A DNA stretch of 59,726 bases, filler included. It is 4 parts of 4 records of this genome, joined end to end, with 100 filler letters (N's around TTAATTAATTAA, not from the genome) between each part and the next. Parts side by side here need not be neighbours in the genome. Positions count along the whole stretch, not along the records: positions 26,732 to 32,757 come from SRR31156797_197; 3 more parts are not named here. One strand, 5' to 3'. The translations under genes and the position numbers were made by a program. Within the stretch, counting starts at the first letter, position 1. Each line of letters opens with the position of its first letter. This document shows, one piece after another, positions 1 to 59,726 of this stretch. The notes below the pieces were generated by a model. That model made no database searches. It was given only the letters and a program-made list of their open reading frames with translations, and had not been told where the DNA came from.

Positions 1-2712
1 GTTGAAATCATGGGCCACGCCACCGGCCAAAGTGCCGATGGCTTCCATCTTCTGGGCCTGCCGAAGCTGGGCTTCAAGCCTTTTCTGTTCCGCCTCGGCT
101 TGAACGCGGTCGGAGATGTCCCTGAGGATGCCCCAAAAACCGGTGGGACGTCCCTGGTCGTCGTTCTTTGACCATATGCGCATGGAAACGGGAAATACGG
201 TTCCGTCCCTCCTTAACCGTTCCTTTTCGTAGGCATCGGAATATCCTCTTGTAAGAGCCTGGTTTATGTACTGTTCATCAACTTGATGCCATTTCTCCGG
301 CGTCAGGTCCTGGTACGTCAACTTTTTGATTTCTTCCAGGGTGTGTCCCGTCACATTCCCATAGGCCTGATTGCAGCCCATGATATCCCCGTCCAGGTTG
401 CACTCAACGACCCCATCCACAAGGGACTCGAAAAGCGTACGATATTTCTTCTCGCTCTCCCTCAACAAAGCTTCCGCCCGCTTGTGCGCAGTGATGTCCC
501 GGATGCACACGGCCGCGGCGGATACGGTCCCGTCGTCGGCAAGACAAGGCGTATAGAGGGTGTCCACGGACCGGGGCGCGGCGCCGGAAATTTCGAGTGC
601 TTCATAAGACCGTATTTCCTCTCCCGTGAAGCATCGGTTGAGCCTCGGTTTGACCACATCCCGGAAAAGGGACTTGCCCAGCACATCTTCCAGGCGTTGT
701 CCCGCCAGGACCGTGTTATCCCTGTTCACCAGGCCGCAATAGCTCGGATTCGCCTCCAGGTATACATACCCGTGGTCCACCAGGGCCATGGCCTCCGAGC
801 TGCCGGCGACGATTTGTGCGTACCGGCTGCGCTTCAGCTCAAGGTCCATATTGTGCAACCCAAAAGCAATGTCGCCGGCAATCTCGGCAAGCAGGGACGT
901 CTCTTCCCGGTGGGCCGCAAACGCCATGGGCAGGGAAACGCCGAGCCACCCGTATTCCCGTTCATCGTGGCGCAAGACCACGGTCATGGCCGCGTTTCCG
1001 GGATAAAAGTCCGCCAAGGGGCATTCCCCGCAACCGGCTACCGGGTCATCGATGGTGACCACGCCCCCTTCAGACTGGTCGCACCGGCGGCATGGGGGCG
1101 CCTTGCCCGCCCGGAGCATGGCCGTCAGGGGAGCGAAGGCGCCGTTTTCGAATCCGGTGCAGGCATGCTGCATCCCGCTTGGGGCGCCGTCGGTCAGGAC
1201 GATCCATGCGCCGTGGAAACCGCGCGACGTTACCAGGTTGTCGCAGGCGCCCTGAATTAGGCAGTCCCGTCGTTTCTCTTGCATAATCAGATGGTTCACG
1301 TTTCGGATGGAACGGAGCACGGCGTTGAGATGCGCCTCCCGTGCCCTTGTTTCCATGCGGTCTACGGCCTGCCCTATGAGGCGCGCGATGCCCGCAATGA
1401 GATCAGTCTCTTCTTTCAGGAACGGCCCTTGGTCCATTGCCGGGCGTTCCTCCATATAGAACACCTCGATTGCGCCGCGTGTTCGGCCGGAAATGACAAT
1501 ATCGGCGGATAATCCCCACCGGCTTTCACAAAACGGTTCCGAGACGTCCGTGCGGTTGTCCAGGCGCAGCCGGGCGCACGTAATATCGGGATACTGCCAG
1601 CCGGATGGGATGAGACCCGCGACCCGGTGCAGCACATCTTCCATTGCCTCATGCGGTTCGGCCAATAGTTCTGAAATGCCGTACAAGCAGACCTGTTCCT
1701 TGACCCGTTTTTTGACGAGTTCTTCCAGTTTGCCGCGATATTTTTCCAACTCCCCCTCGGCCCGCTTGCGCGCCGTAATGTCGCGGATCACGCCCACCGT
1801 CCCAAGGAGTGTGGTTTTTTCCCCTTCAGAGCCATGGGCGTAAATGCCCGAGCTGTTAATCTCGGCGGCAATGATGTCCGTCCTGCCCGCCAGGTGCCTG
1901 TTGCCGTCCCGGGGCACAAGGCTTACTTCCAGTCCCACGGTAATCCGGTCTCCGGTCCGTCGTTCGTCAAACAGTTTCGGCGCCTCGTCCGGGTCCGTGC
2001 GCCGGCCCCTGTACCCGGGCAGAACCGATTCACGGCTAACATTGTTCATATGGGCGGGGAGCACTATTTTGGAGAAGCGGCGCCCCAGGAGTTCTTCTTG
2101 GGTGTAGCCTAAAGATCTAACGGCGTTGTTCAGGTAGGTGAACCGGCCTTCGGCGTCTATGCGGTAGACGATATCGGGAATGGTTGTTACCAGGCTCCTG
2201 AACCGTTCCTCCGATGTGGTCAACGAGACGATTTTTTCGGCCAGCGCCGCACGAGCCCGGTCCAGATCCAAAAAGACGCGGACTTTTGAACGCAGCACCT
2301 CCGGTTTGTAGGGTTTGACAATGTAGTCCACCGCACCCGCTTCGTACCCTTCGAAAATGCGCCCCTCGCCGGAATAGACCGCCGTGAGGAAGATGATCGG
2401 AAGGTTTCGGGTATTGGGATCTCCCCTGAGGTGGTCGGCCAATTCGTAGCCGTCCATCCCGGGCATCATGACGTCCAGGATCGCCGCCGCGAAGCGGTGA
2501 ACAAGGGTGGCGGCAAGCGCTTCGTTGCCGTTGTCCGCCTCAATGATATCGGCTTCCAAACCGGCCAGGACCCGGCGCAGGGCCACGAGATTCGCCTTTT
2601 TGTCGTCCACGATCAGGATCTTCGCTCTTTCCAATCCGGCGCCGGGAGCGCAGGGTTCGGAACGTGGAGAAAAGGAGCGGCCCGGCCATTGTTTTCGGTC
2701 TTCTTTGTCCAT
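1..2712 (-). CDS. Hybrid sensor histidine kinase (REC-PAS-GAF-GAF-PAS-PAS-HisKA...), 3' end runs off window start
   Basis: Absent from the ORF track because it has no stop in the window. Manual translation from ATG 2712 gives MDKEDRKQW...AKILIVDDKKANLVAL (receiver). Spot checks in the same frame give VGVIRDITARKRAE (PAS end), VLRSIRNVNHLIMQE (GAF start) and, at positions 60..1, QAQKMEAIGTLAGGVAHDFN (HisKA H-box). Confidence 0.9.
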   Translation of the reverse strand, partial: MDKEDRKQWPGRSFSPRSEPCAPGAGLERAKILIVDDKKANLVALRRVLAGLEADIIEADNGNEALAATLVHRFAAAILDVMMPGMDGYELADHLRGDPNTRNLPIIFLTAVYSGEGRIFEGYEAGAVDYIVKPYKPEVLRSKVRVFLDLDRARAALAEKIVSLTTSEERFRSLVTTIPDIVYRIDAEGRFTYLNNAVRSLGYTQEELLGRRFSKIVLPAHMNNVSRESVLPGYRGRRTDPDEAPKLFDERRTGDRITVGLEVSLVPRDGNRHLAGRTDIIAAEINSSGIYAHGSEGEKTTLLGTVGVIRDITARKRAEGELEKYRGKLEELVKKRVKEQVCLYGISELLAEPHEAMEDVLHRVAGLIPSGWQYPDITCARLRLDNRTDVSEPFCESRWGLSADIVISGRTRGAIEVFYMEERPAMDQGPFLKEETDLIAGIARLIGQAVDRMETRAREAHLNAVLRSIRNVNHLIMQEKRRDCLIQGACDNLVTSRGFHGAWIVLTDGAPSGMQHACTGFENGAFAPLTAMLRAGKAPPCRRCDQSEGGVVTIDDPVAGCGECPLADFYPGNAAMTVVLRHDEREYGWLGVSLPMAFAAHREETSLLAEIAGDIAFGLHNMDLELKRSRYAQIVAGSSEAMALVDHGYVYLEANPSYCGLVNRDNTVLAGQRLEDVLGKSLFRDVVKPRLNRCFTGEEIRSYEALEISGAAPRSVDTLYTPCLADDGTVSAAAVCIRDITAHKRAEALLRESEKKYRTLFESLVDGVVECNLDGDIMGCNQAYGNVTGHTLEEIKKLTYQDLTPEKWHQVDEQYINQALTRGYSDAYEKERLRRDGTVFPVSMRIWSKNDDQGRPTGFWGILRDISDRVQAEAEQKRLEAQLRQAQKMEAIGTLAGGVAHDFN

Positions 2713-2849
2713 ATCAAACTTCCCTCTGGAAAGGATTTCCGCCAAAGCCCGGCACCTCCCGCGGAAGCGCCGAAAGCGATCACCCCCATATCTTTATGGA
2801 TTCTTGCCTTCTCCTCTACGGCCCCGGAATCTTGGCGTATGGGGCCGTA

Positions 2850-5800
2850 TCATCTGTACAACCACACCCTCATCATGGAAATAAGCCGATCTTGGTCCAC
2901 CGGTTTCGGCAGATAGTCGTTGGCGCCCGCATCCATGCACTTTTTGCGGTCCTCGGGCATGGCCTTGGCGGTAAGCGCTATGATGGGAAGTTTTCGAAAC
3001 CTGTCCCTGGCCCGAATCCGCTTCATGGTTTCATAACCATCCACCACGGGCATCATGATATCCATGAGCACCAGGTCCACATCCGGAACCTGTTCAAGCA
3101 CCTGCAGGGCCTGTTCCCCGTTGCCTGCCTTCAGGGCCTGAATGCCGTGCTCCGTGAGGAGTCGCGACAGGGCAAAGGTGGTCCGCATGTCGTCGTCAAC
3201 AACCAGCACCGTCTTGTCTTTAAGCAGAACGTCGGTTTCGTGCAGATTCCGGATCATCTGCTTTTTCCGTTCCGGCATCCCGCTGACCGTGCGGTGAAGA
3301 AAGAGTGACACCTCGTCCAGGAGGCGCTCCCGGGAATGCACGTCCTTGATCACGATCGATTCGGCACGCTCACGCAGTTCCATTTCCTCCTGCTCGGTGA
3401 GGTCCCGGGCCGTGTGAACAATGACCGGCGGGGTGTCCATGCCTTCGGCCTCCATCCTTTTGAGCATCTCACCGCCGTCCATGTCCGGCAGGCGAAGGTC
3501 AAGAATCAGACATCCATACCTTGTGGCCCGCAGGGCTTCAAGACCCTGCTCCCCCGTGGCCGCTTCGTCCACCTTGACGTCCCCGTTTCCGATGAGTTGC
3601 TTCATGTTGTGGCGCATCTCTTCGTCGTCCTCCACCAGCAGGACCCGTTTGGTCTTCTCCGCAGCGGTTTCTTCGATTTTCTTGAATGCTTCCTCCAGTT
3701 CTTCCTGGTTGATGGGCTTGGTGGCGTGAGCAATGGCGCCTTTGCGCAGGGATTCGGTCTTCATCTTTTCCACGGAGACAACGTGAACGGGGATATGCCG
3801 GGTTCTGATGTCGTCTTTGAGCGCACTCAGCACGGCCCAGCCGTCCATGCCGGGAAGGCGGATATCGAGAATGACGCCGTCCGGGAGGTGCTTCCCCGCG
3901 AGTTCCAGACCGGCCTCCCCCGAAGATGCCGCCAGGCATTTGAAGCCGCGCGAGCAACACTTGTCGTAGAGGACCTTGGCGAACTTGAGGTCGTCCTCGA
4001 TGACGAGCATGACCCTGTCGCTTTCTCCAAGGCTTTCACGGTCATCGGGAATGGATGCGGGTTCGGAACCCGGAAGGGATGCCTCCTTCCCAGTTTCAAA
4101 CTTTGATTCCCGCGTCTCTTGACCCTTTATGGGCAGATAAAGGGTGAAAACGGCGCCTTTCCCCGGCTCGCTTTCCAACTGGATCTCTCCGCCCAGAAGA
4201 TTGGCCAGTTCCCGGGAGATGGAAAGCCCCAGGCCCGTACCGCCGTGCTTCCTCGCCGTACCGCCGTCGACCTGCTGGAACGCCTCGAAGATGGTTTTCT
4301 GGTGCTCCCGGGCGATCCCCATGCCGGTGTCCTTGACGGCCACGGCAAGAGACCCGGCCTGGGACAGGCCGCTTTTTGAGAGGTCCTTGCCCGGGGCGGG
4401 GCGGCCGAAGGCGATACGCACACTTCCGGTCTCCGTGAACTTGATGGCGTTGGACGTGAGGTTCCGGATGACCTGCTCCACGCGGCCCCGGTCGCAGGTA
4501 ATTCCGGTCGGTGCGTTTCCGCTTACCGTCACCTCCAGGCCGATCCCTTTCTCCTCGGCCATGTGCCGGAAGGAGGCGCGGACGCTGTCCGCAAGGTCCC
4601 TCACCCGCACCTGGTTGAGATGGAGGTCCATACGTCCGGCTTCGATTTTGGAGAGGTCCAGGATCTCGTTGATGAGGTTCAAAAGGTCGCTGCCGCTGCC
4701 GTAAACAATTTTTGCGGATTCGACCTGGTCGGCGGTCAGGTTGCCGTCCCTGTTCTCCGCAAGTCCTTGCGCCAGGATCAGGAGGCTGTTCAGCGGGGTG
4801 CGCAATTCGTGGCTCATGTTGGCCAAAAATTGCGATTTGTATTTGCTGGCCAGGGCTACCTCCGCCGCTTTCTCCTCGATCCCCTTCCGCGCTCGTTCCA
4901 CCTCCCTCTTCTGATGCTCCAAAAGCTCGTTCTTTTCCTCCAGCTCCTCGTTGGTTGTCTGAAGTTCCTCCTGCTGGGTCTTGAGCCTTTCCTCGGACGT
5001 CTGTAATCTCTCGGTATGCGCTTGGAGTTCCTCGTTGGCGAACTTGAGTTCTTCCTCGGACGTCTGCAATTCCTCGTTGGCCGCCTTGAGTTCTTCCTGT
5101 TGCGTCTGGAGTTCCTCGGACAGCCGCCGGCTCTCCTCCAAAGACACCGCCAGTTGGGTCCGGCTTTTCGCGCTGTCAATGGCGACCGCGATATTTTTCA
5201 TCACCATGTCCAGGAATTCCGAATGGGAATCGGTGAATCCGGCCAGGGTTCCCAGCTCCATCACCCCGACCACCTCGTTGTTATGGATAATGGGCTTCAC
5301 ATAGATATTCCGAGGCGCGATTTCCCCCAGTCCGGACTCGATGATAATGTAGTCTTCCGGAACATTCGTCAGGATAATATCTTCCTTCTCCAGGGCCGCC
5401 TGCCCCACCAACCCCTCGCCGGGCTTGTACCGGTCGGCAAGGTGCTTTCTCCGTTTGTGGGCGTAACTGGCCGTGAGATTGAGGGTCCCATTCCCGTTTG
5501 CCAAATATATCACGCCGGTGCGCGCTTCAAGGTACTTACACAGAAAGGTGATGATATTGCGGCACATGGCGCCGGTTTCAAGATTTCCGCCCAACAGCCC
5601 CGAGAGTTCGGCCTGGGCTGCTTTTTGCGCGGCTTGCCGCGTCAGTTTGTTTTCAGCCAGTTTCCGGTCGGTGATATCGAAAAAGCTCTCGATGACCCCC
5701 CTGTAAGAGCCGTCCGGGGCGTTGAGCCGCGCAGCCTTCATGATGCAGACAGCCTCTTTGCCGTCCCTCCTGGTTTTGGTTACTTCACGTTCGAAGATGT

Positions 5801-6812
5801 CCGTAACGCCGGTCTCGAACTGCCTGACGGGGCACTGGTTCGTGTGACATAAGGGACCGGAGAATGCCTCATGGCACTTTATTTTTTCGCCGGCTTCCTT
5901 TTTGATGCCGGACAGAGCCACAAACTGGTCGTTGGTTCGCAATTGGTTGAAGTCCCTGTCGATGAGCCGCTTGGCGTCAACCGCCACGTGGAACATGCTG
6001 TCCAGTTCGCCGTGGGTGCGGACCGTCTCCTCTTCCGAATTGCGGTAGGACAACATGGCCAGCCAGAAGGCCAGGATGTATCCGCCGAGGCGCAGCACAT
6101 GCCAGAACCACCAGCCCGTCTCCCAGATTGCGGACATCTGGAAGAGAACCCCGGCGCCTCCGAAAAGAAGGCAAAGGAGCAGGAAAAGCAGATCCTCGGG
6201 GTTTCCGCTCTTGCGGCAACGGATGGCAAAGTTCACCGCCGCGAGGAGCGTCAGGCCGCCGCCCAGGAAGTTGATCCCTTTGGCCGCGGGGGTGAAACCG
6301 CCTTCCACCACCATGGCCGGAAGGCTTTCCGGATAGAGAGTGGAGAAGACGCCGACGGATACCGCAACGAGCAACGCGGCCCCGGCGGCAGCCAGCGCGG
6401 TCCCGGGATGAATCTCCCGTTCCGGGAACCACACCAGGGCAAAGAAGAGACCGCCGGCCAGCACCGCCAGGCTGTGCAGCCAAACGAAGGAAACGCCCAC
6501 GGGAACACAACTGTGGATTATGTCGAGGGTCGCCATGGAGATGAGCGCCAGGGCGATCCACATTCTGCGGGAAGTCTGGGCCCTCTGTTGCGAGAACAGG
6601 ATCAAGAACCCGAGTACCAGGCCGACCGCGGCCCCGGCCACCTCCAGGGTGGAGTGGAACGGCAGGGAGAGCCAGCTCCGGGCGGGCAGCACGCTCTGGA
6701 TTAGGAAGGTTCCCAGAACAGGTGCCCCTATTCCAAAGATGAGTGCCGTCCAGAATATCCAAACAGGGGATATTTGCGCCGGAACCATTTCTCTATTTAT
6801 GCCTTCTGACAT
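2850..6812 (-). CDS. Membrane hybrid sensor histidine kinase (MASE3-like TM region, PAS, GAF, coiled coil, HisKA, HATPase, three REC domains)
   Basis: Multi-TM N-terminus with FHSTLE; FLANMSHELRTPLN H-box; NLTSNAIKFT, DTGMGI and GGTGLGL boxes; receivers VIEDD/ILDIRLP, LVEDD/ILDLRLP and VVDDD/LMDIMMP. Confidence 0.93.
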   Translation of the reverse strand: MSEGINREMVPAQISPVWIFWTALIFGIGAPVLGTFLIQSVLPARSWLSLPFHSTLEVAGAAVGLVLGFLILFSQQRAQTSRRMWIALALISMATLDIIHSCVPVGVSFVWLHSLAVLAGGLFFALVWFPEREIHPGTALAAAGAALLVAVSVGVFSTLYPESLPAMVVEGGFTPAAKGINFLGGGLTLLAAVNFAIRCRKSGNPEDLLFLLLCLLFGGAGVLFQMSAIWETGWWFWHVLRLGGYILAFWLAMLSYRNSEEETVRTHGELDSMFHVAVDAKRLIDRDFNQLRTNDQFVALSGIKKEAGEKIKCHEAFSGPLCHTNQCPVRQFETGVTDIFEREVTKTRRDGKEAVCIMKAARLNAPDGSYRGVIESFFDITDRKLAENKLTRQAAQKAAQAELSGLLGGNLETGAMCRNIITFLCKYLEARTGVIYLANGNGTLNLTASYAHKRRKHLADRYKPGEGLVGQAALEKEDIILTNVPEDYIIIESGLGEIAPRNIYVKPIIHNNEVVGVMELGTLAGFTDSHSEFLDMVMKNIAVAIDSAKSRTQLAVSLEESRRLSEELQTQQEELKAANEELQTSEEELKFANEELQAHTERLQTSEERLKTQQEELQTTNEELEEKNELLEHQKREVERARKGIEEKAAEVALASKYKSQFLANMSHELRTPLNSLLILAQGLAENRDGNLTADQVESAKIVYGSGSDLLNLINEILDLSKIEAGRMDLHLNQVRVRDLADSVRASFRHMAEEKGIGLEVTVSGNAPTGITCDRGRVEQVIRNLTSNAIKFTETGSVRIAFGRPAPGKDLSKSGLSQAGSLAVAVKDTGMGIAREHQKTIFEAFQQVDGGTARKHGGTGLGLSISRELANLLGGEIQLESEPGKGAVFTLYLPIKGQETRESKFETGKEASLPGSEPASIPDDRESLGESDRVMLVIEDDLKFAKVLYDKCCSRGFKCLAASSGEAGLELAGKHLPDGVILDIRLPGMDGWAVLSALKDDIRTRHIPVHVVSVEKMKTESLRKGAIAHATKPINQEELEEAFKKIEETAAEKTKRVLLVEDDEEMRHNMKQLIGNGDVKVDEAATGEQGLEALRATRYGCLILDLRLPDMDGGEMLKRMEAEGMDTPPVIVHTARDLTEQEEMELRERAESIVIKDVHSRERLLDEVSLFLHRTVSGMPERKKQMIRNLHETDVLLKDKTVLVVDDDMRTTFALSRLLTEHGIQALKAGNGEQALQVLEQVPDVDLVLMDIMMPVVDGYETMKRIRARDRFRKLPIIALTAKAMPEDRKKCMDAGANDYLPKPVDQDRLISMMRVWLYR

Positions 6813-7323
6813 TTGGGAACCTCCATGCCAAAGCCTCGGCGGCGTCTGAAAAAAGGCAAAGTCGATAAAAAAATGTCTTTTGGGCCTTTGAAATAGCGAA
6901 AATTCGATTAAATATTAGGTGGCAATGGTTAAAAATACGTTAATATAGCAAGGATGAAGTTAAGTAAGTGGGCATGATAAGAAACCGGATTATAAGAAAG
7001 AATAGTGTGTTTCCGTCTCCTTATTTTGCAATTGGTTTGGTTTAATGCCTAAAAAAATAAGCTCCCAACAAACAAACGATTCCCATTAGGAGCCGGTCAT
7101 ATGTATTTTGATGTGTTTTCTCACGGGGACCTCCTGAATAGAGGTTGGATAGCAGGCTGAATTCACTTTGATGTAATGATAAAATCTGTTTTAAGTCAAG
7201 GGAAATCAGCATTTGTTGGAATCTCTTCACGCTCGGGGGTTATGGATTATAGAAATGAAAAAATAGGGTCAGGTCTTAATTGGTTTATCATGGTCAGCCG
7301 TCTCTGACGGACTTCCCCCGGTT

Positions 7324-7758
7324 TTACGGGAGGATTGCACCACTGACGATGATGTATCGCGCAAGTTTTCCGGATGCAACAAGGATGAAGAATATTATAA
7401 TGTTAATCTTCAGTACGCCTGCCGCCACCGTCAACGGATCGCCGATGACGGGCGCCCACGCAAATAATAGACTCAACACGCCATATTTCCTGAATCGCTC
7501 TTTTGCCCTAACGAATGCATCTTCCGAGATCCTTGAGACTTTTTTTACGAGAAACAAGCTGCCCCAATAGCCCAGGGCATAATTCGTAAATGATCCGAGC
7601 ACATTTCCAACGGTGGCAATGCATACCGATAGGATTGGATCAAAACCGTTCAACAAAAGAAAGCCGAGAACCACTTCCGAACTCAACGGCAGTATGGTTG
7701 CCGCCAAAAATGAGGCCAAAAAAAGCCCCACATAACCCAATTGGGTAGCGTATTCCAC
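7324..7758 (-). CDS. YqaA/DedA (VTT domain) membrane protein
   Basis: LFLASFLAATILPLSSE, ATVGNVLGS and WAPVIGDPLTVAAG motifs typical of YqaA. Confidence 0.88.
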   Translation of the reverse strand: MEYATQLGYVGLFLASFLAATILPLSSEVVLGFLLLNGFDPILSVCIATVGNVLGSFTNYALGYWGSLFLVKKVSRISEDAFVRAKERFRKYGVLSLLFAWAPVIGDPLTVAAGVLKINIIIFFILVASGKLARYIIVSGAILP

Positions 7759-8226
7759 GTGGTATACTCTGCAATTTTCAACTGAATATTGACGGTTCGC
7801 TTGCGATTTGGCTGAATCCCAGGCCGGTTGACCAAGCCTTCGGAAACGTAAATAAATGTCATTTCAAGGGTCCCGGGTATGCTGCAAACCTTGAATGGTC
7901 CCTCAATTCCGGATTCACAATTTCATAAAATCGGGATGGAACATAACAGGTCCCATCCGGATTGTTAATCTAAAATTCCACCCGGGATCCAGTATCCCGT
8001 CTTTCGCGCAATTGACGTATGTCAAAGGGCGTCAAACTTTGACCCTGCAACATTATTTCTGTTTAAATCTCCGGTCCATTATTCCGGACCAAATTTTCTT
8101 GACTTTCCCTTTCTTTCAAATATCATCCTGAATAAATACTTATTCCATGGATAAAACCCACTGTCTTCATGGCTTTTGAATGGGGGGCATACCGGTGGCT
8201 GAAGCCACCGATGCAAAAGGAGATCG

Positions 8227-9114
8227 ATGGAAAAAATCCTACACATCACCAGCGGGGACATGGCAGGGGATAAACTGGCCGAAAGCGGCATTCCCGGGGA
8301 AGTGTTCGTCTGGCATGACATCCTCTATGACGGTCCGAGGAAACCCGGCTGGCCGGACGAGGAAACATTGCATGCCAGGGCGCGATTCCTCGAAGCATCA
8401 ACCGGAGAAGGACTCAGCAAGGAATATGTCCTTGAAACCCTGAAGGCCCAGTATGAAAAGCTTAAAACAGCCAATCGTTATACCTACGTTGTGCTTTGGT
8501 TTGATGCGTGCCTTTTCGACCAGTCCATGCTCTGCCACATTCTCATGTGCATGGAAATGCTGAAAATGAAGACGGTTGACCTTCTTTGCATTGACGCTTT
8601 CCCCGGAATCGATCCGTATCATGGGCTGGGGCAACTTTCACCCGATCAACTGGCATCCATGTATGAGCAACGTCGGCCGGTGACGGAGACGCAATTCCTT
8701 TTCGCTGAACGCGTTGATCGCGCCTTTGCACTCCAGAACCCGGACGCCTTTAAGGAATTGGCCCACTATCACAAGGCCCCTCTGCCTTGGGTTCGGGCGG
8801 CGGTAAGGCGCTGGATGGAGGAGAGCCCCGGGGAAACGGGGATGGGGCGGCTAGAACGGCTGGCGCTTCAGGCGGTTCGCGCCGGTTGCGAAAGGGCGGC
8901 GGATATTTTTTCCTACGTGTCCGCCAGGGAGACGCCGCCCCAATATTGGGGAGATATCACACTCTGGGAGAAAATTAACGGATTGGCGGAACGGGAACCG
9001 CCGCTGGTTAAAATTGAAGGGCCGAGACCGCGACTGCCCCAATGGGAGGGAACCGTTGATCTGAAGCGTTTTAGAATATACCCGATGGAGGAGAAGACAC
9101 CACCTCGGATCTGA
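8227..9114 (+). CDS. DUF1835-family protein
   Basis: LHITSGD...WHDILYDGP...VVLWFDACLFDQ resembles the DUF1835 pattern; GGAG RBS upstream. Confidence 0.7.
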   Translation: MEKILHITSGDMAGDKLAESGIPGEVFVWHDILYDGPRKPGWPDEETLHARARFLEASTGEGLSKEYVLETLKAQYEKLKTANRYTYVVLWFDACLFDQSMLCHILMCMEMLKMKTVDLLCIDAFPGIDPYHGLGQLSPDQLASMYEQRRPVTETQFLFAERVDRAFALQNPDAFKELAHYHKAPLPWVRAAVRRWMEESPGETGMGRLERLALQAVRAGCERAADIFSYVSARETPPQYWGDITLWEKINGLAEREPPLVKIEGPRPRLPQWEGTVDLKRFRIYPMEEKTPPRI

Positions 9115-9125
9115 GCAGAAATAAT

Positions 9126-9701
9126 ATGGAAAAGTATCTAAAATCAAACGAGATTATTGACTGGCACCATCCCGAAATATTATCGAGGGCAGAGCGTCTT
9201 TCCGCCGGGAAAAATTCCTCCACGGAAATTGCAAAATCATGCTTTGAATGGGTTCGGGATCATATCAAACATATTGATGATTATGATATCCCAACCGTAT
9301 CCGTCTCTGCCTCGGAAGCATTGAAATCAGGGTCCGGCATCTGCTATGCCAAAAGCCATTTGCTGGCGGCGCTATTGCGTGCAAATGCCATCCCCTCCGG
9401 ATTCTGCTATCAGAGACTCAGCAGAGACGATAACGGCGCGCCTTTTTGCTTGCATGGCCTAAATGCGGTTTACCTGCCTGAAATCGGTTGGTACCGGATT
9501 GATCCGAGGGGAAATAAAGAAGGGGTAAACGCTCAATTTACGCCCCCTGTAGAGCAATTGGCCTTTTCCGTCCAGATAGAAGGGGAGATGGATTTCCCCC
9601 AAATAATATCTGATCCGCTTCCGATCATAATTGAAGCATTAAAAAAATATACAATTAAAGATGAATTATGGAATAATCTGCCGGATCTGCAGGCCGTATA
9701 A
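9126..9701 (+). CDS. Transglutaminase-like family protein
   Basis: GICYAKSHLLAALLRA (Cys), LHGLNAVY (His) and WYRIDPRGN (Asp) form the catalytic triad pattern. Confidence 0.88.
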   Translation: MEKYLKSNEIIDWHHPEILSRAERLSAGKNSSTEIAKSCFEWVRDHIKHIDDYDIPTVSVSASEALKSGSGICYAKSHLLAALLRANAIPSGFCYQRLSRDDNGAPFCLHGLNAVYLPEIGWYRIDPRGNKEGVNAQFTPPVEQLAFSVQIEGEMDFPQIISDPLPIIIEALKKYTIKDELWNNLPDLQAV

Positions 9702-9797
9702 GACGGAGTCCGGAGTACATGTGGTCGGAGGTCTGCGGTTATGGGGAGATAAACCGCTGGAGCTTTGCCTGACATTTTGACTGGAGACATTGATAAG

Positions 9798-10286
9798 ATG
9801 ACAGAGAATTTGCTGGAAGGAAAACGGGTTCTCATTGTGGATGACGAACCCGACGTGTTGGAAACCCTGGAAGAGTTGCTGCCCATGTGCAGCGTTGTGG
9901 AAGCGTCCACCTTTGAAGATGCCAAAAACCGTCTGGAACGGGAAACTTTTGATATTGCCGTTCTCGATATCATGGGCGTGGATGGGTACGCCCTTCTGGA
10001 AATCGCCAATGAGAAGAACATCCCCGCCGTCATGCTGACGGCCCACGCAATGAGCGTGGAAGACACGGTGAGATCCTTCAAAGGGGGAGCCGCTTCTTAC
10101 GTGCCGAAAGAGCAAATAATCCATATGGCCACATTTTTGGAAGATATGCTGGATGCCCGGGAAACAGCGAAAAGCCTGTGGCGTCGATGGATCGAACGGT
10201 TTGGGACCTATTACGACAATGAATTCGGTTCCGACTGGCAGCAACGGGACAAGGAATTCTGGGAAAGATTTAAATACGGGGTTTAG
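9798..10286 (+). CDS. Single-domain response regulator with short C-terminal extension
   Basis: LIVDDEPDV, AVLDIMGVDG, VMLTAHA and YVPK receiver motifs. ATG 9798 is preferred over the upstream start in the ORF track. Confidence 0.85.
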   Translation: MTENLLEGKRVLIVDDEPDVLETLEELLPMCSVVEASTFEDAKNRLERETFDIAVLDIMGVDGYALLEIANEKNIPAVMLTAHAMSVEDTVRSFKGGAASYVPKEQIIHMATFLEDMLDARETAKSLWRRWIERFGTYYDNEFGSDWQQRDKEFWERFKYGV

Positions 10287-10379
10287 AAAATTGTTAAGGC
10301 GCTTATGATTTTTTACGGAACCGGCAATATAAAATAAGACAATCAAACGAACGTGACGGCGCGTTCAAACGGTAATGAC

Positions 10380-10420
10380 GCCTCCTTTGCCTGCTACAGG
10401 GCAAAGGGGGCTTTTTTTTT
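10380..10420 (+). terminator. Rho-independent terminator
   Basis: GCCTCCTTTGCC-loop-GGCAAAGGGGGC hairpin followed by a T9 tract, downstream of the + strand genes. Confidence 0.75.
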
Positions 10421-10495
10421 ACAGTTCGGTTCTGTACGGCCCCAACGCCATGGGAGGATGAACCCCTGAAGGATGGTCATCATCAAATTATACTC

Positions 10496-10531
10496 AAAAA
10501 GCCTGTGACCCTCCTATCCGTCACAGGCTTT
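10496..10531 (-). terminator. Rho-independent terminator for the MCP/SBP operon
   Basis: AAAGCCTGTGAC...GTCACAGGCTTT inverted repeat with a T-tract on the minus strand, 30 nt after the stop at 10561. Confidence 0.65.
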
Positions 10532-10560
10532 GTTCTTTTGCTACCTATCAAAAGATCAAA

Positions 10561-11325
10561 TCAGGGCTGCCAATTGTCATATGGTTTATCAATGGGCGAC
10601 ATGATCTTGTCAAAAGAGCCGTCGGCGCGCATTTTTTCAATGGTTTCCGTAAGAAAAACGTCCGTTGCCTTTCCCTTTTCCCCCTTGGGCAATATGATTT
10701 TTACGTCAAAAACCTTGTACAGCTCCCGTTGAATGTTTTTCATCCCTTCCTTCTTGACAATGGGGTCAGAGGCGAAATCCGCAAAGATGAACCCGTCGAT
10801 TCTCCCCGCATTCACTTTCTTGAGACTGCTGTCGATTCGGGTGGAACCCTTGATGGGGAAATCAAAATATTTGATATGTGCAAGGTCGGTTTCGATCCGG
10901 TAATCTTTCATCTTACTCTTGTCGATGGGTTTGTTCTTGTTGGTGTAAAGAACAAAACTCACATGAAAAATCGTTTCTTTTGAATTTGCATAGTTCAACT
11001 TGGTTTCGTCGACATTTTCAGGCTTAATGAGGGGCATGTGAAAATCCGCTTTGCCGTCCATGACATCATGCATTGACTTGTTAAAGGGGACCACCTGGAT
11101 TTCGATATCCTTGCCCGATGTCCGGGCCATGGTTTTGACCAGATCCACAAGGATGCCCTTATCCGCGGTTTCCGCGTAAACGGGCATTTTCGCCAGGCTT
11201 GCCTTCATGTCCGAAGCTCCCACGGGCAACGCCAGGAGCATCACGGATGCGATTGTTACGGTCACCATGGCCATCAGTTTTCCGAAACGGATCCGTCGAG
11301 AATTTCTCATAAACTTTCTTTTCAT
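10561..11325 (-). CDS. Periplasmic substrate-binding protein (SBP family 3-like)
   Basis: Signal peptide, GILVDLVK..., VPFNKSM, KKVNAGRIDGFIF and MRADGSFDKI. Start chosen just after the GGGAGG RBS at 11332-11337. Confidence 0.75.
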   Translation of the reverse strand: MKRKFMRNSRRIRFGKLMAMVTVTIASVMLLALPVGASDMKASLAKMPVYAETADKGILVDLVKTMARTSGKDIEIQVVPFNKSMHDVMDGKADFHMPLIKPENVDETKLNYANSKETIFHVSFVLYTNKNKPIDKSKMKDYRIETDLAHIKYFDFPIKGSTRIDSSLKKVNAGRIDGFIFADFASDPIVKKEGMKNIQRELYKVFDVKIILPKGEKGKATDVFLTETIEKMRADGSFDKIMSPIDKPYDNWQP

Positions 11326-11365
11326 CATCATCCTCCCTATATTATGGGTTAACATATTCCAGGTA

Positions 11366-12967
11366 TCATCCTTTTTGCGCCGAGGGTTCTGGCGCTGCAA
11401 TTGCCATTGCGGAATTCACCCTTTCTGCCTCCTCCGAATACTCATCTTCCGTGAAATGCCTCTTGTCAGTTTTGGCGACGCCTTTTCCCGTTCCCCCCAC
11501 GATAGCCGCAAGATTACCCACGAAGGCCTGCATTTCTTCAGCCTGGGCGCTCATTTCCTCGGAGGCGGAAGCGGATTCTTCGGCACCGGCCGCACTGCTT
11601 TGGGTGACCCTTTCCATTTCCGTGACGGACAAATTGACCTGTTCAATGCCCTGGGCCTGCTCCCGGGATGCGGCTGCGATTTCTCCCACCAACACAGTGA
11701 CCCTCTCGGCAATGGAACTGTTCTGGTCCATGACCTCTACCATCTTGGCGTTTAGATGGCTGGTCTCCTCAATTTTCGCACCCGAATTTTCGATGAGTTC
11801 GCTGGTGGTTTTCGCGGCTTCGGCCGCTCTCATGGCCAGGTTTCTGACTTCGTCCGCCACCACGGCAAATCCGGCACCCGCTTCCCCGGCCCGTGCCGCC
11901 TCCACCGCTGCATTGAGTGCCAGCAGATTGGTCTGGAATGCGATCTCATCGATGGTCTTGATGATTTTGACCGTTTCCCGGCTTGATTCCACGGTGGATG
12001 CAATGGCCGTTTTCATCTCATCCATCTGAGCTTTGATTTTATGGAAGTTTTCCGATGATTCCTCCGTCATGATTTTATTGACTTGGGACGCATTGGTGGC
12101 GTTCTGCTGCGTCATGCTGGAAATCTCTTCCAAGGTTGCACTCGTCTCCTCAATGCCAGCGGCCTGTTCGGAGGCCCCTTGGGCCATGTCCTGACTGAAA
12201 GAAGAAACTTGAGTGGAGGCCGCGGCCACCTGTTCAGCGGCCTCCTGCAGCCCTTTGATGATGCGATTCAGGGGCCTAATGGCAATGACCCGGAGACACA
12301 AGATGATGGTAATGACCAGTGCCAGGACCACTCCGAGGGTGACACCGATCTGGCCGACCAGGGCGTCGCGAAAGCTTTTGTCCCCTGTGGTCCGGAAGGC
12401 GGTGATCTCCTTTTTCATCTTTTCTTTGCTCTTTAGAATCTGTCTGTTGAGCAAAGCGTCCGTGAAAAAAATGCGCACCTTTCCCATTTTTTCTTTTTCG
12501 AAAACTGAATCCGCGCCCCACGCCAGATCCTTATTTAACTTCAAATCGTTTGGCAAGTCCTTGCCTGCTTTAATTTCCGGTGCTTTCCAGATTGCCAAAA
12601 ACGGTTTCTCTTTATTGTCCACGACCCTTATGGCGCGGATAGAGGGCAGCTTCATATAGGGCGACAGTGCCTTGGCAAGGCCGTCTTCGTCGAAATTGAA
12701 AAGAAAATTTGAGGCGATTCCGCCGCATATCTCGGCGTTCACTTTCATGTTTTCGCTCAGGCCCGCTTTCTGGTTTTTGGCCTGTTCATCAATGTTGGTT
12801 GTTACACTTTGGACATGCTTACCGATCAGGTAGTCCACCAATCCCGATTCGAGTTTGAGGAATATGATGCTGCTGATCGACAGCAAAATGAGGACCGTCA
12901 AACCGCTGATGATTGAAGTTCTGAAGGATATGCCGAAACGTGATTGCTTCTTGGTTTTGCCCCCCAT
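11366..12967 (-). CDS. Methyl-accepting chemotaxis protein
   Basis: Two TM helices flanking a periplasmic domain; [40 protein letters not shown] signalling hairpin; GGAGG RBS before ATG 12967. Confidence 0.95.
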
Positions 12968-13494
12968 ATGGTGACCTCCGTTCAAACTTTTCCAGGGTTT
13001 ACCTAAAAAAATACCGTTTCAATTGTTCCCGGAAATCCTTGCATTATCACCCTTATGCCCCCTTCATCCCTTCCCGGGATTGGGCTTTCAATTGAAATTG
13101 TCCATCGTCCATTTGAGAGTTGATACAGCTCCACGGAGGGTTTCGGCCTCAGGACTCATTTCATGCGGATTTCCTCTGGTTTTTATCCATTTCAGGTTGG
13201 AAAAACGTGTTATACTTTTGGGTCTGTACGGTATGCAATAATGGTACCGATTCTTTGAACATCATCCCCTTGAAAAAGGCATGGACTTCAAAAAAAATCG
13301 TTATGACGGATAGTTATGCCTATCATTTATGTCGTGGCGGGTGAAAAGGCGCATGGTAATAATGGAAAACACCATCGGTTATTGTGATATTGACACCGAA
13401 TACCGTCAGGGCGTTGACGGACTTTAAAAAAATAGGGGGCATCAATGAAGTCGCAGGGGACTAATGATCCTGAGAATCCGATGGATGGGGCGGG

Positions 13495-14817
13495 TCAAGA
13501 TACGAAGATCAGCGATATCTGAGGGAAGGTCAACAAAAGGGCCACCAGGATGAGCATCATCAAAACATAGGGCAGGGAACCGATGAAGATGTCGGTTACG
13601 CTGATGCTCTGGTCATCCAGCAGGGATTGCACCACAAAAACCGCCATGCCCAAGGGCGGCGTGAGCAGGCCCACCTCAATGGTCAACAGGGTCAATATGC
13701 CCCACCACACGAAATTTATGCCGAAGCCCTGCATGATCGGGTAGAGCAGGGGAACGATGATCATCATGATGGAGGCGGAATCGAGGATCATGCCCATCAT
13801 CAGGATGATGAACAGATAGAGGACCATGACCGAATACATGCCCATGCCCGATTCGCTGATGAGGTTTCCCATGAAGCCGGAAAGTCCGGACAGGGCCAGC
13901 ATGCGGCCGAACAGGTTGGCGGCGATGAACAGAAACAGGATGGTCACCGTAACGTTGCCCGTTTCCAGGAGTACCTGCCAAAACTTGCGCCAGGTGAGCT
14001 GCCTTTTGCAAAGGGTGATGACCAAGGCGCCCAGGGCCCCGGCGGCGCCGGATTCGGTGGGGGTAAACCAGCCGGAGTAAATGCCGCCCAATACCAGGGC
14101 GATCAGGGCCAGGATGGGCGCCAGTTTGTAGAGGGCCCGGCCCATTGAAAGCGGTGCGCCCAGGGCCTCCTGCATCTCTTTTTTGGAGGGATCCCCCGCA
14201 AAACCCCGGAAGCGGTGGGCCATGATCATGATGCCCAGGCAGTACATGGCCGACAACAGGATGCCCGGGCCGATGCCGCCCATGAACAGGTCTCCGATGG
14301 AGGTCTCGGTCAGCACCCCGAAGAGGATCAAGAGGAGGCTGGGAGGGATCAACATGCCCAGCACGGAGGAGCCGGTGACAACCCCCACCGCAAAGGGCGG
14401 TTTGTAGCCGAGACGGATCATTTCCGGCACCGCCACTTTGCTGAAGACCGCGGCCGAGGCGATGGAGACACCGGTCACCGCCGCGAAAATGGCGTTGGCC
14501 ACCACCGTGGCGATGCCCAGGCCGCCCCGGATGCCCCTGAAGAGGCGGTTGGCCACATCAAAGGTGTCCTTGCCGGCGCCGGAAACGGATACCAGCATTC
14601 CCATGAGCACGAATAGGGGGATGACGCCGTAGACGTAGCCGTTTACACTGTCGGCCGCGGACTGGGCCAACAGGATGCCGGCGATATGGAAGCTCCCCTT
14701 GATATAGGAAACCCCCAGAAAGGACAAGAGCAACAGGGAGAAGGCGACGGGCATGCCCACGGAAATGAGGAACACGATGCCCAATATGGCCATGGCGGCT
14801 ACCTGCAGATCGCTCAT
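13495..14817 (-). CDS. dctM: TRAP transporter large permease (DctM family)
   Basis: IPLFVLMG, LGMLIPPS, GIYSGWFTPTESGA and EVGLLTPPLG motifs. ATG 14817 overlaps the upstream stop (ATGA). Confidence 0.92.
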   Translation of the reverse strand: MSDLQVAAMAILGIVFLISVGMPVAFSLLLLSFLGVSYIKGSFHIAGILLAQSAADSVNGYVYGVIPLFVLMGMLVSVSGAGKDTFDVANRLFRGIRGGLGIATVVANAIFAAVTGVSIASAAVFSKVAVPEMIRLGYKPPFAVGVVTGSSVLGMLIPPSLLLILFGVLTETSIGDLFMGGIGPGILLSAMYCLGIMIMAHRFRGFAGDPSKKEMQEALGAPLSMGRALYKLAPILALIALVLGGIYSGWFTPTESGAAGALGALVITLCKRQLTWRKFWQVLLETGNVTVTILFLFIAANLFGRMLALSGLSGFMGNLISESGMGMYSVMVLYLFIILMMGMILDSASIMMIIVPLLYPIMQGFGINFVWWGILTLLTIEVGLLTPPLGMAVFVVQSLLDDQSISVTDIFIGSLPYVLMMLILVALLLTFPQISLIFVS

Positions 14818-15392
14818 GGCGCCTCGCATACTGCCGGTGAATCGGCGTCTTTACATTTTTTGATGAAGCCCCAGCAATTGAGCAGGCACTGAAGGGCGGC
14901 CACAATGCACCCGATGACGATGATGAGCTTCACCGGCCAGACCGGGGCCGTGAAGCCGCCGGCGGATCCCTCGTACTCGCCGATGTTCCAGGCATGGATG
15001 AAGGTCGGGTAGGTGTAGAATAGCAGAATGGTTAAGATCACGGCGCCCGCCAGATTATAGATGGCTTCCAGGATGAACCGGAGGCGGGGGTATTTTTTCA
15101 GCCTGCCCATGATGATGTCCGAGCGGGTCAGACGTCCCATCCTCAGGGCATGGGCCAGCTGCAGAAACACGCAGGCCACGATGCTCATGCCCACGATCTC
15201 GGTCACCCCCGGCACCGGTGCGTCGAAGGCGGTGCGTCTGATAATGTCCGAGTTGATCAGCACCAACAGCACGAATATCCAGCAGGTGCCCATGCTGTTC
15301 ATCACGGCCACCAGCCGACCGAAGGAGAACCGGCGTCGGCTGCTCTCTTCCCCCGCCGGTTTTCCCGGGTTGCCGCCGTTCACGTGGCCCAT
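14814..15392 (-). CDS. dctQ: TRAP transporter small permease (DctQ family)
   Basis: Four TM segments with DIIRR...PVPGVTEI and PVWPVK; lies between dctP and dctM; AGGAG RBS before ATG 15392. Confidence 0.85.
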   Translation of the reverse strand: MGHVNGGNPGKPAGEESSRRRFSFGRLVAVMNSMGTCWIFVLLVLINSDIIRRTAFDAPVPGVTEIVGMSIVACVFLQLAHALRMGRLTRSDIIMGRLKKYPRLRFILEAIYNLAGAVILTILLFYTYPTFIHAWNIGEYEGSAGGFTAPVWPVKLIIVIGCIVAALQCLLNCWGFIKKCKDADSPAVCEAP

Positions 15393-15400
15393 GTTCTCCT

Positions 15401-16471
15401 TTACTCCTTGTCCCAATCCCGGACCAGCTTCACGTCTCGCGCCCGCAGGGCGTCCAGATAGGCCTTGACCACCTTCTTGCCGGGCAGCCCCTTGGCTTCC
15501 ATGGAGGCGGCCCATTCCATGGCCACGTTGGGCATCTTGTGGGCCCACTTGGCCCGCTCCTCGTCGGAGAAGGGGATGAAGTTGGCGCCGGCCTTCTTCA
15601 TGGTCTCGGCGGCGCCGGCGGCCTTGGCGGTCTGGCGGGCGGCAAAGGTTTTGTTGTAGTGCTTGCCCGCATCCCTGAATACTTGCTGAACCTCGGGCGG
15701 CAGGGAGTCGAAGAGATTCTTGTTGATGGCAAGACCCGCCGGGTATTGAGCGCCGAAGTTGATCAGGCTTATGTTGGGGGCGACTTCGTACAGGCGTATT
15801 CCGAGGCCCGCGGTGTTGAAGCCGATGATGCCGTCATACACCCCCAGCTGGATGTTGTTGTAGGTTTCGGGCAGGTTGGTGGCCACGCCCACGGCGCCCG
15901 TGCCTTTAAGCCATGTGGCCATGGGGCCGGCGGTGCCGATCTTCCTCCCCTTCACGTCGTCAACGCTCTTTATGGGGAATTTGGAAAAGAGATTGTAGGT
16001 GTCTATGGCGGAGCCCGCCAGGTTTACCGCGTTGTGTCGGGTCCATTCGTCCTTGACCTCCGGCACCTTTTCCAGTACTTCGCTCATGGCATCCAGCACA
16101 ATGGCGGGATCTCCACTGCCGAATGGCGTGAAAAAGGTGACGTTGTGCAGCGGCATCTTGGCCCCCTCGAAGACGCACCCCACGTTGGCCATCTCCACGA
16201 TGCCGGACTCCAACGCTTCCAGGCATCCGCCCAGCTTGCAGGCGGTGCCGCCGTAGGCCTCTTTCCATTGGATCTTGTGGCCCAGGGGTTTGAGATGCTC
16301 GTTCACATAAGGGATGAAAGCATCATGGATGGAGCTGATCCACAAGAATACCGGCGGGTGTCCGGCGGCCACGGTCACCTTCCAGGTCTTGGCGCCGGCG
16401 GGAGCGACCATCAGTGAACAGGTCAGCATGGCGGCTGCCAGAAAGATCAAAAATCTCTTGTAATGGTTCAT
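15401..16471 (-). CDS. dctP: TRAP transporter substrate-binding protein (DctP family)
   Basis: Signal peptide, YGGT, PIKSVDDVKGRKI, ETYNNIQLGVYDG and FDSLPPEVQ motifs. Confidence 0.9.
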   Translation of the reverse strand: MNHYKRFLIFLAAAMLTCSLMVAPAGAKTWKVTVAAGHPPVFLWISSIHDAFIPYVNEHLKPLGHKIQWKEAYGGTACKLGGCLEALESGIVEMANVGCVFEGAKMPLHNVTFFTPFGSGDPAIVLDAMSEVLEKVPEVKDEWTRHNAVNLAGSAIDTYNLFSKFPIKSVDDVKGRKIGTAGPMATWLKGTGAVGVATNLPETYNNIQLGVYDGIIGFNTAGLGIRLYEVAPNISLINFGAQYPAGLAINKNLFDSLPPEVQQVFRDAGKHYNKTFAARQTAKAAGAAETMKKAGANFIPFSDEERAKWAHKMPNVAMEWAASMEAKGLPGKKVVKAYLDALRARDVKLVRDWDKE

Positions 16472-16517
16472 CTGTTTTCTCCTTAATCTCTTTTAGGGTT
16501 TTTGGTTCATTATCTTT

Positions 16518-17348
16518 TCATAGGGTCTTAAGCAGACTGGGTTCGTGTCCGGGCACCACACGATCCTGCCCAGCCGTTCCGATAACGGCCCTGATCTTAT
16601 GGCAGCTGTCGTACCAATCATAATAGTTGTAGACAATGGAAGGCGGGATGAACCGGCCGTACACCTCAGGGGCGGGTGTGATGTCATGGGTTTTGTCGTT
16701 TAAGTCCACGAAGCGCGTCAGTTGAGAAAAACCGTTGAAATAATGATGCCATTGATCCCCCACCAGAACCCGAAGCCCCTTGTCCGTTTGGACTGCAACG
16801 GATTGACTCCCCGGGGTGTGCCCGGGCGTTTTGAAGAGCTTTATGCCGTCATCCAGTTCCAGGTCCCCGTCCACCAGGGTGCAGTCCAGGCTTTTCAGGT
16901 CGCTGATAATGTCCTGGTCATAGTCTTTCCGGATCCGCATGACCGGCAGGGGATCCAGAAGGGTTTTCCATTCATCCTTCTGGAAAATGAAGCGTGCGTT
17001 TTTAAAAAGGGTGTTGTTGCCGGCATGGTCGTTGTGCAGGTGGGTGAAGATCACGGTGTCTATGTCCTTGGGTTCCACGCCCGTCTTGGACAGGGAATCC
17101 AGCAGGTAATGGCCGCCGCCCTCTGCGGGGAGCCCTCCCCAGGCCTTGCCGTCCACAATGAACTTTTCCGAGATGCCGGTGTCCACCAGGATGGTCCGCC
17201 CGGCCCCCTGGAGAAGGAACGCCAGGTAAGGCGCGTCAAAAACAATATCCAGGTCCATGCCGGGGGTAACGGCGCTTTTGGGTACGGATATTTTTCCGCA
17301 GAAAAGTGCTTTCAGTTTCCAATGGGTCGTCATTACGGTTGTCCTCAT
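16518..17348 (-). CDS. N-acyl-homoserine-lactonase-like metallo-beta-lactamase-fold hydrolase
   Basis: LVDTG, THLHNDHAGN (HxHxDH), TPGHTPGSQ, VGD and C-terminal PGHE. Confidence 0.85.
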   Translation of the reverse strand: MRTTVMTTHWKLKALFCGKISVPKSAVTPGMDLDIVFDAPYLAFLLQGAGRTILVDTGISEKFIVDGKAWGGLPAEGGGHYLLDSLSKTGVEPKDIDTVIFTHLHNDHAGNNTLFKNARFIFQKDEWKTLLDPLPVMRIRKDYDQDIISDLKSLDCTLVDGDLELDDGIKLFKTPGHTPGSQSVAVQTDKGLRVLVGDQWHHYFNGFSQLTRFVDLNDKTHDITPAPEVYGRFIPPSIVYNYYDWYDSCHKIRAVIGTAGQDRVVPGHEPSLLKTL

Positions 17349-17366
17349 GTGAGTGATGTATGATAA

Positions 17367-17396
17367 CTTATAACCCTATCAATTTTACGCTGTCAA
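17367..17396 (-). promoter_or_regulatory. Sigma70-like promoter for the lactonase-TRAP operon
   Basis: Minus strand TTGACA (17396-17391), 18-nt spacer, TATAAG. Adjacent palindrome TTTTACGG-N5-CCGTAAAA at 17403-17423. Confidence 0.5.
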
Positions 17397-17428
17397 GAAA
17401 ATTTTTACGGTAAAGCCGTAAAATAGAA

Positions 17429-18037
17429 CTAGAAGCTCGGAGGGGTTCCCACCCCTATGGCGTGGCAGCTCTCGTCGCCCAGGACCCGGAAAAAAACCGG
17501 CATGCCGCTGGGATAATAAACCGAATCCCCTTCATGGAGCTGTACCACGGTATCCCCGATCTGGTACTCCACGCCGCCCTTCAAGACCAGAACGAACTTT
17601 TCGCCCGGCGGGTCCATGATGGGGTCCGGTCCCGAAGAGAACCCCGGTTCCCAGCGAAGGTAGAGTACTTCAATCAACCGTTTGAAATCAGGCGTCAAAA
17701 GCTCATACAGGTAGGGGGATCGACTGGGGTCCATGAGCTTTTTCCGTTGGTCGGCCCTGACCACCTTAACATCATTTACGTAGCCTGCGCCCGTAGCATC
17801 GGGATGGGTTTGCGTCCGGGCCGCCTCGGTGCGGCCGTTTTCTTCGTCTCCAAAATCAAAGGAGCTGAAGCCCATGGCCTGGGATATTTTTTTTAGGGAC
17901 GACATGGAGGGCTGGGCCAGGCCCCGCTCGATCTCGCTGAGCAGGCTTACCGAGAGTTTTGTCCTCTCGGACAACTGTTTTAACGTCATCATCCGCTTGC
18001 GGCGTTTGGCCCGCAGGGTTTTGCCGAAATTACTCAT
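17429..18037 (-). CDS. XRE-family HTH + cupin transcriptional regulator
   Basis: TLKQLSERTKLSVSLLSEIERGLAQPS HTH; GEKFVLVLKG...LHEGDSVYY cupin. Confidence 0.9.
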   Translation of the reverse strand: MSNFGKTLRAKRRKRMMTLKQLSERTKLSVSLLSEIERGLAQPSMSSLKKISQAMGFSSFDFGDEENGRTEAARTQTHPDATGAGYVNDVKVVRADQRKKLMDPSRSPYLYELLTPDFKRLIEVLYLRWEPGFSSGPDPIMDPPGEKFVLVLKGGVEYQIGDTVVQLHEGDSVYYPSGMPVFFRVLGDESCHAIGVGTPPSF

Positions 18038-18114
18038 CTTTAAGTACCTTATCCTGTTTAGGTCGTTTGCGTATCCCAAGTCGGGAGTCCATATGATTTC
18101 GGGGAATTCATAAA

Positions 18115-18200
18115 ATAATAGACGGAATTTCGATGCTTGTCAATAAATTCGATTTGGTCGTAATTATTTTCTTGACACCGGATCGAATATGGTTTGAAAT
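18115..18200. promoter_or_regulatory. Back-to-back sigma70 promoters (regulator and BKACE operon)
   Basis: Minus: TTGACA(18143-18138)-N17-TATTAT(18120-18115). Plus: TTGACA(18172-18177)-N17-TGAAAT(18195-18200). Confidence 0.6.
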
Positions 18201-18276
18201 ATTGCCTCCATGAAATGGTCGTTTGCGCCTGCTGAAATATTGCAGTGACGTTATGCTTAAAAATTGGAGGGTAATC

Positions 18277-19146
18277 TTGGAAAAACTGATCATAACCAAC
18301 GCGGTGACGGGGTCTCTGACAACCCGTCAACAAAACCCCAACGTGCCGTACACCCCCCGGGAGATCGCCCGGGAGGCCATCGCCAGCTGGAAGGCCGGGG
18401 CCGGTGTTGTCCATCTGCACACCCGGGATCCGGAAACCGGCAAGGCCGTTCAGGACGCGGAACTGTATAAGGAAATCATCAAGATCATCCGGAATGAATG
18501 TGATGTCATCGTCAACGTCACCACCGGCGGGGGGCCGGGGATGTCGCTGGAGACCCGGCTGGCCGTGATCCCCGAGCTGTCGGCCGATCCGGCCCTTAAG
18601 CCGGAGATGGCCTCTCTCAATTGCGGATCCCTGAACTTCGGCATCCTTAACCGCAAAAAAAGGGAGTTCATCCTGGACGATGTGCAGATGAATCCCTGGG
18701 GCCATCTCCTGAAGTTCGCCGATACCATGCTGGAATACGGGGTGAAGCCGGAGCTGGAAATTTACGACGCCGGCATGTTGAACAATGTGGAGGTGCTCCT
18801 GTCCCTTGACGCCCTGAAACGTCCCCTGCACTACCAGTTCGTGCTGGGGGTCATGGGCGGGATGCAGCCCACGGTGGACAACCTGGTCTTTTTGAAAAAT
18901 TCCATCCTGCCGAACGCCACCTGGTCCCTTTGCGCACTGGGTCTGAAAAGTTATGAATTGGGCCCCACGGCCATGGGGGCCGGTGGAAACATCCGGGTGG
19001 GTTTTGAAGATTGTGTTCACATCTCCCGGGGGGTGTCGGCTGACAGCAATGCTCAGATGGTGGCCAAGGTGAAAAGGATGTCGGAGGAAATGGGGCGGGA
19101 AGTGGCCACGCCCCAGGAGGCCCGAAATATACTCAACCTGTCGTAA
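18277..19146 (+). CDS. Beta-keto acid cleavage enzyme (BKACE/Kce, DUF849 family)
   Basis: KLIITNAVTGS, NPNVPYTPREIA, VHLHTRDPETG, ASLNCGSLNF, KPELEIYD, GNIRVGFED and REVATPQEAR. TTG start after GGAGG. Confidence 0.92.
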   Translation: MEKLIITNAVTGSLTTRQQNPNVPYTPREIAREAIASWKAGAGVVHLHTRDPETGKAVQDAELYKEIIKIIRNECDVIVNVTTGGGPGMSLETRLAVIPELSADPALKPEMASLNCGSLNFGILNRKKREFILDDVQMNPWGHLLKFADTMLEYGVKPELEIYDAGMLNNVEVLLSLDALKRPLHYQFVLGVMGGMQPTVDNLVFLKNSILPNATWSLCALGLKSYELGPTAMGAGGNIRVGFEDCVHISRGVSADSNAQMVAKVKRMSEEMGREVATPQEARNILNLS

Positions 19147-19213
19147 TTCCAATAACCCCGGCGCGGCTTGGCTGACGCTTTAACACGAAGATTAGGAACG
19201 GAGGCCTAAAAAA

Positions 19214-20335
19214 ATGGCGTATGAGCAGTTCGTACCCCTGCCCAACCTTAATTTTCAAATCAACCGGGTGCTGAGCAATGGGCCTGAGGGCTGCCGGGAA
19301 GAGGAGCTCTGGGAGATCGCCCCGCACCTGATTCAGTTCAACGGCCATGTCTGGTATCAGCAGTGGCATAAGCTTGCGCAAAGGGCCGAGTCTCAGGGCC
19401 GATTCATGCATGCCGCCTACTGCCACCGCATGTCCGAATTTTTTTTGCCGGACCGGGATCCCGAAAAAAACACCAGCTATGAGGCCTTCGAGCGGTGCTT
19501 TTATGAGGCGGTGGGAAAGGATTCCCTTGAAAGGGCGGAGGCTCCCTATGAAGGCGGCGTCCTTCCGGTCCTGAGGATGAAAGCACCTCAAGAGAAAGGG
19601 GTGGTGGTGCTGCACGGAGGGTTCGACTCTTTCATGGAGGAGTTCTATCTCTCTTTACGGCGCCTGCCCCAATTGGGATATACGGTGATCGTCTTTGAAG
19701 GTCCCGGCCAGGGGCGGTCCCTGCGGCAGGGCCTGAAGATGGACCACCGGTGGGAAAAGCCGGTGGGCGCTATTCTGGATCACTTTGACCTGGACGGGGT
19801 GTGCCTCATCGGCATCAGCCTGGGCGGGTATCTGGCCCTCAGGGCCGCGGCTTACGAACCTCGCATCGCCCGGGTGGCGGCCTTTGACGTGGTCTGGGAC
19901 GCCCTGGACGCTTTTGCCCAAAAATTCCATCCGGATCTGTATGACATGGTGATTTCGAAAAAGGAAGGAGAGGTGAACGCCTTCATCGAAAAATTGCGCA
20001 AGACCAACGACATGGTTGACTGGATGGTCAACCACGGCATGTATATCATGGGCGGGCAAAGCCCTTTCGAATACCTGTACAAATTCTCCCGGTTCACCGC
20101 TCGCGGGATATCGCCTTTAATCCGGCAGGACGTGCTCCTGTTGGCCGGCGAGAACGATCACTTTGTGCCGTGGGAGTTCTATTATGAGCAGAAGCGGGCC
20201 CTGGTAAATGCCCGCTCAGTCAGGGGACGGCTTTTTCTGGAGGGTGAAGGCGGGGATCAGCACTGTCAGATAGGCAACCTGGACCTGGCCTGGAACGAGA
20301 TCATCACCTGGCTGGATCGTTTTTATACCCACTGA
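19214..20335 (+). CDS. Alpha/beta hydrolase (FrsA/DUF1100-like esterase or C-C hydrolase family)
   Basis: GGFDS, FEGPGQG, GISLGGY nucleophile elbow, GENDH and HCQIGN. Confidence 0.85.
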   Translation: MAYEQFVPLPNLNFQINRVLSNGPEGCREEELWEIAPHLIQFNGHVWYQQWHKLAQRAESQGRFMHAAYCHRMSEFFLPDRDPEKNTSYEAFERCFYEAVGKDSLERAEAPYEGGVLPVLRMKAPQEKGVVVLHGGFDSFMEEFYLSLRRLPQLGYTVIVFEGPGQGRSLRQGLKMDHRWEKPVGAILDHFDLDGVCLIGISLGGYLALRAAAYEPRIARVAAFDVVWDALDAFAQKFHPDLYDMVISKKEGEVNAFIEKLRKTNDMVDWMVNHGMYIMGGQSPFEYLYKFSRFTARGISPLIRQDVLLLAGENDHFVPWEFYYEQKRALVNARSVRGRLFLEGEGGDQHCQIGNLDLAWNEIITWLDRFYTH

Positions 20336-20385
20336 TGTCCATGGATGGTGAAAAAACGTCGTTTCGCAGTGTATACAATCGGGTA

Positions 20386-22137
20386 TCATTTCAGTTTATC
20401 CAAAAGCCATGCCTTGATATAGGTCCACAATCCGGAAGATGGGCGACCCGACACGCTTCGGGAATGGATGGTTCCTTCGAGATACATGGCCTGGGTCTTG
20501 AACCGCCTTAGCTTGCCGGAAGATGTCTTTGGAAGAGAGCGGGGTGCTACCAGCACGACCCGATCCGGTCTACAGCCGGTTGCCTCGAAAACCTCCGTCT
20601 TAATGGTAACGCTTAGACCTCCCTTATTTGCCCCCTTCGATACTTCCGCAATCAATACCATATCTTCCGTGCCACGATCCGGATTTTCAATGGCAAGGGC
20701 ACACAATCCACCGGGCCTGACACCTTCGACAGTTGAAGCAGCCTCTTCAATATCCTCTGCAAAATAGTTGCGGCCTGCTTTGATAATCATATCCTTTTTC
20801 CGGCCGGCAATATAGAGGTATCCATCGAGAATGAATCCGATATCACCGGTATAAAGCCAGCCTTTTTCCATCGTCTTTGCAGTCTCCTCAGGATTTCCGA
20901 GATACCCTTTCATTACTGAAGGGCCCCGGACCAGGACTTCACCTGTTGATCCTTCATCAAGTTGGCGCTTATCCTCGTCCACGATGGTCACGTCAACGTA
21001 TTCAATCGGTTTTCCAACGCTTACGACGGCCCTGGCGCCAATTCCAGGGGTAATGGATATTGCGCGTCCTTGAACTTTGAACTCTTTTGCATCCACGTAG
21101 GCCAGCTTCGGCGGAGAATCAAGGTCGGAAAACGACACCGCAAGTGTGTTTTCAGCGAGTCCATAAGCCGGGAAAAAGGCCTCGGGGCGAAAGCCGTAAG
21201 GCTTGAATCTTAGGGTGAATCTCTCAATGGTTGATGGAAAAATGGTCTCTCCCCCGCATAATGCAAGTCGCCAGGATGAAAGGTCGATCCCTTCCATACT
21301 GGCCGGACGTACCTTACGGGCTGCAAGGCTGTAAGCAAAATTTGGCCCCGCGGACAAGGTACCCCTGTGATCTGAAATTACCCTGAACCATCGGGACGGG
21401 TCACGCAGAAAATCTATGGGTGACATGGCGACTACAGGGACATCCCAATATAGAGTACAGATCATAAGCCCGATCAAGCCCATGTCATGGTAAAGAGGTA
21501 ACCATGAAACTGCAATGTCATCAGAATTAAATTTAAGCCAATTGCCGATGGCCCTTATATTTGATAACAGGTTTCCATGGGACAACATTACACCTTTCTG
21601 ATTTCCGGTACTTCCCGATGTGTATTGAAGCAGGGCGAGATCACTCCCGGAAACTGAGAGCATGCGATAAGAAATCCCCAACTCTATATCTTCAGGTATT
21701 ATAAATCTAAAGTCATCGCCTGTAATTTGCTGTATCGGGCGAACAAGGGGGCGAATTTGACGGCTGGTTATCATGATCCTGGCGCCGCAATTTTCCGTCA
21801 GTTTTGCCAGATTATGAAGATATTCGGTCATGCGTCCGAGCTGAATTGGCGGATATGCCGGAACGGGCACCGCTCCTGTCTTCAGGATTCCCCAGAATGA
21901 CTCGTAGAATGCCTTCTCCGTAGGAAGAACCAGTAATATACTATCCCCGGGAATTACTCCTGCTTTCGACAGGTAAGCGGCCCAGGCAGACGCACCCTCA
22001 AATAAGCCGGAAAAGGTCAGTTTACACGTTACTTTGTTTTTTGAATAAAGTGTAAGCCACACCCTGTTCCCGGAAAGGCGGACCCTTTTTTCAAGAACCT
22101 CGTTTACGGTGGCAACATTCTCCAAAGGATCTTTCAT
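20386..22137 (-). CDS. Fatty acyl-AMP ligase (FAAL)-like adenylating enzyme
   Basis: LQYTSGSTGNQKGV, SWLPLYHDMGLIG, PNFAY, PAYGLAENTL, TGDIGF, GRKKDMII and LPKTSSGK. Confidence 0.88.
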   Translation of the reverse strand: MKDPLENVATVNEVLEKRVRLSGNRVWLTLYSKNKVTCKLTFSGLFEGASAWAAYLSKAGVIPGDSILLVLPTEKAFYESFWGILKTGAVPVPAYPPIQLGRMTEYLHNLAKLTENCGARIMITSRQIRPLVRPIQQITGDDFRFIIPEDIELGISYRMLSVSGSDLALLQYTSGSTGNQKGVMLSHGNLLSNIRAIGNWLKFNSDDIAVSWLPLYHDMGLIGLMICTLYWDVPVVAMSPIDFLRDPSRWFRVISDHRGTLSAGPNFAYSLAARKVRPASMEGIDLSSWRLALCGGETIFPSTIERFTLRFKPYGFRPEAFFPAYGLAENTLAVSFSDLDSPPKLAYVDAKEFKVQGRAISITPGIGARAVVSVGKPIEYVDVTIVDEDKRQLDEGSTGEVLVRGPSVMKGYLGNPEETAKTMEKGWLYTGDIGFILDGYLYIAGRKKDMIIKAGRNYFAEDIEEAASTVEGVRPGGLCALAIENPDRGTEDMVLIAEVSKGANKGGLSVTIKTEVFEATGCRPDRVVLVAPRSLPKTSSGKLRRFKTQAMYLEGTIHSRSVSGRPSSGLWTYIKAWLLDKLK

Positions 22138-22253
22138 GGATCATCCTCCTGAATCGAAATTAATTCTTATGTCTGAACGACTGAATAAATAGGTTTCAGG
22201 AATTGAGAGGTTGTGACTCTCCTTATTTGGTATACTGCTGCACCTCTGATTGG

Positions 22254-22380
22254 GTATGGACTGGGCCGGTTTTGCCTGGTCGTCGTAGAGCACCGGTTCG
22301 ACCTGTTTGCCCAGCATGCCGCCGGCGTTGACCTGATTCACTGCCGGCTTGGCGCCCTCGGAAGAAGACTTGCCGCCACT
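22254..22380 (-). pseudogene. Remnant of a LivJ/LivK-type ABC substrate-binding protein gene
   Basis: Translates to [39 protein letters not shown], resembling the 'GaelAv.eiN.aGG.lG..ielv..Dd...P..a' N-terminal motif of Peripla_BP_6 proteins. No start codon or continuation. Confidence 0.55.
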
Positions 22381-23609
22381 TCTCCCCCTTTGACCACCAT
22401 TCGACAAGGGTTGTCCCCCAGGCGGTAGGCCAATTCGGCCGGGCCCTCGATCCTCCAGGCCGCAAAGTCGGCCTTTTTGCCCACTGCCAGGCTGCCCACC
22501 TCATCTTCAAGCCCCAGGGCCCGGGCCGCGTTCAGGGTGACCCCTGCCAGGGCCTCGGCCGGGGTAAGGCCGAAGAGCACGCAGGCCATGTTCATAATGA
22601 GCAGCGGCGAGGTGCAGGGGCTGGAGCCGGGGTTGCAATCGGTGGATACGGCCAGGGGTACCCCCGCTTTACGGAGCAGGTCCACCGGGGGTTTTTGGGT
22701 CTCGCCCAAAAAATAGAAGGCCCCTGGCAGGAGCACGGCCACGGTCTTTTGTTTTGCCAGGGCCGCCACGCCGTCGGGACCTAAGTATTCCAAGTGATCC
22801 ACACTCATGGCATTGTAACGGGAGGCCAAGACAGCCCCCTTCTGGTCGCTGAGCTGCTCCGCGTGCAGCTTCACGCCCAGTCCCAGATTAACGGCGGCGG
22901 CAAGCACCCGCTCGGTCCGGGAGGGGGTGAACCCGATGGTTTCACAAAAGACGTCCACCGCAAGGGCCAGGCCTTCCGATGCCACCGCCGGCAGCATCTC
23001 CTCCACCACCAAATCCACATAGGCGTCGGGCCGCCCCCCATACTCCGGGGGAAGGGCGTGGGCCCCCAGAAAAGTGGGGGAGACCGTCACCGGAAATTCC
23101 CTCCCCAGACGGCGGGCCACCCGCAGCATCTTCAGTTCATTGGCGGTGTCCAGGCCGTAGCCGGACTTGATTTCCACCGTGGTCACTCCCTGGGCCAGCA
23201 TGGCCCGGAGTCTGGGGACGGACTGGTTGAAAAGCGCCTCTTCACCGGCGGCCCGCACCGCCCTCACCGTACTCATAATGCCGCCGCCGGCCCGGGCGAT
23301 CTCCGCATAGGTTGCGCCCCCAAGACGCATTTCAAACTCCCGGGACCGGTTCCCCGCATGGACCAGATGGGTATGGCAATCGATGATCCCCGGGGTTACC
23401 CATAACCCGTCCAGGCGATGGACGACTTTGGCCCGCTTTTCAGCCCCCTCCGGCAAATCCGATCGGGACCCCAACCAGACGATGACGTCGTCATCCACCG
23501 CCAGGGCTGCATCCGTAACGGCCCCGTAGGGATCACCCGGGGCCATGGTTGCCAGGTGGCAATCGAGCCAAAGGGAATCCACCCCATCAAGATTTTTGTC
23601 GGTGCTCAT
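22338..23609 (-). CDS. hutI: Imidazolonepropionase
   Basis: [52 protein letters not shown] and [10 protein letters not shown]. Confidence 0.96.
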
Positions 23610-25255
23610 TGTGATAATCCGTTTAAGCTAGGGTGATCCGTACAACGGTTTTTCAGAATCTGAAGAACTTCGGCGCATTTTCTATGGGCTCTTTGAATCA
23701 GGGCATCGGTCTCCCCCAGGGCCTTGGACTTGAACTTTTCATCAACAATCCCTTTAAGGTTGATGAGCACGTTTTGAGCGGCCCCCCATATGCCGGATTC
23801 CAGGGAACGGGCGCCCACCTGAATGTCGGACTTTGAGGCGATGTTGCCGTAACGGGCGACCTCGCACATGGCTCCCCAGGCCCGGTCCCCCAGGCGCATG
23901 GTCAGCATGGGAACCTCCACCGCGCGCTTAAGGCCCTCTTGCATCCCGGCCTTCCGGGCGGTTTTCTCTTCCGGGCTTTTCCGGGGGAGGCGCAACGCTT
24001 CCATGTAGTCGTTAAAGGCCTTGGCGTCCGCATCGATCATGGGTATGGCTGTCCTGCTCACCTCATCAAGTATGGGGATGATCTTTCGCATTCTCGCGTC
24101 CAGGTCTTCAAACTTGCGCACTCCGAAGGTGAGATGGGCCCCCATGGCCCCCAGGCCGGCGCCCATGGCCACCAGCAGGGCCGAGACCGAGCCGCCTCCG
24201 GGAGCGGAAGACCGCGAGGCCACCTCCTCCACAAAACCCCGTACACTCAGACCGGCCAGGGGTTCATGGGGCTCTCCGCCCACAACATATTCGATGATCC
24301 TTTTCCGGGGATGGAACGTTGCCACCGAGTTCAGGCCCAGACGTTCGACGGCCAAGCGGACCTTTTGATCTTCATGGAGGATAAATAGGTTTTCTTTGTG
24401 GATGTAATACTCCGCGGCCATGAGGAGGGATTCCAGGGGGACCAGGCCCACGATCTCCGATCCGGCCACCCCCACATTGAGTGCGGCTGCTTCTTTTTTT
24501 ACCGCTTCGTACAACACATGGATGGGGGTGACCCGGTAGTCGGTAAGGTTCACGGTTACCTGAGCCAGGTTGTATTCGTCCACAAACCAGCCCATGCCCT
24601 TCACCTCTTTGAGCCGGCCCGGCCGGTCCGGTCCCCGTCCTCCCTCCCGCAGGTCCAGGGCAATGCGGTGGGCCTGGTTGGATGTGCCCAGGATGTTGAC
24701 GTTGTAGGCGATGAGGAAGTTGCGCGCGCCCACGGCGGTGGCGCCCCAGGAGGGTACAAACTCAGCCGGCCCGAAGTCGGGCTTCCACTGGGGATCCGTG
24801 AGACGTTCCGGCAGGGCTTCGTATCCGCCCCGGCGCAGGTCGGAGAGCTTGCGGCGGCCGCCCTCGGCTGCCGCTTCGTAAAGGAAGATGGGTATTCCCA
24901 GTTGGGATGCCGCCCTCCGCCCGAACGTTTTGGCGATCTCAACGCAATCATCCATGGTCACTCCCGAGACCGGGATGAAGGGACAGACATCCATGGCCCC
25001 GAACCGGGGGTGTTCTCCCCGGTGCCCGCGCATGTCTATGCGCTCACGGGCCACCCGGGCCGCGGCCAGGGCCCCCTCCACCACCGAGACCGGGTCGCCC
25101 ACAAAGGTGAACACGGTGCGGTTGGTGGAAGCGCCCGGGTCCACGTCCAACAGGGTGCACCCCTTTACTCCTTCTATGGCCCGGGCAAGGGCGTCTATGG
25201 TCTTTTGGTCCCGGCCCTCGGAAAAATTGGGGACGCATTCCACGATTTTCCGCAT
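23606..25255 (-). CDS. ftcd: Bifunctional glutamate formiminotransferase / formiminotetrahydrofolate cyclodeaminase
   Basis: [24 protein letters not shown] and [12 protein letters not shown] (FT domain); [10 protein letters not shown] (cyclodeaminase domain); located in the hut operon. Confidence 0.95.
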
Positions 25256-25328
25256 GATTGCCTCACATCCTGTTTCATAAAGACATGCAGTTCAATGAAG
25301 ATATGGCGTCTTGCCGGGTCATATTCCA

Positions 25329-26630
25329 TTAAGTCTCATCCATCATGGGGATCTTCACGTTCCGCTCTTGGGCCACCTCCGCCGCGCGGGAGTAGCCCGC
25401 GTCGCAGTGGCGCATGATCCCCAGGGCGGGATCGTTGCGGAGTACGGCGGCGACCCGGGAGGCACTCTCCGGGGTTCCGTCGGCCACCGTGACCTGGCCC
25501 GCATGCATGGCATACCCTATTCCCACGCCGCCGCCGTCATGGAAGCTGCTCCAGGCGCTGCCCGAAGCCACCGAGGCCATCACATTGAGCAGGGCCCAGT
25601 CGGCCACCGCATCGGAGCCGTCTTTCATATCCTCGGTCTCCCGGTAGGGGCTGGCCACCGAGCCGCAGTCCAGATGGTCCCGGCCGATGACCACGGGCGC
25701 CTTTACCCGGCCCGAAGCCACCAGGTCGTTGAAGAGCTTTCCCGCCTTTTCCCTTTCGCCGTATCCCAGCCAGCAGATACGGGCGGGCAGACCCATGTGG
25801 GCCACCTTCTCGGACGCCATTTTCAGCCAGGCGGCCATCCGCTTCTTGTGGGGGAATAGTTTTAGAAGTTCCTCATCAATCACTTCTATGTCCCGAGGGT
25901 CGCCGGAAAGGGCCGCCCAGCGGAATGGGCCTTCTCCCTCGCAAAACAGAGGGCGGATGTACGCAGGCACGAAACCGGGATAGTCCATGGCATTGTCCAC
26001 CGAACGCCGCATGGCCTGGCGGCGCAGATTATTGCCGTAGTCAAAAACCACGGCGCCTTTTTTCTGCAAATCCAACATGGCCCGGCAGTGAACCGCCATG
26101 GAATCCAGGGCCATGCTCATGTACCGGTGGGGATCGCTTTTCCGCAGATCCAGGGCCCGGGCATAATCGATTCCGTGGGGGACGTATCCTTCAAGTTCAT
26201 CATGGGCGCTGGTCTGATCGGTCACCACATCGGGGAGGAAATCCTCCCGGGCCCCTATGGCCGGGATCAGGTCCGCGCAGTTGCCCAAGAGGCCGATGGA
26301 CATGGGCTTTTTGGCCTCTTTAGCCTTCCGGGCCAGACGGATGGCCTCATCAAGATCCGAGGCCATTGTATCCAGGTACCCGGTTTGAAGACGGCGCCGG
26401 ATGCGGCCGGAATCCACTTCCACGCACAGGGCCACCCCCCCGGCCATGGTCACCGCCATGGGCTGGGCCCCGCCCATGCCGCCCAAGCCGCCGGTAAGGA
26501 CTATTTTTCCGCCCAGGTCCGCGCCATAGTGCTTTTCGCCCAGGGCGGCAAAGGTTTCATAGGTTCCCTGGAGAATGCCTTGGGTGCCGATGTATATCCA
26601 TGAACCGGCCGTCATCTGGCCGTACATCAT
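25329..26630 (-). CDS. hutU: Urocanate hydratase, 5' part missing (contig end)
   Basis: MYGQMTAGSWIYIGTQGILQGT, GLGGMGGAQP, DQTSAHD, GLPARICW and IGRDHLDCGSVASPYRETE. Confidence 0.97.
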   Translation of the reverse strand: MMYGQMTAGSWIYIGTQGILQGTYETFAALGEKHYGADLGGKIVLTGGLGGMGGAQPMAVTMAGGVALCVEVDSGRIRRRLQTGYLDTMASDLDEAIRLARKAKEAKKPMSIGLLGNCADLIPAIGAREDFLPDVVTDQTSAHDELEGYVPHGIDYARALDLRKSDPHRYMSMALDSMAVHCRAMLDLQKKGAVVFDYGNNLRRQAMRRSVDNAMDYPGFVPAYIRPLFCEGEGPFRWAALSGDPRDIEVIDEELLKLFPHKKRMAAWLKMASEKVAHMGLPARICWLGYGEREKAGKLFNDLVASGRVKAPVVIGRDHLDCGSVASPYRETEDMKDGSDAVADWALLNVMASVASGSAWSSFHDGGGVGIGYAMHAGQVTVADGTPESASRVAAVLRNDPALGIMRHCDAGYSRAAEVAQERNVKIPMMDET

Positions 26631-26631
26631 C

Positions 26632-26731
26632 NNNNNNNNNNNNNNNNNNNNNNNNNNNNNNNNNNNNNNNNNNNNTTAATTAATTAANNNNNNNNNNNNN
26701 NNNNNNNNNNNNNNNNNNNNNNNNNNNNNNN
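26632..26731. other. Artificial contig spacer (N44-TTAATTAATTAA-N44)
   Basis: N runs around a 12-mer with stops in all frames; abrupt compositional change on either side. Confidence 0.98.
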
Positions 26732-27321
26732 TCATTAAACGATTGAAAGTTCCATGTTTGTGATACCGGACGAACCACATTTGCAATTTGCTGTTTCAGA
26801 TTTCCCTTTTCGAATTCAACCGGTTTTAAGCTGTAAACTCCTTTCTTTTCTTTTTCATTGGTAGGTGCTAAACCAAACTTCTGTTCCAGTTCCCGACAAA
26901 TACGCATGGATAAACGGTGCTGAAAATTGTCCCGTATCATTTTACCTGTTTCATCAATTTTTACAGAAACAATATGCAAATGGTGTCGGTCAATGTCTTC
27001 ATGCTTGAACACTATGTAGGGTTGATTTCCATAGCCGAGTTTTTCCATGTATTGTTCAGCCATCTGAGAGAACTGTTCATCGTTTAGCTTATCCCTTGGA
27101 TCGGGATTTAACGAAATATGAATAACCGGATTTTCAGTTCGTTTATTGGCACTTAAATAAGGCTCAAAAGAACTCGTGCATAAACCAATTGAATACTTTC
27201 CATCAAAAGGTTCAACCATTTTATTGACCATTAAAACAGAAGCAGCATCCTTTTTTAGCTTATCTTGATTGTATGCCAATGCACTGTAAATCGAACTTCC
27301 TGAACTTATTTTTGCAACCAT
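26732..27321 (-). CDS. mobB: Relaxase MobB, 3' truncated at contig end
   Basis: MVAKISSGSSIYSALAYNQ (Tyr motif), HISLNPDP and VFKHEDIDRHHLHIVS (HUH motif). Confidence 0.92.
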
Positions 27322-27737
27322 CTTTCCTCAAATTCTTTGGTTAAATCCAGTATCTTTTGGTTTATAGCTACCAATTGAAATGTCGCTTTCTGTAATTGCG
27401 CAATAAAAGCCAGTGCCTTTTTCTCCGCAAAATTGTTTTTTATTGCTTTGGTAACCTGATTGTAGTTCACTCCAATCGCCCTGAATTGCGAATAAAATGA
27501 GGTCAGACGCATATAATAATCCATCGATCCCTTATCTATTTTTACCACTTTAACGGGTTTGTCAAATATACAGGCAGTAATAAAATGCGCTTTAATTTCC
27601 ATTCCCGACGCCTCAAAAAGAGTAAGGAAACGTGCATTGTCAACATCATTTAAGCTAATTGCATAACGATGTATACACGGATCTTTTTTCGGTTTCCGGC
27701 CTCCTTTGTGTTTGTTCTTTCTGCTTTCTGTTTTCAT
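27306..27737 (-). CDS. mobA: Conjugal transfer protein MobA (relaxosome accessory)
   Basis: KGGRKPKKDP...RFLTLFEASG...YYMRLTSFYSQFRAIGVNYNQV; overlaps the mobB start. Confidence 0.88.
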   Translation of the reverse strand: MKTESRKNKHKGGRKPKKDPCIHRYAISLNDVDNARFLTLFEASGMEIKAHFITACIFDKPVKVVKIDKGSMDYYMRLTSFYSQFRAIGVNYNQVTKAIKNNFAEKKALAFIAQLQKATFQLVAINQKILDLTKEFEERWLQK

Positions 27738-27780
27738 TGTTTTTATAGCATTAGACCACATCAAAAAATTTAGCAAAAAT

Positions 27781-27890
27781 CACACGACTTCGGAGTGATG
27801 ATTTTCCCCAACGGGGCAAGTGGTTTCGGGTAACCCGGAACGTTTTGAGTTACTCAAAACACAACTTGCCGTGTGCCAGTGCACACCTTG
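27781..27890. other. Putative oriT region
   Basis: Clustered inverted repeats upstream of mobA (TTCGGGTAACCCGGA; GTTTTGAGT-T-ACTCAAAAC at 27842-27860) followed by ACAACTTGCC, resembling MOBP-type nic sites. Confidence 0.55.
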
Positions 27891-28417
27891 TAGCGTTACG
27901 ATATAAATTATTGGACATAGCCGTTTTGTATTCATGTTTTTATTCTTAAAAAATTGTTGGGAACAAAGGTAGAATGGGGTTTTTGAATTCTAATTATACG
28001 CAAATGAGCCAAATAAAGACAGTAAAGGACAAGTACTTCCAACGGTTTAAAAAGTGAAGTTTTGATAGCTTTTTATTTGTTCATTTGACTCGGTACATGC
28101 AGAATTATTTAATGATTGGTATAACGATTAAAAGAATTATAAGAACGAACAAAACAGGATTTAAACAAGGAGCAAATGAAATATTGAGGAACCGATTTAT
28201 GGACAATCTTCAATAATTAGGAAAAACGATAATTAAGCAGTTAAGTGATGTGATACTTCAACGCTGAAACGTTGCAACGCTTCATTAATTAAACGTTTCA
28301 ACACAAACTGATTTATACAACCAGTTAATCGTTTATTGATTCAGCCATTTTCCTATTTGAATGAATATCGAACTAAGTAAATACTGAAATAGAAGATTAA
28401 CCTATAAAATAAAGATC

Positions 28418-29179
28418 ATGGAAAAAGAAACATTATTTATTGCATTCAGCACACAAAAAGGAGGTGTTGGGAAAACAGCTTTTACTGTTTTAATGTCGAG
28501 TTATCTGCACTATGTAAAAGGTTTGGAAATTGGAGTTGTGGATTGCGATTATCCGCAGCACAGTATTGCCGAAATGCGCCGGCGCGATATGGAACAGGTG
28601 ATGAAAGACAGTTTTTATAAGCAAATGGCTTACAAGCAATTTACCACACAGAAGCGAAAGGCATACCCGGTTGAAAAAAGTATGCCTGAGGATGCCATTG
28701 ATGTAGCAGAAAATCTGATCGATGCTGCAACGACTCAACCCGATATAATATTTTTCGATCTTCCCGGAACTTTAAATAGTAGAGGTGTGGTTAAAACGCT
28801 GGGCGGAATGGATTATATCTTTTCGCCGGTAAGTGCCGACCGAGTGGTAATGGAAAGCACTTTAAAATATGCTACGATGTTAAATGAAAATCTGATAAGT
28901 GTTGGCAAAAGTGATATCAAAGGATTGTACCTTATCTGGAATATGGTGGATGGCCGGGAGAAAAACGAACTCTACGATGTATATGAAAATGTAATCGGCG
29001 AGTTGGGCTTAAATATTCTGAAAACTTTTGTGCCTGACTCAAAACGTTTTCGACGGGAACTCACTTCCGTTCATAAGCCGGTATTTCGCTCAACACTTTT
29101 TCCGGCCCACAACAGCCTTTTAAAAGGAAGTAACCTGATTGCGCTGGCTGATGAAATCCTAAAAACCATAAAACTGTAA
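28418..29179 (+). CDS. ParA-family ATPase (CTn TraA-like)
   Basis: STQKGGVGKT deviant Walker A, VVDCDYPQHS and FFDLPGT. Confidence 0.92.
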   Translation: MEKETLFIAFSTQKGGVGKTAFTVLMSSYLHYVKGLEIGVVDCDYPQHSIAEMRRRDMEQVMKDSFYKQMAYKQFTTQKRKAYPVEKSMPEDAIDVAENLIDAATTQPDIIFFDLPGTLNSRGVVKTLGGMDYIFSPVSADRVVMESTLKYATMLNENLISVGKSDIKGLYLIWNMVDGREKNELYDVYENVIGELGLNILKTFVPDSKRFRRELTSVHKPVFRSTLFPAHNSLLKGSNLIALADEILKTIKL

Positions 29180-29184
29180 AAGAC

Positions 29185-29550
29185 ATGGCACGAAAGAAAT
29201 ACAATCCAGACGAGATAGATGAAGAATTTATCATCTCAACGATTCAGAATGAAAAACCGGATTCTGAGAAGCCCAGGGAGCAAAAAGCTAAACCTACAGC
29301 AAAAAAGAAGAAGACCAATCAAGCTTATGATGAACTCTTCCTTTCAGATTCCAAAACGAAAGCACGTTTTGGGAAGAATGTTCCCATTCGACAAGAATAC
29401 CATAAACGGATTCAGCAGATTATTCGCGTGATTGGTAAGGACGAAATTTCGATTTATAACTATATAGATAATGTGTTGACACATCATTTTGACGAATTTC
29501 AGACGGAAATTGTCAAGCAATATAACGAAAACAATGAAGGCATTTTTTAA
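29185..29550 (+). CDS. DUF3408-family protein (CTn TraB-like)
   Basis: ARFGKNVPIRQEYHKRIQQII...SIYNYIDNVLTHHF; follows traA. Confidence 0.85.
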   Translation: MARKKYNPDEIDEEFIISTIQNEKPDSEKPREQKAKPTAKKKKTNQAYDELFLSDSKTKARFGKNVPIRQEYHKRIQQIIRVIGKDEISIYNYIDNVLTHHFDEFQTEIVKQYNENNEGIF

Positions 29551-29565
29551 CCCAAACCGGAAGTT

Positions 29566-30117
29566 ATGATTGAATTTGTTGTAACAGTAGGCTTAATCAT
29601 CCTGCTACGTATTTTCTTTAAGGATTGGAGGCGTTCTTCGGCTACAGTTGCCAATGAAGAAAGAAAAAGCGATTTATCAGATGATAGCGAAATTATTGGA
29701 AGAAGCACCTTCGTTTTGAATACGGAGAGAATAAGTCAATCCTCTTCAAATTCCACAGGTAAGCTGGATGTTGAAGTCGCTCTGGATTATGAGGATGTTG
29801 AGCTCGATGAAGAATTGGAGGAGCTTGGTATTGCCAACGGAACTTCGGTTGATCTGACTTTTGAAGAAATGATGGAGGTGGTTACCGAGGTTGAAAATGA
29901 GCAATCGGAAAAGCCATCTCAAACAGGGAAGTTACTTTATGAAAATGAAAATACCGATTGGGTAGAGCAAATGGCATCAACTTCCGAAAGCTACCAAAAA
30001 CGGATTTCGGATTTAATTGAGATACATTTGGGAAGCCTGGAGCAAACCCAGGTTTCTGTTCTGGATGATGGGGGTGATGTGTTTGATATTAGGAAGTATC
30101 TTAGTAAAACACCATAA
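29566..30117 (+). CDS. Acidic single-TM protein (DUF4122-like CTn accessory)
   Basis: N-terminal TM, IIGRSTF, acidic middle and C-terminal FDIRKYL; position after DUF3408. Confidence 0.6.
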   Translation: MIEFVVTVGLIILLRIFFKDWRRSSATVANEERKSDLSDDSEIIGRSTFVLNTERISQSSSNSTGKLDVEVALDYEDVELDEELEELGIANGTSVDLTFEEMMEVVTEVENEQSEKPSQTGKLLYENENTDWVEQMASTSESYQKRISDLIEIHLGSLEQTQVSVLDDGGDVFDIRKYLSKTP

Positions 30118-30153
30118 TTAAATACTGTTCAATGTGGATAAATTGCGTTGTTT

Positions 30154-30345
30154 TTAAAACAGCAATGTTTGTTTATCAATCTCATTCTGGATCTTGTCCG
30201 TAATTGATTTATAAAATGCAGAACAACAATAGTTACCTATAACTATAACACCGTTAGCAACCTGAAACGACGCAGTTTTGTTGTGTTCAGGACATTTCTC
30301 GGATTTAACTCGATCGATTACTTTGTTTAAAAAATTCTTATTCAT
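30154..30345 (-). CDS. Small protein with CxxH...CC putative Zn site; last gene of the defence cassette
   Basis: 63 aa with CPEH and YCC; ATG 8 nt after the E2 stop. Confidence 0.65.
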   Translation of the reverse strand: MNKNFLNKVIDRVKSEKCPEHNKTASFQVANGVIVIGNYCCSAFYKSITDKIQNEIDKQTLLF

Positions 30346-30353
30346 AACATTAA

Positions 30354-30815
30354 TTAATCTATGTTTCTATTTACATTTCTTTCGCTTTCTGTAAAGTGAG
30401 TTGGCGATTCTCGACCTTCCCATTTATTGCCATTTATTAAATATAATTCGTAATACACAATCCATTCAATAAGCCATGGAATTGTATATTCATGAATCAA
30501 AATTTTTTCATTCCAGGGTAAATCCGGTGGATAGTGCAGACAAAGACTATGATCTTGATACATATGAATTTCTCTACATGGTTCAATGTTTGGTTCAAGA
30601 ATGGTTGTTTTAGGTTCACATCCTGCTACATATTCTATTCTTACCTTATACCGACTTTTGCACCCTTCAGGTTTTACAAATCCTGTGCAAACTAACACCT
30701 TCTTCTCTATCCTGCATTTTAGAAATTTAAAATGGCTTTCAACTTGTTTTCTTTGTTTTACAAGCAGAGCATATTTATTATACCTTAATCCTCTAATGAA
30801 TATCTTATTCGTCAT
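30354..30815 (-). CDS. Stand-alone prokaryotic E2 (ubiquitin-conjugating-like) enzyme of CBASS type II-short kind
   Basis: YKVRIEY...PK, HMYQDHSLCLHYP (HxY...LCL catalytic Cys), W...YTIPWLIEWIVYYELY...G.KWEG. Start overlaps the cyclase stop by 11 nt. Confidence 0.8.
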   Translation of the reverse strand: MTNKIFIRGLRYNKYALLVKQRKQVESHFKFLKCRIEKKVLVCTGFVKPEGCKSRYKVRIEYVAGCEPKTTILEPNIEPCREIHMYQDHSLCLHYPPDLPWNEKILIHEYTIPWLIEWIVYYELYLINGNKWEGRESPTHFTESERNVNRNID

Positions 30816-31875
30816 AGTGAAACCTATGGTTTTGATTTTTTACTCCATCAGAAGCGCCTGAAATATTTCCGTGCGAATCAGTAAATGCATTACCACAAGT
30901 TATTAAAGTTGCTGCCTGACGAAGCCTTTTTCTTCTGTCATCCTCTGATTCATAGTACAAACTTCCATCTTCATCTTGTGTGATATACGGTAGGTTTTTC
31001 AAGAATTCATACCATTTAAAATCCAAAACTTTGTAGTAAAAACTTTTGGCTGGGTTCTCAAATATATAGCGTTTCTTGATTTCACCTTTATAGTTTTTTA
31101 CCCAGTCGTACAAGGTATCATCAAGTTCTGATACTGACTTAATATTATCCCCAACTGCAATGCTATTTGCATTTGCGATTGCTTGCATTTTAGATGCAAG
31201 ACTAGTGTGTAAGCTGTATGTAGTAATCTCACTACATGCTCCAATTCCTGCTACAGCCCAAAGAACGGATTCATCATAGCCAAAATCGATTCCTATGCGC
31301 GTATGAATATCTTCAATACCTTCTTCTTCAAATAGTTTCTTTAAATCGTTTTTTACAAAATACGTGAAGAAACTTGTTGCAGTTAATGCACTTATTACGG
31401 CTTGTTTTTTCTCAACATTTTTACCCCCAAAATAAACAAATACACCATCACCTTGTAAACGCTGTATATACCCCCCAAGAATTGCACAGGTATGTATAGC
31501 AGCTCGTTGAATGACGTTTGTAATATTTTTAATTATATCAACAGGGTATTTACGAAACATACCAGTTGAATTTTTTATGTCAATAAAAACAGATGTAATA
31601 TAATGGTATTCAGTCTTACTTGTATTTCTTAGATAGGCAAAGTCAGGATGTTCGCCAAGCCTTTGATTTTTTATTTCTGTTTTCCCAACCGCATTCATTA
31701 ATGGAACTAAACTCTGATTTGGTTGAACATTGACTATAATTCCTTTACTGCTATCGTAAAGTCCTTCAATACCTTCTATCCCTTTCTTAATTGACCTTGA
31801 GGAATCAGTAAATGCACTAAGATTACCTGAAAGTGCACCTTTTATTTCATCAATATAGTTTTGGTATAATTTCAT
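30805..31875 (-). CDS. pycC: Class III nucleotidyl cyclase, PycC-like (Pycsar pyrimidine cyclase)
   Basis: Metal-binding VFIDIKNST and QRLQGDG; RIGIDFG...VLW, SEITT, ASKMQ and upstream GEHPDF as I recall for PycC; directly follows a DUF5706 effector. Confidence 0.82.
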   Translation of the reverse strand: MKLYQNYIDEIKGALSGNLSAFTDSSRSIKKGIEGIEGLYDSSKGIIVNVQPNQSLVPLMNAVGKTEIKNQRLGEHPDFAYLRNTSKTEYHYITSVFIDIKNSTGMFRKYPVDIIKNITNVIQRAAIHTCAILGGYIQRLQGDGVFVYFGGKNVEKKQAVISALTATSFFTYFVKNDLKKLFEEEGIEDIHTRIGIDFGYDESVLWAVAGIGACSEITTYSLHTSLASKMQAIANANSIAVGDNIKSVSELDDTLYDWVKNYKGEIKKRYIFENPAKSFYYKVLDFKWYEFLKNLPYITQDEDGSLYYESEDDRRKRLRQAATLITCGNAFTDSHGNISGASDGVKNQNHRFHYDE

Positions 31876-31878
31876 TTT

Positions 31879-32382
31879 TTAATAATTAAGTGAATAAATA
31901 ACTGTGAAAATCACTATTACAATTGCTTGTAAAGCAATAAGACGTGATGCAACTCTGATTCTAAAAAATTTTTGCTTTAAACCTTTGGCTAACTGATGGG
32001 CTTGGCCTACAAGGTCATTATTGAACTCTTCAGGAGCTTGTTTTAAACACCTGAATATATACTCATCAAGGTTCTGGTTTGCAACATCCTCAAAATAGTA
32101 AACCGAAGATGTATTCTTAATTACCTTTTTACCCAAAAAAGGTTTAACCGCCGATAGTGTAAACAAGATCGAACCAAGACAAATTGCTAGTTCCACAAAA
32201 AATAGAATGTTAAGAACTCCACATAAATTAATATCAGAACTTAAAGAAAGGTATCCTGTAATAACTCCTCCAATTATAAATGTGTTAAGGGCTAAATATA
32301 GATTACTCTTACTGTTAATCCCTTCATAGTAATGATCATATCGACCAATGATAAATTTAATTTCTTCAGATAATTGTCCCAT
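31879..32382 (-). CDS. pycTM: Pycsar transmembrane effector (PycTM, DUF5706-like)
   Basis: 167 aa: INSKSNLYL, TM, TM ending SAVKP, SSVYYFEDVA, QAHQLAKGLKQKF and a C-terminal TM, the DUF5706 layout. Stop lies 3 nt before the cyclase start. Confidence 0.8.
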   Translation of the reverse strand: MGQLSEEIKFIIGRYDHYYEGINSKSNLYLALNTFIIGGVITGYLSLSSDINLCGVLNILFFVELAICLGSILFTLSAVKPFLGKKVIKNTSSVYYFEDVANQNLDEYIFRCLKQAPEEFNNDLVGQAHQLAKGLKQKFFRIRVASRLIALQAIVIVIFTVIYSLNY

Positions 32383-32385
32383 TAG

Positions 32386-32556
32386 TTACTCCTTTCGTAC
32401 CCCTTTAAATGGTTTGTCACTTGATGTTTTTACATCCATAAATCTCCCGGGTTCAGAATCGCGTTTTGTCCAAAGCCCGGTTTTTGGATTTTTTACCTGA
32501 GAACGCTGTCTTACTGCTCCTTTTCTACTTCCATCTTTGGGTGGATTTGTTGCCAT
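32386..32556 (-). CDS. 56-aa Lys/Arg-rich small protein, first gene of the cassette
   Basis: Not in the ORF track. Manual translation: MATNPPKDGSRKGAVRQRSQVKNPKTGLWTKRDSEPGRFMDVKTSSDKPFKGVRKE*. Stop is 3 nt before the effector ATG. Confidence 0.75.
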   Translation of the reverse strand: MATNPPKDGSRKGAVRQRSQVKNPKTGLWTKRDSEPGRFMDVKTSSDKPFKGVRKE

Positions 32557-32589
32557 AATTTCTTTATCTTTAAATATTTTTTACCCTTA

Positions 32590-32618
32590 TACTAAAAGCG
32601 TGAGTCACGCTTTTGGTA
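32590..32618. promoter_or_regulatory. Palindromic operator-like site between divergent genes
   Basis: Perfect AAAAGCGTGA-G-TCACGCTTTT (32594-32614), extendable to 29 bp with one mismatch. Confidence 0.55.
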
Positions 32619-32637
32619 GTTAATAAACAACACTAAA

Positions 32638-32757
32638 TTGGAAGTAATAGAAGAAATTAAGTCAGCCTGTAGTTTAGACCTACTAGAATATATCAGCTGG
32701 AAAAGCGAGTATAGGAATGAAGCCGAAGCAGCATTTGCTGAATTTTGTCTTCGATAT
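32638..32757 (+). CDS. Partial ORF, possibly the N-terminus of an ECF/sigma-70-like factor
   Basis: TTG start, open to the contig end: (M)EVIEEIKSACSLDLLEYISWKSEYRNEAEAAFAEFCLRY. 'AF.E...RY' resembles the entry into ECF sigma region 2. Confidence 0.4.
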
Positions 32758-32857
32758 NNNNNNNNNNNNNNNNNNNNNNNNNNNNNNNNNNNNNNNNNNN
32801 NTTAATTAATTAANNNNNNNNNNNNNNNNNNNNNNNNNNNNNNNNNNNNNNNNNNNN
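32758..32857. other. Artificial contig spacer
   Basis: N44-TTAATTAATTAA-N44. Confidence 0.98.
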
Positions 32858-33748
32858 TACCAAATCTTCATCAATCCCAATTACTTTACCAAAGCCTTCA
32901 CATTTTGGACAGGCACCAACGGGATTGTTAAAACTAAAAGTGTGTACATTAGGATCTTCAAAAACAATTCCATCTGCTTCAAATCGATTTGAGAATTTAT
33001 AACTCACGTCTCGAAACGAAATTAAGCATTCACCGTTACCTTCGTAAAAGGCAGTTTGTAAAGAATCGGCAATTCTATTTTGCGTATCCTCGTCATCGGA
33101 AACTCTTATTCTATCAATAACGATATGAATTGCTTCTTTGTCAGGGATAATTTCTGGAGCTTCTAAAGCGTCATGAATTTTATGAATTTGACCATTAATT
33201 TCAATTCTGGAGAATCCTTGTTTTGATAAAACTTCCAGTTGTTCTTTTTTGCTACGATCGGAATTTTGCATTTCTGCCAATATCATAACGGGAAGATCCT
33301 TCTTCTGCTTTAATATGAAATTAACAACGTCAGTAATAGTATGACGTTTTACCAAAGCATTGGAAATAGGAGAATAGGTTTTTCCAATTCGAGCAAAAAG
33401 CAACTTTAAATAGTCATAAATTTCGGTAGAGGTTCCAACCGTTGAGCGCGGGTTTCTGGTATTTACCTTTTGTTCTATCGCAATAGCAGGAGGAATTCCT
33501 TTTATAAAATCAACCTCAGGTTTATCAATTCTACCCAAAAATTGTCTTGCGTAGGCAGATAAACTTTCAACATATCTTCTTTGTCCTTCAGCATAAAGTG
33601 TATCGAATGCTAAAGATGATTTTCCAGAACCGGATAAACCAGTAATAACAATGAATTGATTCCTTGGAATCTTTAAATCAATGTTTTTTAAATTGTGCAC
33701 TCTAGCACCTTTAATATGAATGTAGTCTTCGCTTATCTTATCAGTCAT
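32858..33748 (-). CDS. uvrA: Excinuclease ABC subunit A, 3' truncated
   Basis: GARVHNLKNI, TGLSGSGKSSLAFDTLYAEGQRRYVESLS, NPRSTVGT and FSFNNPVGACPKCEG. Confidence 0.96.
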
Positions 33749-33802
33749 CGTTAAATTCTCTCCCGGAGTCGATTGTTGAATTATTGTCTTAAATTGAATC
33801 TC

Positions 33803-33833
33803 CAAAGTTATTTAACTTCTAAAGATTTTCAAA
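33803..33833 (-). promoter_or_regulatory. Bacteroidota primary-sigma promoter for uvrA
   Basis: TTTG-N19-TAACTTTG on the minus strand, matching the -33/-7 consensus TTTG/TAnnTTTG. Confidence 0.6.
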
Positions 33834-33942
33834 TCTCAGGAAAAATTAGTTTATTGCATATTGTTACCCCGATTATAAACCATAAATAAGGAGATATTGC
33901 TTATCGATTAAAACTTTACACTGTTTAACAAAGTAAATAGCT

Positions 33943-34539
33943 GTGAATTTGAGAAAAAATAATCCTACCGATTATGATCTCGTTAAGCAATATATTGATG
34001 GTAATCATGATAGTATTGATGTCTTAATCACCAGACACAAGGACCGAGTATACACCTATATCTATCTGATAGTTAAAAATCATATGCTTACGGAAGATCT
34101 GTTTCAGGATACCTTTATAAAGGTAATCCGATCCTTGCGTTTGGGCAAATATCAGGACAATGGAAAATTCCTAGCCTGGGTTTTGCGCATCGCACACAAT
34201 TTGATCATAGATCATTTCAGAAAAGAAAAGCAAAATAACACCTTCTCAAAAGATGATTATGAGCTGGATATTTTTAATTCCAGTAAGTTTTGTGATGAGA
34301 ATTGTGAAGATGATTTGATAAGAACTCAGATTCATCAGGATATTAGAGATTTAGTAGAAGAATTGCCACCAGATCAGCGTGAAGTTGTGATTCTTCGACA
34401 CTATAAAGATTTAAGTTTTAAAGAAATAGCCGACCAGACAGATGTTAGTATTAATACAGCGTTAGGACGTATGCGTTATGCTCTTATTAATATGAGAAAA
34501 ACCATCGAGGATCGGAACATGAGTTTGACTTTTCAGTAG
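33943..34539 (+). CDS. ECF RNA polymerase sigma factor
   Basis: EDLFQDTFIK, FLAWVLRIAHNLIIDHFR and LPPDQREV...SFKEIA...SINTALGRMRYA. Confidence 0.93.
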   Translation: MNLRKNNPTDYDLVKQYIDGNHDSIDVLITRHKDRVYTYIYLIVKNHMLTEDLFQDTFIKVIRSLRLGKYQDNGKFLAWVLRIAHNLIIDHFRKEKQNNTFSKDDYELDIFNSSKFCDENCEDDLIRTQIHQDIRDLVEELPPDQREVVILRHYKDLSFKEIADQTDVSINTALGRMRYALINMRKTIEDRNMSLTFQ

Positions 34540-34561
34540 TCGATTATTTGATTTTTATTAG

Positions 34562-34592
34562 TTAGCCGGAAATTTATTTCCGGCTTTTTTTA
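34562..34592 (+). terminator. Rho-independent terminator
   Basis: AGCCGGAAAT-tt-ATTTCCGGCT followed by a T-tract. Confidence 0.75.
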
Positions 34593-34643
34593 TTTTGAAA
34601 TACTAAAATATAGGAATAGGCGTTTAAGAATTAAACTAAAAGA

Positions 34644-34889
34644 ATGCCTATGAATGAAATTTATACTCTATTACAAAATGACGTATTGCAATCAACTGAT
34701 GAAATGATTTATCTTCTGGAAAAAATTACAGATACTTCTGTTTTTGAATCTGTTGAATTATTAGATCTTTTGGATCGTTTTAAATTAAAACCATCAGGAG
34801 AATTGATTCAAAAAATAAAATCATTTCACCAATCTACATGTAATGTGAATCTTAAAATTCCCGATATTAGGGAAGTATTAATGAATTAA
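34644..34889 (+). CDS. Hypothetical protein
   Basis: 81-aa ORF between two terminator-like hairpins, ending ...VLMN like small Bacteroidota proteins found after this sigma factor. Confidence 0.6.
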   Translation: MPMNEIYTLLQNDVLQSTDEMIYLLEKITDTSVFESVELLDLLDRFKLKPSGELIQKIKSFHQSTCNVNLKIPDIREVLMN

Positions 34890-34890
34890 G

Positions 34891-34924
34891 AAAAAATCGA
34901 GGCAGTTTGTCTCGATTTTTTTTT
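34891..34924 (+). terminator. Rho-independent terminator
   Basis: AAAAAATCGAGGCA-gtt-TGTCTCGATTTTTTTTT. Confidence 0.7.
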
Positions 34925-34992
34925 GTGAAAATTTGTATTGTTACAATTAATTATTGTAAATTGATATCAAAATGATATTAAAACGATAAGAT

Positions 34993-35847
34993 ATGAGACG
35001 AGAAAAATCTTTTACCGGAATATCCGGATTTTTATTGGTATTTGTAGTTCTTCTATTATTAGTGGGAGGTATTTTAGGAATGATGTATATAAAGCATCCA
35101 ATTTTTATATTGTCGTTTCTTTTGTTTTTATTCTGTATTCCAGGTTTTACAGTAGTAAACCCAAATCAATCAGCAGTTTTGGTTTTGTTTGGAGCTTATA
35201 AGGGAACAATTTTATCTAATGGGTTTTTCTGGGTAAATCCATTATTTGTAAAAAGAAAGATATCTTTACGTGCTCGAAATCTCGACAGTGATCCTATTAA
35301 AGTAAATGATAAAATTGGTAATCCTATCATGATTGGAGTTGTTTTGGTTTGGCGAGTTAATGATACCTACAAGGCAGCTTTTGATGTAAATGATTACGAA
35401 CATTTTGTTTCTATTCAATCCGAAGCAGCCATTCGACACATGGCAGGCTCTTATCCATACGATAATTTTGAAGATGAGCAAGCTGAAATTACACTTCGTT
35501 CAGGAGGGAATGATGTAAGTGAGCTGTTAGAGAGTGAATTAACTGATCGTTTGGCAATTGCAGGAATCGAGGTAATGGAGGCAAGAATTAATTACTTGGC
35601 GTATGCCTCGGAAATTGCAGGAGCAATGCTTCGAAGACAACAGGCTACGGCAGTTGTTGCAGCAAGATTTAAGATTGTTGAGGGAGCGGTGAGTATGGTT
35701 GATATGGCATTAGAAGAGTTGGCAGAAAAAGATATAGTAGATTTGGACGAAGATAAGAAAGCAACTATGGTTAGTAACTTAATGGTTGTACTTTGTTCCG
35801 ATAAGGATGCAACTCCTGTTCTGAATACGGGAAGTCTGTATCAATAA
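34993..35847 (+). CDS. SPFH (band 7) domain membrane protein
   Basis: Two TM helices; KVNDKIGNPI, QSEAAIRH and LAYASEIAGAMLRRQQA. Confidence 0.92.
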   Translation: MRREKSFTGISGFLLVFVVLLLLVGGILGMMYIKHPIFILSFLLFLFCIPGFTVVNPNQSAVLVLFGAYKGTILSNGFFWVNPLFVKRKISLRARNLDSDPIKVNDKIGNPIMIGVVLVWRVNDTYKAAFDVNDYEHFVSIQSEAAIRHMAGSYPYDNFEDEQAEITLRSGGNDVSELLESELTDRLAIAGIEVMEARINYLAYASEIAGAMLRRQQATAVVAARFKIVEGAVSMVDMALEELAEKDIVDLDEDKKATMVSNLMVVLCSDKDATPVLNTGSLYQ

Positions 35848-35856
35848 TTGAAGGAT

Positions 35857-36042
35857 ATGACTAAAAAGAAATCATTTGTTCTGAGACTGAGTCCAGAAAT
35901 GTATAAAAAGTTGGAAAAGTGGGCTGTTGATGAATTTCGAAGTACGAATGGACAAATCGAATGGATTCTTGATAAAGCCCTTAAAGAGGCGGGAAGAGCA
36001 AAAAATAAGGAATCCGGGGATTCTGATGAAACCGGAAAATAG
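35857..36042 (+). CDS. Arc-family ribbon-helix-helix protein
   Basis: KKKSFVLRLSPE...KWAVDEFRSTNGQIEW; usual partner of this SPFH family. Confidence 0.85.
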   Translation: MTKKKSFVLRLSPEMYKKLEKWAVDEFRSTNGQIEWILDKALKEAGRAKNKESGDSDETGK

Positions 36043-36068
36043 TTTTAATAGTTATGAGAAAAAGCCCT

Positions 36069-36713
36069 TTATAAGGGCTTTTTTAATGTTTTAAGCATAA
36101 TAGCTTTGTCGTTTTTTTCGCTGATTTCGAATCCCATCTTTTCCATGTATTTAAGATTTTGATTTGATTCGCAGTAGACTCTATCTATTTCATGCTTGCT
36201 GAGTAAATTATTTAATTTTTTGTATAAATAGCTTCCCACCTTAAAATCTCGGTACTGAGGTAAAGCATAATCCAATTCAATTCGTAGTTCATTTTCTTCC
36301 TGAGTTCCTATAAAGATTCCAGCGACAGAAAGATCTCTTAGAACTAGCATAGCCAATTGATTTGGTTGCTTTTTAAATGCTGGGAAGAAGTTACTAATAT
36401 CTTTTTTGTAGAAGTCAAGAAAATGCATTAGTAATTCATCATTCTCTTTTATTTCCATAATTTTGAAATCTTCCTTTCGAGAATACATTTTTCGTAGATT
36501 GTATAAATTGGCACAAACAATCAGGAAATTCATAATCCCTACAGGAAATGCTCCAATTAAGAATCCGTATGCTGAGAATAATACAGCACCAGCTAAGTTG
36601 TACCATCTTAATTTTATTATTGATGTCATGGTTAACGACACCAAAACTAGTATTGAGGCTAAATACCCTATCCATTCCAAAACGGAAATGCCTAAAAAAT
36701 TAAATTCTAACAT
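36069..36713 (-). CDS. YgjV-like membrane protein with soluble C-terminal domain
   Basis: EWIGYLASILV...LRWYNLAG...YG, then a soluble region with LDYALPQYRDFKVG. Confidence 0.7.
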   Translation of the reverse strand: MLEFNFLGISVLEWIGYLASILVLVSLTMTSIIKLRWYNLAGAVLFSAYGFLIGAFPVGIMNFLIVCANLYNLRKMYSRKEDFKIMEIKENDELLMHFLDFYKKDISNFFPAFKKQPNQLAMLVLRDLSVAGIFIGTQEENELRIELDYALPQYRDFKVGSYLYKKLNNLLSKHEIDRVYCESNQNLKYMEKMGFEISEKNDKAIMLKTLKKPL

Positions 36714-36833
36714 AAATGTTTGATCTAGCGGTTTAAATAATAAAGAGAGATCTAAAAATGGTTCGGAATGGTTGTTAAAAGTAGAAACCTTCCGTTTCCG
36801 AAAGGTTTCTCAAATGTAAGAAATATTATTTAA

Positions 36834-38036
36834 TTATAAACCTGTCATTAAGAACAAAGGTTGTAATTCAAAGCTATTGTATTTAGGACGTAGCCTGTCT
36901 ACATTATAATAGCGATCAACATCAACCAATTTTTTTGAGCTGGTGACTATATCAATAGGAGCATTATCGTATCTGCCATTTCGCAGTGTAATTAATCTGC
37001 CATGAATTCCTTTGATAATAAGATCAAGAGCCAAATTTCCGAAAGCCATAGGAACTATGGAATCAATTGCATCGGGATCGCCACAACGGACCATATATCC
37101 TAGCTTTTGATTAATAACATTAATTGGCTTTGAATTGTTGAATTTAGGCGATAGTAATTTCATTTGCTCTGAAACCCGATCGCCTATTCCTCCCAGTTTT
37201 TTATGTCCGTAATCATCCATTACATCATCCTGGAAAATCATTTGCTCTCCCGAAAATGCCGCACCTTCAGAAATTAGAACTACCGAATAACGACTTGGAT
37301 TTGAGAATCGATCTTGAATCATTAATTCAGTTAATCGCTCAATATCAAAATCATATTCTGGAATTACACAACGGTTTGCAGCACCTGCAAGAGTAGGCAG
37401 AATTGCAGTGAAACCCGCATAGCGACCAAAAACTTCTAAAACCAAAAGTCTTTCATGCGATCCTGCAGATGTTCTCAAACTGTGTGTTAAGGATATTGTT
37501 CTTGTTATGCATGTACTAAACCCAATGCAATAGTCTGTTCCTGGAACATCATTATCCATTGTCTTCGGAATGGCAATTACTTTAAATCCTTCTTGATACA
37601 AACGTACACCATAACTTAAAGTATCATCACCACCAATAGGAATTAGGAAATCAATATTTAAAAAATCCAGATTGGAAAGCACCTCTTCAGTTAGGTCATT
37701 TACATCCTGATCGTATTTGTCTTTTAGGTGAGATGGAACTCTCTCTCTTGAAGTTTTTGATGGGTTTACTCTTGAAGTATGCAGAAATGTACCTCCGGTT
37801 CGTCCTATTTTATTAACGATTTCTTCCGTTAAAATTTCAAAATTTTCACTATTGTCTATTTTTTCATCCCGAACGATATCTATAAGTCCTCTCCAGCCTT
37901 TACGGATGCCAATAACTTTATAACCTTCGCGAATAGCTCTAATGGTTACAGCACGAATCGCAGGATTTAATCCAGGTACGTCACCTCCGCCAGTTAAGAT
38001 GCCTATTATTCCTCTACATGAGTTTGATGTTTTCAT
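36834..38036 (-). CDS. pfkA: 6-phosphofructokinase (PfkA family, GGDD/PKT signature)
   Basis: LTGGGDVPGLN, TGGTFLHTSR, IGGDDT, PKTMDND, EVFGRYAG and LGYMVR. Confidence 0.9.
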   Translation of the reverse strand: MKTSNSCRGIIGILTGGGDVPGLNPAIRAVTIRAIREGYKVIGIRKGWRGLIDIVRDEKIDNSENFEILTEEIVNKIGRTGGTFLHTSRVNPSKTSRERVPSHLKDKYDQDVNDLTEEVLSNLDFLNIDFLIPIGGDDTLSYGVRLYQEGFKVIAIPKTMDNDVPGTDYCIGFSTCITRTISLTHSLRTSAGSHERLLVLEVFGRYAGFTAILPTLAGAANRCVIPEYDFDIERLTELMIQDRFSNPSRYSVVLISEGAAFSGEQMIFQDDVMDDYGHKKLGGIGDRVSEQMKLLSPKFNNSKPINVINQKLGYMVRCGDPDAIDSIVPMAFGNLALDLIIKGIHGRLITLRNGRYDNAPIDIVTSSKKLVDVDRYYNVDRLRPKYNSFELQPLFLMTGL

Positions 38037-38164
38037 AGCAATAATCTTTAGTGATTGATAAGAACGTAAAATCACTATAAGTTATCATTTTGTTAATGAA
38101 AATTCAAACAATAAGTTTGCGGATGAGTAACTTAGTTAGAGTATGAAGTCAATTAAGACTAATT

Positions 38165-38827
38165 CTAATTACTGAAACTATAAGAAATGATATTTGCACC
38201 CATTTCAAGTGCTTTGCGATGCTTTAATTCGGTATCATTGTGAACGGCAGTGTCTTCCCATCCATCACCTAAATCAGTTTCATAAGTGTAGAAACATACA
38301 AGTCTTCCTTTGTAAAACAGACCAAAACCTTGTGGAGCTTTACCATCATGTTCATGAATTTTTGGGAGTCCGTTTGGAAAATCATAAACTTGATGATAAA
38401 TTGGATGAGAGTAGGGAAGTTCAATTAATTTTTCATCGGGAAAAACTTTTTTTATTTCTCTTCGGAAATAGGCATTTAAACCATAATTATCATCAACATG
38501 GAGAAAACCACCTGCCATCAAATATTTTCTTAAATTAATAACTTCCTGATTGTTCAGAACTATGTTTCCATGTCCAGTTAAATGCACAAAAGGGAAGGAG
38601 AACAATTCGGGACTACCCACTTCAACCGTGCCAGGCTCTGCTTGAATATTTGCAATTTTATTGTAGTTGCAGAATTGAATTAAATTGGTTAGCGATCCTG
38701 GATTTGCATACCAATCGCCACCGCCGTTATATTTTAACAACCCGATTCTTACCGTTGTGTTTTGAGCAATTGATTCAATGCTAAAAAACAAAAGAAAAAG
38801 TAGAGATATGCGTTTAATTATTTGCAT
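38165..38827 (-). CDS. DUF4159-domain protein
   Basis: KYNGGGDWYANP, HLTGHGN, GGFLHVDDNYG and DLGDGWED. Confidence 0.85.
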   Translation of the reverse strand: MQIIKRISLLFLLFFSIESIAQNTTVRIGLLKYNGGGDWYANPGSLTNLIQFCNYNKIANIQAEPGTVEVGSPELFSFPFVHLTGHGNIVLNNQEVINLRKYLMAGGFLHVDDNYGLNAYFRREIKKVFPDEKLIELPYSHPIYHQVYDFPNGLPKIHEHDGKAPQGFGLFYKGRLVCFYTYETDLGDGWEDTAVHNDTELKHRKALEMGANIISYSFSN

Positions 38828-38828
38828 T

Positions 38829-39530
38829 CTAATAGTTTGATAGACTTACTACATTACATGCCACAACACCGGCAGTTTCGGTTCTTAATCTGCTATCACC
38901 CAATGTAATTTCTTCAAACCCATTTTCTTTGGCTAATTCAACTTCTTCGGGACTAAAATCTCCCTCCGGTCCAATTAGGATAAGACATTTGGACTTTGGT
39001 TTACAAAGCTTTTTAAGGTGTGATTTATCACCATCGTAACAATGAGCAATAAATTTATCACCATCGAAATTTGTTTTTACCAAATCCGAAAATTTTGTCA
39101 GTTCGTTTAGGGTTGGATGATAGGCTTTTAAAGATTGTTTAACCGCCGAAGTAATTACTTTAAGCAATCTGTCGTGTTTTATTATTTTTCGTTCTGAATG
39201 TTTGCAAAGCAATGGAGTAAACTCACTTATCCCTATTTCGGTGCATTTTTCAAGAAACCATTCTGTTCTGTCAATATTTTTGGTAGGAGCCAAGGCAATA
39301 TGCAGGTCATAGTTGAGTTTACCAAACTCTTTGTGTGTCTCAATGCATTCTACAGTACATCTTTTGGGATGTGCATCAATAATTTTTGCTTTAAACAAGG
39401 ATCCTTTTCCATCAATTAAATGGATGATATCATCTACATTTAATCTTAAAACACGAACACAATGTTTCGATTCAACTTCATCAAGCTGATAATACTGATC
39501 TTGAATATCTGGTGTATAAAATAAATTCAT
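38829..39530 (-). CDS. rsmE: 16S rRNA m3U1498 methyltransferase
   Basis: HCVRVLRL, EKCTEIG, LIGPEGDFS and LGDSRLRTETA. Confidence 0.95.
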   Translation of the reverse strand: MNLFYTPDIQDQYYQLDEVESKHCVRVLRLNVDDIIHLIDGKGSLFKAKIIDAHPKRCTVECIETHKEFGKLNYDLHIALAPTKNIDRTEWFLEKCTEIGISEFTPLLCKHSERKIIKHDRLLKVITSAVKQSLKAYHPTLNELTKFSDLVKTNFDGDKFIAHCYDGDKSHLKKLCKPKSKCLILIGPEGDFSPEEVELAKENGFEEITLGDSRLRTETAGVVACNVVSLSNY

Positions 39531-39603
39531 TTACTGCTTAATTATCTTTAGGGCTGCAAATTTAGTTTTTGTATCGTTATTCTCTTTGCATATCGGTAAG
39601 TAT

Positions 39604-40803
39604 TTACCAAATCATTTGATCTTGGAACTTAGCAGCTAGAATAAATGCGATTACAGAAAAGATTAATCCAAACATAAATATGGTGTAAGAAGTTCTTAAA
39701 AAGCGATATTTCTTTCCCAATACTTTTCCCAGATAATACTGATCTTTAATCAAACTATCATACAATTCATCGTAATCGGTAATCATTCCTTTTAAAGCTT
39801 TTGAATAGACTTCCAAATCCATATTGTGGAAGTTCCCAAAGAACAAAAGATTAACTCTTTTCTTTTTCACATCTTCTTCAGTGAATTTACCATCTGTAAC
39901 TATTGGACGAGTAGCCATAACCGAATAGGTAATGGTAAATAAACAGACAATTAATAGAATTATACAAGGAATAATAAAGTGTGGTACTTCGCCTATATTT
40001 TTAAAAATAAAAAAGATTGCAGATATAATAATGGCATTAACAGAAATCATTAGATTGGCTTTAGAATCAGCAATCGAGCTTAAATTAATCTGATTTCGTG
40101 CCGTCACCTTAAACATGGTTTCAATACCTCGCTGGGGAGCTTTAAGTTTTAGATTTTGACGCTCAAGTTTGTTGACTATTTCGGTTAGTTTTTTAATTTC
40201 CTTATCCTGATAATTCCCTACTTTCTCTACAACTTTTTGATAGTTAACCTCTTTTTTCTTTGCATAAACCTTTTTGCCAAATTTTGTTTTGTATCTATGA
40301 TCCTGCAAAAACTTTAAGGTTTGTTCCCAGTAGGATTTAGCTGGAATTTCGTGATGATACAAATTGCCTTTTTCTTCACGAAGTTTTTCGGAACTCTTCA
40401 TGTAATTTTTTGATGCAAAATGATGCAAATCTGCATCGCATAATGCATTGCATACAGGTTCATCACATGGGATGTGAGGGATTTTAGTATGCAAGATAGC
40501 CTCTTCTATTTTCGCTATCTTATTTTCATTGTAATTATTATCAGAAAGAAATTTTCTGGCATTTTTTGCACTAATTTCCTCATGGGTTCTAAAATCTTCG
40601 TAATAGCCCGAATCATGAAACCAAGCAGCTAGAATTAAAATTTCAGTATCCTCCTCTGATAATTCAATTTCTGCCGCAATTTTGCCAGAATGCTTCACTA
40701 CATTTTGTGTGTGTTCCAAATTGTGATAAGTGAAAATAGGTCGGTAACTCTCTTCAATTAGGTTAGTAACGTATTTCTCAGCTTTTTGGATAATATTCAT
40801 CAT
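39604..40803 (-). CDS. HD-domain phosphohydrolase fused to a C-terminal DUF5706 (PycTM-like) membrane domain
   Basis: YHNLEHT, AAWFHDSGY and CDADL (HD fold); then SSIADSKANLMISVN, TMs, ATRP, NLLFFGNF and DQYYLGKVLGKKY. Confidence 0.85.
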   Translation of the reverse strand: MMNIIQKAEKYVTNLIEESYRPIFTYHNLEHTQNVVKHSGKIAAEIELSEEDTEILILAAWFHDSGYYEDFRTHEEISAKNARKFLSDNNYNENKIAKIEEAILHTKIPHIPCDEPVCNALCDADLHHFASKNYMKSSEKLREEKGNLYHHEIPAKSYWEQTLKFLQDHRYKTKFGKKVYAKKKEVNYQKVVEKVGNYQDKEIKKLTEIVNKLERQNLKLKAPQRGIETMFKVTARNQINLSSIADSKANLMISVNAIIISAIFFIFKNIGEVPHFIIPCIILLIVCLFTITYSVMATRPIVTDGKFTEEDVKKKRVNLLFFGNFHNMDLEVYSKALKGMITDYDELYDSLIKDQYYLGKVLGKKYRFLRTSYTIFMFGLIFSVIAFILAAKFQDQMIW

Positions 40804-40975
40804 TCGTTCTATTCTTTAAACTATCACTATATATTTGACTGAATAAATATAATCATTAAAGCGGAAAAGATTTTATTAATTATATAGAAATGGCTGCCTG
40901 TACCTTTTTTATTGGGAATTGAGTCTTATTTATGTAATTTTATAATTCATTTTGGTTTGAACTCAACATTACGAT

Positions 40976-41908
40976 ATGTCAAATTTTTTTCGATTGATAA
41001 TTATAGTATCTACTTTGGTTTTTATTCTTGAGGCATGTGGACAAACAGCGAATAAAGATAAAATGATTTATCTTCTCGAAGACTTCGATGATTTTCCATA
41101 TGACATCTACAATCCAACAGAAAAGTTTGTACTTAAAGACGCTTTAAGAGAAATTTCAGGATTGACATATTATAATGAAAACTCTTTGCTTTGCGTTAAT
41201 GATGAAAAGGGAATTGTTTATAAGTATCATTTAAATAAAAAGGAAGTAACAAAGAAATATCATTTTGAGAAATCAGGAGATTATGAGGGATTGGAAATAA
41301 TTGATTCTTTGGTGTATGTTTTGCGTTCTGATGGTAAAGTTTTTAAGATAAATAATTTGAAAGGGAAAAATACAAATACCATTAAACGGAGCACAATATT
41401 AAATGCCGGTAACGATACGGAAGGATTGGGTTATGACGCTGGTAGTAATTCTTTATTAATAGCGTGCAAAGGAAACCCTGCAAGAGGGAATAAATATCTA
41501 GGGAAAAGAGCGATTTATAAATATTCTTTGGATAAGAATGAATTGATTAATACTCCATATTTATTAATTGATCAGGGACAGATTCGAAAAATATTGGAAT
41601 TTAATGGTTATGCTCGATTTTCGGTTAAATTATTTGAAAATTTGAATCCCGCAGAAGGAGACATTACTTTTCAACCATCTGCTGTATCCGTGCATCCAAT
41701 TACCAATAATATTTACGTTTTGGGTTCTGTGGGCAAATTATTACTTGTTTTGAATTCAGAAGGAGAAATTCAGGCAGTGGTAAAGTTGAAACGTAAAATA
41801 TTCCGACAACCAGAGGGAATCTGTTTTGCACCCGATGGAACAATGTTTATATCAAATGAAGGTAAAGGAAGTAAAGCTAATATATTGCAATTCAAATTCA
41901 ATAAATAG
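40976..41908 (+). CDS. SdiA-regulated/YjiK-like beta-propeller lipoprotein
   Basis: Lipobox-like LEAC; EISGL, VNDEKG, DYEGL, DTEGL and QPEGI...SNEG repeats. Confidence 0.75.
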   Translation: MSNFFRLIIIVSTLVFILEACGQTANKDKMIYLLEDFDDFPYDIYNPTEKFVLKDALREISGLTYYNENSLLCVNDEKGIVYKYHLNKKEVTKKYHFEKSGDYEGLEIIDSLVYVLRSDGKVFKINNLKGKNTNTIKRSTILNAGNDTEGLGYDAGSNSLLIACKGNPARGNKYLGKRAIYKYSLDKNELINTPYLLIDQGQIRKILEFNGYARFSVKLFENLNPAEGDITFQPSAVSVHPITNNIYVLGSVGKLLLVLNSEGEIQAVVKLKRKIFRQPEGICFAPDGTMFISNEGKGSKANILQFKFNK

Positions 41909-41936
41909 TTTAGATCTTAAATAATAGGTTAATTAT

Positions 41937-44900
41937 ATGAAGAGGATATTTTCACTTTTTGGAATGTTGATGGCAGCATTGATTGTATATTCACAGGAAT
42001 CATCCGTAGTTAAGGCTCCTAATCAAAATTTGTTGGATCATAGCATATTTTTTATTGGTGATTTGGGTGAAGCGAATAATGTAAAGGCCAACCTTTCAAT
42101 GCTCCAGTTGCAAATGAATGAGGTAGGAAAAAAGGGAACTCTCGTGTTTCTCGGAAATACCATTTCAAAGGAGTATGCAAAAGAAGAAGTTGAAGACATT
42201 AATTTAGGTGATCAAAACCTTCTTGAATTGTTAGATATAGCTAAAGGATTTGAGGGAGAATTTATTTTTATGCCTGGTGAGAAGGAATGGAATCAGGGGC
42301 ATAAACATGGTTGGGAGGCAATTCTAAATTTGGAAACTTATATTGAAGATTACATAGGAAAGGGAGATGTATTTTTACCATCGGGAGGTTGTCCAGGACC
42401 TGTAGAAATTGAATTAACGGATGATGTTGTCTTATTAGTTATCGATTCGCAATGGTGGTTGCATGCTGCAGATAAACCAGAAGCAGAATGTGGGCTTGAG
42501 AATTCTTCAGATTTCTTGATCATGATTAATGATGCCTTGAAAAGAAATAAAAACAAAAAAATTGTTTTCGCAGCTCATCACCCTATGTATAGTGCGGGAA
42601 AACATGGAGGGAATTTTCCATTCCCAGGACCGGTAGCTTTGTATCGAAAACTTTTTGGAACACCTCAGGATTTTGCTTATCCATTTTACAAGCAAATAAG
42701 ATATATGGGGCGCAAACTAAATGCGAGTTACGACAATATTATTTCAGTTTCGGCTCATGATAATAGTTTGCAGTTTACAAAGAAAGATCAATCGTTCTAT
42801 GTTGTTTCTGGCTCAGGTAGTAAGTCTGATTATGTATCAAAAAAGAAAATGGATTTTGCTGTAAGTGAAATTGGTTTTTCTAAATTGAATTTCTATTCCA
42901 ACAATGAAGTATGGCTTGAAATGTGGTCGGTTGGAGAGAATGGGAATGAAGCACCTAAAGCGATATTCAGGCAAAAATTGTACACTAAAAAGATATTGTC
43001 AAAAGAAGATTTGGCACACAAATATAAAAATATAGATTTTTCGGATAGTACAATTACCATTGCGGCTAGCAAAATGTATGAGACCGATAGCAAATCGAAA
43101 AGAAAATTACTTGGGAATAATTATCGAAAGGAATGGGCAACTCCAATAACTGTTCCGGTATTTGATATTGGTACTGAAAAGGGGGGGGTAAAAATATTAA
43201 AACGAGGAGGTGGTCAGCAAACTCGATCATTAAGATTAGAAGCAAAGAATGGGAAACAGTACGTTTTAAGATCGGTAGAAAAATATACAGAAAAGGCTAT
43301 TCCTCCCGGCTTACGAGGCACTTTTGCTGCTGAAATAGTGCAGGATGGAATATCTAATTCTTATCCTTATGCAGCTATTGCGGTTCCAAAATTGGCTGAT
43401 GCTGCCGGTGTTTACCATACCAATCCAAAAATTGTTTATGTGCCGGATGATCCACGATTGGGAATTTATCAGGAAGATTTTAAAAATGAATTGTATCTGT
43501 ACGAAGAACGTCCTAAAGGTGATATGAGTGATGAACCTTCGTTTGGTAATGCAAACGACGTTTGGGGAACCGACAAATTGATTGAAAGAAGACTGAAAAA
43601 TGCGGAGGTTCAAATTGATGAAACTGCGGTTTTAAGAGCTCGATTATTCGATATTTTTCTGAATGATTGGGATAGACACGATGATCAGTGGCGTTGGGCA
43701 ATCTTTAATAAGGATGATAAAAAAATCGCCCGACCAATACCAAGAGATCGTGATCAGGTTTTCTTTTATAGTGATGGATCGCTAACTTATTTGATGAGAA
43801 GAAAATGGGCAATGCCTAAGTTTCAGGTGTTCGATTCTATCGTTGAAAATGTTGTGGGACTAGGATTTAATGCCAGATATTTTGATCGTAACTTTTTGCA
43901 ATCGAAAACCAAAAACGATTGGTTAAAGATGGCTGAAGAATTAAAATTGAGCATTACCGATGAAATTATAGAAACCGCAATAAAAGATTTGCCTCAGGAA
44001 GTTTATCAGATTTCTGGTAAGGAGCTGGAAAGTAAACTGATTGCGAGAAGGGATCAATTGCCTAAATTAGCATCTGACTTTTATGATTTTTTAGCGAAAA
44101 GTGTAGATGTAGTAGGGACCAACGAAAATGAAGATTTTGATGCCAAATGGGATGAGGATGGAAATTTAAAAGTTGAGGTTCGAAGATTGAGTAAAAAAGG
44201 GAAGAAGAAAGAGAAGTTGTTTGAGCGTAAATTTTTAAACTCAGAAACCGAGGAGGTAAGAATTTACGGATTAAGTGGAAAAGATAAGTTTGATATTAAA
44301 GGAAAAAATATCAATGGAGTAAAGCTTAAAATTGTTGGAGGTAAAGGAAAAGATAAATATGATCTTGAAAATACCAAACGTCAAAATATAGCCATTTACG
44401 ATAAGAGTAAGACTAAGGTAAAAGGTGATGGAGCTTATAAGAATAATTTGTCGAAAAACCCAAATGTTAATGTTTACGACAGAAAATCTTATAAATACGA
44501 CATTGTAAGTCCTGCAGCGAACTTGAATTATGTGAGTGATGATGGTTTGATTCTTGGAGCAGGTGTAAATATTAAAAAGCAAAATTTTAGAAAGGAACCT
44601 TATGGTTCAATGCATAAATTCTTGGTGAATTATGCTTTTATGTATCCTTCGGTTGAATTCAAGTATTCAGGAGAGATGATAGGTGTATTCAAAGGACTTG
44701 ATTTGTTGACGAGCTTAAATTACAATACTCCTAATTTTCAGGGATATTATTATGGCTTAGGAAACGAAACGGATAATCCTGAGAGTGATGATAATAAGTA
44801 CAACCGAATACGAATGGGTAATACTGAAATTCAATTGCAATTGAGAAAACAAATTGGAGCCAAGCAGAGTATCTCATTTGGTCCGTTTTTTCAACAATTG

Positions 44901-45551
44901 GAATTGAAAGCAACTTCTGACAGGTTTGTTACTGATTTTACAAATCCGGATAATGATTTAAATCCACTTACTGATTTTAATACAAGAAAATATTTTGGAA
45001 TTGGGGCGAATTACACATTAGATACTCGTGATAGTAAAGTTGTACCTTCTAGAGGTATCTATTGGAGTAATTCTTGGAAGTTTTACCGAGGTTTGGAGAA
45101 AAACGATCACAATTTCCAAAAGATGGAAACTGACTTACGATTTTATGCTAGCTTAGGAAGACCACAACGTAGTATTATAGCACTTCGATTTGGTGCGGCT
45201 CATAATACTAGTGGGTATTCATTTTACCAAGCAAATAAATTAGGATTAGGATCCAATTTAAGAGGATATCGTCGAGACCGATTTGCAGGAGATGATATTG
45301 TTTATCAGAATACCGATTACCGATTCCGTTTGGCTAAATTCAGATCTTATTTCTTTGGTGGAGAGATGGGATTATTGGCATTTAATGATTTTGGAAGAGT
45401 TTGGTTAGATCGTGAAGACTCAGACAAATGGCATCACGGATATGGTGGTGGCTTCTGGATTTCACCATTCAAATTAATGGTGATAACTGCCAATTATGGT
45501 ATGTCTGAAGAGGAGAACATCTTCTCCTTGGAGTTTAAATACATGTTTTAA
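41937..45551 (+). CDS. Secreted metallophosphoesterase-like + kinase-like + Omp85 (BamA/TamA-type) beta-barrel fusion
   Basis: Signal peptide; FIGD..., IDSQWW, HHP (calcineurin-like fold); GGGQQT.SLRL...YVLRS and NDWDRHDDQW; C-terminal LRGYRRDRFAG, DFGRVW, GYGGG and terminal Phe. Confidence 0.75.
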   Translation: MKRIFSLFGMLMAALIVYSQESSVVKAPNQNLLDHSIFFIGDLGEANNVKANLSMLQLQMNEVGKKGTLVFLGNTISKEYAKEEVEDINLGDQNLLELLDIAKGFEGEFIFMPGEKEWNQGHKHGWEAILNLETYIEDYIGKGDVFLPSGGCPGPVEIELTDDVVLLVIDSQWWLHAADKPEAECGLENSSDFLIMINDALKRNKNKKIVFAAHHPMYSAGKHGGNFPFPGPVALYRKLFGTPQDFAYPFYKQIRYMGRKLNASYDNIISVSAHDNSLQFTKKDQSFYVVSGSGSKSDYVSKKKMDFAVSEIGFSKLNFYSNNEVWLEMWSVGENGNEAPKAIFRQKLYTKKILSKEDLAHKYKNIDFSDSTITIAASKMYETDSKSKRKLLGNNYRKEWATPITVPVFDIGTEKGGVKILKRGGGQQTRSLRLEAKNGKQYVLRSVEKYTEKAIPPGLRGTFAAEIVQDGISNSYPYAAIAVPKLADAAGVYHTNPKIVYVPDDPRLGIYQEDFKNELYLYEERPKGDMSDEPSFGNANDVWGTDKLIERRLKNAEVQIDETAVLRARLFDIFLNDWDRHDDQWRWAIFNKDDKKIARPIPRDRDQVFFYSDGSLTYLMRRKWAMPKFQVFDSIVENVVGLGFNARYFDRNFLQSKTKNDWLKMAEELKLSITDEIIETAIKDLPQEVYQISGKELESKLIARRDQLPKLASDFYDFLAKSVDVVGTNENEDFDAKWDEDGNLKVEVRRLSKKGKKKEKLFERKFLNSETEEVRIYGLSGKDKFDIKGKNINGVKLKIVGGKGKDKYDLENTKRQNIAIYDKSKTKVKGDGAYKNNLSKNPNVNVYDRKSYKYDIVSPAANLNYVSDDGLILGAGVNIKKQNFRKEPYGSMHKFLVNYAFMYPSVEFKYSGEMIGVFKGLDLLTSLNYNTPNFQGYYYGLGNETDNPESDDNKYNRIRMGNTEIQLQLRKQIGAKQSISFGPFFQQLELKATSDRFVTDFTNPDNDLNPLTDFNTRKYFGIGANYTLDTRDSKVVPSRGIYWSNSWKFYRGLEKNDHNFQKMETDLRFYASLGRPQRSIIALRFGAAHNTSGYSFYQANKLGLGSNLRGYRRDRFAGDDIVYQNTDYRFRLAKFRSYFFGGEMGLLAFNDFGRVWLDREDSDKWHHGYGGGFWISPFKLMVITANYGMSEEENIFSLEFKYMF

Positions 45552-45631
45552 TTAGACAATAAAAATAGGGCGGGAGTATGAATTTTTATAATTTTGACTC
45601 GTTGAATAGTACAAAGGAAAATAAATAGCGA

Positions 45632-47995
45632 ATGAAAGTTTGTATTGCTGAGAAACCCAGTGTAGCAAGAGAAATAGCCTTAATATTGGGCGCTAAATCA
45701 AAGAGAGATGGTTATTTTGAAGGAAATGGATATCAAATATCCTGGACCTTTGGGCATTTGTGTACGCTAAAAGAGCCACATGAATACGATCTGAACTGGA
45801 AATATTGGCATTTAAATGATCTTCCTATAATACCTCCTAGGTTCAGTATCCGCGTAATTCCTGACAAAGGAGTTCAAAAGCAATTCGATATTTTAGAAAA
45901 ATTGATTTCTGGTGCCGAAGAGGTTATAAATTGTGGTGATGCCGGAATAGAAGGAGAAGTGATTCAACGTTGGGTATTGCATAAAGCAAAATGCAATGTG
46001 CCTATAAAGCGATTGTGGATTTCATCGCTAACAGAGGAAGCAATTCGTGAAGGCTTTCAGAATTTGAGAGAAGGAAGTGATTTTGATAAACTCTATGCTG
46101 CTGGTTCTTCAAGAGCTATTGGGGATTGGTTATTAGGAATTAATGCAACCAGACTGTATACACTAAAATATTCCAATGGTAAATCAGTTTTATCAATTGG
46201 TAGAGTGCAAACTCCAACTTTGGCACTAATCGTTAATCGCCAAAAGGAGATAGAAAATTTTAAACCGCAAACCTACTGGGAGCTAAAAACAGTTTATCGC
46301 GAAGTTAGCTTTGCAGCTACACGAGGTCGATTTGATAAAAAAGAGGAAGGTGTTGCTTTTCTTGATCAGATAAAATCGGAACCTTTCGAGATTGTTTCGC
46401 AAGTAAAGAAGAGTGGGAAAGAACAGCCACCTAGGTTGTATGATTTGACTTCACTTCAGGTGGATTGCAATAGAAAATTAAATTTATCAGCAGAGGAAAC
46501 TCTAAGAATTATTCAAAGTTTATACGAGAAGAAATTAACTACTTATCCTAGAGTAGATACAACCTATCTTTCTGATGATATTTATAAAAAGATTCCAGGA
46601 ATTCTTCAAAAATTAGCCCCTTATAAGGAATTTGTAGATCCTTTGTTAAAAGATAAAATCAGGAAATCGAAGAAGGTTTTTGATGATAAGAAAGTGACGG
46701 ATCACCATGCAATTATTCCAACAGGAGTGAATCCTTCAGGAATAAATTACGATGAAAGGCAAGTATATGATTTGGTTACCCGACGATTTATATCCGTATT
46801 TTATCCCGATTGTAAGGTAAGTAACACCACAGTAATGGGTAAGGTTACCGATATCGATTTTAAAGCGACAGGGAAGCAAATTGTAGATCCGGGATGGCGC
46901 GTTTTATATGCTAAGGATAGTAATGTTGGAGAAGGAGTTATACTTCCTGCATTTGAGAAAGGAGAGAGTGGAGAACATGTTCCCGATTTAGCTGAGAAAC
47001 AAACGCAGCCACCAAAGTATTATTCAGAGGCAACTTTATTGCGTGCCATGGAAACTGCGGGTAAGCAGGTTGATGATGATGAACTTCGTGATTTAATGAA
47101 GGAAAATGGAATTGGTCGTCCTTCAACCCGTGCGAATATTATTGAAACCTTGTTTAAGCGAAGATATATAAAGAAAGAAAAGAAAAGACTTGTGGCAACG
47201 GTTACAGGTGTTCAATTGATCGATACCATTCAGAACGAATTACTGAAATCAGCTGAGCTTACGGGGCAATGGGAGAAGAAATTGAAGGATATTGAATTGG
47301 GGAATTTTGAGGTGAACCAATTTATGGCTGAGCTGAAAAATATGGTTGTTGGAATTGTTTGGGATGTAAAATCTCGCAAGAAGATCAGTCAAATTGAGGT
47401 GATTGACGAAGAGAAAGAAAAGGAAAAGAAAAAGCTTGAGGCGAAGAATAAAAAAGCAGCTCCAGTCGAATTAACATGCCCTAAATGTAAGGAAGGTAAG
47501 ATTGTAAAAGGAAAATCGGTCTGGGGATGTACCAATTGGAAAAATGGATGTGAAATTAGGATTCCATTCGAATTTGCAGAGAAAAAACTAACCGATAAGC
47601 AAGTTGAAGCACTTATTCTTAAAGGTAAAACACCTAAGATAAAAGGTTTTGTTGTTGATGGGGTGAAAAAGAATGGAAATTTGGTTTTAGATCCTGATTT
47701 TTCGGTGAGCATATTGGAAGAGGAGAAAGAAGTTTGGACCTGTCCTATTTGTAAAAACGGAAGCATGCTGAAGGGGAATGCAGCTTATGGTTGCTCCAAT
47801 TACAAGAATGGTTGTAAGTTTGTTGTTCCATTTGTTTTTTTGGAGAAGAAGCTTAGCGAAGCTCAAATAAAATCATTGGTTACTCAGCAAAAAACAGCTT
47901 TAATTAAAGGCTTTACTGATGCTCAATCGCAAGAAAAGATCAATGGGAAATTGATAATTGACAACAATGGGCAAATTGTTTTTGGGAAACAGTAA
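45632..47995 (+). CDS. topB: DNA topoisomerase III
   Basis: IAEKPSVA, NCGDAGIEGE, GRVQTPTL, LYEKKLTTYPRVD and GIGRPSTRA; two C-terminal Cys-containing repeats. Confidence 0.94.
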   Translation: MKVCIAEKPSVAREIALILGAKSKRDGYFEGNGYQISWTFGHLCTLKEPHEYDLNWKYWHLNDLPIIPPRFSIRVIPDKGVQKQFDILEKLISGAEEVINCGDAGIEGEVIQRWVLHKAKCNVPIKRLWISSLTEEAIREGFQNLREGSDFDKLYAAGSSRAIGDWLLGINATRLYTLKYSNGKSVLSIGRVQTPTLALIVNRQKEIENFKPQTYWELKTVYREVSFAATRGRFDKKEEGVAFLDQIKSEPFEIVSQVKKSGKEQPPRLYDLTSLQVDCNRKLNLSAEETLRIIQSLYEKKLTTYPRVDTTYLSDDIYKKIPGILQKLAPYKEFVDPLLKDKIRKSKKVFDDKKVTDHHAIIPTGVNPSGINYDERQVYDLVTRRFISVFYPDCKVSNTTVMGKVTDIDFKATGKQIVDPGWRVLYAKDSNVGEGVILPAFEKGESGEHVPDLAEKQTQPPKYYSEATLLRAMETAGKQVDDDELRDLMKENGIGRPSTRANIIETLFKRRYIKKEKKRLVATVTGVQLIDTIQNELLKSAELTGQWEKKLKDIELGNFEVNQFMAELKNMVVGIVWDVKSRKKISQIEVIDEEKEKEKKKLEAKNKKAAPVELTCPKCKEGKIVKGKSVWGCTNWKNGCEIRIPFEFAEKKLTDKQVEALILKGKTPKIKGFVVDGVKKNGNLVLDPDFSVSILEEEKEVWTCPICKNGSMLKGNAAYGCSNYKNGCKFVVPFVFLEKKLSEAQIKSLVTQQKTALIKGFTDAQSQEKINGKLIIDNNGQIVFGKQ

Positions 47996-48109
47996 GTTCA
48001 TTTACCAGCTTAGGATTCTGACTATAGTTCAGATTCCTAATATAATGAGAAGTGTTAAACTTGAAAAAAATTGAGAGCCCGAACTGGAGTCGGGATCTCA
48101 AGATCATAT

Positions 48110-48610
48110 TTAATCTTTATATTTTTTAGGAAATTCGTACAATGAAATTTTTCCGGTTCGTGCATCAATATCTTGCCAATTGTCAACATCGAATTCAACA
48201 CCAATAACGGTACAAGTAGGAACATACTCGTAAAACTCCTCGCTTAAATTAAAAGCCAGATATTCTATGCTCGGGTTGTGTCCAACTACCATTATGCACT
48301 CATTATCCTTTCCATGATGATCCAACATTCCTAAAAACTCTTGCGTTGTAAAACCATCATACAGTTCATCCATTTTAACAATGTTCTCCAATGGATAATG
48401 CAATACTTTGGCAAACAAATTGGCTGTTTGTATAGCTCTGTTTGCTGTGCTAGAAAGCATTAAATCAGGTATTGCTTTCTTAAGTAGCAGTTTGTTGGCA
48501 ATTAGCTTAGAGTCATTTATTCCACGATCTTTTAAATTTCGTTGGAAATCGGTGATATCATACCGAATTACTTCCGTTTTTGCGTGTCGAACCAGAAATA
48601 GGCGTTTCAT
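48110..48610 (-). CDS. sixA: SixA-like histidine phosphatase
   Basis: LVRHAK, SSTANRAIQT and VGHNP. Confidence 0.82.
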   Translation of the reverse strand: MKRLFLVRHAKTEVIRYDITDFQRNLKDRGINDSKLIANKLLLKKAIPDLMLSSTANRAIQTANLFAKVLHYPLENIVKMDELYDGFTTQEFLGMLDHHGKDNECIMVVGHNPSIEYLAFNLSEEFYEYVPTCTVIGVEFDVDNWQDIDARTGKISLYEFPKKYKD

Positions 48611-48622
48611 AGTTTTGGTTTG

Positions 48623-50725
48623 TTATTCGTTAACCGATTGTTTTTCTTTTTGAGTTGACTCTTTTTGTTTTAAGAATTCAGCAATTTCAATTTGTGATCT
48701 TACATCAGAATCAAATTGATTTCTATGTACAGGAATGTTGTCGAGCTTGCCATCTAAAATTCGGGCACTAACATTATCTGATAACTGAATGTTTAAAATA
48801 TGAATCAACTCATTTTTAATAGATGGATCTGTAATTGGGAATGCACATTCTATTCTTCGCTGCAAATTTCGATTCATCCAGTCAGCGGAAGAAAGATAGA
48901 GCAATTCTTCTCCTTCGTTATAGAAATAAAAGGCTCTGGCATGCTCCAAAAATTGATCTACAATTCGAATGACTCTAATGTTCTTAGAATACTTCTGATC
49001 TGGTTTCAAGCAGCATATTCCTCTTAGAATCAAGTCTATTTTTACACCACTTTCACTTGCCTCGTACAATTTCTTGATCATTTCACGCTCTTGAAGACCA
49101 TTCATCTTCAAAATAATGTAGCCCTTTCCACCTTTTTTTACGTTTTCAATTTCTCTGTCGATCAATCGAATCAATTCGCTCTTCAAATTGAATTGACCAA
49201 TCAATAGCTTTTTAAATTCGTAACCTGGTGTTTTGTTCTCAAGATAATCGAACAGTTGTTTCAGGTCCTGAATAATTGCAGGGTCGGCGGTGAAGAAACC
49301 ATGGTCAGCATATACTTTAGCCGTTTTCTCGTTAAAGTTACCGGTGCTTAAAAAGGCATAATCAACTTTTTCACCTCTTCGTTTTACCAGGGCAATTTTG
49401 GCATGAACTTTTAGTCCGGGTATGCTGTAAATAATTTTGACGCCAGCTTTTCGCATTTCTCTGGCAGAGCGAAGATTTGCTTCTTCGTCGAAACGAGCTT
49501 TTACCTCTACAAAAACGGTAACTTTTTTACCATTGTGTGCAGCATTAATCAGTGCATTAACAACTGCCGAATTGTCTGCAACTCTGTATTGAGTAGCTTT
49601 TATTTCTTCCACTTTAGGATCGAGGGCAGCCTCGTTTAAAAAACGAATTACATACTTGTACGATTGGTAAGGAAAATGTAGTATTCTATCTTTTTTGCGA
49701 ATGGTTTTAAAAATGGATTTGGTTTCGCCTTTTAATTCTTCCACATTAAGTGGGTGATAAGGTTCTAGTTCCAATTCAGGATGTTTCGGATTTGGAAATC
49801 CAAAGAAATCCTGAAAGTTGTGATATTTACCGCCTTTAACCATATCGTTTGGTGTTAAATCAAACGAATCTTTTAAAAATTTCAGGAATCCTTTTGGGAT
49901 TGATTCATCAAACAGAAAGCGGGAAGGAGTACCAGTTTCGCGCTTCTTTAGGCTTCGCTCAATCATCTCGATTAAGTCGCCGGAGTATTCATCTTCAATC
50001 AATAAATCGGCATCACGACTTAGTTTAAAACTAAAGCTTGAATCAATTTTGTATCCTGGAAACAGAACTTTCATTCTTAGTTTAATGATATCATCCAAAA
50101 ACATGATAAAATGTTTACCATCAACTTCTGGCAATTCAATAAATCTCGGAAAATGATGACAAGGCACTTTGATGATTGCGTATCTTGCTCTTCGTTTTTT
50201 TGGTGTTCCTTCTTCCTCTTTTTTGCTACCTCGTTTGTATAATTTTACAGCCAGGTAAATAGAGTTGTTCTGTAAAAAAGGCTGAACTTGCTTCTTCAAT
50301 AAAAGCATAGGTTGAGCGTGAGGCAGAAGATTTTCTAAAAAGAAATCTTTTACAAACTGATGATGCTCATCACATAATTTTTCATCCTGTAGAAGAATAA
50401 TATTATTCTCTTTTAATTCAGGAATGATTTCATTTCTAAAAATGGACCCAAACTGATTCTGTTGACGATCTACTTCAGTATTTATTTTTTTTAATATGAT
50501 GTCCGGATTCTCGCGCAAGTTCTTCTTGTCTTCGGGAGACAATTCCGTAAAACGCTTGTATGTACCCACTCGCACCCGATAGAATTCATCAAGGTTAGAA
50601 GAGTAAATGGCAAGAAATTTAATTCTTTCGTATAATGGCAATTCCGGGTTTTTAGCTACTTCCAGCACACGATTGTTGAAAGACAACCAGCTTAAATCTC
50701 GGTTAAGGAACTGATATTTTGACAT
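48623..50725 (-). CDS. ppk1: Polyphosphate kinase 1
   Basis: NRDLSWLSFNNRVL, SSNLDEFYRVRV, HFPYQSY, VEVKARFDEEAN, KVHAK, FLEHAR and SADWMNRNL. Confidence 0.97.
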   Translation of the reverse strand: MSKYQFLNRDLSWLSFNNRVLEVAKNPELPLYERIKFLAIYSSNLDEFYRVRVGTYKRFTELSPEDKKNLRENPDIILKKINTEVDRQQNQFGSIFRNEIIPELKENNIILLQDEKLCDEHHQFVKDFFLENLLPHAQPMLLLKKQVQPFLQNNSIYLAVKLYKRGSKKEEEGTPKKRRARYAIIKVPCHHFPRFIELPEVDGKHFIMFLDDIIKLRMKVLFPGYKIDSSFSFKLSRDADLLIEDEYSGDLIEMIERSLKKRETGTPSRFLFDESIPKGFLKFLKDSFDLTPNDMVKGGKYHNFQDFFGFPNPKHPELELEPYHPLNVEELKGETKSIFKTIRKKDRILHFPYQSYKYVIRFLNEAALDPKVEEIKATQYRVADNSAVVNALINAAHNGKKVTVFVEVKARFDEEANLRSAREMRKAGVKIIYSIPGLKVHAKIALVKRRGEKVDYAFLSTGNFNEKTAKVYADHGFFTADPAIIQDLKQLFDYLENKTPGYEFKKLLIGQFNLKSELIRLIDREIENVKKGGKGYIILKMNGLQEREMIKKLYEASESGVKIDLILRGICCLKPDQKYSKNIRVIRIVDQFLEHARAFYFYNEGEELLYLSSADWMNRNLQRRIECAFPITDPSIKNELIHILNIQLSDNVSARILDGKLDNIPVHRNQFDSDVRSQIEIAEFLKQKESTQKEKQSVNE

Positions 50726-50911
50726 ATATTGATATTGCTAAGGAATGTAAATCTATGTCCTTAAAAATAGTCAATTTTTTGGTTCTTTTTATTAAGATAT
50801 CGTTTCGGATTTGTATTGCTATGTTACTTTAAAAAGGTAATGATCTCTTATTTTGTTTCGTTGAGACAGCATTCATGCTGTCTTTACTATTTTTGTTTTG
50901 TATATGTTTCG

Positions 50912-51011
50912 NNNNNNNNNNNNNNNNNNNNNNNNNNNNNNNNNNNNNNNNNNNNTTAATTAATTAANNNNNNNNNNNNNNNNNNNNNNNNNNNNNNNNN
51001 NNNNNNNNNNN
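50912..51011. other. Artificial contig spacer
   Basis: N44-TTAATTAATTAA-N44. Confidence 0.98.
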
Positions 51012-51075
51012 AAAGATACTTTATTATATTCCGGACAATCATATATACTGCTATCAGGATTAGGAGTAACAGTAT

Positions 51076-51495
51076 ATGTTTTCGGAGTTTAATCAGGCTT
51101 TTGTAAATCTACTATTGCAATTTCTGGCATTATTAGTGCTGGTTGTGGCTGTGTCGCAGGTGTCAAAGGATCCGATGCACAGGCATTGCAGACTGGTTAG
51201 TGTTGCGGTGATTCTCCAGTTAATATCCATTATTGCATTTATGTTTCCTTCCATGTCAACACTTGGTGCTATAGGTATAGGATCTTCCTTGCAGACACAG
51301 TTGTACATGCATCATTTTATCGGCTTGGCTGTTATAGTTCTTTCCATTTTCGTCAAACTTGAAGTTGATGGCAGAATTAAGCACATAATAAATCCCTTCA
51401 AGCTAATGAAAATCATCCTTGTTCTATGGGTTCTGGTATTTCTGGGAGGCGTGGGACTTTACCTTAAACTCTGGGAAGGGATCTCGATTATTTGA
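51076..51495 (+). CDS. Four-TM membrane protein (DUF420-like, His-containing)
   Basis: Four hydrophobic helices with HRHC and MHHFIG; AGGAG RBS. Confidence 0.6.
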   Translation: MFSEFNQAFVNLLLQFLALLVLVVAVSQVSKDPMHRHCRLVSVAVILQLISIIAFMFPSMSTLGAIGIGSSLQTQLYMHHFIGLAVIVLSIFVKLEVDGRIKHIINPFKLMKIILVLWVLVFLGGVGLYLKLWEGISII

Positions 51496-52860
51496 TTACC
51501 TCCGGTCAACCAGGCGTTTTGGTCTGCCTTTGACGCGGTAAAAGTCCAGTTCACCCGGCTTTGCATAATTGAACAGAATGTTCAGGTTACCATCGATGTA
51601 TGAATTCTCAAGTTTTTTCTTGTAGGCAAAAAAGGATTTGAGGAAATTTTCCTTAACGAGTTCTTCATCACATCTTTTAATATCATTACACTCAACACTG
51701 ACCCTCAGGGTAGTTTCTCCTTCATCATCCCCACCGTAAAGGAAAGCTTCATACTCTCCTGTCAGGTATTCCATATTCTCTCTCTGGAATACTCCTTTTT
51801 CAATGTCTACCCGATTAAATGGCGTTCCGGAAACCCAGAAAGTTTCAGCCTCCCTTTCAGGATTCATTATCTTCATATGGGTTCTTCCGCAGGCACATTC
51901 CTCCCGACTCATAACAATAGTCGTGTCTTCTGTATCATAATTAAGCAGTACGTTTCCACTTTTCGCGCCCACTGGCAAAAGTGTTGTGAGTACTACCCTG
52001 CCGCATTCTCCATCTTTTACGAACTTGTCCATGTGGGGATCGTAGACATCCAGATGCACAAGATCTTCCGGCACATGCAGGCCGCTGATGTCAGTACACT
52101 CTCCGCACATGGTACCTTCGGTACTGCCGTAGGTATTGTAAACGTCACAACCCCAAACTTCGGAAACATAGTTTCTTGATTCCTCTGCAAAGCTCTCTCC
52201 ACCTATCACAAGACGTTCAATGCTTGAGTTTGCAGGATCCATTCCCTGTTCCTTCATCCTTTTTGCAAGACGCAGGAGCTTGAAGATACTACCGACAATT
52301 GAGCTTGGTTTGTAGCTTTCCATTATTCTTAAGGGGAATGTGCACTTCCCCTCTGGAATCATTGTCATACCGATGCTTTTTGCCGCAAGTGTCATGGTGT
52401 TTGCACCCACATTCATTCCATAGGATGCACAGACAATTACACGGTCACCTGGTCCAAATCCCTGAGATATAAAGCTTCTTGCATACTTTTCCGCATATCT
52501 CTGCCAGTCATCCCAGGTGAGGAAAAAGGATTTTGGAGTTCCGCTGGTTCCACTGGTTTCATGGACTGTAAACACGTCTTTCCAGTCCACCATTTTGAAA
52601 CCGAAATCATTCTTCACAGGCGGCTGGTTTTCACGAATCGTTTTTCCGGTTATGATAGGAAGCTCCAGCAGGTCTTCATGTGTCCTGATATCCGAGGGCT
52701 CAACGCTATTCTCCCTGAACCATTTTTTGTAGAACAATGAATTCTCTGCAGCATAGTTCACGGTGTACCTAATCCGCTCATCCACAAGGGCGTCCAGTTC
52801 ACTTCTTTCCATTGTTTCCATGTCAGGATTGTAGAATCTTGCTGCTGTCATTTTCATCAT
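51496..52860 (-). CDS. ftsA: Coenzyme F390 synthetase (PaaK/FtsA adenylate-forming family)
   Basis: HETSGTSGTPK, ASYGMNVGANTM, YNTYGSTEG, NYDTED and GRPKRLVDRR; methanogen context. This is not the cell-division FtsA. Confidence 0.88.
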   Translation of the reverse strand: MMKMTAARFYNPDMETMERSELDALVDERIRYTVNYAAENSLFYKKWFRENSVEPSDIRTHEDLLELPIITGKTIRENQPPVKNDFGFKMVDWKDVFTVHETSGTSGTPKSFFLTWDDWQRYAEKYARSFISQGFGPGDRVIVCASYGMNVGANTMTLAAKSIGMTMIPEGKCTFPLRIMESYKPSSIVGSIFKLLRLAKRMKEQGMDPANSSIERLVIGGESFAEESRNYVSEVWGCDVYNTYGSTEGTMCGECTDISGLHVPEDLVHLDVYDPHMDKFVKDGECGRVVLTTLLPVGAKSGNVLLNYDTEDTTIVMSREECACGRTHMKIMNPEREAETFWVSGTPFNRVDIEKGVFQRENMEYLTGEYEAFLYGGDDEGETTLRVSVECNDIKRCDEELVKENFLKSFFAYKKKLENSYIDGNLNILFNYAKPGELDFYRVKGRPKRLVDRR

Positions 52861-52869
52861 TACCGTGGT

Positions 52870-54987
52870 CTAGATATATGAAAGTGCTTCTATCCTATCC
52901 TTTATTTGTTCTATATTGTTGGAAGGTAGCTTACAGTCATGGTTCTGGCATATGTGCACCGTTGTTTTTCCTTCCTTCATTTCCATATGTTTTGTATATG
53001 GTACAATGTCTGAAATTGTTCCTTCTTCATCGCCAGATTTGAAAAGCATTACCTTTGCGGGTATGAATCTTTCATTTATGAACCCTATGATGTCTTTTGT
53101 CTCATCATTTTCAAGATCCCCGACAATTACAATTTCCACTGAATCTCTCAGGGAAAGATCTACAGCAGACATAAACTGAGTATATCCTATTGGTGCACTG
53201 CTGATAGTGTCTGCAAAAGCCTGCATTGTCTTAATAGCTATATCTTCAAGCTTTTGATCTGCTGTTATTTTTGCAAGTCTTATCATATTCATTGCACATA
53301 TAGAATTTCCGGAAGGTATGGCACCATCATAAACTTCCTTGCTGCGAAAAATAAGTTCCTCCGATGAATCGGATGTGTGGAAAAATCCTCCATTTACGCT
53401 GTCAATGAAATGTTCCAGTACGTAGTCATTAAGTTTTATTGCATGCACCAGGTATTTTTCATTGAAATTTGTCTGGTAAAGTTCTATAAGTCCCCATGTG
53501 AGGAATGCATAGTCCTCAAGGAAAGCATGAATGGCAGCTTCCCCATCACGATACCTGTGCTTCATTTTTCCATTAATATCTGTCATTTCATTCATGAAAA
53601 AATCAGCTGCATTCTCTGCCATCTCAACATATTCTGTTTCGTTGAATGCCTGTGCAGCTTTGCAGAGTGCAACTATTGCAAGCCCGTTCCAGTCAGTCAG
53701 TATTTTGTCATCTTTTGACGGATGAACACGAGTTTCTCTGGTATTGAAAAGCTGCCTTCTTGCCTTTTCAATTATGATGGGGATATCTTCCATATGCTCA
53801 CTCTTTGATGATGTAATCTCATCCATTTTTTTTGTCATATGAGGAATATTCTTCCCTGTGAAAATGTTAGTATGTTCCTCAGCAAAATTACCTTCAGACT
53901 CGATATTAAATATCTCATTAAAAATGGTACTCTCATCCTCTCCAAGGACAGATTCTATCTGTTCTGCCGTCCATAGGTAGAATTTACCCTCTTCACCTTC
54001 ACTGTCAGCATCCTCAGCAGAGTAGAATCCTCCCTTGTCTGAGAGCATATCCCTTTTAAGGTAGGTGAGTATCTCTTTTGCAGTATTCCTGTACTCAGGA
54101 TTACCGGTTGCCTGGTATGTTTCTGAAAGGGCAATCACCATCAACGCCTGATCGTAGAGCATTTTCTCAAAATGTGGTACCAGCCAGTACCTGTCTGTGG
54201 AATAGCGATGGAATCCAAATCCGATGTGGTCATAAATACCTCCCATGCGCATAGATTCAAGGGTTCTTTCAACCATTTCGAGTGCAGCTGCATTGCCACT
54301 TCTTTTCCAGTATCTCAAAAGGAATGTCAGGTGATGAGGAGTAGGAAACTTCGGTGCCCTGCCAAAGCCTGCATTTTCAATATCGAAACTGTTCTCTATT
54401 TGATGAAAGGCCATGTGTAATATTCCTTCATCAAGGACAGTGTTACTTCCCCTTTTAACGTTTGATGACACAGCGTTTGTAATGGCTTCAGAACTAACTT
54501 TTAGTTCATCTCTTTTATTAATCCATAAGTCTTTTATTGCCGGAATTATATCAAGCATCCCCGGCATTCCCTGCCTGCTTTCCCTGGGAATGTAGGTGGC
54601 TGTATAGAATGGCTTTTTGTCAGGAGTCATCAGGATTGTCAGTGGCCACCCTCCACTTCCTGTGAGAGCCTGGCATACTGACATATAGATATTGTCAATG
54701 TCAGGTCTTTCTTCCCTGTCTACTTTCACGCAGATAAATGAATCATTTAGAAGTGATGCAACAGTCTCATTCTCAAAGGATTCCTTTTCCATTACATGGC
54801 ACCAGTGGCATGTGGAATAACCAATTGACAGGAATATTGCCTTATCTTCTTTCTTCGCTCTTTCAAAAGCCTCTTTTCCCCAGGGGTACCAGTTCACCGG
54901 GTTATATGCATGTTGCAGCAGATAAGGGCTTTTTTCTCCTATTAAACGATTGCTTTTTTCTTCAGTATTTTTATTATTTCCTGTCAA
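52870..54987 (-). CDS. YyaL/SSP411-family thioredoxin-domain protein
   Basis: [52 protein letters not shown] and DADSEGEEG. Confidence 0.93.
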
Positions 54988-55179
54988 TATGTCACTCCCA
55001 AAAATGAACTGTTTTCAGATTGAATATATATTTCTTTAAATCCTGAAATACTCTCCCGTGGAATGGGTAAGATGTTTTCCTTCCTGATTAATATAATATT
55101 CTTAGCTTGAAGTAAATAAAGGTTCTATTAGTTCTTTGTGAAGGTAAAATATAAATTGTTTTAAAGAGAATTAGAACAC

Positions 55180-56394
55180 ATGAAAGCTGTCATTCTCGCA
55201 GCCGGTGAAGGTAAAAGATGCCGGCCTCTCACTCTTACAAGATCGAAGGTTATGCTTCCGGTAGCAAACAAACCAATACTTGAGCACGTGATCAATGCCC
55301 TGGTTAAAAATGATATCACTGATATCATAATGATTGTAGGCTACAAAAAAGAACGTATCATGGACTATTTTGAGGATGGCATCAATTTTGGCGTTAAAAT
55401 AGAGTACGTTGATCAAAAAGCGCAAATTGGAACTGCGCATGCAATCCTGCAGGCACGTGAGTTGCTCGCCGATGAAAAGGAATTCATAGTCGTAAATGGT
55501 GACAATATAATTGGCCAGGAAGCTATCTCTGCTCTCATTAACGGCTCGGACGGAGATGCCACGATTCTGGTATGCAAGAAGGATGATGTTTCGGATTATG
55601 GTGTAGTGGTTGCAAAGGGAAGGCAGGTAGAAGAAATCATTGAAAAGCCAAAGACTCTTGTAAGTCATTTGATCAACACAGGTATTTATCTTTTGAAGCA
55701 GGAAATATTTGAAATGGTTGAAAAGACACAAATATCCACATCAGGAGAATATGCCATCACTGACACACTCCAGTCGATGATCGAGGCTGAACAAAGTGTA
55801 ACTATGGCTGTAACAAATGCGGAGTGGATTGATGCAGTTTATTCCTGGAATCTTCTTGAAGCAAATACAATAGTTCTCGGTAGTCTGGAATCAGATACTA
55901 CCATGGGAAAAGTGGAAGACGGTGTCAGCATAAAGGGAGCAGTATCCATTGGAAAGAACACTACTATAAGATCCGGTTCATATATAGTCGGGCCGGTGGT
56001 TATTGGGGACAACTGTGATATCGGTCCGAATGTTGTTGTTCTTCCATCTACATGTATTGGTAACAATGTATCGATTGCTTCATTCTCCTACGTTAAAAAC
56101 AGTATACTTATGAATGATGTGCGTATAGGCACCCATAGCAATGTGTCCAGTTCCGTTGTTGGCAGCAATGTTGTAACGGGTCCGAATTTCATTACTGAAG
56201 AGGGCAAGGACATGCTTATACAGATCGAAAAAGCGCTTCATGGTGCAGAAAAACTTGGTGCCATTGTTGGAGATGACGCTGAAATTGGTGGTAATGTGCT
56301 TGTGCGTGCAGGACGGATGATCTCTGCAAACACCCGTATAAGTTCAGGCAAGACTATTTCAGAAGATGTACCCAGGGATTCTGTTGTAATTTAA
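55180..56394 (+). CDS. glmU: Archaeal GlmU-type sugar-1-phosphate nucleotidylyltransferase/acetyltransferase
   Basis: [15 protein letters not shown]...KVMLPVANKP, GTAHA and hexapeptide repeats; upstream of glmS. Confidence 0.85.
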   Translation: MKAVILAAGEGKRCRPLTLTRSKVMLPVANKPILEHVINALVKNDITDIIMIVGYKKERIMDYFEDGINFGVKIEYVDQKAQIGTAHAILQARELLADEKEFIVVNGDNIIGQEAISALINGSDGDATILVCKKDDVSDYGVVVAKGRQVEEIIEKPKTLVSHLINTGIYLLKQEIFEMVEKTQISTSGEYAITDTLQSMIEAEQSVTMAVTNAEWIDAVYSWNLLEANTIVLGSLESDTTMGKVEDGVSIKGAVSIGKNTTIRSGSYIVGPVVIGDNCDIGPNVVVLPSTCIGNNVSIASFSYVKNSILMNDVRIGTHSNVSSSVVGSNVVTGPNFITEEGKDMLIQIEKALHGAEKLGAIVGDDAEIGGNVLVRAGRMISANTRISSGKTISEDVPRDSVVI

Positions 56395-56407
56395 ATGGGT
56401 GGTTATA

Positions 56408-58237
56408 ATGTGTGGAATAGTTGCATATATAGGTGGTGAAGAGGCTGCACCAATTCTGGTTGAGTCACTCAAAATGCTGGAATACAGAGGGTATGATTCA
56501 GCCGGTGTTACCGTTTATGACGATAAACTTGAAACATACAAGGTTGCAGGAAGAATAAAGGAACTTGAAAAGATAATTCCGGAAGGAGTTCAGGGCACGG
56601 TTGGTATAGGGCATACAAGATGGGCAACACACGGTAAGCCAGAGACCAGAAACTCTCATCCTCATATCTCATCAAATGTTTCAGTGGTCCATAATGGTAT
56701 TATCGAGAATTATCTGGAGCTTAAAGAGAGACTTATTGACCTTGGTTATGAGTTCAAATCCGATACTGATACAGAGGTCATTGCACATCTTTTACATTAT
56801 AATATGAACCGTGATGGAGAAAAGCGTCTTCTTGACGGCCTTGCAGAAACTATTAAAGAACTCGATGGTTCGTATGCGATAGCTTCAATGTGTAATGATG
56901 AACCGGGTATAATTGCGTTTGCCAGAAAGGATAGTCCCCTTGTGATCGGACTTGGCAACGACAGTAATTATGCTGCTTCTGATGTAACCGCTTTTTTAAG
57001 ACATACAAAGGAAGTAATTTTTATCAATGATCATGAGATCGGATTGATGAAACTAGGTTCCATAGAAATATTTGATCAGGAAGGAAATTCGGTGTCCAGG
57101 GAACCTGAAACCATTGAATGGAATCTCGAGGCTGCTGAAAAAGCAGGTTATGAGCATTTTATGCTAAAAGAGATACATGAGCAGTCAACTTCCATACAGG
57201 ATACTTTTGCAGGGAAGTTGTCCGAGCTTGAAGGTACTGTAAATCTGGAGGAATTACATCTTTCCCCGGAAGAGGTCAAGAGGCTTAAGAGAGTTACAAT
57301 AATAGCCTGTGGAACTTCCTGGAATGCAGGTATACTTGGAAGATACCTGCTCGAAAAGCTTGCAGGACTTCACACCGATATCGAAACAGCTTCTGAGTTC
57401 AGGTATAGTAACCCTATTCTCTGTGGTGAGGAACTCACAATTGCTATTACCCAGTCAGGTGAGACAGCTGATACCCTTGCTGCTGTGAGGAGTTCTGCAT
57501 CTTATGGATGCCGCAGTCTTGCTATCACAAATGTTGTCGGAAGTACAATTACCCGTGAATCTGATAGCGTCCTCTATACAAGGGCGGGACCGGAGATCGG
57601 AGTGGCTGCCACAAAGACGTTTACAGCCCAGTTGCTTGTACTTTACATGCTCGCCATAAATCTTGGAAGGACAAGGGGAGTTATCAGTTCCAATGAGGCA
57701 AAGGACCTTATTGTAGGCATTAAGCGTTTACCTGGGCAGATTCAGAAAGTGCTTTCCAGGAAAGCCGAAATTAAAGAATGTGCAGAACAGTTTGCAGATA
57801 AGAGGGACTACTTCTTCATCGGCAGGTATCTCAACTTCCCTGTGGCACTTGAAGGTGCTCTGAAACTGAAGGAGATTTCGTACATACACGCCGAAGGATA
57901 TGCAGCAGGCGAACTCAAACACGGTCCTCTGGCTCTTATCACAGGAGAGACTCCGGTTGTTGCAATAGCTACCAAAGGTCATACCTACGAGAAGATACTG
58001 AGCAACATCAAGGAAGTAAAGGCACGTGATGCCACGGTTATTGCAGTTGCCAATGATGATGACACGGAGATCGAAAAATATGTGGATGTTGTAATAAGGA
58101 TTCCATCATCCCATGAAATGCTTGCTCCGATACTTTCATCCGTTGCTTTGCAGTTGCTTTCATATTATACTGCGCTTGCAAAAGACTGTTCAATTGATAA
58201 GCCAAGGAACCTTGCAAAGAGTGTAACTGTAGAATGA
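56408..58237 (+). CDS. glmS: Glutamine--fructose-6-phosphate aminotransferase
   Basis: MCGIV start (Cys1), [27 protein letters not shown] and [11 protein letters not shown]. Confidence 0.97.
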
Positions 58238-58265
58238 TTATTTTATTTTTAAGAGAGGAAAGCGA

Positions 58266-59567
58266 ATGAAGTTATTTGGTTCTTCAGGCATCCGTGGACT
58301 TGCAAATGTGGAAGTTACAGTAGACCTGGCACTTAAAGTTGGAATGGCACTTGGTAAATCAAAAAAGAGTGCTGTTATTGGAAGAGACCCGCGTGTTGCC
58401 GGAGAAATGATAGAACTTGCACTAATCTCAGGTTTGATGTCTTCAGGTTGTGATGTTACCCGTGTTGACCTTGTCACCACACCTACACTTGCGTATGCAG
58501 CACGTAATTATGATTGTGGGGTGATGATCACTGCATCGCATAATCCTGCAAAGGACGTCGGAATAAAACTCTGGAATCCTGATGGAATGGCATTTGATTC
58601 TGCCCAGCAGGAAGAGATAGAGGACACTATCGAAAATGAGGATTTTGTCTATGTTCCCTGGAATATGGTGGGTGAGGTATTTACTTACGGGAACGCTGTC
58701 AGAGATCACATTGACATGATACGCAGCCACTCTACCGGCGCACCAATTCGTGTCGTAGTAGATTGTGGAGGTGGAGCAGGAGGGACGATAACACCTTTCC
58801 TTTTACGCGAAATGGGATGTGAGGTGATCACACTTAATTCTCAGCTTGACGGGCATTTCCCTGCACGTAATCCCGAACCTAAAGATGAGAATCTCTGGAT
58901 GCTGAAAATAGCAGTTAAAGAGTTTGATGCAGCCCTTGGTATCGCACATGATGGTGATGCTGACAGGATGATGGCTGTTGATGAAAAAGGTGAGTTCCTT
59001 TCAGGCGATGAGATGCTTGCCATCTTTGCACGTTACGAGTGTAAAGGTAATCCAAAGGTTGTAGTTCCTGTTGACACATCAATGATAGTTGATGATGCAC
59101 TTCCTGGTTCCACTGTAATTCATACAAGGGTCGGCGACGTATACGTAGCCGAGGAAATGAAGAATCTGAAAGCAGATTTCGGAGGAGAACCTTCCGGAAG
59201 CTGGATCTTCCCGAGAATATCATATTGTCCTGATGGAATCTATGCAGCAGCTTTGCTTGTAGATATTGTGAAGGACAAAAAGCTCTCGGAACTAAGGGAT
59301 GAACTGCCCAAATACCCAACTCTCAGGACTACTGTTGTATGTGAAAATTCCAAGAAGACAGCTGTTATGGAAGCCGTCAGTTCTAAACTGGAAAGCATGG
59401 GTAATGTTTCCAGTATCGATGGTATCAGGGTTGACATGAAAGAGGGCTGGGTACTTGTCAGGCCATCGGGAACCGAGGCAAAGATAAGGATCACTGCAGA
59501 GGCCAGAAAGGATGTGGAAGAACTCCATGCGAAGGTTGAGGCTATAGTAAAGGAGTGTCTGCAATGA
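58266..59567 (+). CDS. glmM: Phosphoglucosamine mutase
   Basis: [29 protein letters not shown] and VRPSGTE; in the glm operon. Confidence 0.9.
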
Positions 59568-59726
59568 AAGTAGTTATACTGGCTGCCGGTGAAGGAACTC
59601 GTATGAGACCTCTCACTGTTTCTAAACCAAAGGTGATGCTTCCCATAGCTAATAAGCCCATGATGGAGCATACTATCAATGCTGCTGTGGAAGCCGGGGT
59701 AAAGGATTTTTTAATTATAACCGGAT
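59564..59726 (+). CDS. glmU: Second GlmU-type nucleotidylyltransferase, truncated by window end
   Basis: ATGA overlap with the glmM stop; [36 protein letters not shown]. Confidence 0.82.

Follow-up and report, generated by a model that had tools for sequence, protein, structure and literature searches.

Most descriptions of Pycsar give it two genes, and to our knowledge the way in which its cyclase senses infection is still unexplained. The operon described here raises the question of what a stand-alone E2-type conjugating enzyme is doing directly behind a Pycsar cyclase. We analysed a window of 59,726 nucleotides, composed of four pieces with N spacers between them, in which the piece carrying the operon measures 6,026 bp (26732-32757). 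Considering the evidence presented below, we assign a probability of about 0.6 to the reading that these genes form an abortive-infection operon of the Pycsar kind, located on a mobilisable element from an organism of Bacteroidota type, in which the E2 regulates the cyclase PycC through the PycC tail and through conjugation.

Organization and genomic setting of the operon

An ORF check located five co-oriented ORFs on the minus strand between 30154 and 32556, with spacings of 3, 3, -11 and 8 nt, in agreement with the layout given by a first-pass annotation made from the sequence. Compared with an 81%-identical operon (locus L001), all five show dN/dS values of 0.03-0.18, that is, purifying selection. 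The neighbouring genes code for a MobA/VirD2 relaxase, MobC_2, ParA and DUF3408, and the operon sits on a 6-kb piece of a mobilisable element. No CD-NTase, E1 or JAB gene was found on the 6,026-bp piece or in the 4-kb flanks examined in L001, which carries the same element; since the window is made of pieces joined by N's, the claimed absence of these genes is valid for the operon piece and the L001 flanks only. A scan for promoters and terminators gave no more sites than shuffled sequences, and NCBIfam returned zero matches for any of the five operon proteins.

A cytidylate-type cyclase with a membrane effector

PycC (30805..31875, minus strand, 356 aa), a clade-E-type (cytidylate) member of the class III pyrimidine cyclases, matches the PADLOC PycC family (PDLC00767, 1.5e-118), the crystallised cytidylate cyclase EaPycC (PDB 8jsf, 1.5e-86) and Pfam Guanylate_cyc (PF00211, 2.3e-6). 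It contains both of the metal-binding aspartates expected from the first-pass annotation, D99 and D143, together with F97, R139 and Q141. These five residues correspond, with identical spacing, to D102, D146, F100, R142 and Q144, named as the metal-binding and pyrimidine-specificity residues of EaPycC (PMC11224242), and from them the product made on infection is most likely cCMP. A genome-contig scan with this single PycC as query returned one locus only. An AGS-C domain was also considered for the C-terminus of PycC and rejected, because Pfam AGS_C matches only the 450-aa cyclase of another locus (L023, 3e-14) and not the PycC of the window.

The membrane effector of Pycsar, PycTM (31879..32382, minus strand, 167 aa), is encoded 3 nt upstream of PycC. 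The protein, already proposed as a transmembrane effector, matches Pfam PF18967 (1.2e-9), the PADLOC 2TM effector (1.1e-45) and PADLOC PycTM (3.4e-29), and its hydrophobic segments lie at approximately 45-84 and 139-167. A PycTM homolog precedes PycC in 64/64 metagenome loci whose upstream sequence reaches 400 bp or more. The operon presents these sequence features of Pycsar: a PycC-family cyclase with its metal and specificity residues, and an adjoining PycTM effector.

A stand-alone E2 with a conserved His/Cys dyad

The E2 (30354..30815, minus strand, 153 aa) matches the PADLOC E2 family PDLC00862 (6.2e-44) and PDB 8hsb_B (5.4e-7), the E2 of the Serratia marcescens CdnG-E2 complex, which is both its best sequence match and its best fold match. 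The earlier reading depended on a UBC fold for this protein, and that fold was found: the AF2 model (pLDDT 86.9) retrieves 8hsb_B and 8yjy_B first with Foldseek (E-values of 1.5e-5 and 3.8e-5; TM 0.64-0.67), followed by Cdc34 and Rad6. The protein folds as a single UBC domain, and Pfam and PADLOC give no second domain. The predicted HxY...LCL signature is located at H84-M-Y86 and L91-C92-L93.

H84 and C92 align with H87 and C101 of the Serratia enzyme (SmE2), and are invariant in 24/24 PycC-linked and 13/13 CD-NTase-linked E2s, while H89 and H140 are invariant in the PycC-linked set only. According to two reports, C101 and H87 of SmE2 form a protease-like dyad that cleaves its substrate after G406 and produces first a thioester and then an isopeptide bond (10.1101/2022.05.25.493364; PMC12948482). 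The last lysine of the window E2 is K131, and its C-terminal loop has no counterpart of the SmE2 acceptor K159. The dN/dS of the E2 against L001 is 0.06, indicating strong purifying selection.

Profile searches with Pfam and NCBIfam did not recognise the E2. A search of plasmids with this protein gave 33 records, all below 60% identity; among the 25 matches listed, most are annotated "hypothetical protein", six coincide with or adjoin a nucleotidyltransferase or CBASS gene, and none is shown linked to PycC. This combination of unrecognised profiles and uninformative annotation is a possible reason why this E2 has escaped notice.

A C-terminal tail shared with CD-NTases

PycC ends in a tail of about 45 residues (approximately 309-356; 30805..30951, minus strand) with the terminus NHRFHYDE, predicted to be the site of E2 docking and processing. 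This tail is homologous to that of E2-linked CD-NTases: BLASTP aligns it with the extreme C-termini of two CD-NTases (L004 and L007, 2e-7 and 3e-7), and it matches positions 362-404 of PADLOC PDLC00816 (7.1e-5). In natural fusions, a tail ending in HRFHFG is placed between a CD-NTase and an E2 that is 59-62% identical to the window E2. Judged from these alignments, a common tail spans two unrelated cyclase folds, and we found no description of a tail common to PycC and CD-NTases in the literature searched.

The motif H[RKSH][FS]H-aromatic is kept in 119/120 PycC homologs. The residue that follows the aromatic position among the 119 is Glu in 63, Gly in 40, Asp in 10, Ala in 3 and Val in 2, and one homolog stops at the aromatic residue itself and thus has no leaving group. 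The acyl-donor glycine is called "highly conserved" in E2-linked CD-NTases in the SmE2 preprint (10.1101/2022.05.25.493364); in the PycC of the window an Asp occupies this position, so that the conserved glycine of E2-CBASS is missing.

Matching of tail type and E2 type

The co-occurrence of PycC with an E2, left as a point to check by the first-pass annotation, was surveyed in metagenomes, where the 80 best of 211 matches were kept and 73 loci were evaluable. An E2-family gene lies directly downstream of PycC in 72 of these 73 loci. All 22 PycC proteins with an HRFHY tail are followed by the short E2, while 49 of the 50 with a KPY tail are followed by a different, longer E2 (E2L); a locus with a frameshifted PycC has the short E2 as well, and cross-combinations of tail and E2 type were absent from the 73 loci. 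The surveyed PycC sequences are 43-81% identical, showing that one copied element does not account for the loci. In 401 sampled genomes of one phylum, 5/6 PycC loci have an E2-type gene downstream. To have an E2 gene downstream is therefore normal for this PycC clade and not a one-off, and close relatives of the crystallised EaPycC belong to the E2-associated group. In the model of the longer partner, a UBC-like core is accompanied by helices and by a CxC...CH knuckle matching the SecA zinc motif; the possibility that E2L is an E2 fused to an inactive JAB was discarded, given that it has no JAB-type match.

On the basis of the shared tail and the tail/E2 co-variation, the E2 is functionally tied to PycC. 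Tail homology, a retained His/Cys dyad and a co-variation free of exceptions in the loci surveyed support the claim that a pyrimidine-cyclase system has acquired control of the E2 type.

Model of the PycC-E2 complex

The modelled complex of PycC with the E2 scored 0.62, compared with 0.38 for the best control, passing a mark that is reached by 51/78 solved complexes and 2/108 mismatched pairs. At least 71% of the contacts agree between runs, with a partner pLDDT of 80 or more. On the PycC side the interface involves only residues 299-355: F352 and H353 touch H84 and residues 93-95 of the E2, and a long helix-helix contact joins PycC 311-342 to E2 111-127. In the model, only the PycC tail enters the active-site groove of the E2. 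The model was run on a non-covalent complex without supplied alignments, and its passing score could stem from a resemblance to the CdnG-E2 complex already solved.

Proposed mechanism

On infection, PycC would produce cCMP, which by analogy with the effector family would switch on PycTM, damage the membrane and stop the infected cell. The E2 would act as a dedicated regulator of PycC rather than as a general ubiquitin enzyme. As suggested by the model and supported by co-variation, it would dock on the tail of about 45 residues and take the HRFHY end into the groove of His84 and Cys92. If it behaves like the Serratia E2-CBASS enzyme, the His/Cys pair would remove the last one or two residues of PycC, and this cleavage would leave a PycC~Cys92 thioester, formed without E1 or ATP. 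PycC could then be handed to a lysine of another PycC or of another protein, priming or boosting cyclase output. The acyl donor would be Asp355 or Tyr354, and not a glycine as in E2-CBASS.

The last steps of this scheme have a rival, in which the E2 binds the PycC tail without conjugating it, serving either as a regulatory subunit held non-covalently or as a protease whose action stops at trimming or holding the tail; the cyclase could, for instance, be kept off until a phage cue displaces the E2. The modelled helix-helix contact could suffice for such binding, and the E2 loop devoid of an acceptor lysine, the substitution of the acyl-donor glycine in most homologs (by Asp, Glu, Ala or Val) and the homolog with nothing after its tail aromatic are in agreement with it. 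Against it stand the strong purifying selection on the E2 and the invariance of H84, C92, H89 and H140 in the PycC-linked enzymes, which argues for retained catalysis; we consider binding without conjugation unlikely, although it is the alternative to which we give most weight.

An improbable reading, and the one initially proposed, takes the operon for a five-gene system that requires both microproteins. The tight spacing of the flanking genes (3 and 8 nt) and the purifying selection on both (dN/dS against L001 of 0.05 for p56 and 0.08 for p63) favour it, but their distribution does not. p56 (32386..32556, minus strand, 56 aa) is a basic protein with 15 K/R and 6 D/E that matches the PADLOC candidate family PDC-S38 (PDLC05010, 6.7e-31) and phrog_12550 (1e-24), a separate family that is found in phages as well. 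It recurs upstream of PycTM in operons of either E2 type, which is compatible with a required role, and is present in L001, L019, L020 and L021; however, it was found in only 6/57 metagenome loci having 900 bp or more upstream, as expected from an optional accessory gene. p63 (30154..30345, minus strand, 63 aa) does carry the announced CxxH/CC residues, and C18, H21, C40 and C41 are kept in 4/4 homologs. These four are its only homologs in 5.8 billion proteins, all of them 63 aa long, at least 73% identical (73-84%) and from close relatives, making p63 lineage-specific; it was present in one (L024) of the 80 metagenome loci, the best of 211, and missing from the other 79 and from genome G288. 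It has no match in Pfam, PADLOC or NCBIfam, and a protein-atlas search with p56 and p63 gave unnamed clusters only. Contrary to the first suggestion, the system does not conserve the microproteins, which are co-transcribed add-ons rather than core parts.

Finally, that the E2 is an unrelated neighbour, for instance one left behind by a decayed CBASS or a defence gene in its own right, is very improbable: in the 401-genome sample of one phylum a CD-NTase and not PycC adjoins 13/15 E2 homologs, but this reading is contradicted by the tail/E2 co-variation counts, and the constant downstream position, the 11-nt overlap of the E2 gene with PycC at the stop codon and the homology of the PycC tail to an E2-recognised CD-NTase tail also stand against it.

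Implications

Returning to regulation of PycC by the E2 through its tail, the results suggest that the cytidylate-cyclase clade has the E2 as a constant third component, matched to the tail of the cyclase, which gives a concrete, testable handle on cyclase activation. The combination of tail and E2 appears to be hosted by a class III pyrimidine cyclase, by CD-NTases of the Pol-beta fold and, as a fusion, by a PLD-family protein. Being common to CBASS and the PLD fusion, it could allow the results on the Serratia E2 to be transferred to Pycsar. We tentatively propose, as a possibility that we would not yet rely upon, that tail and E2 form a portable cassette, a self-contained E1-free conjugation switch for unrelated enzymes, whose Pycsar version uses a Tyr, Asp or Glu acyl donor. 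If so, all clade E (cCMP-type) Pycsar systems, that of EaPycC included, would have three components, the third of them overlooked. A non-glycine acyl donor, if true, would be a chemistry undescribed for any ubiquitin-like system, and tails lacking this glycine provide a naturally occurring way to test which acyl donors an E1-free E2 can use.

Comparison with known systems

The claim of a new system did not hold, since the E2 is usual in this PycC clade and links between E2 and Pycsar have been published in PMC11601596 and 10.64898/2026.08.12.744502. The former links an E2 to a Pycsar-type cyclase under the name "Type II Pycsar", attributed there to van den Berg et al. 2024; the latter describes "Pycsar-like-4", an E2 linked to a Pycsar-type cyclase with a predicted preference for ATP. 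As far as these descriptions go, both resemble our operon in linking a Pycsar-type cyclase to ubiquitin-like conjugation genes, with ligation proposed as regulation, but in theirs the E2 is fused to an E1 or an inactive JAB and accompanied by a JAB peptidase. The window operon is set apart from those descriptions by its lone E2, with no E1 or JAB seen, and its cytidylate-type cyclase. Full-text literature searches gave no paper that, judged by title or abstract, is on an E2-only Pycsar, and no biochemical or phage work on any PycC-E2 pair was found in the literature searched.

Type II CBASS, with its Cap2 E1-E2 fusion and Cap3 JAB, likewise conjugates a signalling enzyme through its C-terminus, but it requires E1 adenylation and a JAB deconjugase, neither of which is encoded in the window operon. 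E2-CBASS (type II-short; S. marcescens CdnG-E2, 8hsb and 8yjy) is closer: it shares an E2 of about 150 aa with a UBC fold and a His/Cys dyad, working without E1 or JAB, and a signalling enzyme with a homologous C-terminal tail and an aromatic-rich end. It differs in that the regulated enzyme here is a class III pyrimidine cyclase and not a CD-NTase, in that the window has Asp where the conjugating Gly would stand and the PycC clade does not conserve this Gly, and in the window E2, which lacks a K159-type acceptor and carries H89 and H140 as extra invariant histidines.

With clade E Pycsar, represented by EaPycC of Elizabethkingia anophelis (8jsf, PMC11224242), the operon shares the cyclase core, the metal-binding and CTP-specificity residues and, in relatives, a PycTM-type effector. 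A term search of the main text of that paper found neither "ubiquitin" nor "E2-like". EaPycC differs at its end, which reads GYKPYL plus one residue, a tail type that is paired with E2L in metagenome relatives (L074, L078 and L083 among them); the window combines an HRFHY-tailed PycC with the short E2.

An E2-bearing Pycsar operon on a mobile element

The five genes lie on the minus strand of the second piece of the window (26732-32757; 6,026 bp) in the order p56 (32386-32556), PycTM (167 aa, 31879-32382), PycC (356 aa, 30805-31875), E2 (153 aa, 30354-30815) and p63 (30154-30345); our ORF calls reproduce exactly the genes of the first-pass annotation and their gaps of 3, 3, -11 and 8 nt. The same piece encodes a MobA/VirD2-type relaxase, MobC_2, ParA and DUF3408, which marks it as part of a mobilisable or conjugative element. 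A Draconibacterium MAG (locus L001) holds one close copy of the entire operon, in the same element and with a PycC 81% identical. The G+C contents of pieces 1 to 4 are 55.7%, 35.6%, 34.4% and 42.2%, and given the 55.7% of the first against 34-42% in the other three, the pieces may derive from more than one organism. At each join in the window (1-59726) two runs of 44 N flank a 12-base spacer, and the third piece opens inside an ORF (32858-33805, minus strand) whose product by eye resembles UvrA in its N-terminal region (Walker A GLSGSGKSS). A divergent gene begins 81 nt upstream of p56 and is cut by the piece end (32638-32757, plus strand); behind its complete copy (L001:2566-3231, minus strand; 221 aa, without a Pfam match) come a 111-aa ORF and an IrrE-like M78 peptidase (1.1e-14), and the three could constitute a regulator module serving the element or the operon.

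The 167-aa protein is PycTM (Pfam PF18967, 1.2e-9; PADLOC 2TM effector, 1.1e-45) and the 356-aa protein is PycC (PADLOC PDLC00767, 1.5e-118), whose nearest solved relative is 8jsf (1.5e-86), the clade E cytidylate cyclase EaPycC from Elizabethkingia anophelis (PMC11224242). The metal ligands of EaPycC are D102 and D146, and its CTP-specificity residues are F100, R142 and Q144 (PMC11224242). The corresponding residues of the window PycC, F97, D99, R139, Q141 and D143, are spaced identically, and from these five its product is predicted to be cCMP.

The 153-aa protein matches the PADLOC E2 models (6.2e-44), more strongly the E2 end of PDLC00816, a 542-position 'Cyclase' profile (6.8e-48), and also 8hsb_B, the E2 in the Serratia CdnG-E2 complex (5.4e-7); no match was returned by Pfam and NCBIfam searches. 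The UBC fold proposed for it is borne out by an AF2 model (pLDDT 86.9), whose first structural matches are 8hsb_B and 8yjy_B, followed by eukaryotic Cdc34 and Rad6. In the alignment with 8hsb_B, H84 and C92 occupy the positions of the Serratia E2 dyad, and both are invariant in the E2s aligned (24/24 PycC-linked and 13/13 CD-NTase-linked), with H89 and H140 invariant only in the PycC-linked set.

Judged by their sequences, p56 and p63 are both real genes, with dN/dS values against L001 of 0.05 and 0.08, respectively. PADLOC places the p56 protein in its candidate family PDC-S38 (6.7e-31), and the protein is also a member of phrog_12550 (1e-24); it is encoded upstream of PycTM in operons of either E2 type (6 of the 57 metagenome loci whose upstream sequence is long enough), as well as in L001 and the genomes G288, G188 and G392, and we treat it as an optional accessory. 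Conserved residues of p63 are C18, H21, C40 and C41. Only four homologs, each of 63 aa and 73-84% identical, were found among 5.8 billion proteins, and the gene is missing from G288, as it is from 79 of the 80 best metagenome loci (of 211); we treat it as a young lineage-specific addition.

Pairing of the PycC tail with the E2

The last ~45 residues of PycC lie outside the cyclase core, the alignment with 8jsf stopping at residue 308. Residues 312-354 match positions 362-404 of PDLC00816, immediately preceding its E2 part (7.1e-5), and BLASTP aligns the C-terminal 71 residues of PycC with the very ends of two CD-NTases (L004, 2e-7; L007, 3e-7) encoded upstream of E2 genes. The C-terminus reads …HRFYGE, or …FYG and 1-4 more residues, in CD-NTases linked to E2 and …NHRFHYDE in the window PycC; of the best 120 homologs of this PycC in the protein collection, 119 have H[RKSH][FS]H followed by an aromatic residue close to the C-terminus. 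The same tail occurs in natural fusions, either CD-NTase-tail(…EHRFHFG)-E2, with an E2 part 59-62% identical to the window E2, or PLD-family-tail(…PHRFHGG)-E2. These cis fusions of the tail-plus-E2 cassette (P0125-P0131) measure 558-565 aa for the CD-NTase type and 389 aa for the PLD-family type (precomputed Pfam PF13091), their E2 parts being 46-62% identical to the window E2.

Across a sample of 401 genomes from the phylum of the L001 MAG, an E2 homolog is present in 15, preceded by PycC in 2 and by a CD-NTase in 13 (one a fusion). PycC homologs occur in six genomes of this sample: two have an HRFHY-type tail and the short E2, three a …KPYF… tail and E2L, a longer E2-family protein (214-243 aa; PADLOC PDLC00833, 7e-71 to 2.5e-97; L020:2508-3152, L021:2465-3196, L022:726-1451), and one a PycC-AGS_C fusion with no E2 within 885 bp downstream. 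Metagenomes scanned using a 38-sequence PycC alignment yielded 211 confirmed matches, and the counts that follow refer to the best 80 of these, which hold 77 distinct PycC sequences and 73 evaluable loci (complete PycC, at least 300 bp downstream). The short E2 follows the HRFHY tail in 22/22 and E2L the KPY tail in 49/50, the exception (L081) having 349 bp downstream only; no cross-combination of tail and E2 type occurs in the 73 loci. Wherever the sequence upstream of PycC spans 400 bp or more (64 loci), PycTM precedes PycC. The E2 recurs with homologous cyclases, and its functional coupling to PycC, put forward in the first-pass annotation, is well supported by tail homology together with tail/E2 pairing.

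The short E2 is also present at L041, where PycC is frameshifted: it reads as two overlapping ORFs (L041:500-1541; 244 and 130 aa) beside intact PycTM and E2, likely through a frameshift or assembly error. Locus L093 has a 438-aa second PycC-like ORF just upstream of its E2L-linked PycC and may carry two cyclases. An LRAT/NlpC-like gene (~137-163 aa), absent from the window, lies directly upstream of PycTM in operons of either E2 type (e.g., L017:4845-5258), including 9 of the best 80 metagenome loci of 211 (L034, L039, L040, L053, L059, L065, L067, L074, L078); the G288 copy matches Pfam LRAT (8.4e-8).

The sister architecture, in which a …KPY[FYL]… tailed PycC is followed by E2L (205-256 aa), is seen at the 3 genome-sample and 49 metagenome loci. 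E2L and the short E2 are distant relatives (hhalign probability 83%, E 8.6e-6) whose His, Cys and His positions align; in its model, E2L adds helices and a SecA-type zinc knuckle to a UBC-like core. The C-terminus of the crystallised EaPycC is …GYKPYL and one further residue, the same tail as in the PycCs of the E2L-bearing loci L074, L078 and L083; neither 'ubiquitin' nor 'E2-like' occurs in the main text of the EaPycC paper (PMC11224242).

Predicted PycC-E2 complex and history of the cassette

Over three runs, ESMFold2 gave PycC plus E2 a median score of 0.62 (best control, 0.38), a mark reached by 51/78 solved complexes and 2/108 mismatched pairs. The runs share at least 71% of contacts, with a partner pLDDT of at least 80. 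In the model, all confident PycC contacts to E2 fall within residues 299-355: a helix (~311-342) packs on E2 helix 111-127, and residues 349-355 lie against E2 H84, 92-96 and 132-140. Since the solved CdnG-E2 complex is alike, this result may partly reflect likeness and does not show binding.

A tree of 33 E2s gathers the 21 PycC-linked sequences in one split (100/99), adjoining the E2s of L004-L007, whose CD-NTases bear the most similar tails. When the fusions are added, the E2 domains of the five CD-NTase fusions nest within the PycC-linked group (97/97), adjoining L032 (99/99), and the two PLD-fusion E2s form the sister group. The PycC label then requires at least two changes, implying that the tail-plus-E2 cassette moved between enzyme types more than once. 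We claim no direction of transfer, because the tree is midpoint-rooted and the stand-alone CD-NTase-linked E2s all come from one phylum sample.

Comparison with E2-CBASS and published Pycsar variants

In Serratia, C101 and H87 of the E2 are reported to act like a cysteine protease, cutting off the residue after cyclase G406 to give a G406~C101 thioester, which is then transferred to K159 or to other cyclase molecules without an E1; the conjugated glycine is said to be highly conserved (10.1101/2022.05.25.493364). In contrast, this glycine is not conserved among PycC homologs. In the 119 that bear the motif, the residue following the tail aromatic is E in 63, G in 40, D in 10, A in 3 and V in 2, while one stops at the aromatic; 0-12 more residues come after that position, usually giving one or two in all past the aromatic. 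The window has Asp355 at this position and L001 has Glu. Many homologs terminate exactly at …HRFHYE, where a cleavage-driven thioester would require Tyr as acyl donor; alternatively, E2s of this group may work without conjugating anything. Unlike the Serratia E2 with its K159, the window E2 lacks any lysine beyond K131. These departures lead us to put a covalent, conjugating mechanism at a probability of roughly 0.6; they speak for the alternative, that the E2 acts non-covalently or by tail trimming only, which we consider less likely.

Links between E2 and Pycsar are already in print: 'Type II Pycsar' pathways pair a fused E2-E1 protein with a JAB peptidase (PMC11601596, citing van den Berg et al. 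2024), and the 'Pycsar-like-4' subclade is defined by linkage to E2-like genes (preprint 10.64898/2026.08.12.744502). Neither text, in its passages on these systems, mentions a stand-alone E2 with a cytidylate-type PycC, a tail in common or tail/E2 co-variation. A literature search of titles, abstracts and full-text terms found no E2-only Pycsar; Tal et al. 2021, Burroughs et al. 2015 and supplements may list such operons. With these links published, and with a downstream E2 as the usual form of the whole PycC clade, the proposal of a new anti-phage system combining Pycsar, a CBASS-type E2 and two microproteins does not hold. Compared with 'Type II Pycsar' and 'Pycsar-like-4' as described there, the window has a stand-alone E2 with a cytidylate-type PycC; its operon represents an E2-only variant of Pycsar, as yet uncharacterised, and the E2-bearing architecture is the normal form of an entire PycC clade.

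What the first reader, a model, noticed from the sequence alone, without database searches (positions are those of the whole stretch)
30805..30960. PycC-like cyclase carries a CD-NTase-style C-terminal tail instead of an AGS-C domain
Seen: after the catalytic core the 356-aa protein ends in ...RRKRLRQAATLITCGNAFTDSHGNISGASDGVKNQNHRFHYDE, a helix, a Gly/Ser-rich linker and an HRFHY motif, with no room for AGS-C. From recollection, E2-associated clade G CD-NTases end in a similar H/N-x-F-[YH]-G-(x) tail that the E2 trims and conjugates. Inference: this tail is the E2 substrate acquired by domain swap. Tyr where Gly is expected suggests different chemistry or non-covalent docking.
Basis: partly seen in the sequence, partly recalled or inferred. 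Interest (0 to 1): 0.75.

Follow-up and report, generated by a model that had tools for sequence, protein, structure and literature searches.

The report
Pycsar cyclase with E2-docking tail
A phage-defence cyclase that probably makes cyclic CMP ends in a short tail of the kind that CBASS enzymes use to dock onto a small ubiquitin-E2-like partner, the partner gene lies right behind it, and the glycine normally used for attachment is missing.

Summary
Window 30805-31875(-) encodes a 356-aa PycC. It is closest to the solved clade-E cytidylate cyclase EaPycC (8jsf). PycTM precedes it and a 153-aa stand-alone E2 follows, overlapping by 11 nt.

Residues ~311-356 form a helix plus three short strands ending HRFHYDE. 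This tail is present in 119 of 120 listed homologues.

Evidence that it is homologous to the tails of CD-NTases that sit before the same kind of E2:
- a PADLOC profile of a fused cyclase-E2 matches it (E 7e-5);
- hhalign gives 96.7 %, with controls flat;
- the tail model's best match among 48,161 PDB chains is SmCdnG 353-406, though weakly (Z 3.2).

A tail+E2 complex model scores 0.65 against 0.02 for the best control.

Across 18 PycC loci from sampled genomes the C-terminal module predicts the partner:
- 4 of 4 HRFH tails have this E2;
- 11 of 11 "KPY" tails have a different, longer E2;
- 3 of 3 long C-termini (two confirmed AGS-C) have none.

E2 Cys92, His84 and His140 are invariant (69 of 69), but the conjugation Gly is not conserved. 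The E2 start codon lies inside the Tyr354-Asp355 codons.

Covalent chemistry is untested. I rate this a new variant of a known kind.

The parts
31879..32382 (-). PycTM membrane effector (167 aa)
   Evidence: Pfam PF18967 PycTM 1.2e-09. PADLOC 2TM effector PDLC00700 1.1e-45 and PycTM PDLC02364 3.4e-29. A PycTM homologue is present in 18 of 18 sampled PycC loci.
30946..31875 (-). PycC cyclase core, residues 1-310 (predicted cytidylate cyclase)
   Evidence: PADLOC PDLC00767 1.5e-118. PDB 8jsf_A 1.5e-86. Foldseek 8jsf E 8e-29, TM by target 0.89. F97, R139 and Q141 align with EaPycC's CTP-specificity residues F100, R142 and Q144, and D99/D143 with catalytic D102/D146 (alignment; residues from PMC11224242 passages). 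F97, D99, R139 and D143 are invariant and Q141 is >=90 % conserved.
30808..30945 (-). C-terminal E2-docking tail, residues 311-356: helix 311-327, three short strands, HRFHYDE end
   Evidence: PADLOC fused cyclase-E2 profile PDLC00816 positions 362-404 match residues 312-354, E 7.1e-05. hhalign against CD-NTase tails 96.7 %. AF2 secondary structure. VIA-align rank 1 is 8hsb_A 353-406, Z 3.2. Complex model contacts 311-328 and 344-355.
30814..30828 (-). H350-R-F-H-Y354 motif
   Evidence: H350, F352 and H353 invariant, R351 >=90 %. F352, H353 and Y354 are the residues modelled against E2 Cys92 and His84. Codons read directly.
30813..30815 (-). E2 start codon ATG, made of the last two bases of the Tyr354 codon and the first base of the Asp355 codon
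   Evidence: The same TAT-G overlap occurs in 4 of 5 PycC-E2 loci, and a [TAT/CAT]-G overlap in 7 of 12 CD-NTase-E2 loci.
30354..30815 (-). Stand-alone E2-like protein (153 aa); Cys92 at 30540-30542, His84 at 30564-30566, His140 at 30396-30398
   Evidence: PADLOC E2 PDLC00862 6.2e-44, and the E2 half of PDLC00816 6.8e-48. PDB 8hsb_B (SmE2) 5.4e-07 with Cys92 aligned to the SmE2 catalytic Cys. H84, C92 and H140 are each 69 of 69. Homologues carry precomputed PF26395.
32386..32556 (-). Small basic protein (56 aa) upstream of PycTM; possible accessory, membership uncertain
   Evidence: PADLOC PDC-S38 6.7e-31. A homologue lies upstream of PycTM in 4 of 18 sampled PycC loci, whose flanks reach only about 1.5 kb.
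30154..30345 (-). 63-aa ORF downstream of E2; probably not part of the system
   Evidence: No Pfam or PADLOC hit. Found in 1 of 18 loci, only in the copy of the same mobile element in L001.

Best explanation
This is a three-gene Pycsar operon, PycTM - PycC - E2, carried on a mobilizable element. The cyclase is a clade-E-type PycC, and its specificity residues predict that it makes cCMP.

In place of the AGS-C domain or the 'KPY' tail of its relatives, it carries a ~46-residue module of a helix plus a small beta-sheet. This module is homologous to the C-terminal module by which CD-NTases of E2-only CBASS bind their E2. The tail and the E2 gene form one DNA cassette, because the E2 start codon lies inside the last tail codons. 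The cassette appears to have moved between CD-NTase and PycC genes.

Inferred mechanism, by analogy with Serratia CdnG-E2:
1. The E2 grips the helix/sheet.
2. It threads the HRFHY end into its groove next to Cys92 and His84.
3. It thereby controls cyclase output, which then opens the PycTM membrane effector and aborts infection.

What is shown: homology of the tail, its covariation with the E2, and retention of the E2 catalytic residues.

What is inferred: binding is supported only by a model, and any covalent step is inferred. I put about 0.8 on the tail being the E2-docking module. I put about 0.4 on Cys92 forming an acyl bond after cutting off the last residues, most likely behind Tyr354. 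The confidence of 0.75 given for this explanation refers to the docking-module claim.
For: Operon and families.

Tail conservation: 119 of 120 listed homologues; invariant H350, F352 and H353.

Homology to CD-NTase tails:
- PDLC00816 hit, E 7.1e-05, placed directly before that profile's E2 half.
- Local hhalign of 120 PycC tails against 12 CD-NTase tails: probability 96.7 %, E 4.5e-10, score 44.6. With -M 50 the score is 30.3. The reversed alignment scores 10.2, and 20 column shuffles score at most 10.3.
- A tail profile searched over 1.84 billion representatives gave 93 hits: 56 CD-NTases, 3 CD-NTase-E2 fusions, 4 PycC and 30 unclassified. The unclassified ones are 29 fragments and one 1232-aa repeat protein. 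No other enzyme family appeared.
- VIA-align of the tail model against 48,161 chains: rank 1 is 8hsb_A, Z 3.2, rmsd 4.4 A, 44 residues, chain range 353-406. That is the region which PMC12948482 (Results read) describes as the E2-binding helix plus three-stranded sheet.

Covariation in 18 distinct PycC loci from three genome samples of 401, 401 and 391 genomes (read):
- 4 of 4 HRFH-type tails have this E2 directly downstream.
- 11 of 11 [K/R/Q]P[Y/W/S]-type tails have a 214-249-aa E2 of another family (PDLC00833, tested for 3 of them).
- 3 of 3 long C-termini have no E2. AGS_C was confirmed for 2 of these.

30 of 84 E2 clusters share a longest-contig length with a PycC cluster.

E2 tree: PycC-linked E2s form one clade (support 95/92). 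Its nearest neighbours are the E2s of L004 and L007, whose CD-NTases end HRFYGE.

Complex model: score 0.65, best of 3 controls 0.02. This mark was reached by 51 of 78 solved complexes and 2 of 108 mismatched pairs. The runs agree in at least 71 % of contacts, and the partner pLDDT is at least 56. Cys92 and His84 touch F352, H353 and Y354.

E2 catalytic residues: H84, C92 and H140 are each 69 of 69. They align with or correspond to SmE2 H87, C101 and H152 (roles from bioRxiv 10.1101/2022.05.25.493364, sections 4 and 6).
Against: - No experiment was done; binding rests on a model. A like complex is solved (8hsb, 8yjy, 9kkb), so the pass may reflect likeness rather than show that this pair binds.
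- The structural match is weak: Z 3.2, and only 5 chains reach Z>=2. Foldseek found nothing for the tail. An hmmsearch of the full PycC profile against PDB sequences did not reach SmCdnG at E<=10.
- The conjugation Gly, present in 83 of 84 CD-NTase-type tails, is absent here. There is no Gly in the last 12 residues. In the family the residue after the Tyr is E 63, G 40, D 10, A 3, V 2. In SmcGAS, G406V and G406L abolish linkage.
- This E2 has no Lys after K131. The position that is Lys in 42 of 69 homologues is Arg here.
- The 18 loci are phylogenetically related, so the covariation counts are not independent events.
Confidence: 0.75

Rival explanations
1. Docking without chemistry. The tail binds the E2 non-covalently, and the E2 acts as a regulatory subunit that holds the cyclase off or on. 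No cleavage, thioester or isopeptide forms, because the Gly has been lost.
For: - There is no Gly at the tail end of the window protein. Residue 355 takes any amino acid whose codon begins with G: E 63, G 40, D 10, A 3, V 2, and none other among 118. This fits the overlapping E2 start codon rather than a protein-level need.
- No Lys acceptor is conserved in the E2 C-terminus: position 146 is K 42, M 11, R 9, Q 6, F 1, and 14 of 69 have no Lys after His140.
- SmCdnG also needs extensive non-covalent interfaces before linkage (PMC12948482 Results).
Against: Cys92, His84 and His140 are each invariant in 69 of 69 E2s whose listed identity to the window E2 goes down to 49 %. That is hard to explain without catalysis. 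Position 354 is Y 104, H 9, C 3, F 2, L 1. It is never Asn or Asp, although AAT and GAT would equally give the ATG, so the residue next to the Cys is selected at the protein level.
Confidence: 0.3
2. Conjugation at residue 355. Asp355 (Gly, Glu, Ala or Val in relatives) is the true counterpart of the CD-NTase Gly and remains the residue that is linked. This E2 clade would have relaxed or acidic P1 specificity, and only Glu356 would be removed.
For: The DNA junction is the same as in the closest CD-NTase operons. L004 and L007 read TTT TAT GGA GAA TAA, and the window reads TTT CAC TAT GAC GAA TAA. In both the E2 ATG lies at -11. The simplest history is therefore one inserted His codon plus Gly->Asp. 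40 of 119 homologues keep Tyr-Gly.
Against: A P1 site that accepts Gly, Glu, Asp, Ala and Val would be unusually lax, given that SmcGAS G406V and G406L abolish linkage. 34 of 119 proteins end at that residue. This alone is not decisive, because SmcGAS lacking E407 still links. In the complex model the lowest-error contacts of Cys92 and His84 are with 352-354, not 355.
Confidence: 0.12
3. The tail is a clade-specific extension of the cyclase, for example for dimer contacts or stability. It has no functional tie to the E2, and the resemblance to CD-NTase tails is convergent or chance.
For: The tail is short, sequence identity to the CD-NTase tails is 9-32 %, and the structural Z is low.
Against: Profile-profile score is far above the reversed and shuffled controls. 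The profile search recovers CD-NTases and PycC and no other enzyme family among classifiable hits, with the match at the C-terminus or just before a fused E2. Tail type and E2 type covary strictly in 18 loci. The gene overlap is shared.
Confidence: 0.03

Closest known systems
E2-CBASS (type II 'short' CBASS): Serratia marcescens CdnG/cGAS with SmE2 (PDB 8hsb, 8yjy, 9kkb)
   Same: - A stand-alone ~150-160-aa E2 of the same family (PADLOC) with the Cys/His/His set.
- The signalling enzyme carries a C-terminal helix plus small sheet followed by an H-x-F-aromatic end.
- The E2 gene lies directly downstream and often overlaps the tail codons.
- A membrane or other effector sits in the same operon.
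   Different: - The enzyme is a class III PycC cyclase, not a CD-NTase.
- The predicted signal is cCMP, not a cyclic dinucleotide.
- The tail has one residue more (HRF-H-Y) and lacks the conserved Gly.
- This copy's E2 has no C-terminal Lys like SmE2 K159.
Clade E Pycsar, EaPycC cytidylate cyclase of Elizabethkingia anophelis (PDB 8jsf; PMC11224242, passages read)
   Same: Cyclase core with the same CTP-specificity and catalytic residues. Foldseek E 8e-29. PycTM-type effector.
   Different: The alignment with 8jsf ends at residue 308-321. The 342-residue chain has no room for this tail. Sampled relatives of that type end in a 'KPY'-like tail and are followed by a different 214-249-aa E2-like protein.
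Type II CBASS / 'Type II Pycsar' with Cap2-like E1-E2 fusion and Cap3 JAB peptidase (PMC11601596, passages read); 'Pycsar-like-4' subclade (bioRxiv 10.64898/2026.08.12.744502, section 5 read)
   Same: A ubiquitin-system enzyme is attached to a nucleotide-signalling defence cyclase. The association of Pycsar-like cyclases with E2-like genes is already in print in outline.
   Different: There is no E1 domain, no JAB domain and no JAB gene here. That preprint predicts ATP preference for Pycsar-like-4, whereas this cyclase has the CTP residues of clade E. Neither text describes a CdnG-like tail on the cyclase. Which accessions they included is in supplements that I could not see.
AGS-C-bearing PycC (Pycsar-2 of the 2026 preprint)
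   Same: Same cyclase family and PycTM partner. The C-terminal module starts at the same junction, about residue 307-321.
   Different: The module there is a ~110-130-residue AGS_C sensor domain and no E2 follows.

Membership tests
Pycsar (PycC + effector) | Class III nucleotide cyclase of the PycC family | tested here: met
   PDLC00767 1.5e-118; PF00211 above its cut-off; 8jsf best PDB match.
Pycsar (PycC + effector) | Catalytic Asp pair and, for clade E, the CTP-specificity residues (EaPycC D102/D146; F100/R142/Q144) | tested here: met
   D99/D143 and F97/R139/Q141 by the alignment. Invariant or >=90 % conserved. Residue roles from PMC11224242 passages.
Pycsar (PycC + effector) | Cyclic-nucleotide-activated effector in the operon | tested here: met
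   PycTM PF18967 and PADLOC effector models.
Pycsar (PycC + effector) | cCMP or cUMP synthesis and phage defence | not testable with these tools
   Needs enzyme assay and plaque assays.
E2-CBASS | Signalling enzyme is a CD-NTase | tested here: not met
   No CD-NTase core. The only match to an oligonucleotide-cyclase model is the tail (PDLC00816, residues 312-354).
E2-CBASS | Stand-alone E2 with catalytic Cys plus the two His residues special to E2-only systems | tested here: met
   PDLC00862 6.2e-44; 8hsb_B 5.4e-07; C92, H84 and H140 each 69 of 69; roles.
E2-CBASS | C-terminal helix plus three-stranded sheet on the cyclase that recruits the E2 | tested here: met
   Met at the sequence and profile level and by predicted secondary structure. 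The 3D match to 8hsb_A 353-406 ranks first but is weak, Z 3.2.
E2-CBASS | Conserved Gly at the tail end as the linked residue | tested here: not met
   The window ends HRFHYDE. In the family the position after Tyr is Gly in 40 of 119. 83 of 84 CD-NTase-type tails have aromatic-Gly.
E2-CBASS | E2-dependent trimming and covalent linkage of the cyclase | not testable with these tools
   Needs gels and mass spectrometry.
Type II Pycsar / type II CBASS (Cap2-Cap3 type) | E1 (adenylation) domain fused to the E2, and a JAB peptidase | tested here: not met
   The E2 is 153 aa with only E2 models matching. The neighbouring ORFs have no such hits.
AGS-C-bearing PycC | PF18134 AGS_C domain after the cyclase | tested here: not met
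   No hit at E<=0.1. Relatives L022 and L028 do hit it.

The most novel reading that the evidence does not exclude
The E2 of this Pycsar uses its Cys92/His84 protease-like site to cut the cyclase behind Tyr354 and carries it as a tyrosyl thioester. That would be a ubiquitin-like transfer that starts from a bulky aromatic C-terminus instead of glycine and needs no E1 or ATP. cCMP signalling would then be primed by self-conjugation of the cyclase, as poly-cGASylation does in E2-CBASS. A parallel, unrelated tail/E2 pair (the 'KPY' tail plus a 214-249-aa E2) in the sister PycC lineage would make E2 control a general feature of clade-E Pycsar.
Probability: 0.3. Interest if true: 0.8.

Novelty: new variant of a known kind. 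Interest (0 to 1): 0.62.

Why it matters
E2-only CBASS showed that a bacterial E2 alone can process, carry and ligate its cyclase through a C-terminal Gly. Here the same tail-plus-E2 cassette is grafted onto an unrelated cyclase class. This suggests the cassette is a portable regulator of signalling enzymes.

It also gives a natural experiment on the chemistry. The catalytic Cys and both His residues are strictly kept, yet the Gly is gone. Either an E2 can work on a non-glycine C-terminus, or the catalytic residues serve another purpose. Both outcomes would be informative for how ubiquitin-like conjugation arose.

Practically, Pycsar annotation would miss the third gene, because PADLOC's E2 models are described under CBASS. 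Clade-E Pycsar systems tested as two genes may therefore have been tested without their regulator.

Tried and rejected
- Foldseek of the isolated tail model against the PDB gave no match at E<=0.001, and the top rows were unrelated.
- hmmsearch of the full-length PycC profile (A1) against PDB sequences found cyclases only and did not reach SmCdnG at E<=10.
- phmmer of PycC against PDB likewise found 8jsf and CyaB only.
- The search for related loci in genome contigs with the single protein returned only 1 locus and used the cap.
- Five attempts at the metagenome scan did not complete. I replaced them with three genome search samples.
- No whole genome is held for the window.
- I first argued that the linked residue must be followed by a leaving group, which would have excluded residue 355 for the 34 proteins that end there. 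I dropped this as decisive for two reasons. Yan et al. report that SmcGAS lacking E407 still links. Some CD-NTase tails end at the Gly.
- I considered a PycC-E2 fusion as extra evidence. None appeared among the 120 listed PycC homologues, and the 3 fusions among the tail-profile hits were all CD-NTase-E2. The 546 unlisted hits were not seen.
- Burroughs et al. 2015 and Tal et al. 2021 are not held, so what they say about E2 next to cyclases is recalled or cited second-hand only.
- Searches for prior description: 'Pycsar'+'ubiquitin'+'Cap2' gave 12 papers. 'Pycsar'+'E2-like'+'cyclase' gave 3. 'PycC'/'PycTM'/'E2 domain' gave 7. 'Type II Pycsar' gave 2 records listed as one paper. 'E2-CBASS'+'Pycsar' gave 0. 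In the passages I read, none describes a CdnG-like tail on a PycC.
Full report
WHAT IS THERE

On the minus strand the window carries a tight gene row:
- a 56-aa basic protein, 32386-32556 (PADLOC candidate PDC-S38, 6.7e-31);
- PycTM, 31879-32382 (PF18967; PADLOC 2TM effector 1.1e-45);
- a 356-aa cyclase, 30805-31875 (PADLOC PycC PDLC00767, 1.5e-118 over residues 1-322; Pfam PF00211);
- a 153-aa protein, 30354-30815 (PADLOC E2 PDLC00862, 6.2e-44);
- a 63-aa ORF with no hit.

The quoted C-terminal sequence is exactly what the DNA encodes. The cyclase stop and the E2 start overlap by 11 nt.

The row is flanked on one side by a MobA/VirD2 relaxase, MobC_2, ParA and DUF3408 genes. The same element occurs in a Draconibacterium MAG contig, L001, with PycC 81 % and E2 84 % identical. 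The system therefore rides on a mobilizable element.

THE CYCLASE CORE

The best solved relative is 8jsf (phmmer 1.5e-86; Foldseek 8e-29 with TM by target 0.89). This is EaPycC, the clade-E cytidylate cyclase of Elizabethkingia (PMC11224242, passages read). Its CTP-specificity residues F100, R142 and Q144 and its catalytic D102 and D146 correspond to F97, R139, Q141, D99 and D143 here (alignment). Four of these are invariant and Q141 is at least 90 % conserved in 110 sequences. I therefore predict cCMP as the product. This is inference from residues, not an assay.

THE TAIL IS REAL AND CONSERVED

Of 666 database homologues at E<=1e-5, the best 120 were listed. 119 of those 120 end with H-[RKHS]-[FS]-H plus one more residue and then a short extension. 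The exception is a 244-aa fragment.

I aligned the window protein with 109 of the 120. The 11 dropped were P0002, P0005, P0026, P0034, P0041, P0046, P0050, P0063, P0068, P0103 and P0107, which were near-duplicates or truncated. L318, H350, F352 and H353 are invariant, and A330, G336, I338, G344 and R351 are at least 90 % conserved.

AF2 on that alignment (mean pLDDT 87) gives helix 311-327 and three two-residue strands, with pLDDT 84-89 for residues 311-350 and 62 for the last six.

No AGS_C hit exists at E<=0.1. Two relatives hit PF18134 from residue ~307-321 onward.

THE TAIL IS THE CD-NTase/E2 TAIL

Five lines of evidence point the same way.

1. PADLOC's profile of a fused oligonucleotide cyclase-E2 (PDLC00816, 542 positions) matches PycC residues 312-354 at positions 362-404 (E 7.1e-05). 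It matches the E2 at positions 410-541 (6.8e-48). The two window proteins thus line up as the two consecutive parts of one fused protein.

2. I searched 401 genomes of the phylum of L001's genome with the E2, and 15 had a match. The gene directly upstream is a PycC in 2, a CD-NTase in 12 (all 12 confirmed with PADLOC), and fused to a CD-NTase in 1. All 12 CD-NTases end [H/T/K/N]-x-[F/N]-[Y/H/E/F]-G plus 1-5 residues. Two of them (L004, L007) end HRFYGE and share the preceding helix and strand pattern with PycC.

3. Local hhalign of 120 PycC tails against these 12 tails gives 96.7 % probability, E 4.5e-10 and score 44.6 over 41 columns. With another column rule the score is 30.3. The reversed alignment scores 10.2, and 20 column shuffles score at most 10.3.

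4. A profile of 16 tails, searched against 1.84 billion representatives, found 93 proteins at E<=0.001. By phmmer against my references these are 56 CD-NTases, 3 CD-NTase-E2 fusions, 4 PycC and 30 unclassifiable. The unclassifiable ones are 29 fragments of 52-168 aa and one 1232-aa repeat protein. The match lies at or within a few residues of the C-terminus, or before the fused E2. No third enzyme class turned up among classifiable hits.

5. The tail alone (AF2, pLDDT 84) was aligned to 48,161 PDB representatives. The first of only five chains with Z>=2 is 8hsb_A, the Serratia CdnG of the CdnG-E2 complex. Residues 353-406 of that chain align to PycC 307-354 (Z 3.2, rmsd 4.4 A, 44 residues). 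The Z is weak and would mean little alone. But that region is the one which PMC12948482 (Results and Discussion read) describes as a helix plus three-stranded sheet, unique to E2-linked CD-NTases, that recruits the E2. Foldseek found nothing.

TAIL TYPE FOLLOWS PARTNER TYPE

Three genome samples were searched with PycC:
- phylum sample, 6 of 401 genomes with a match;
- class sample, 8 of 401;
- order of G288, 9 of 391.

After removing repeats and two >1000-aa unrelated cyclases of G446, 18 distinct loci remained. All 18 have a PycTM. They split as follows:
- Four have an HRFH-type tail (G001, G288, G533, G910), and all four have this E2 directly downstream.
- Eleven have a different end, ...[K/R/Q]-P-[Y/W/S]..., and all eleven are followed by a 214-249-aa protein. 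For the three I scanned, this protein matches other PADLOC E2 models (PDLC00833, up to 3e-97). It has an H-x4-G-x-C-C-L motif and mostly a C-x-C-G...C-[HC] end.
- Three have a long C-terminus and no E2 in the locus. AGS_C was confirmed for two; the third was judged by similarity only.

The loci were read. One genome, G392, has a 'KPY' PycC and, 1.3 Mb away, a CD-NTase with the short E2.

These loci are related, so the counts are not independent events. Even so, no exception was seen. As a weaker check, 30 of 84 E2 protein clusters share their longest-contig length with one of the 120 PycC clusters.

In an E2 tree of 29 rows (midpoint root for drawing only), the PycC-linked E2s form one clade (support 95/92). 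The divergent L025 is next (86/60, long branch), then the E2s of L004 and L007 (87/75), then L005 and L006. This matches the tail similarities and suggests that tail and E2 moved together. The direction of transfer needs a rooted, larger tree.

THE E2

It matches SmE2 (8hsb_B, 5.4e-07), with Cys92 aligned to the SmE2 active-site Cys and His84 to the His in the ...pHLY... stretch.

Yan et al. (bioRxiv 10.1101/2022.05.25.493364; abstract and sections 4 and 6 read) report the following for SmE2:
- C101 and H87 are needed for cleavage and linkage.
- H152 tunes isopeptide/thioester interconversion.
- K159 takes the isopeptide.
- G406 of cGAS is the linked residue. G406A is tolerated; G406V and G406L are not; loss of E407 is harmless.

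In 69 PycC-type E2s (the window plus 68 of the 84 hits, those of at least 140 aa), H84, C92 and H140 are each 69 of 69. Position 146 is K 42, M 11, R 9, Q 6, F 1. The window E2 has Arg there and no Lys at all after K131.

COMPLEX MODEL

The E2 plus PycC 296-356 scored 0.65 (three runs: 0.65, 0.67, 0.65) against 0.02 for the best of three controls. That mark was reached by 51 of 78 solved complexes and 2 of 108 mismatched pairs. The runs agree in at least 71 % of contacts, and the partner pLDDT is at least 56.

The interface uses the helix (311-328) and the end (344-355). Cys92 and His84 touch F352, H353 and Y354. Because a like complex is solved, this shows likeness and supports binding; it does not prove that this pair binds.

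WHICH RESIDUE STANDS FOR THE GLYCINE?

Two registers are possible.

Register B: the DNA says otherwise. In the window, L001 and L018 the E2 ATG is formed by the last two bases of the Tyr codon and the first base of the next codon, 11 nt before the end of the cyclase ORF. In L004 and L007 the ATG sits in the same way across the Tyr-Gly codons, also at -11, followed by the same GAA TAA. The simplest history is one inserted His codon (His353) with Gly changed to Asp.

The overlap also explains a striking pattern. The residue after Tyr is E 63, G 40, D 10, A 3, V 2 and nothing else in 118 proteins. These are exactly the five amino acids whose codons start with G. The residue before it is Y 104, H 9, C 3, F 2, L 1, all compatible with ATG, GTG or TTG. 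Asn and Asp, which would also give ATG, never occur at 354. Position 354 is therefore selected as protein, while position 355 looks constrained mainly by the start codon.

Either way the strict Gly of CD-NTase tails (83 of 84) is not kept. From the free variation at 355 and the model contacts, I think a cut behind Tyr354 is the likeliest covalent scenario. Non-covalent docking is the main rival.

COMPARISON WITH PRINT

- That some Pycsar-like cyclases sit next to E2, E1-E2 and JAB genes is in print: PMC11601596 mentions 'Type II Pycsar' (passages), and bioRxiv 10.64898/2026.08.12.744502 section 5 describes 'Pycsar-like-4', citing Burroughs 2015.
[quoted passage not shown] Neither text mentions a CdnG-like tail.
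- No held paper contains both 'E2-CBASS' and 'Pycsar'.
- Supplementary tables, Burroughs 2015 and Tal 2021 could not be read, so prior listing of this family cannot be excluded.

VERDICT

This is an E2-only regulatory cassette of the E2-CBASS kind, attached to a Pycsar cytidylate-type cyclase. It has a conserved catalytic E2 but no conserved glycine. I class it as a new variant of a known kind and worth a bench test.

Noticed in passing
L019:2508-3149(+), L020:2492-3193(+), L021:729-1406(-); also L023, L026, L027, L032, L034-L037: The sister PycC lineage, closest to the solved EaPycC type, ends in a different conserved tail (...P-I-A..-K-P-Y-F-like). In 11 of 11 sampled loci it is followed by a 214-249-aa E2-like protein (PADLOC PDLC00833/00865; H-x4-G-x-C-C-L motif; mostly a SEC-C-like C-x-C-G...C-H end). 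Clade-E Pycsar may therefore generally be a three-gene system with an E2 partner, in two unrelated tail/E2 versions.
   Followed up: partly
window 30813-30815 and the same junction in L001, L018, L025, L004-L007, L010, L011, L015: The E2 start codon is built from the aromatic-residue codon (TAT or CAT) plus the first G of the next codon. This holds in 4 of 5 PycC-E2 loci and 7 of 12 CD-NTase-E2 loci. Tail end and E2 start are thus one piece of DNA, and the residue after the aromatic is restricted to G-first codons (G, E, D, A, V).
   Followed up: yes
window 32386-32556 (-): A 56-aa basic protein (PADLOC candidate PDC-S38, 6.7e-31) lies just upstream of PycTM. Homologues sit in the same place in 4 of 18 sampled PycC loci, of both E2 types (L001, L018, L019, L020). 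The loci reach only about 1.5 kb upstream, so this is a lower bound.
   Followed up: partly
window 30154-30345 (-): A 63-aa ORF with Cys/His pairs lies right after the E2. It is conserved only in the copy of the same element in L001 (5533-5724), has no family hit, and is absent from the other 17 loci.
   Followed up: partly
window 26680-30117 and L001 5803-7541: The defence operon lies beside MobA/VirD2 relaxase, MobC_2, ParA and DUF3408 genes. The same gene set, at 81-88 % protein identity for the defence genes, is in a Draconibacterium MAG contig. This looks like a mobilizable element carrying the system.
   Followed up: partly
window about 26680-26730 and 32760-32860: Runs of N (read as X in the translated ORFs) cut the relaxase, a sigma-like ORF and the UvrA-like ORF. 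The ends of the element could therefore not be read.
   Followed up: no
P0217 (1232 aa): A long protein matches positions 25-53 of the tail profile in 10 separate stretches. It is probably a repeat protein with a similar strand-turn motif. It was not classified.
   Followed up: no
P0291: One CD-NTase-type tail ends ...NFHAEDE, with Ala where the other 83 have Gly. This is in line with the reported tolerance of SmcGAS G406A.
   Followed up: no
L033 (G910), L025 (G533): Two divergent PycC-E2 loci break the usual end. L033 ends HRFHFNDKI with the E2 start after the stop and no overlap. L025 ends HNFHYDPFK with a 132-aa E2 on a very long tree branch.
   Followed up: partly
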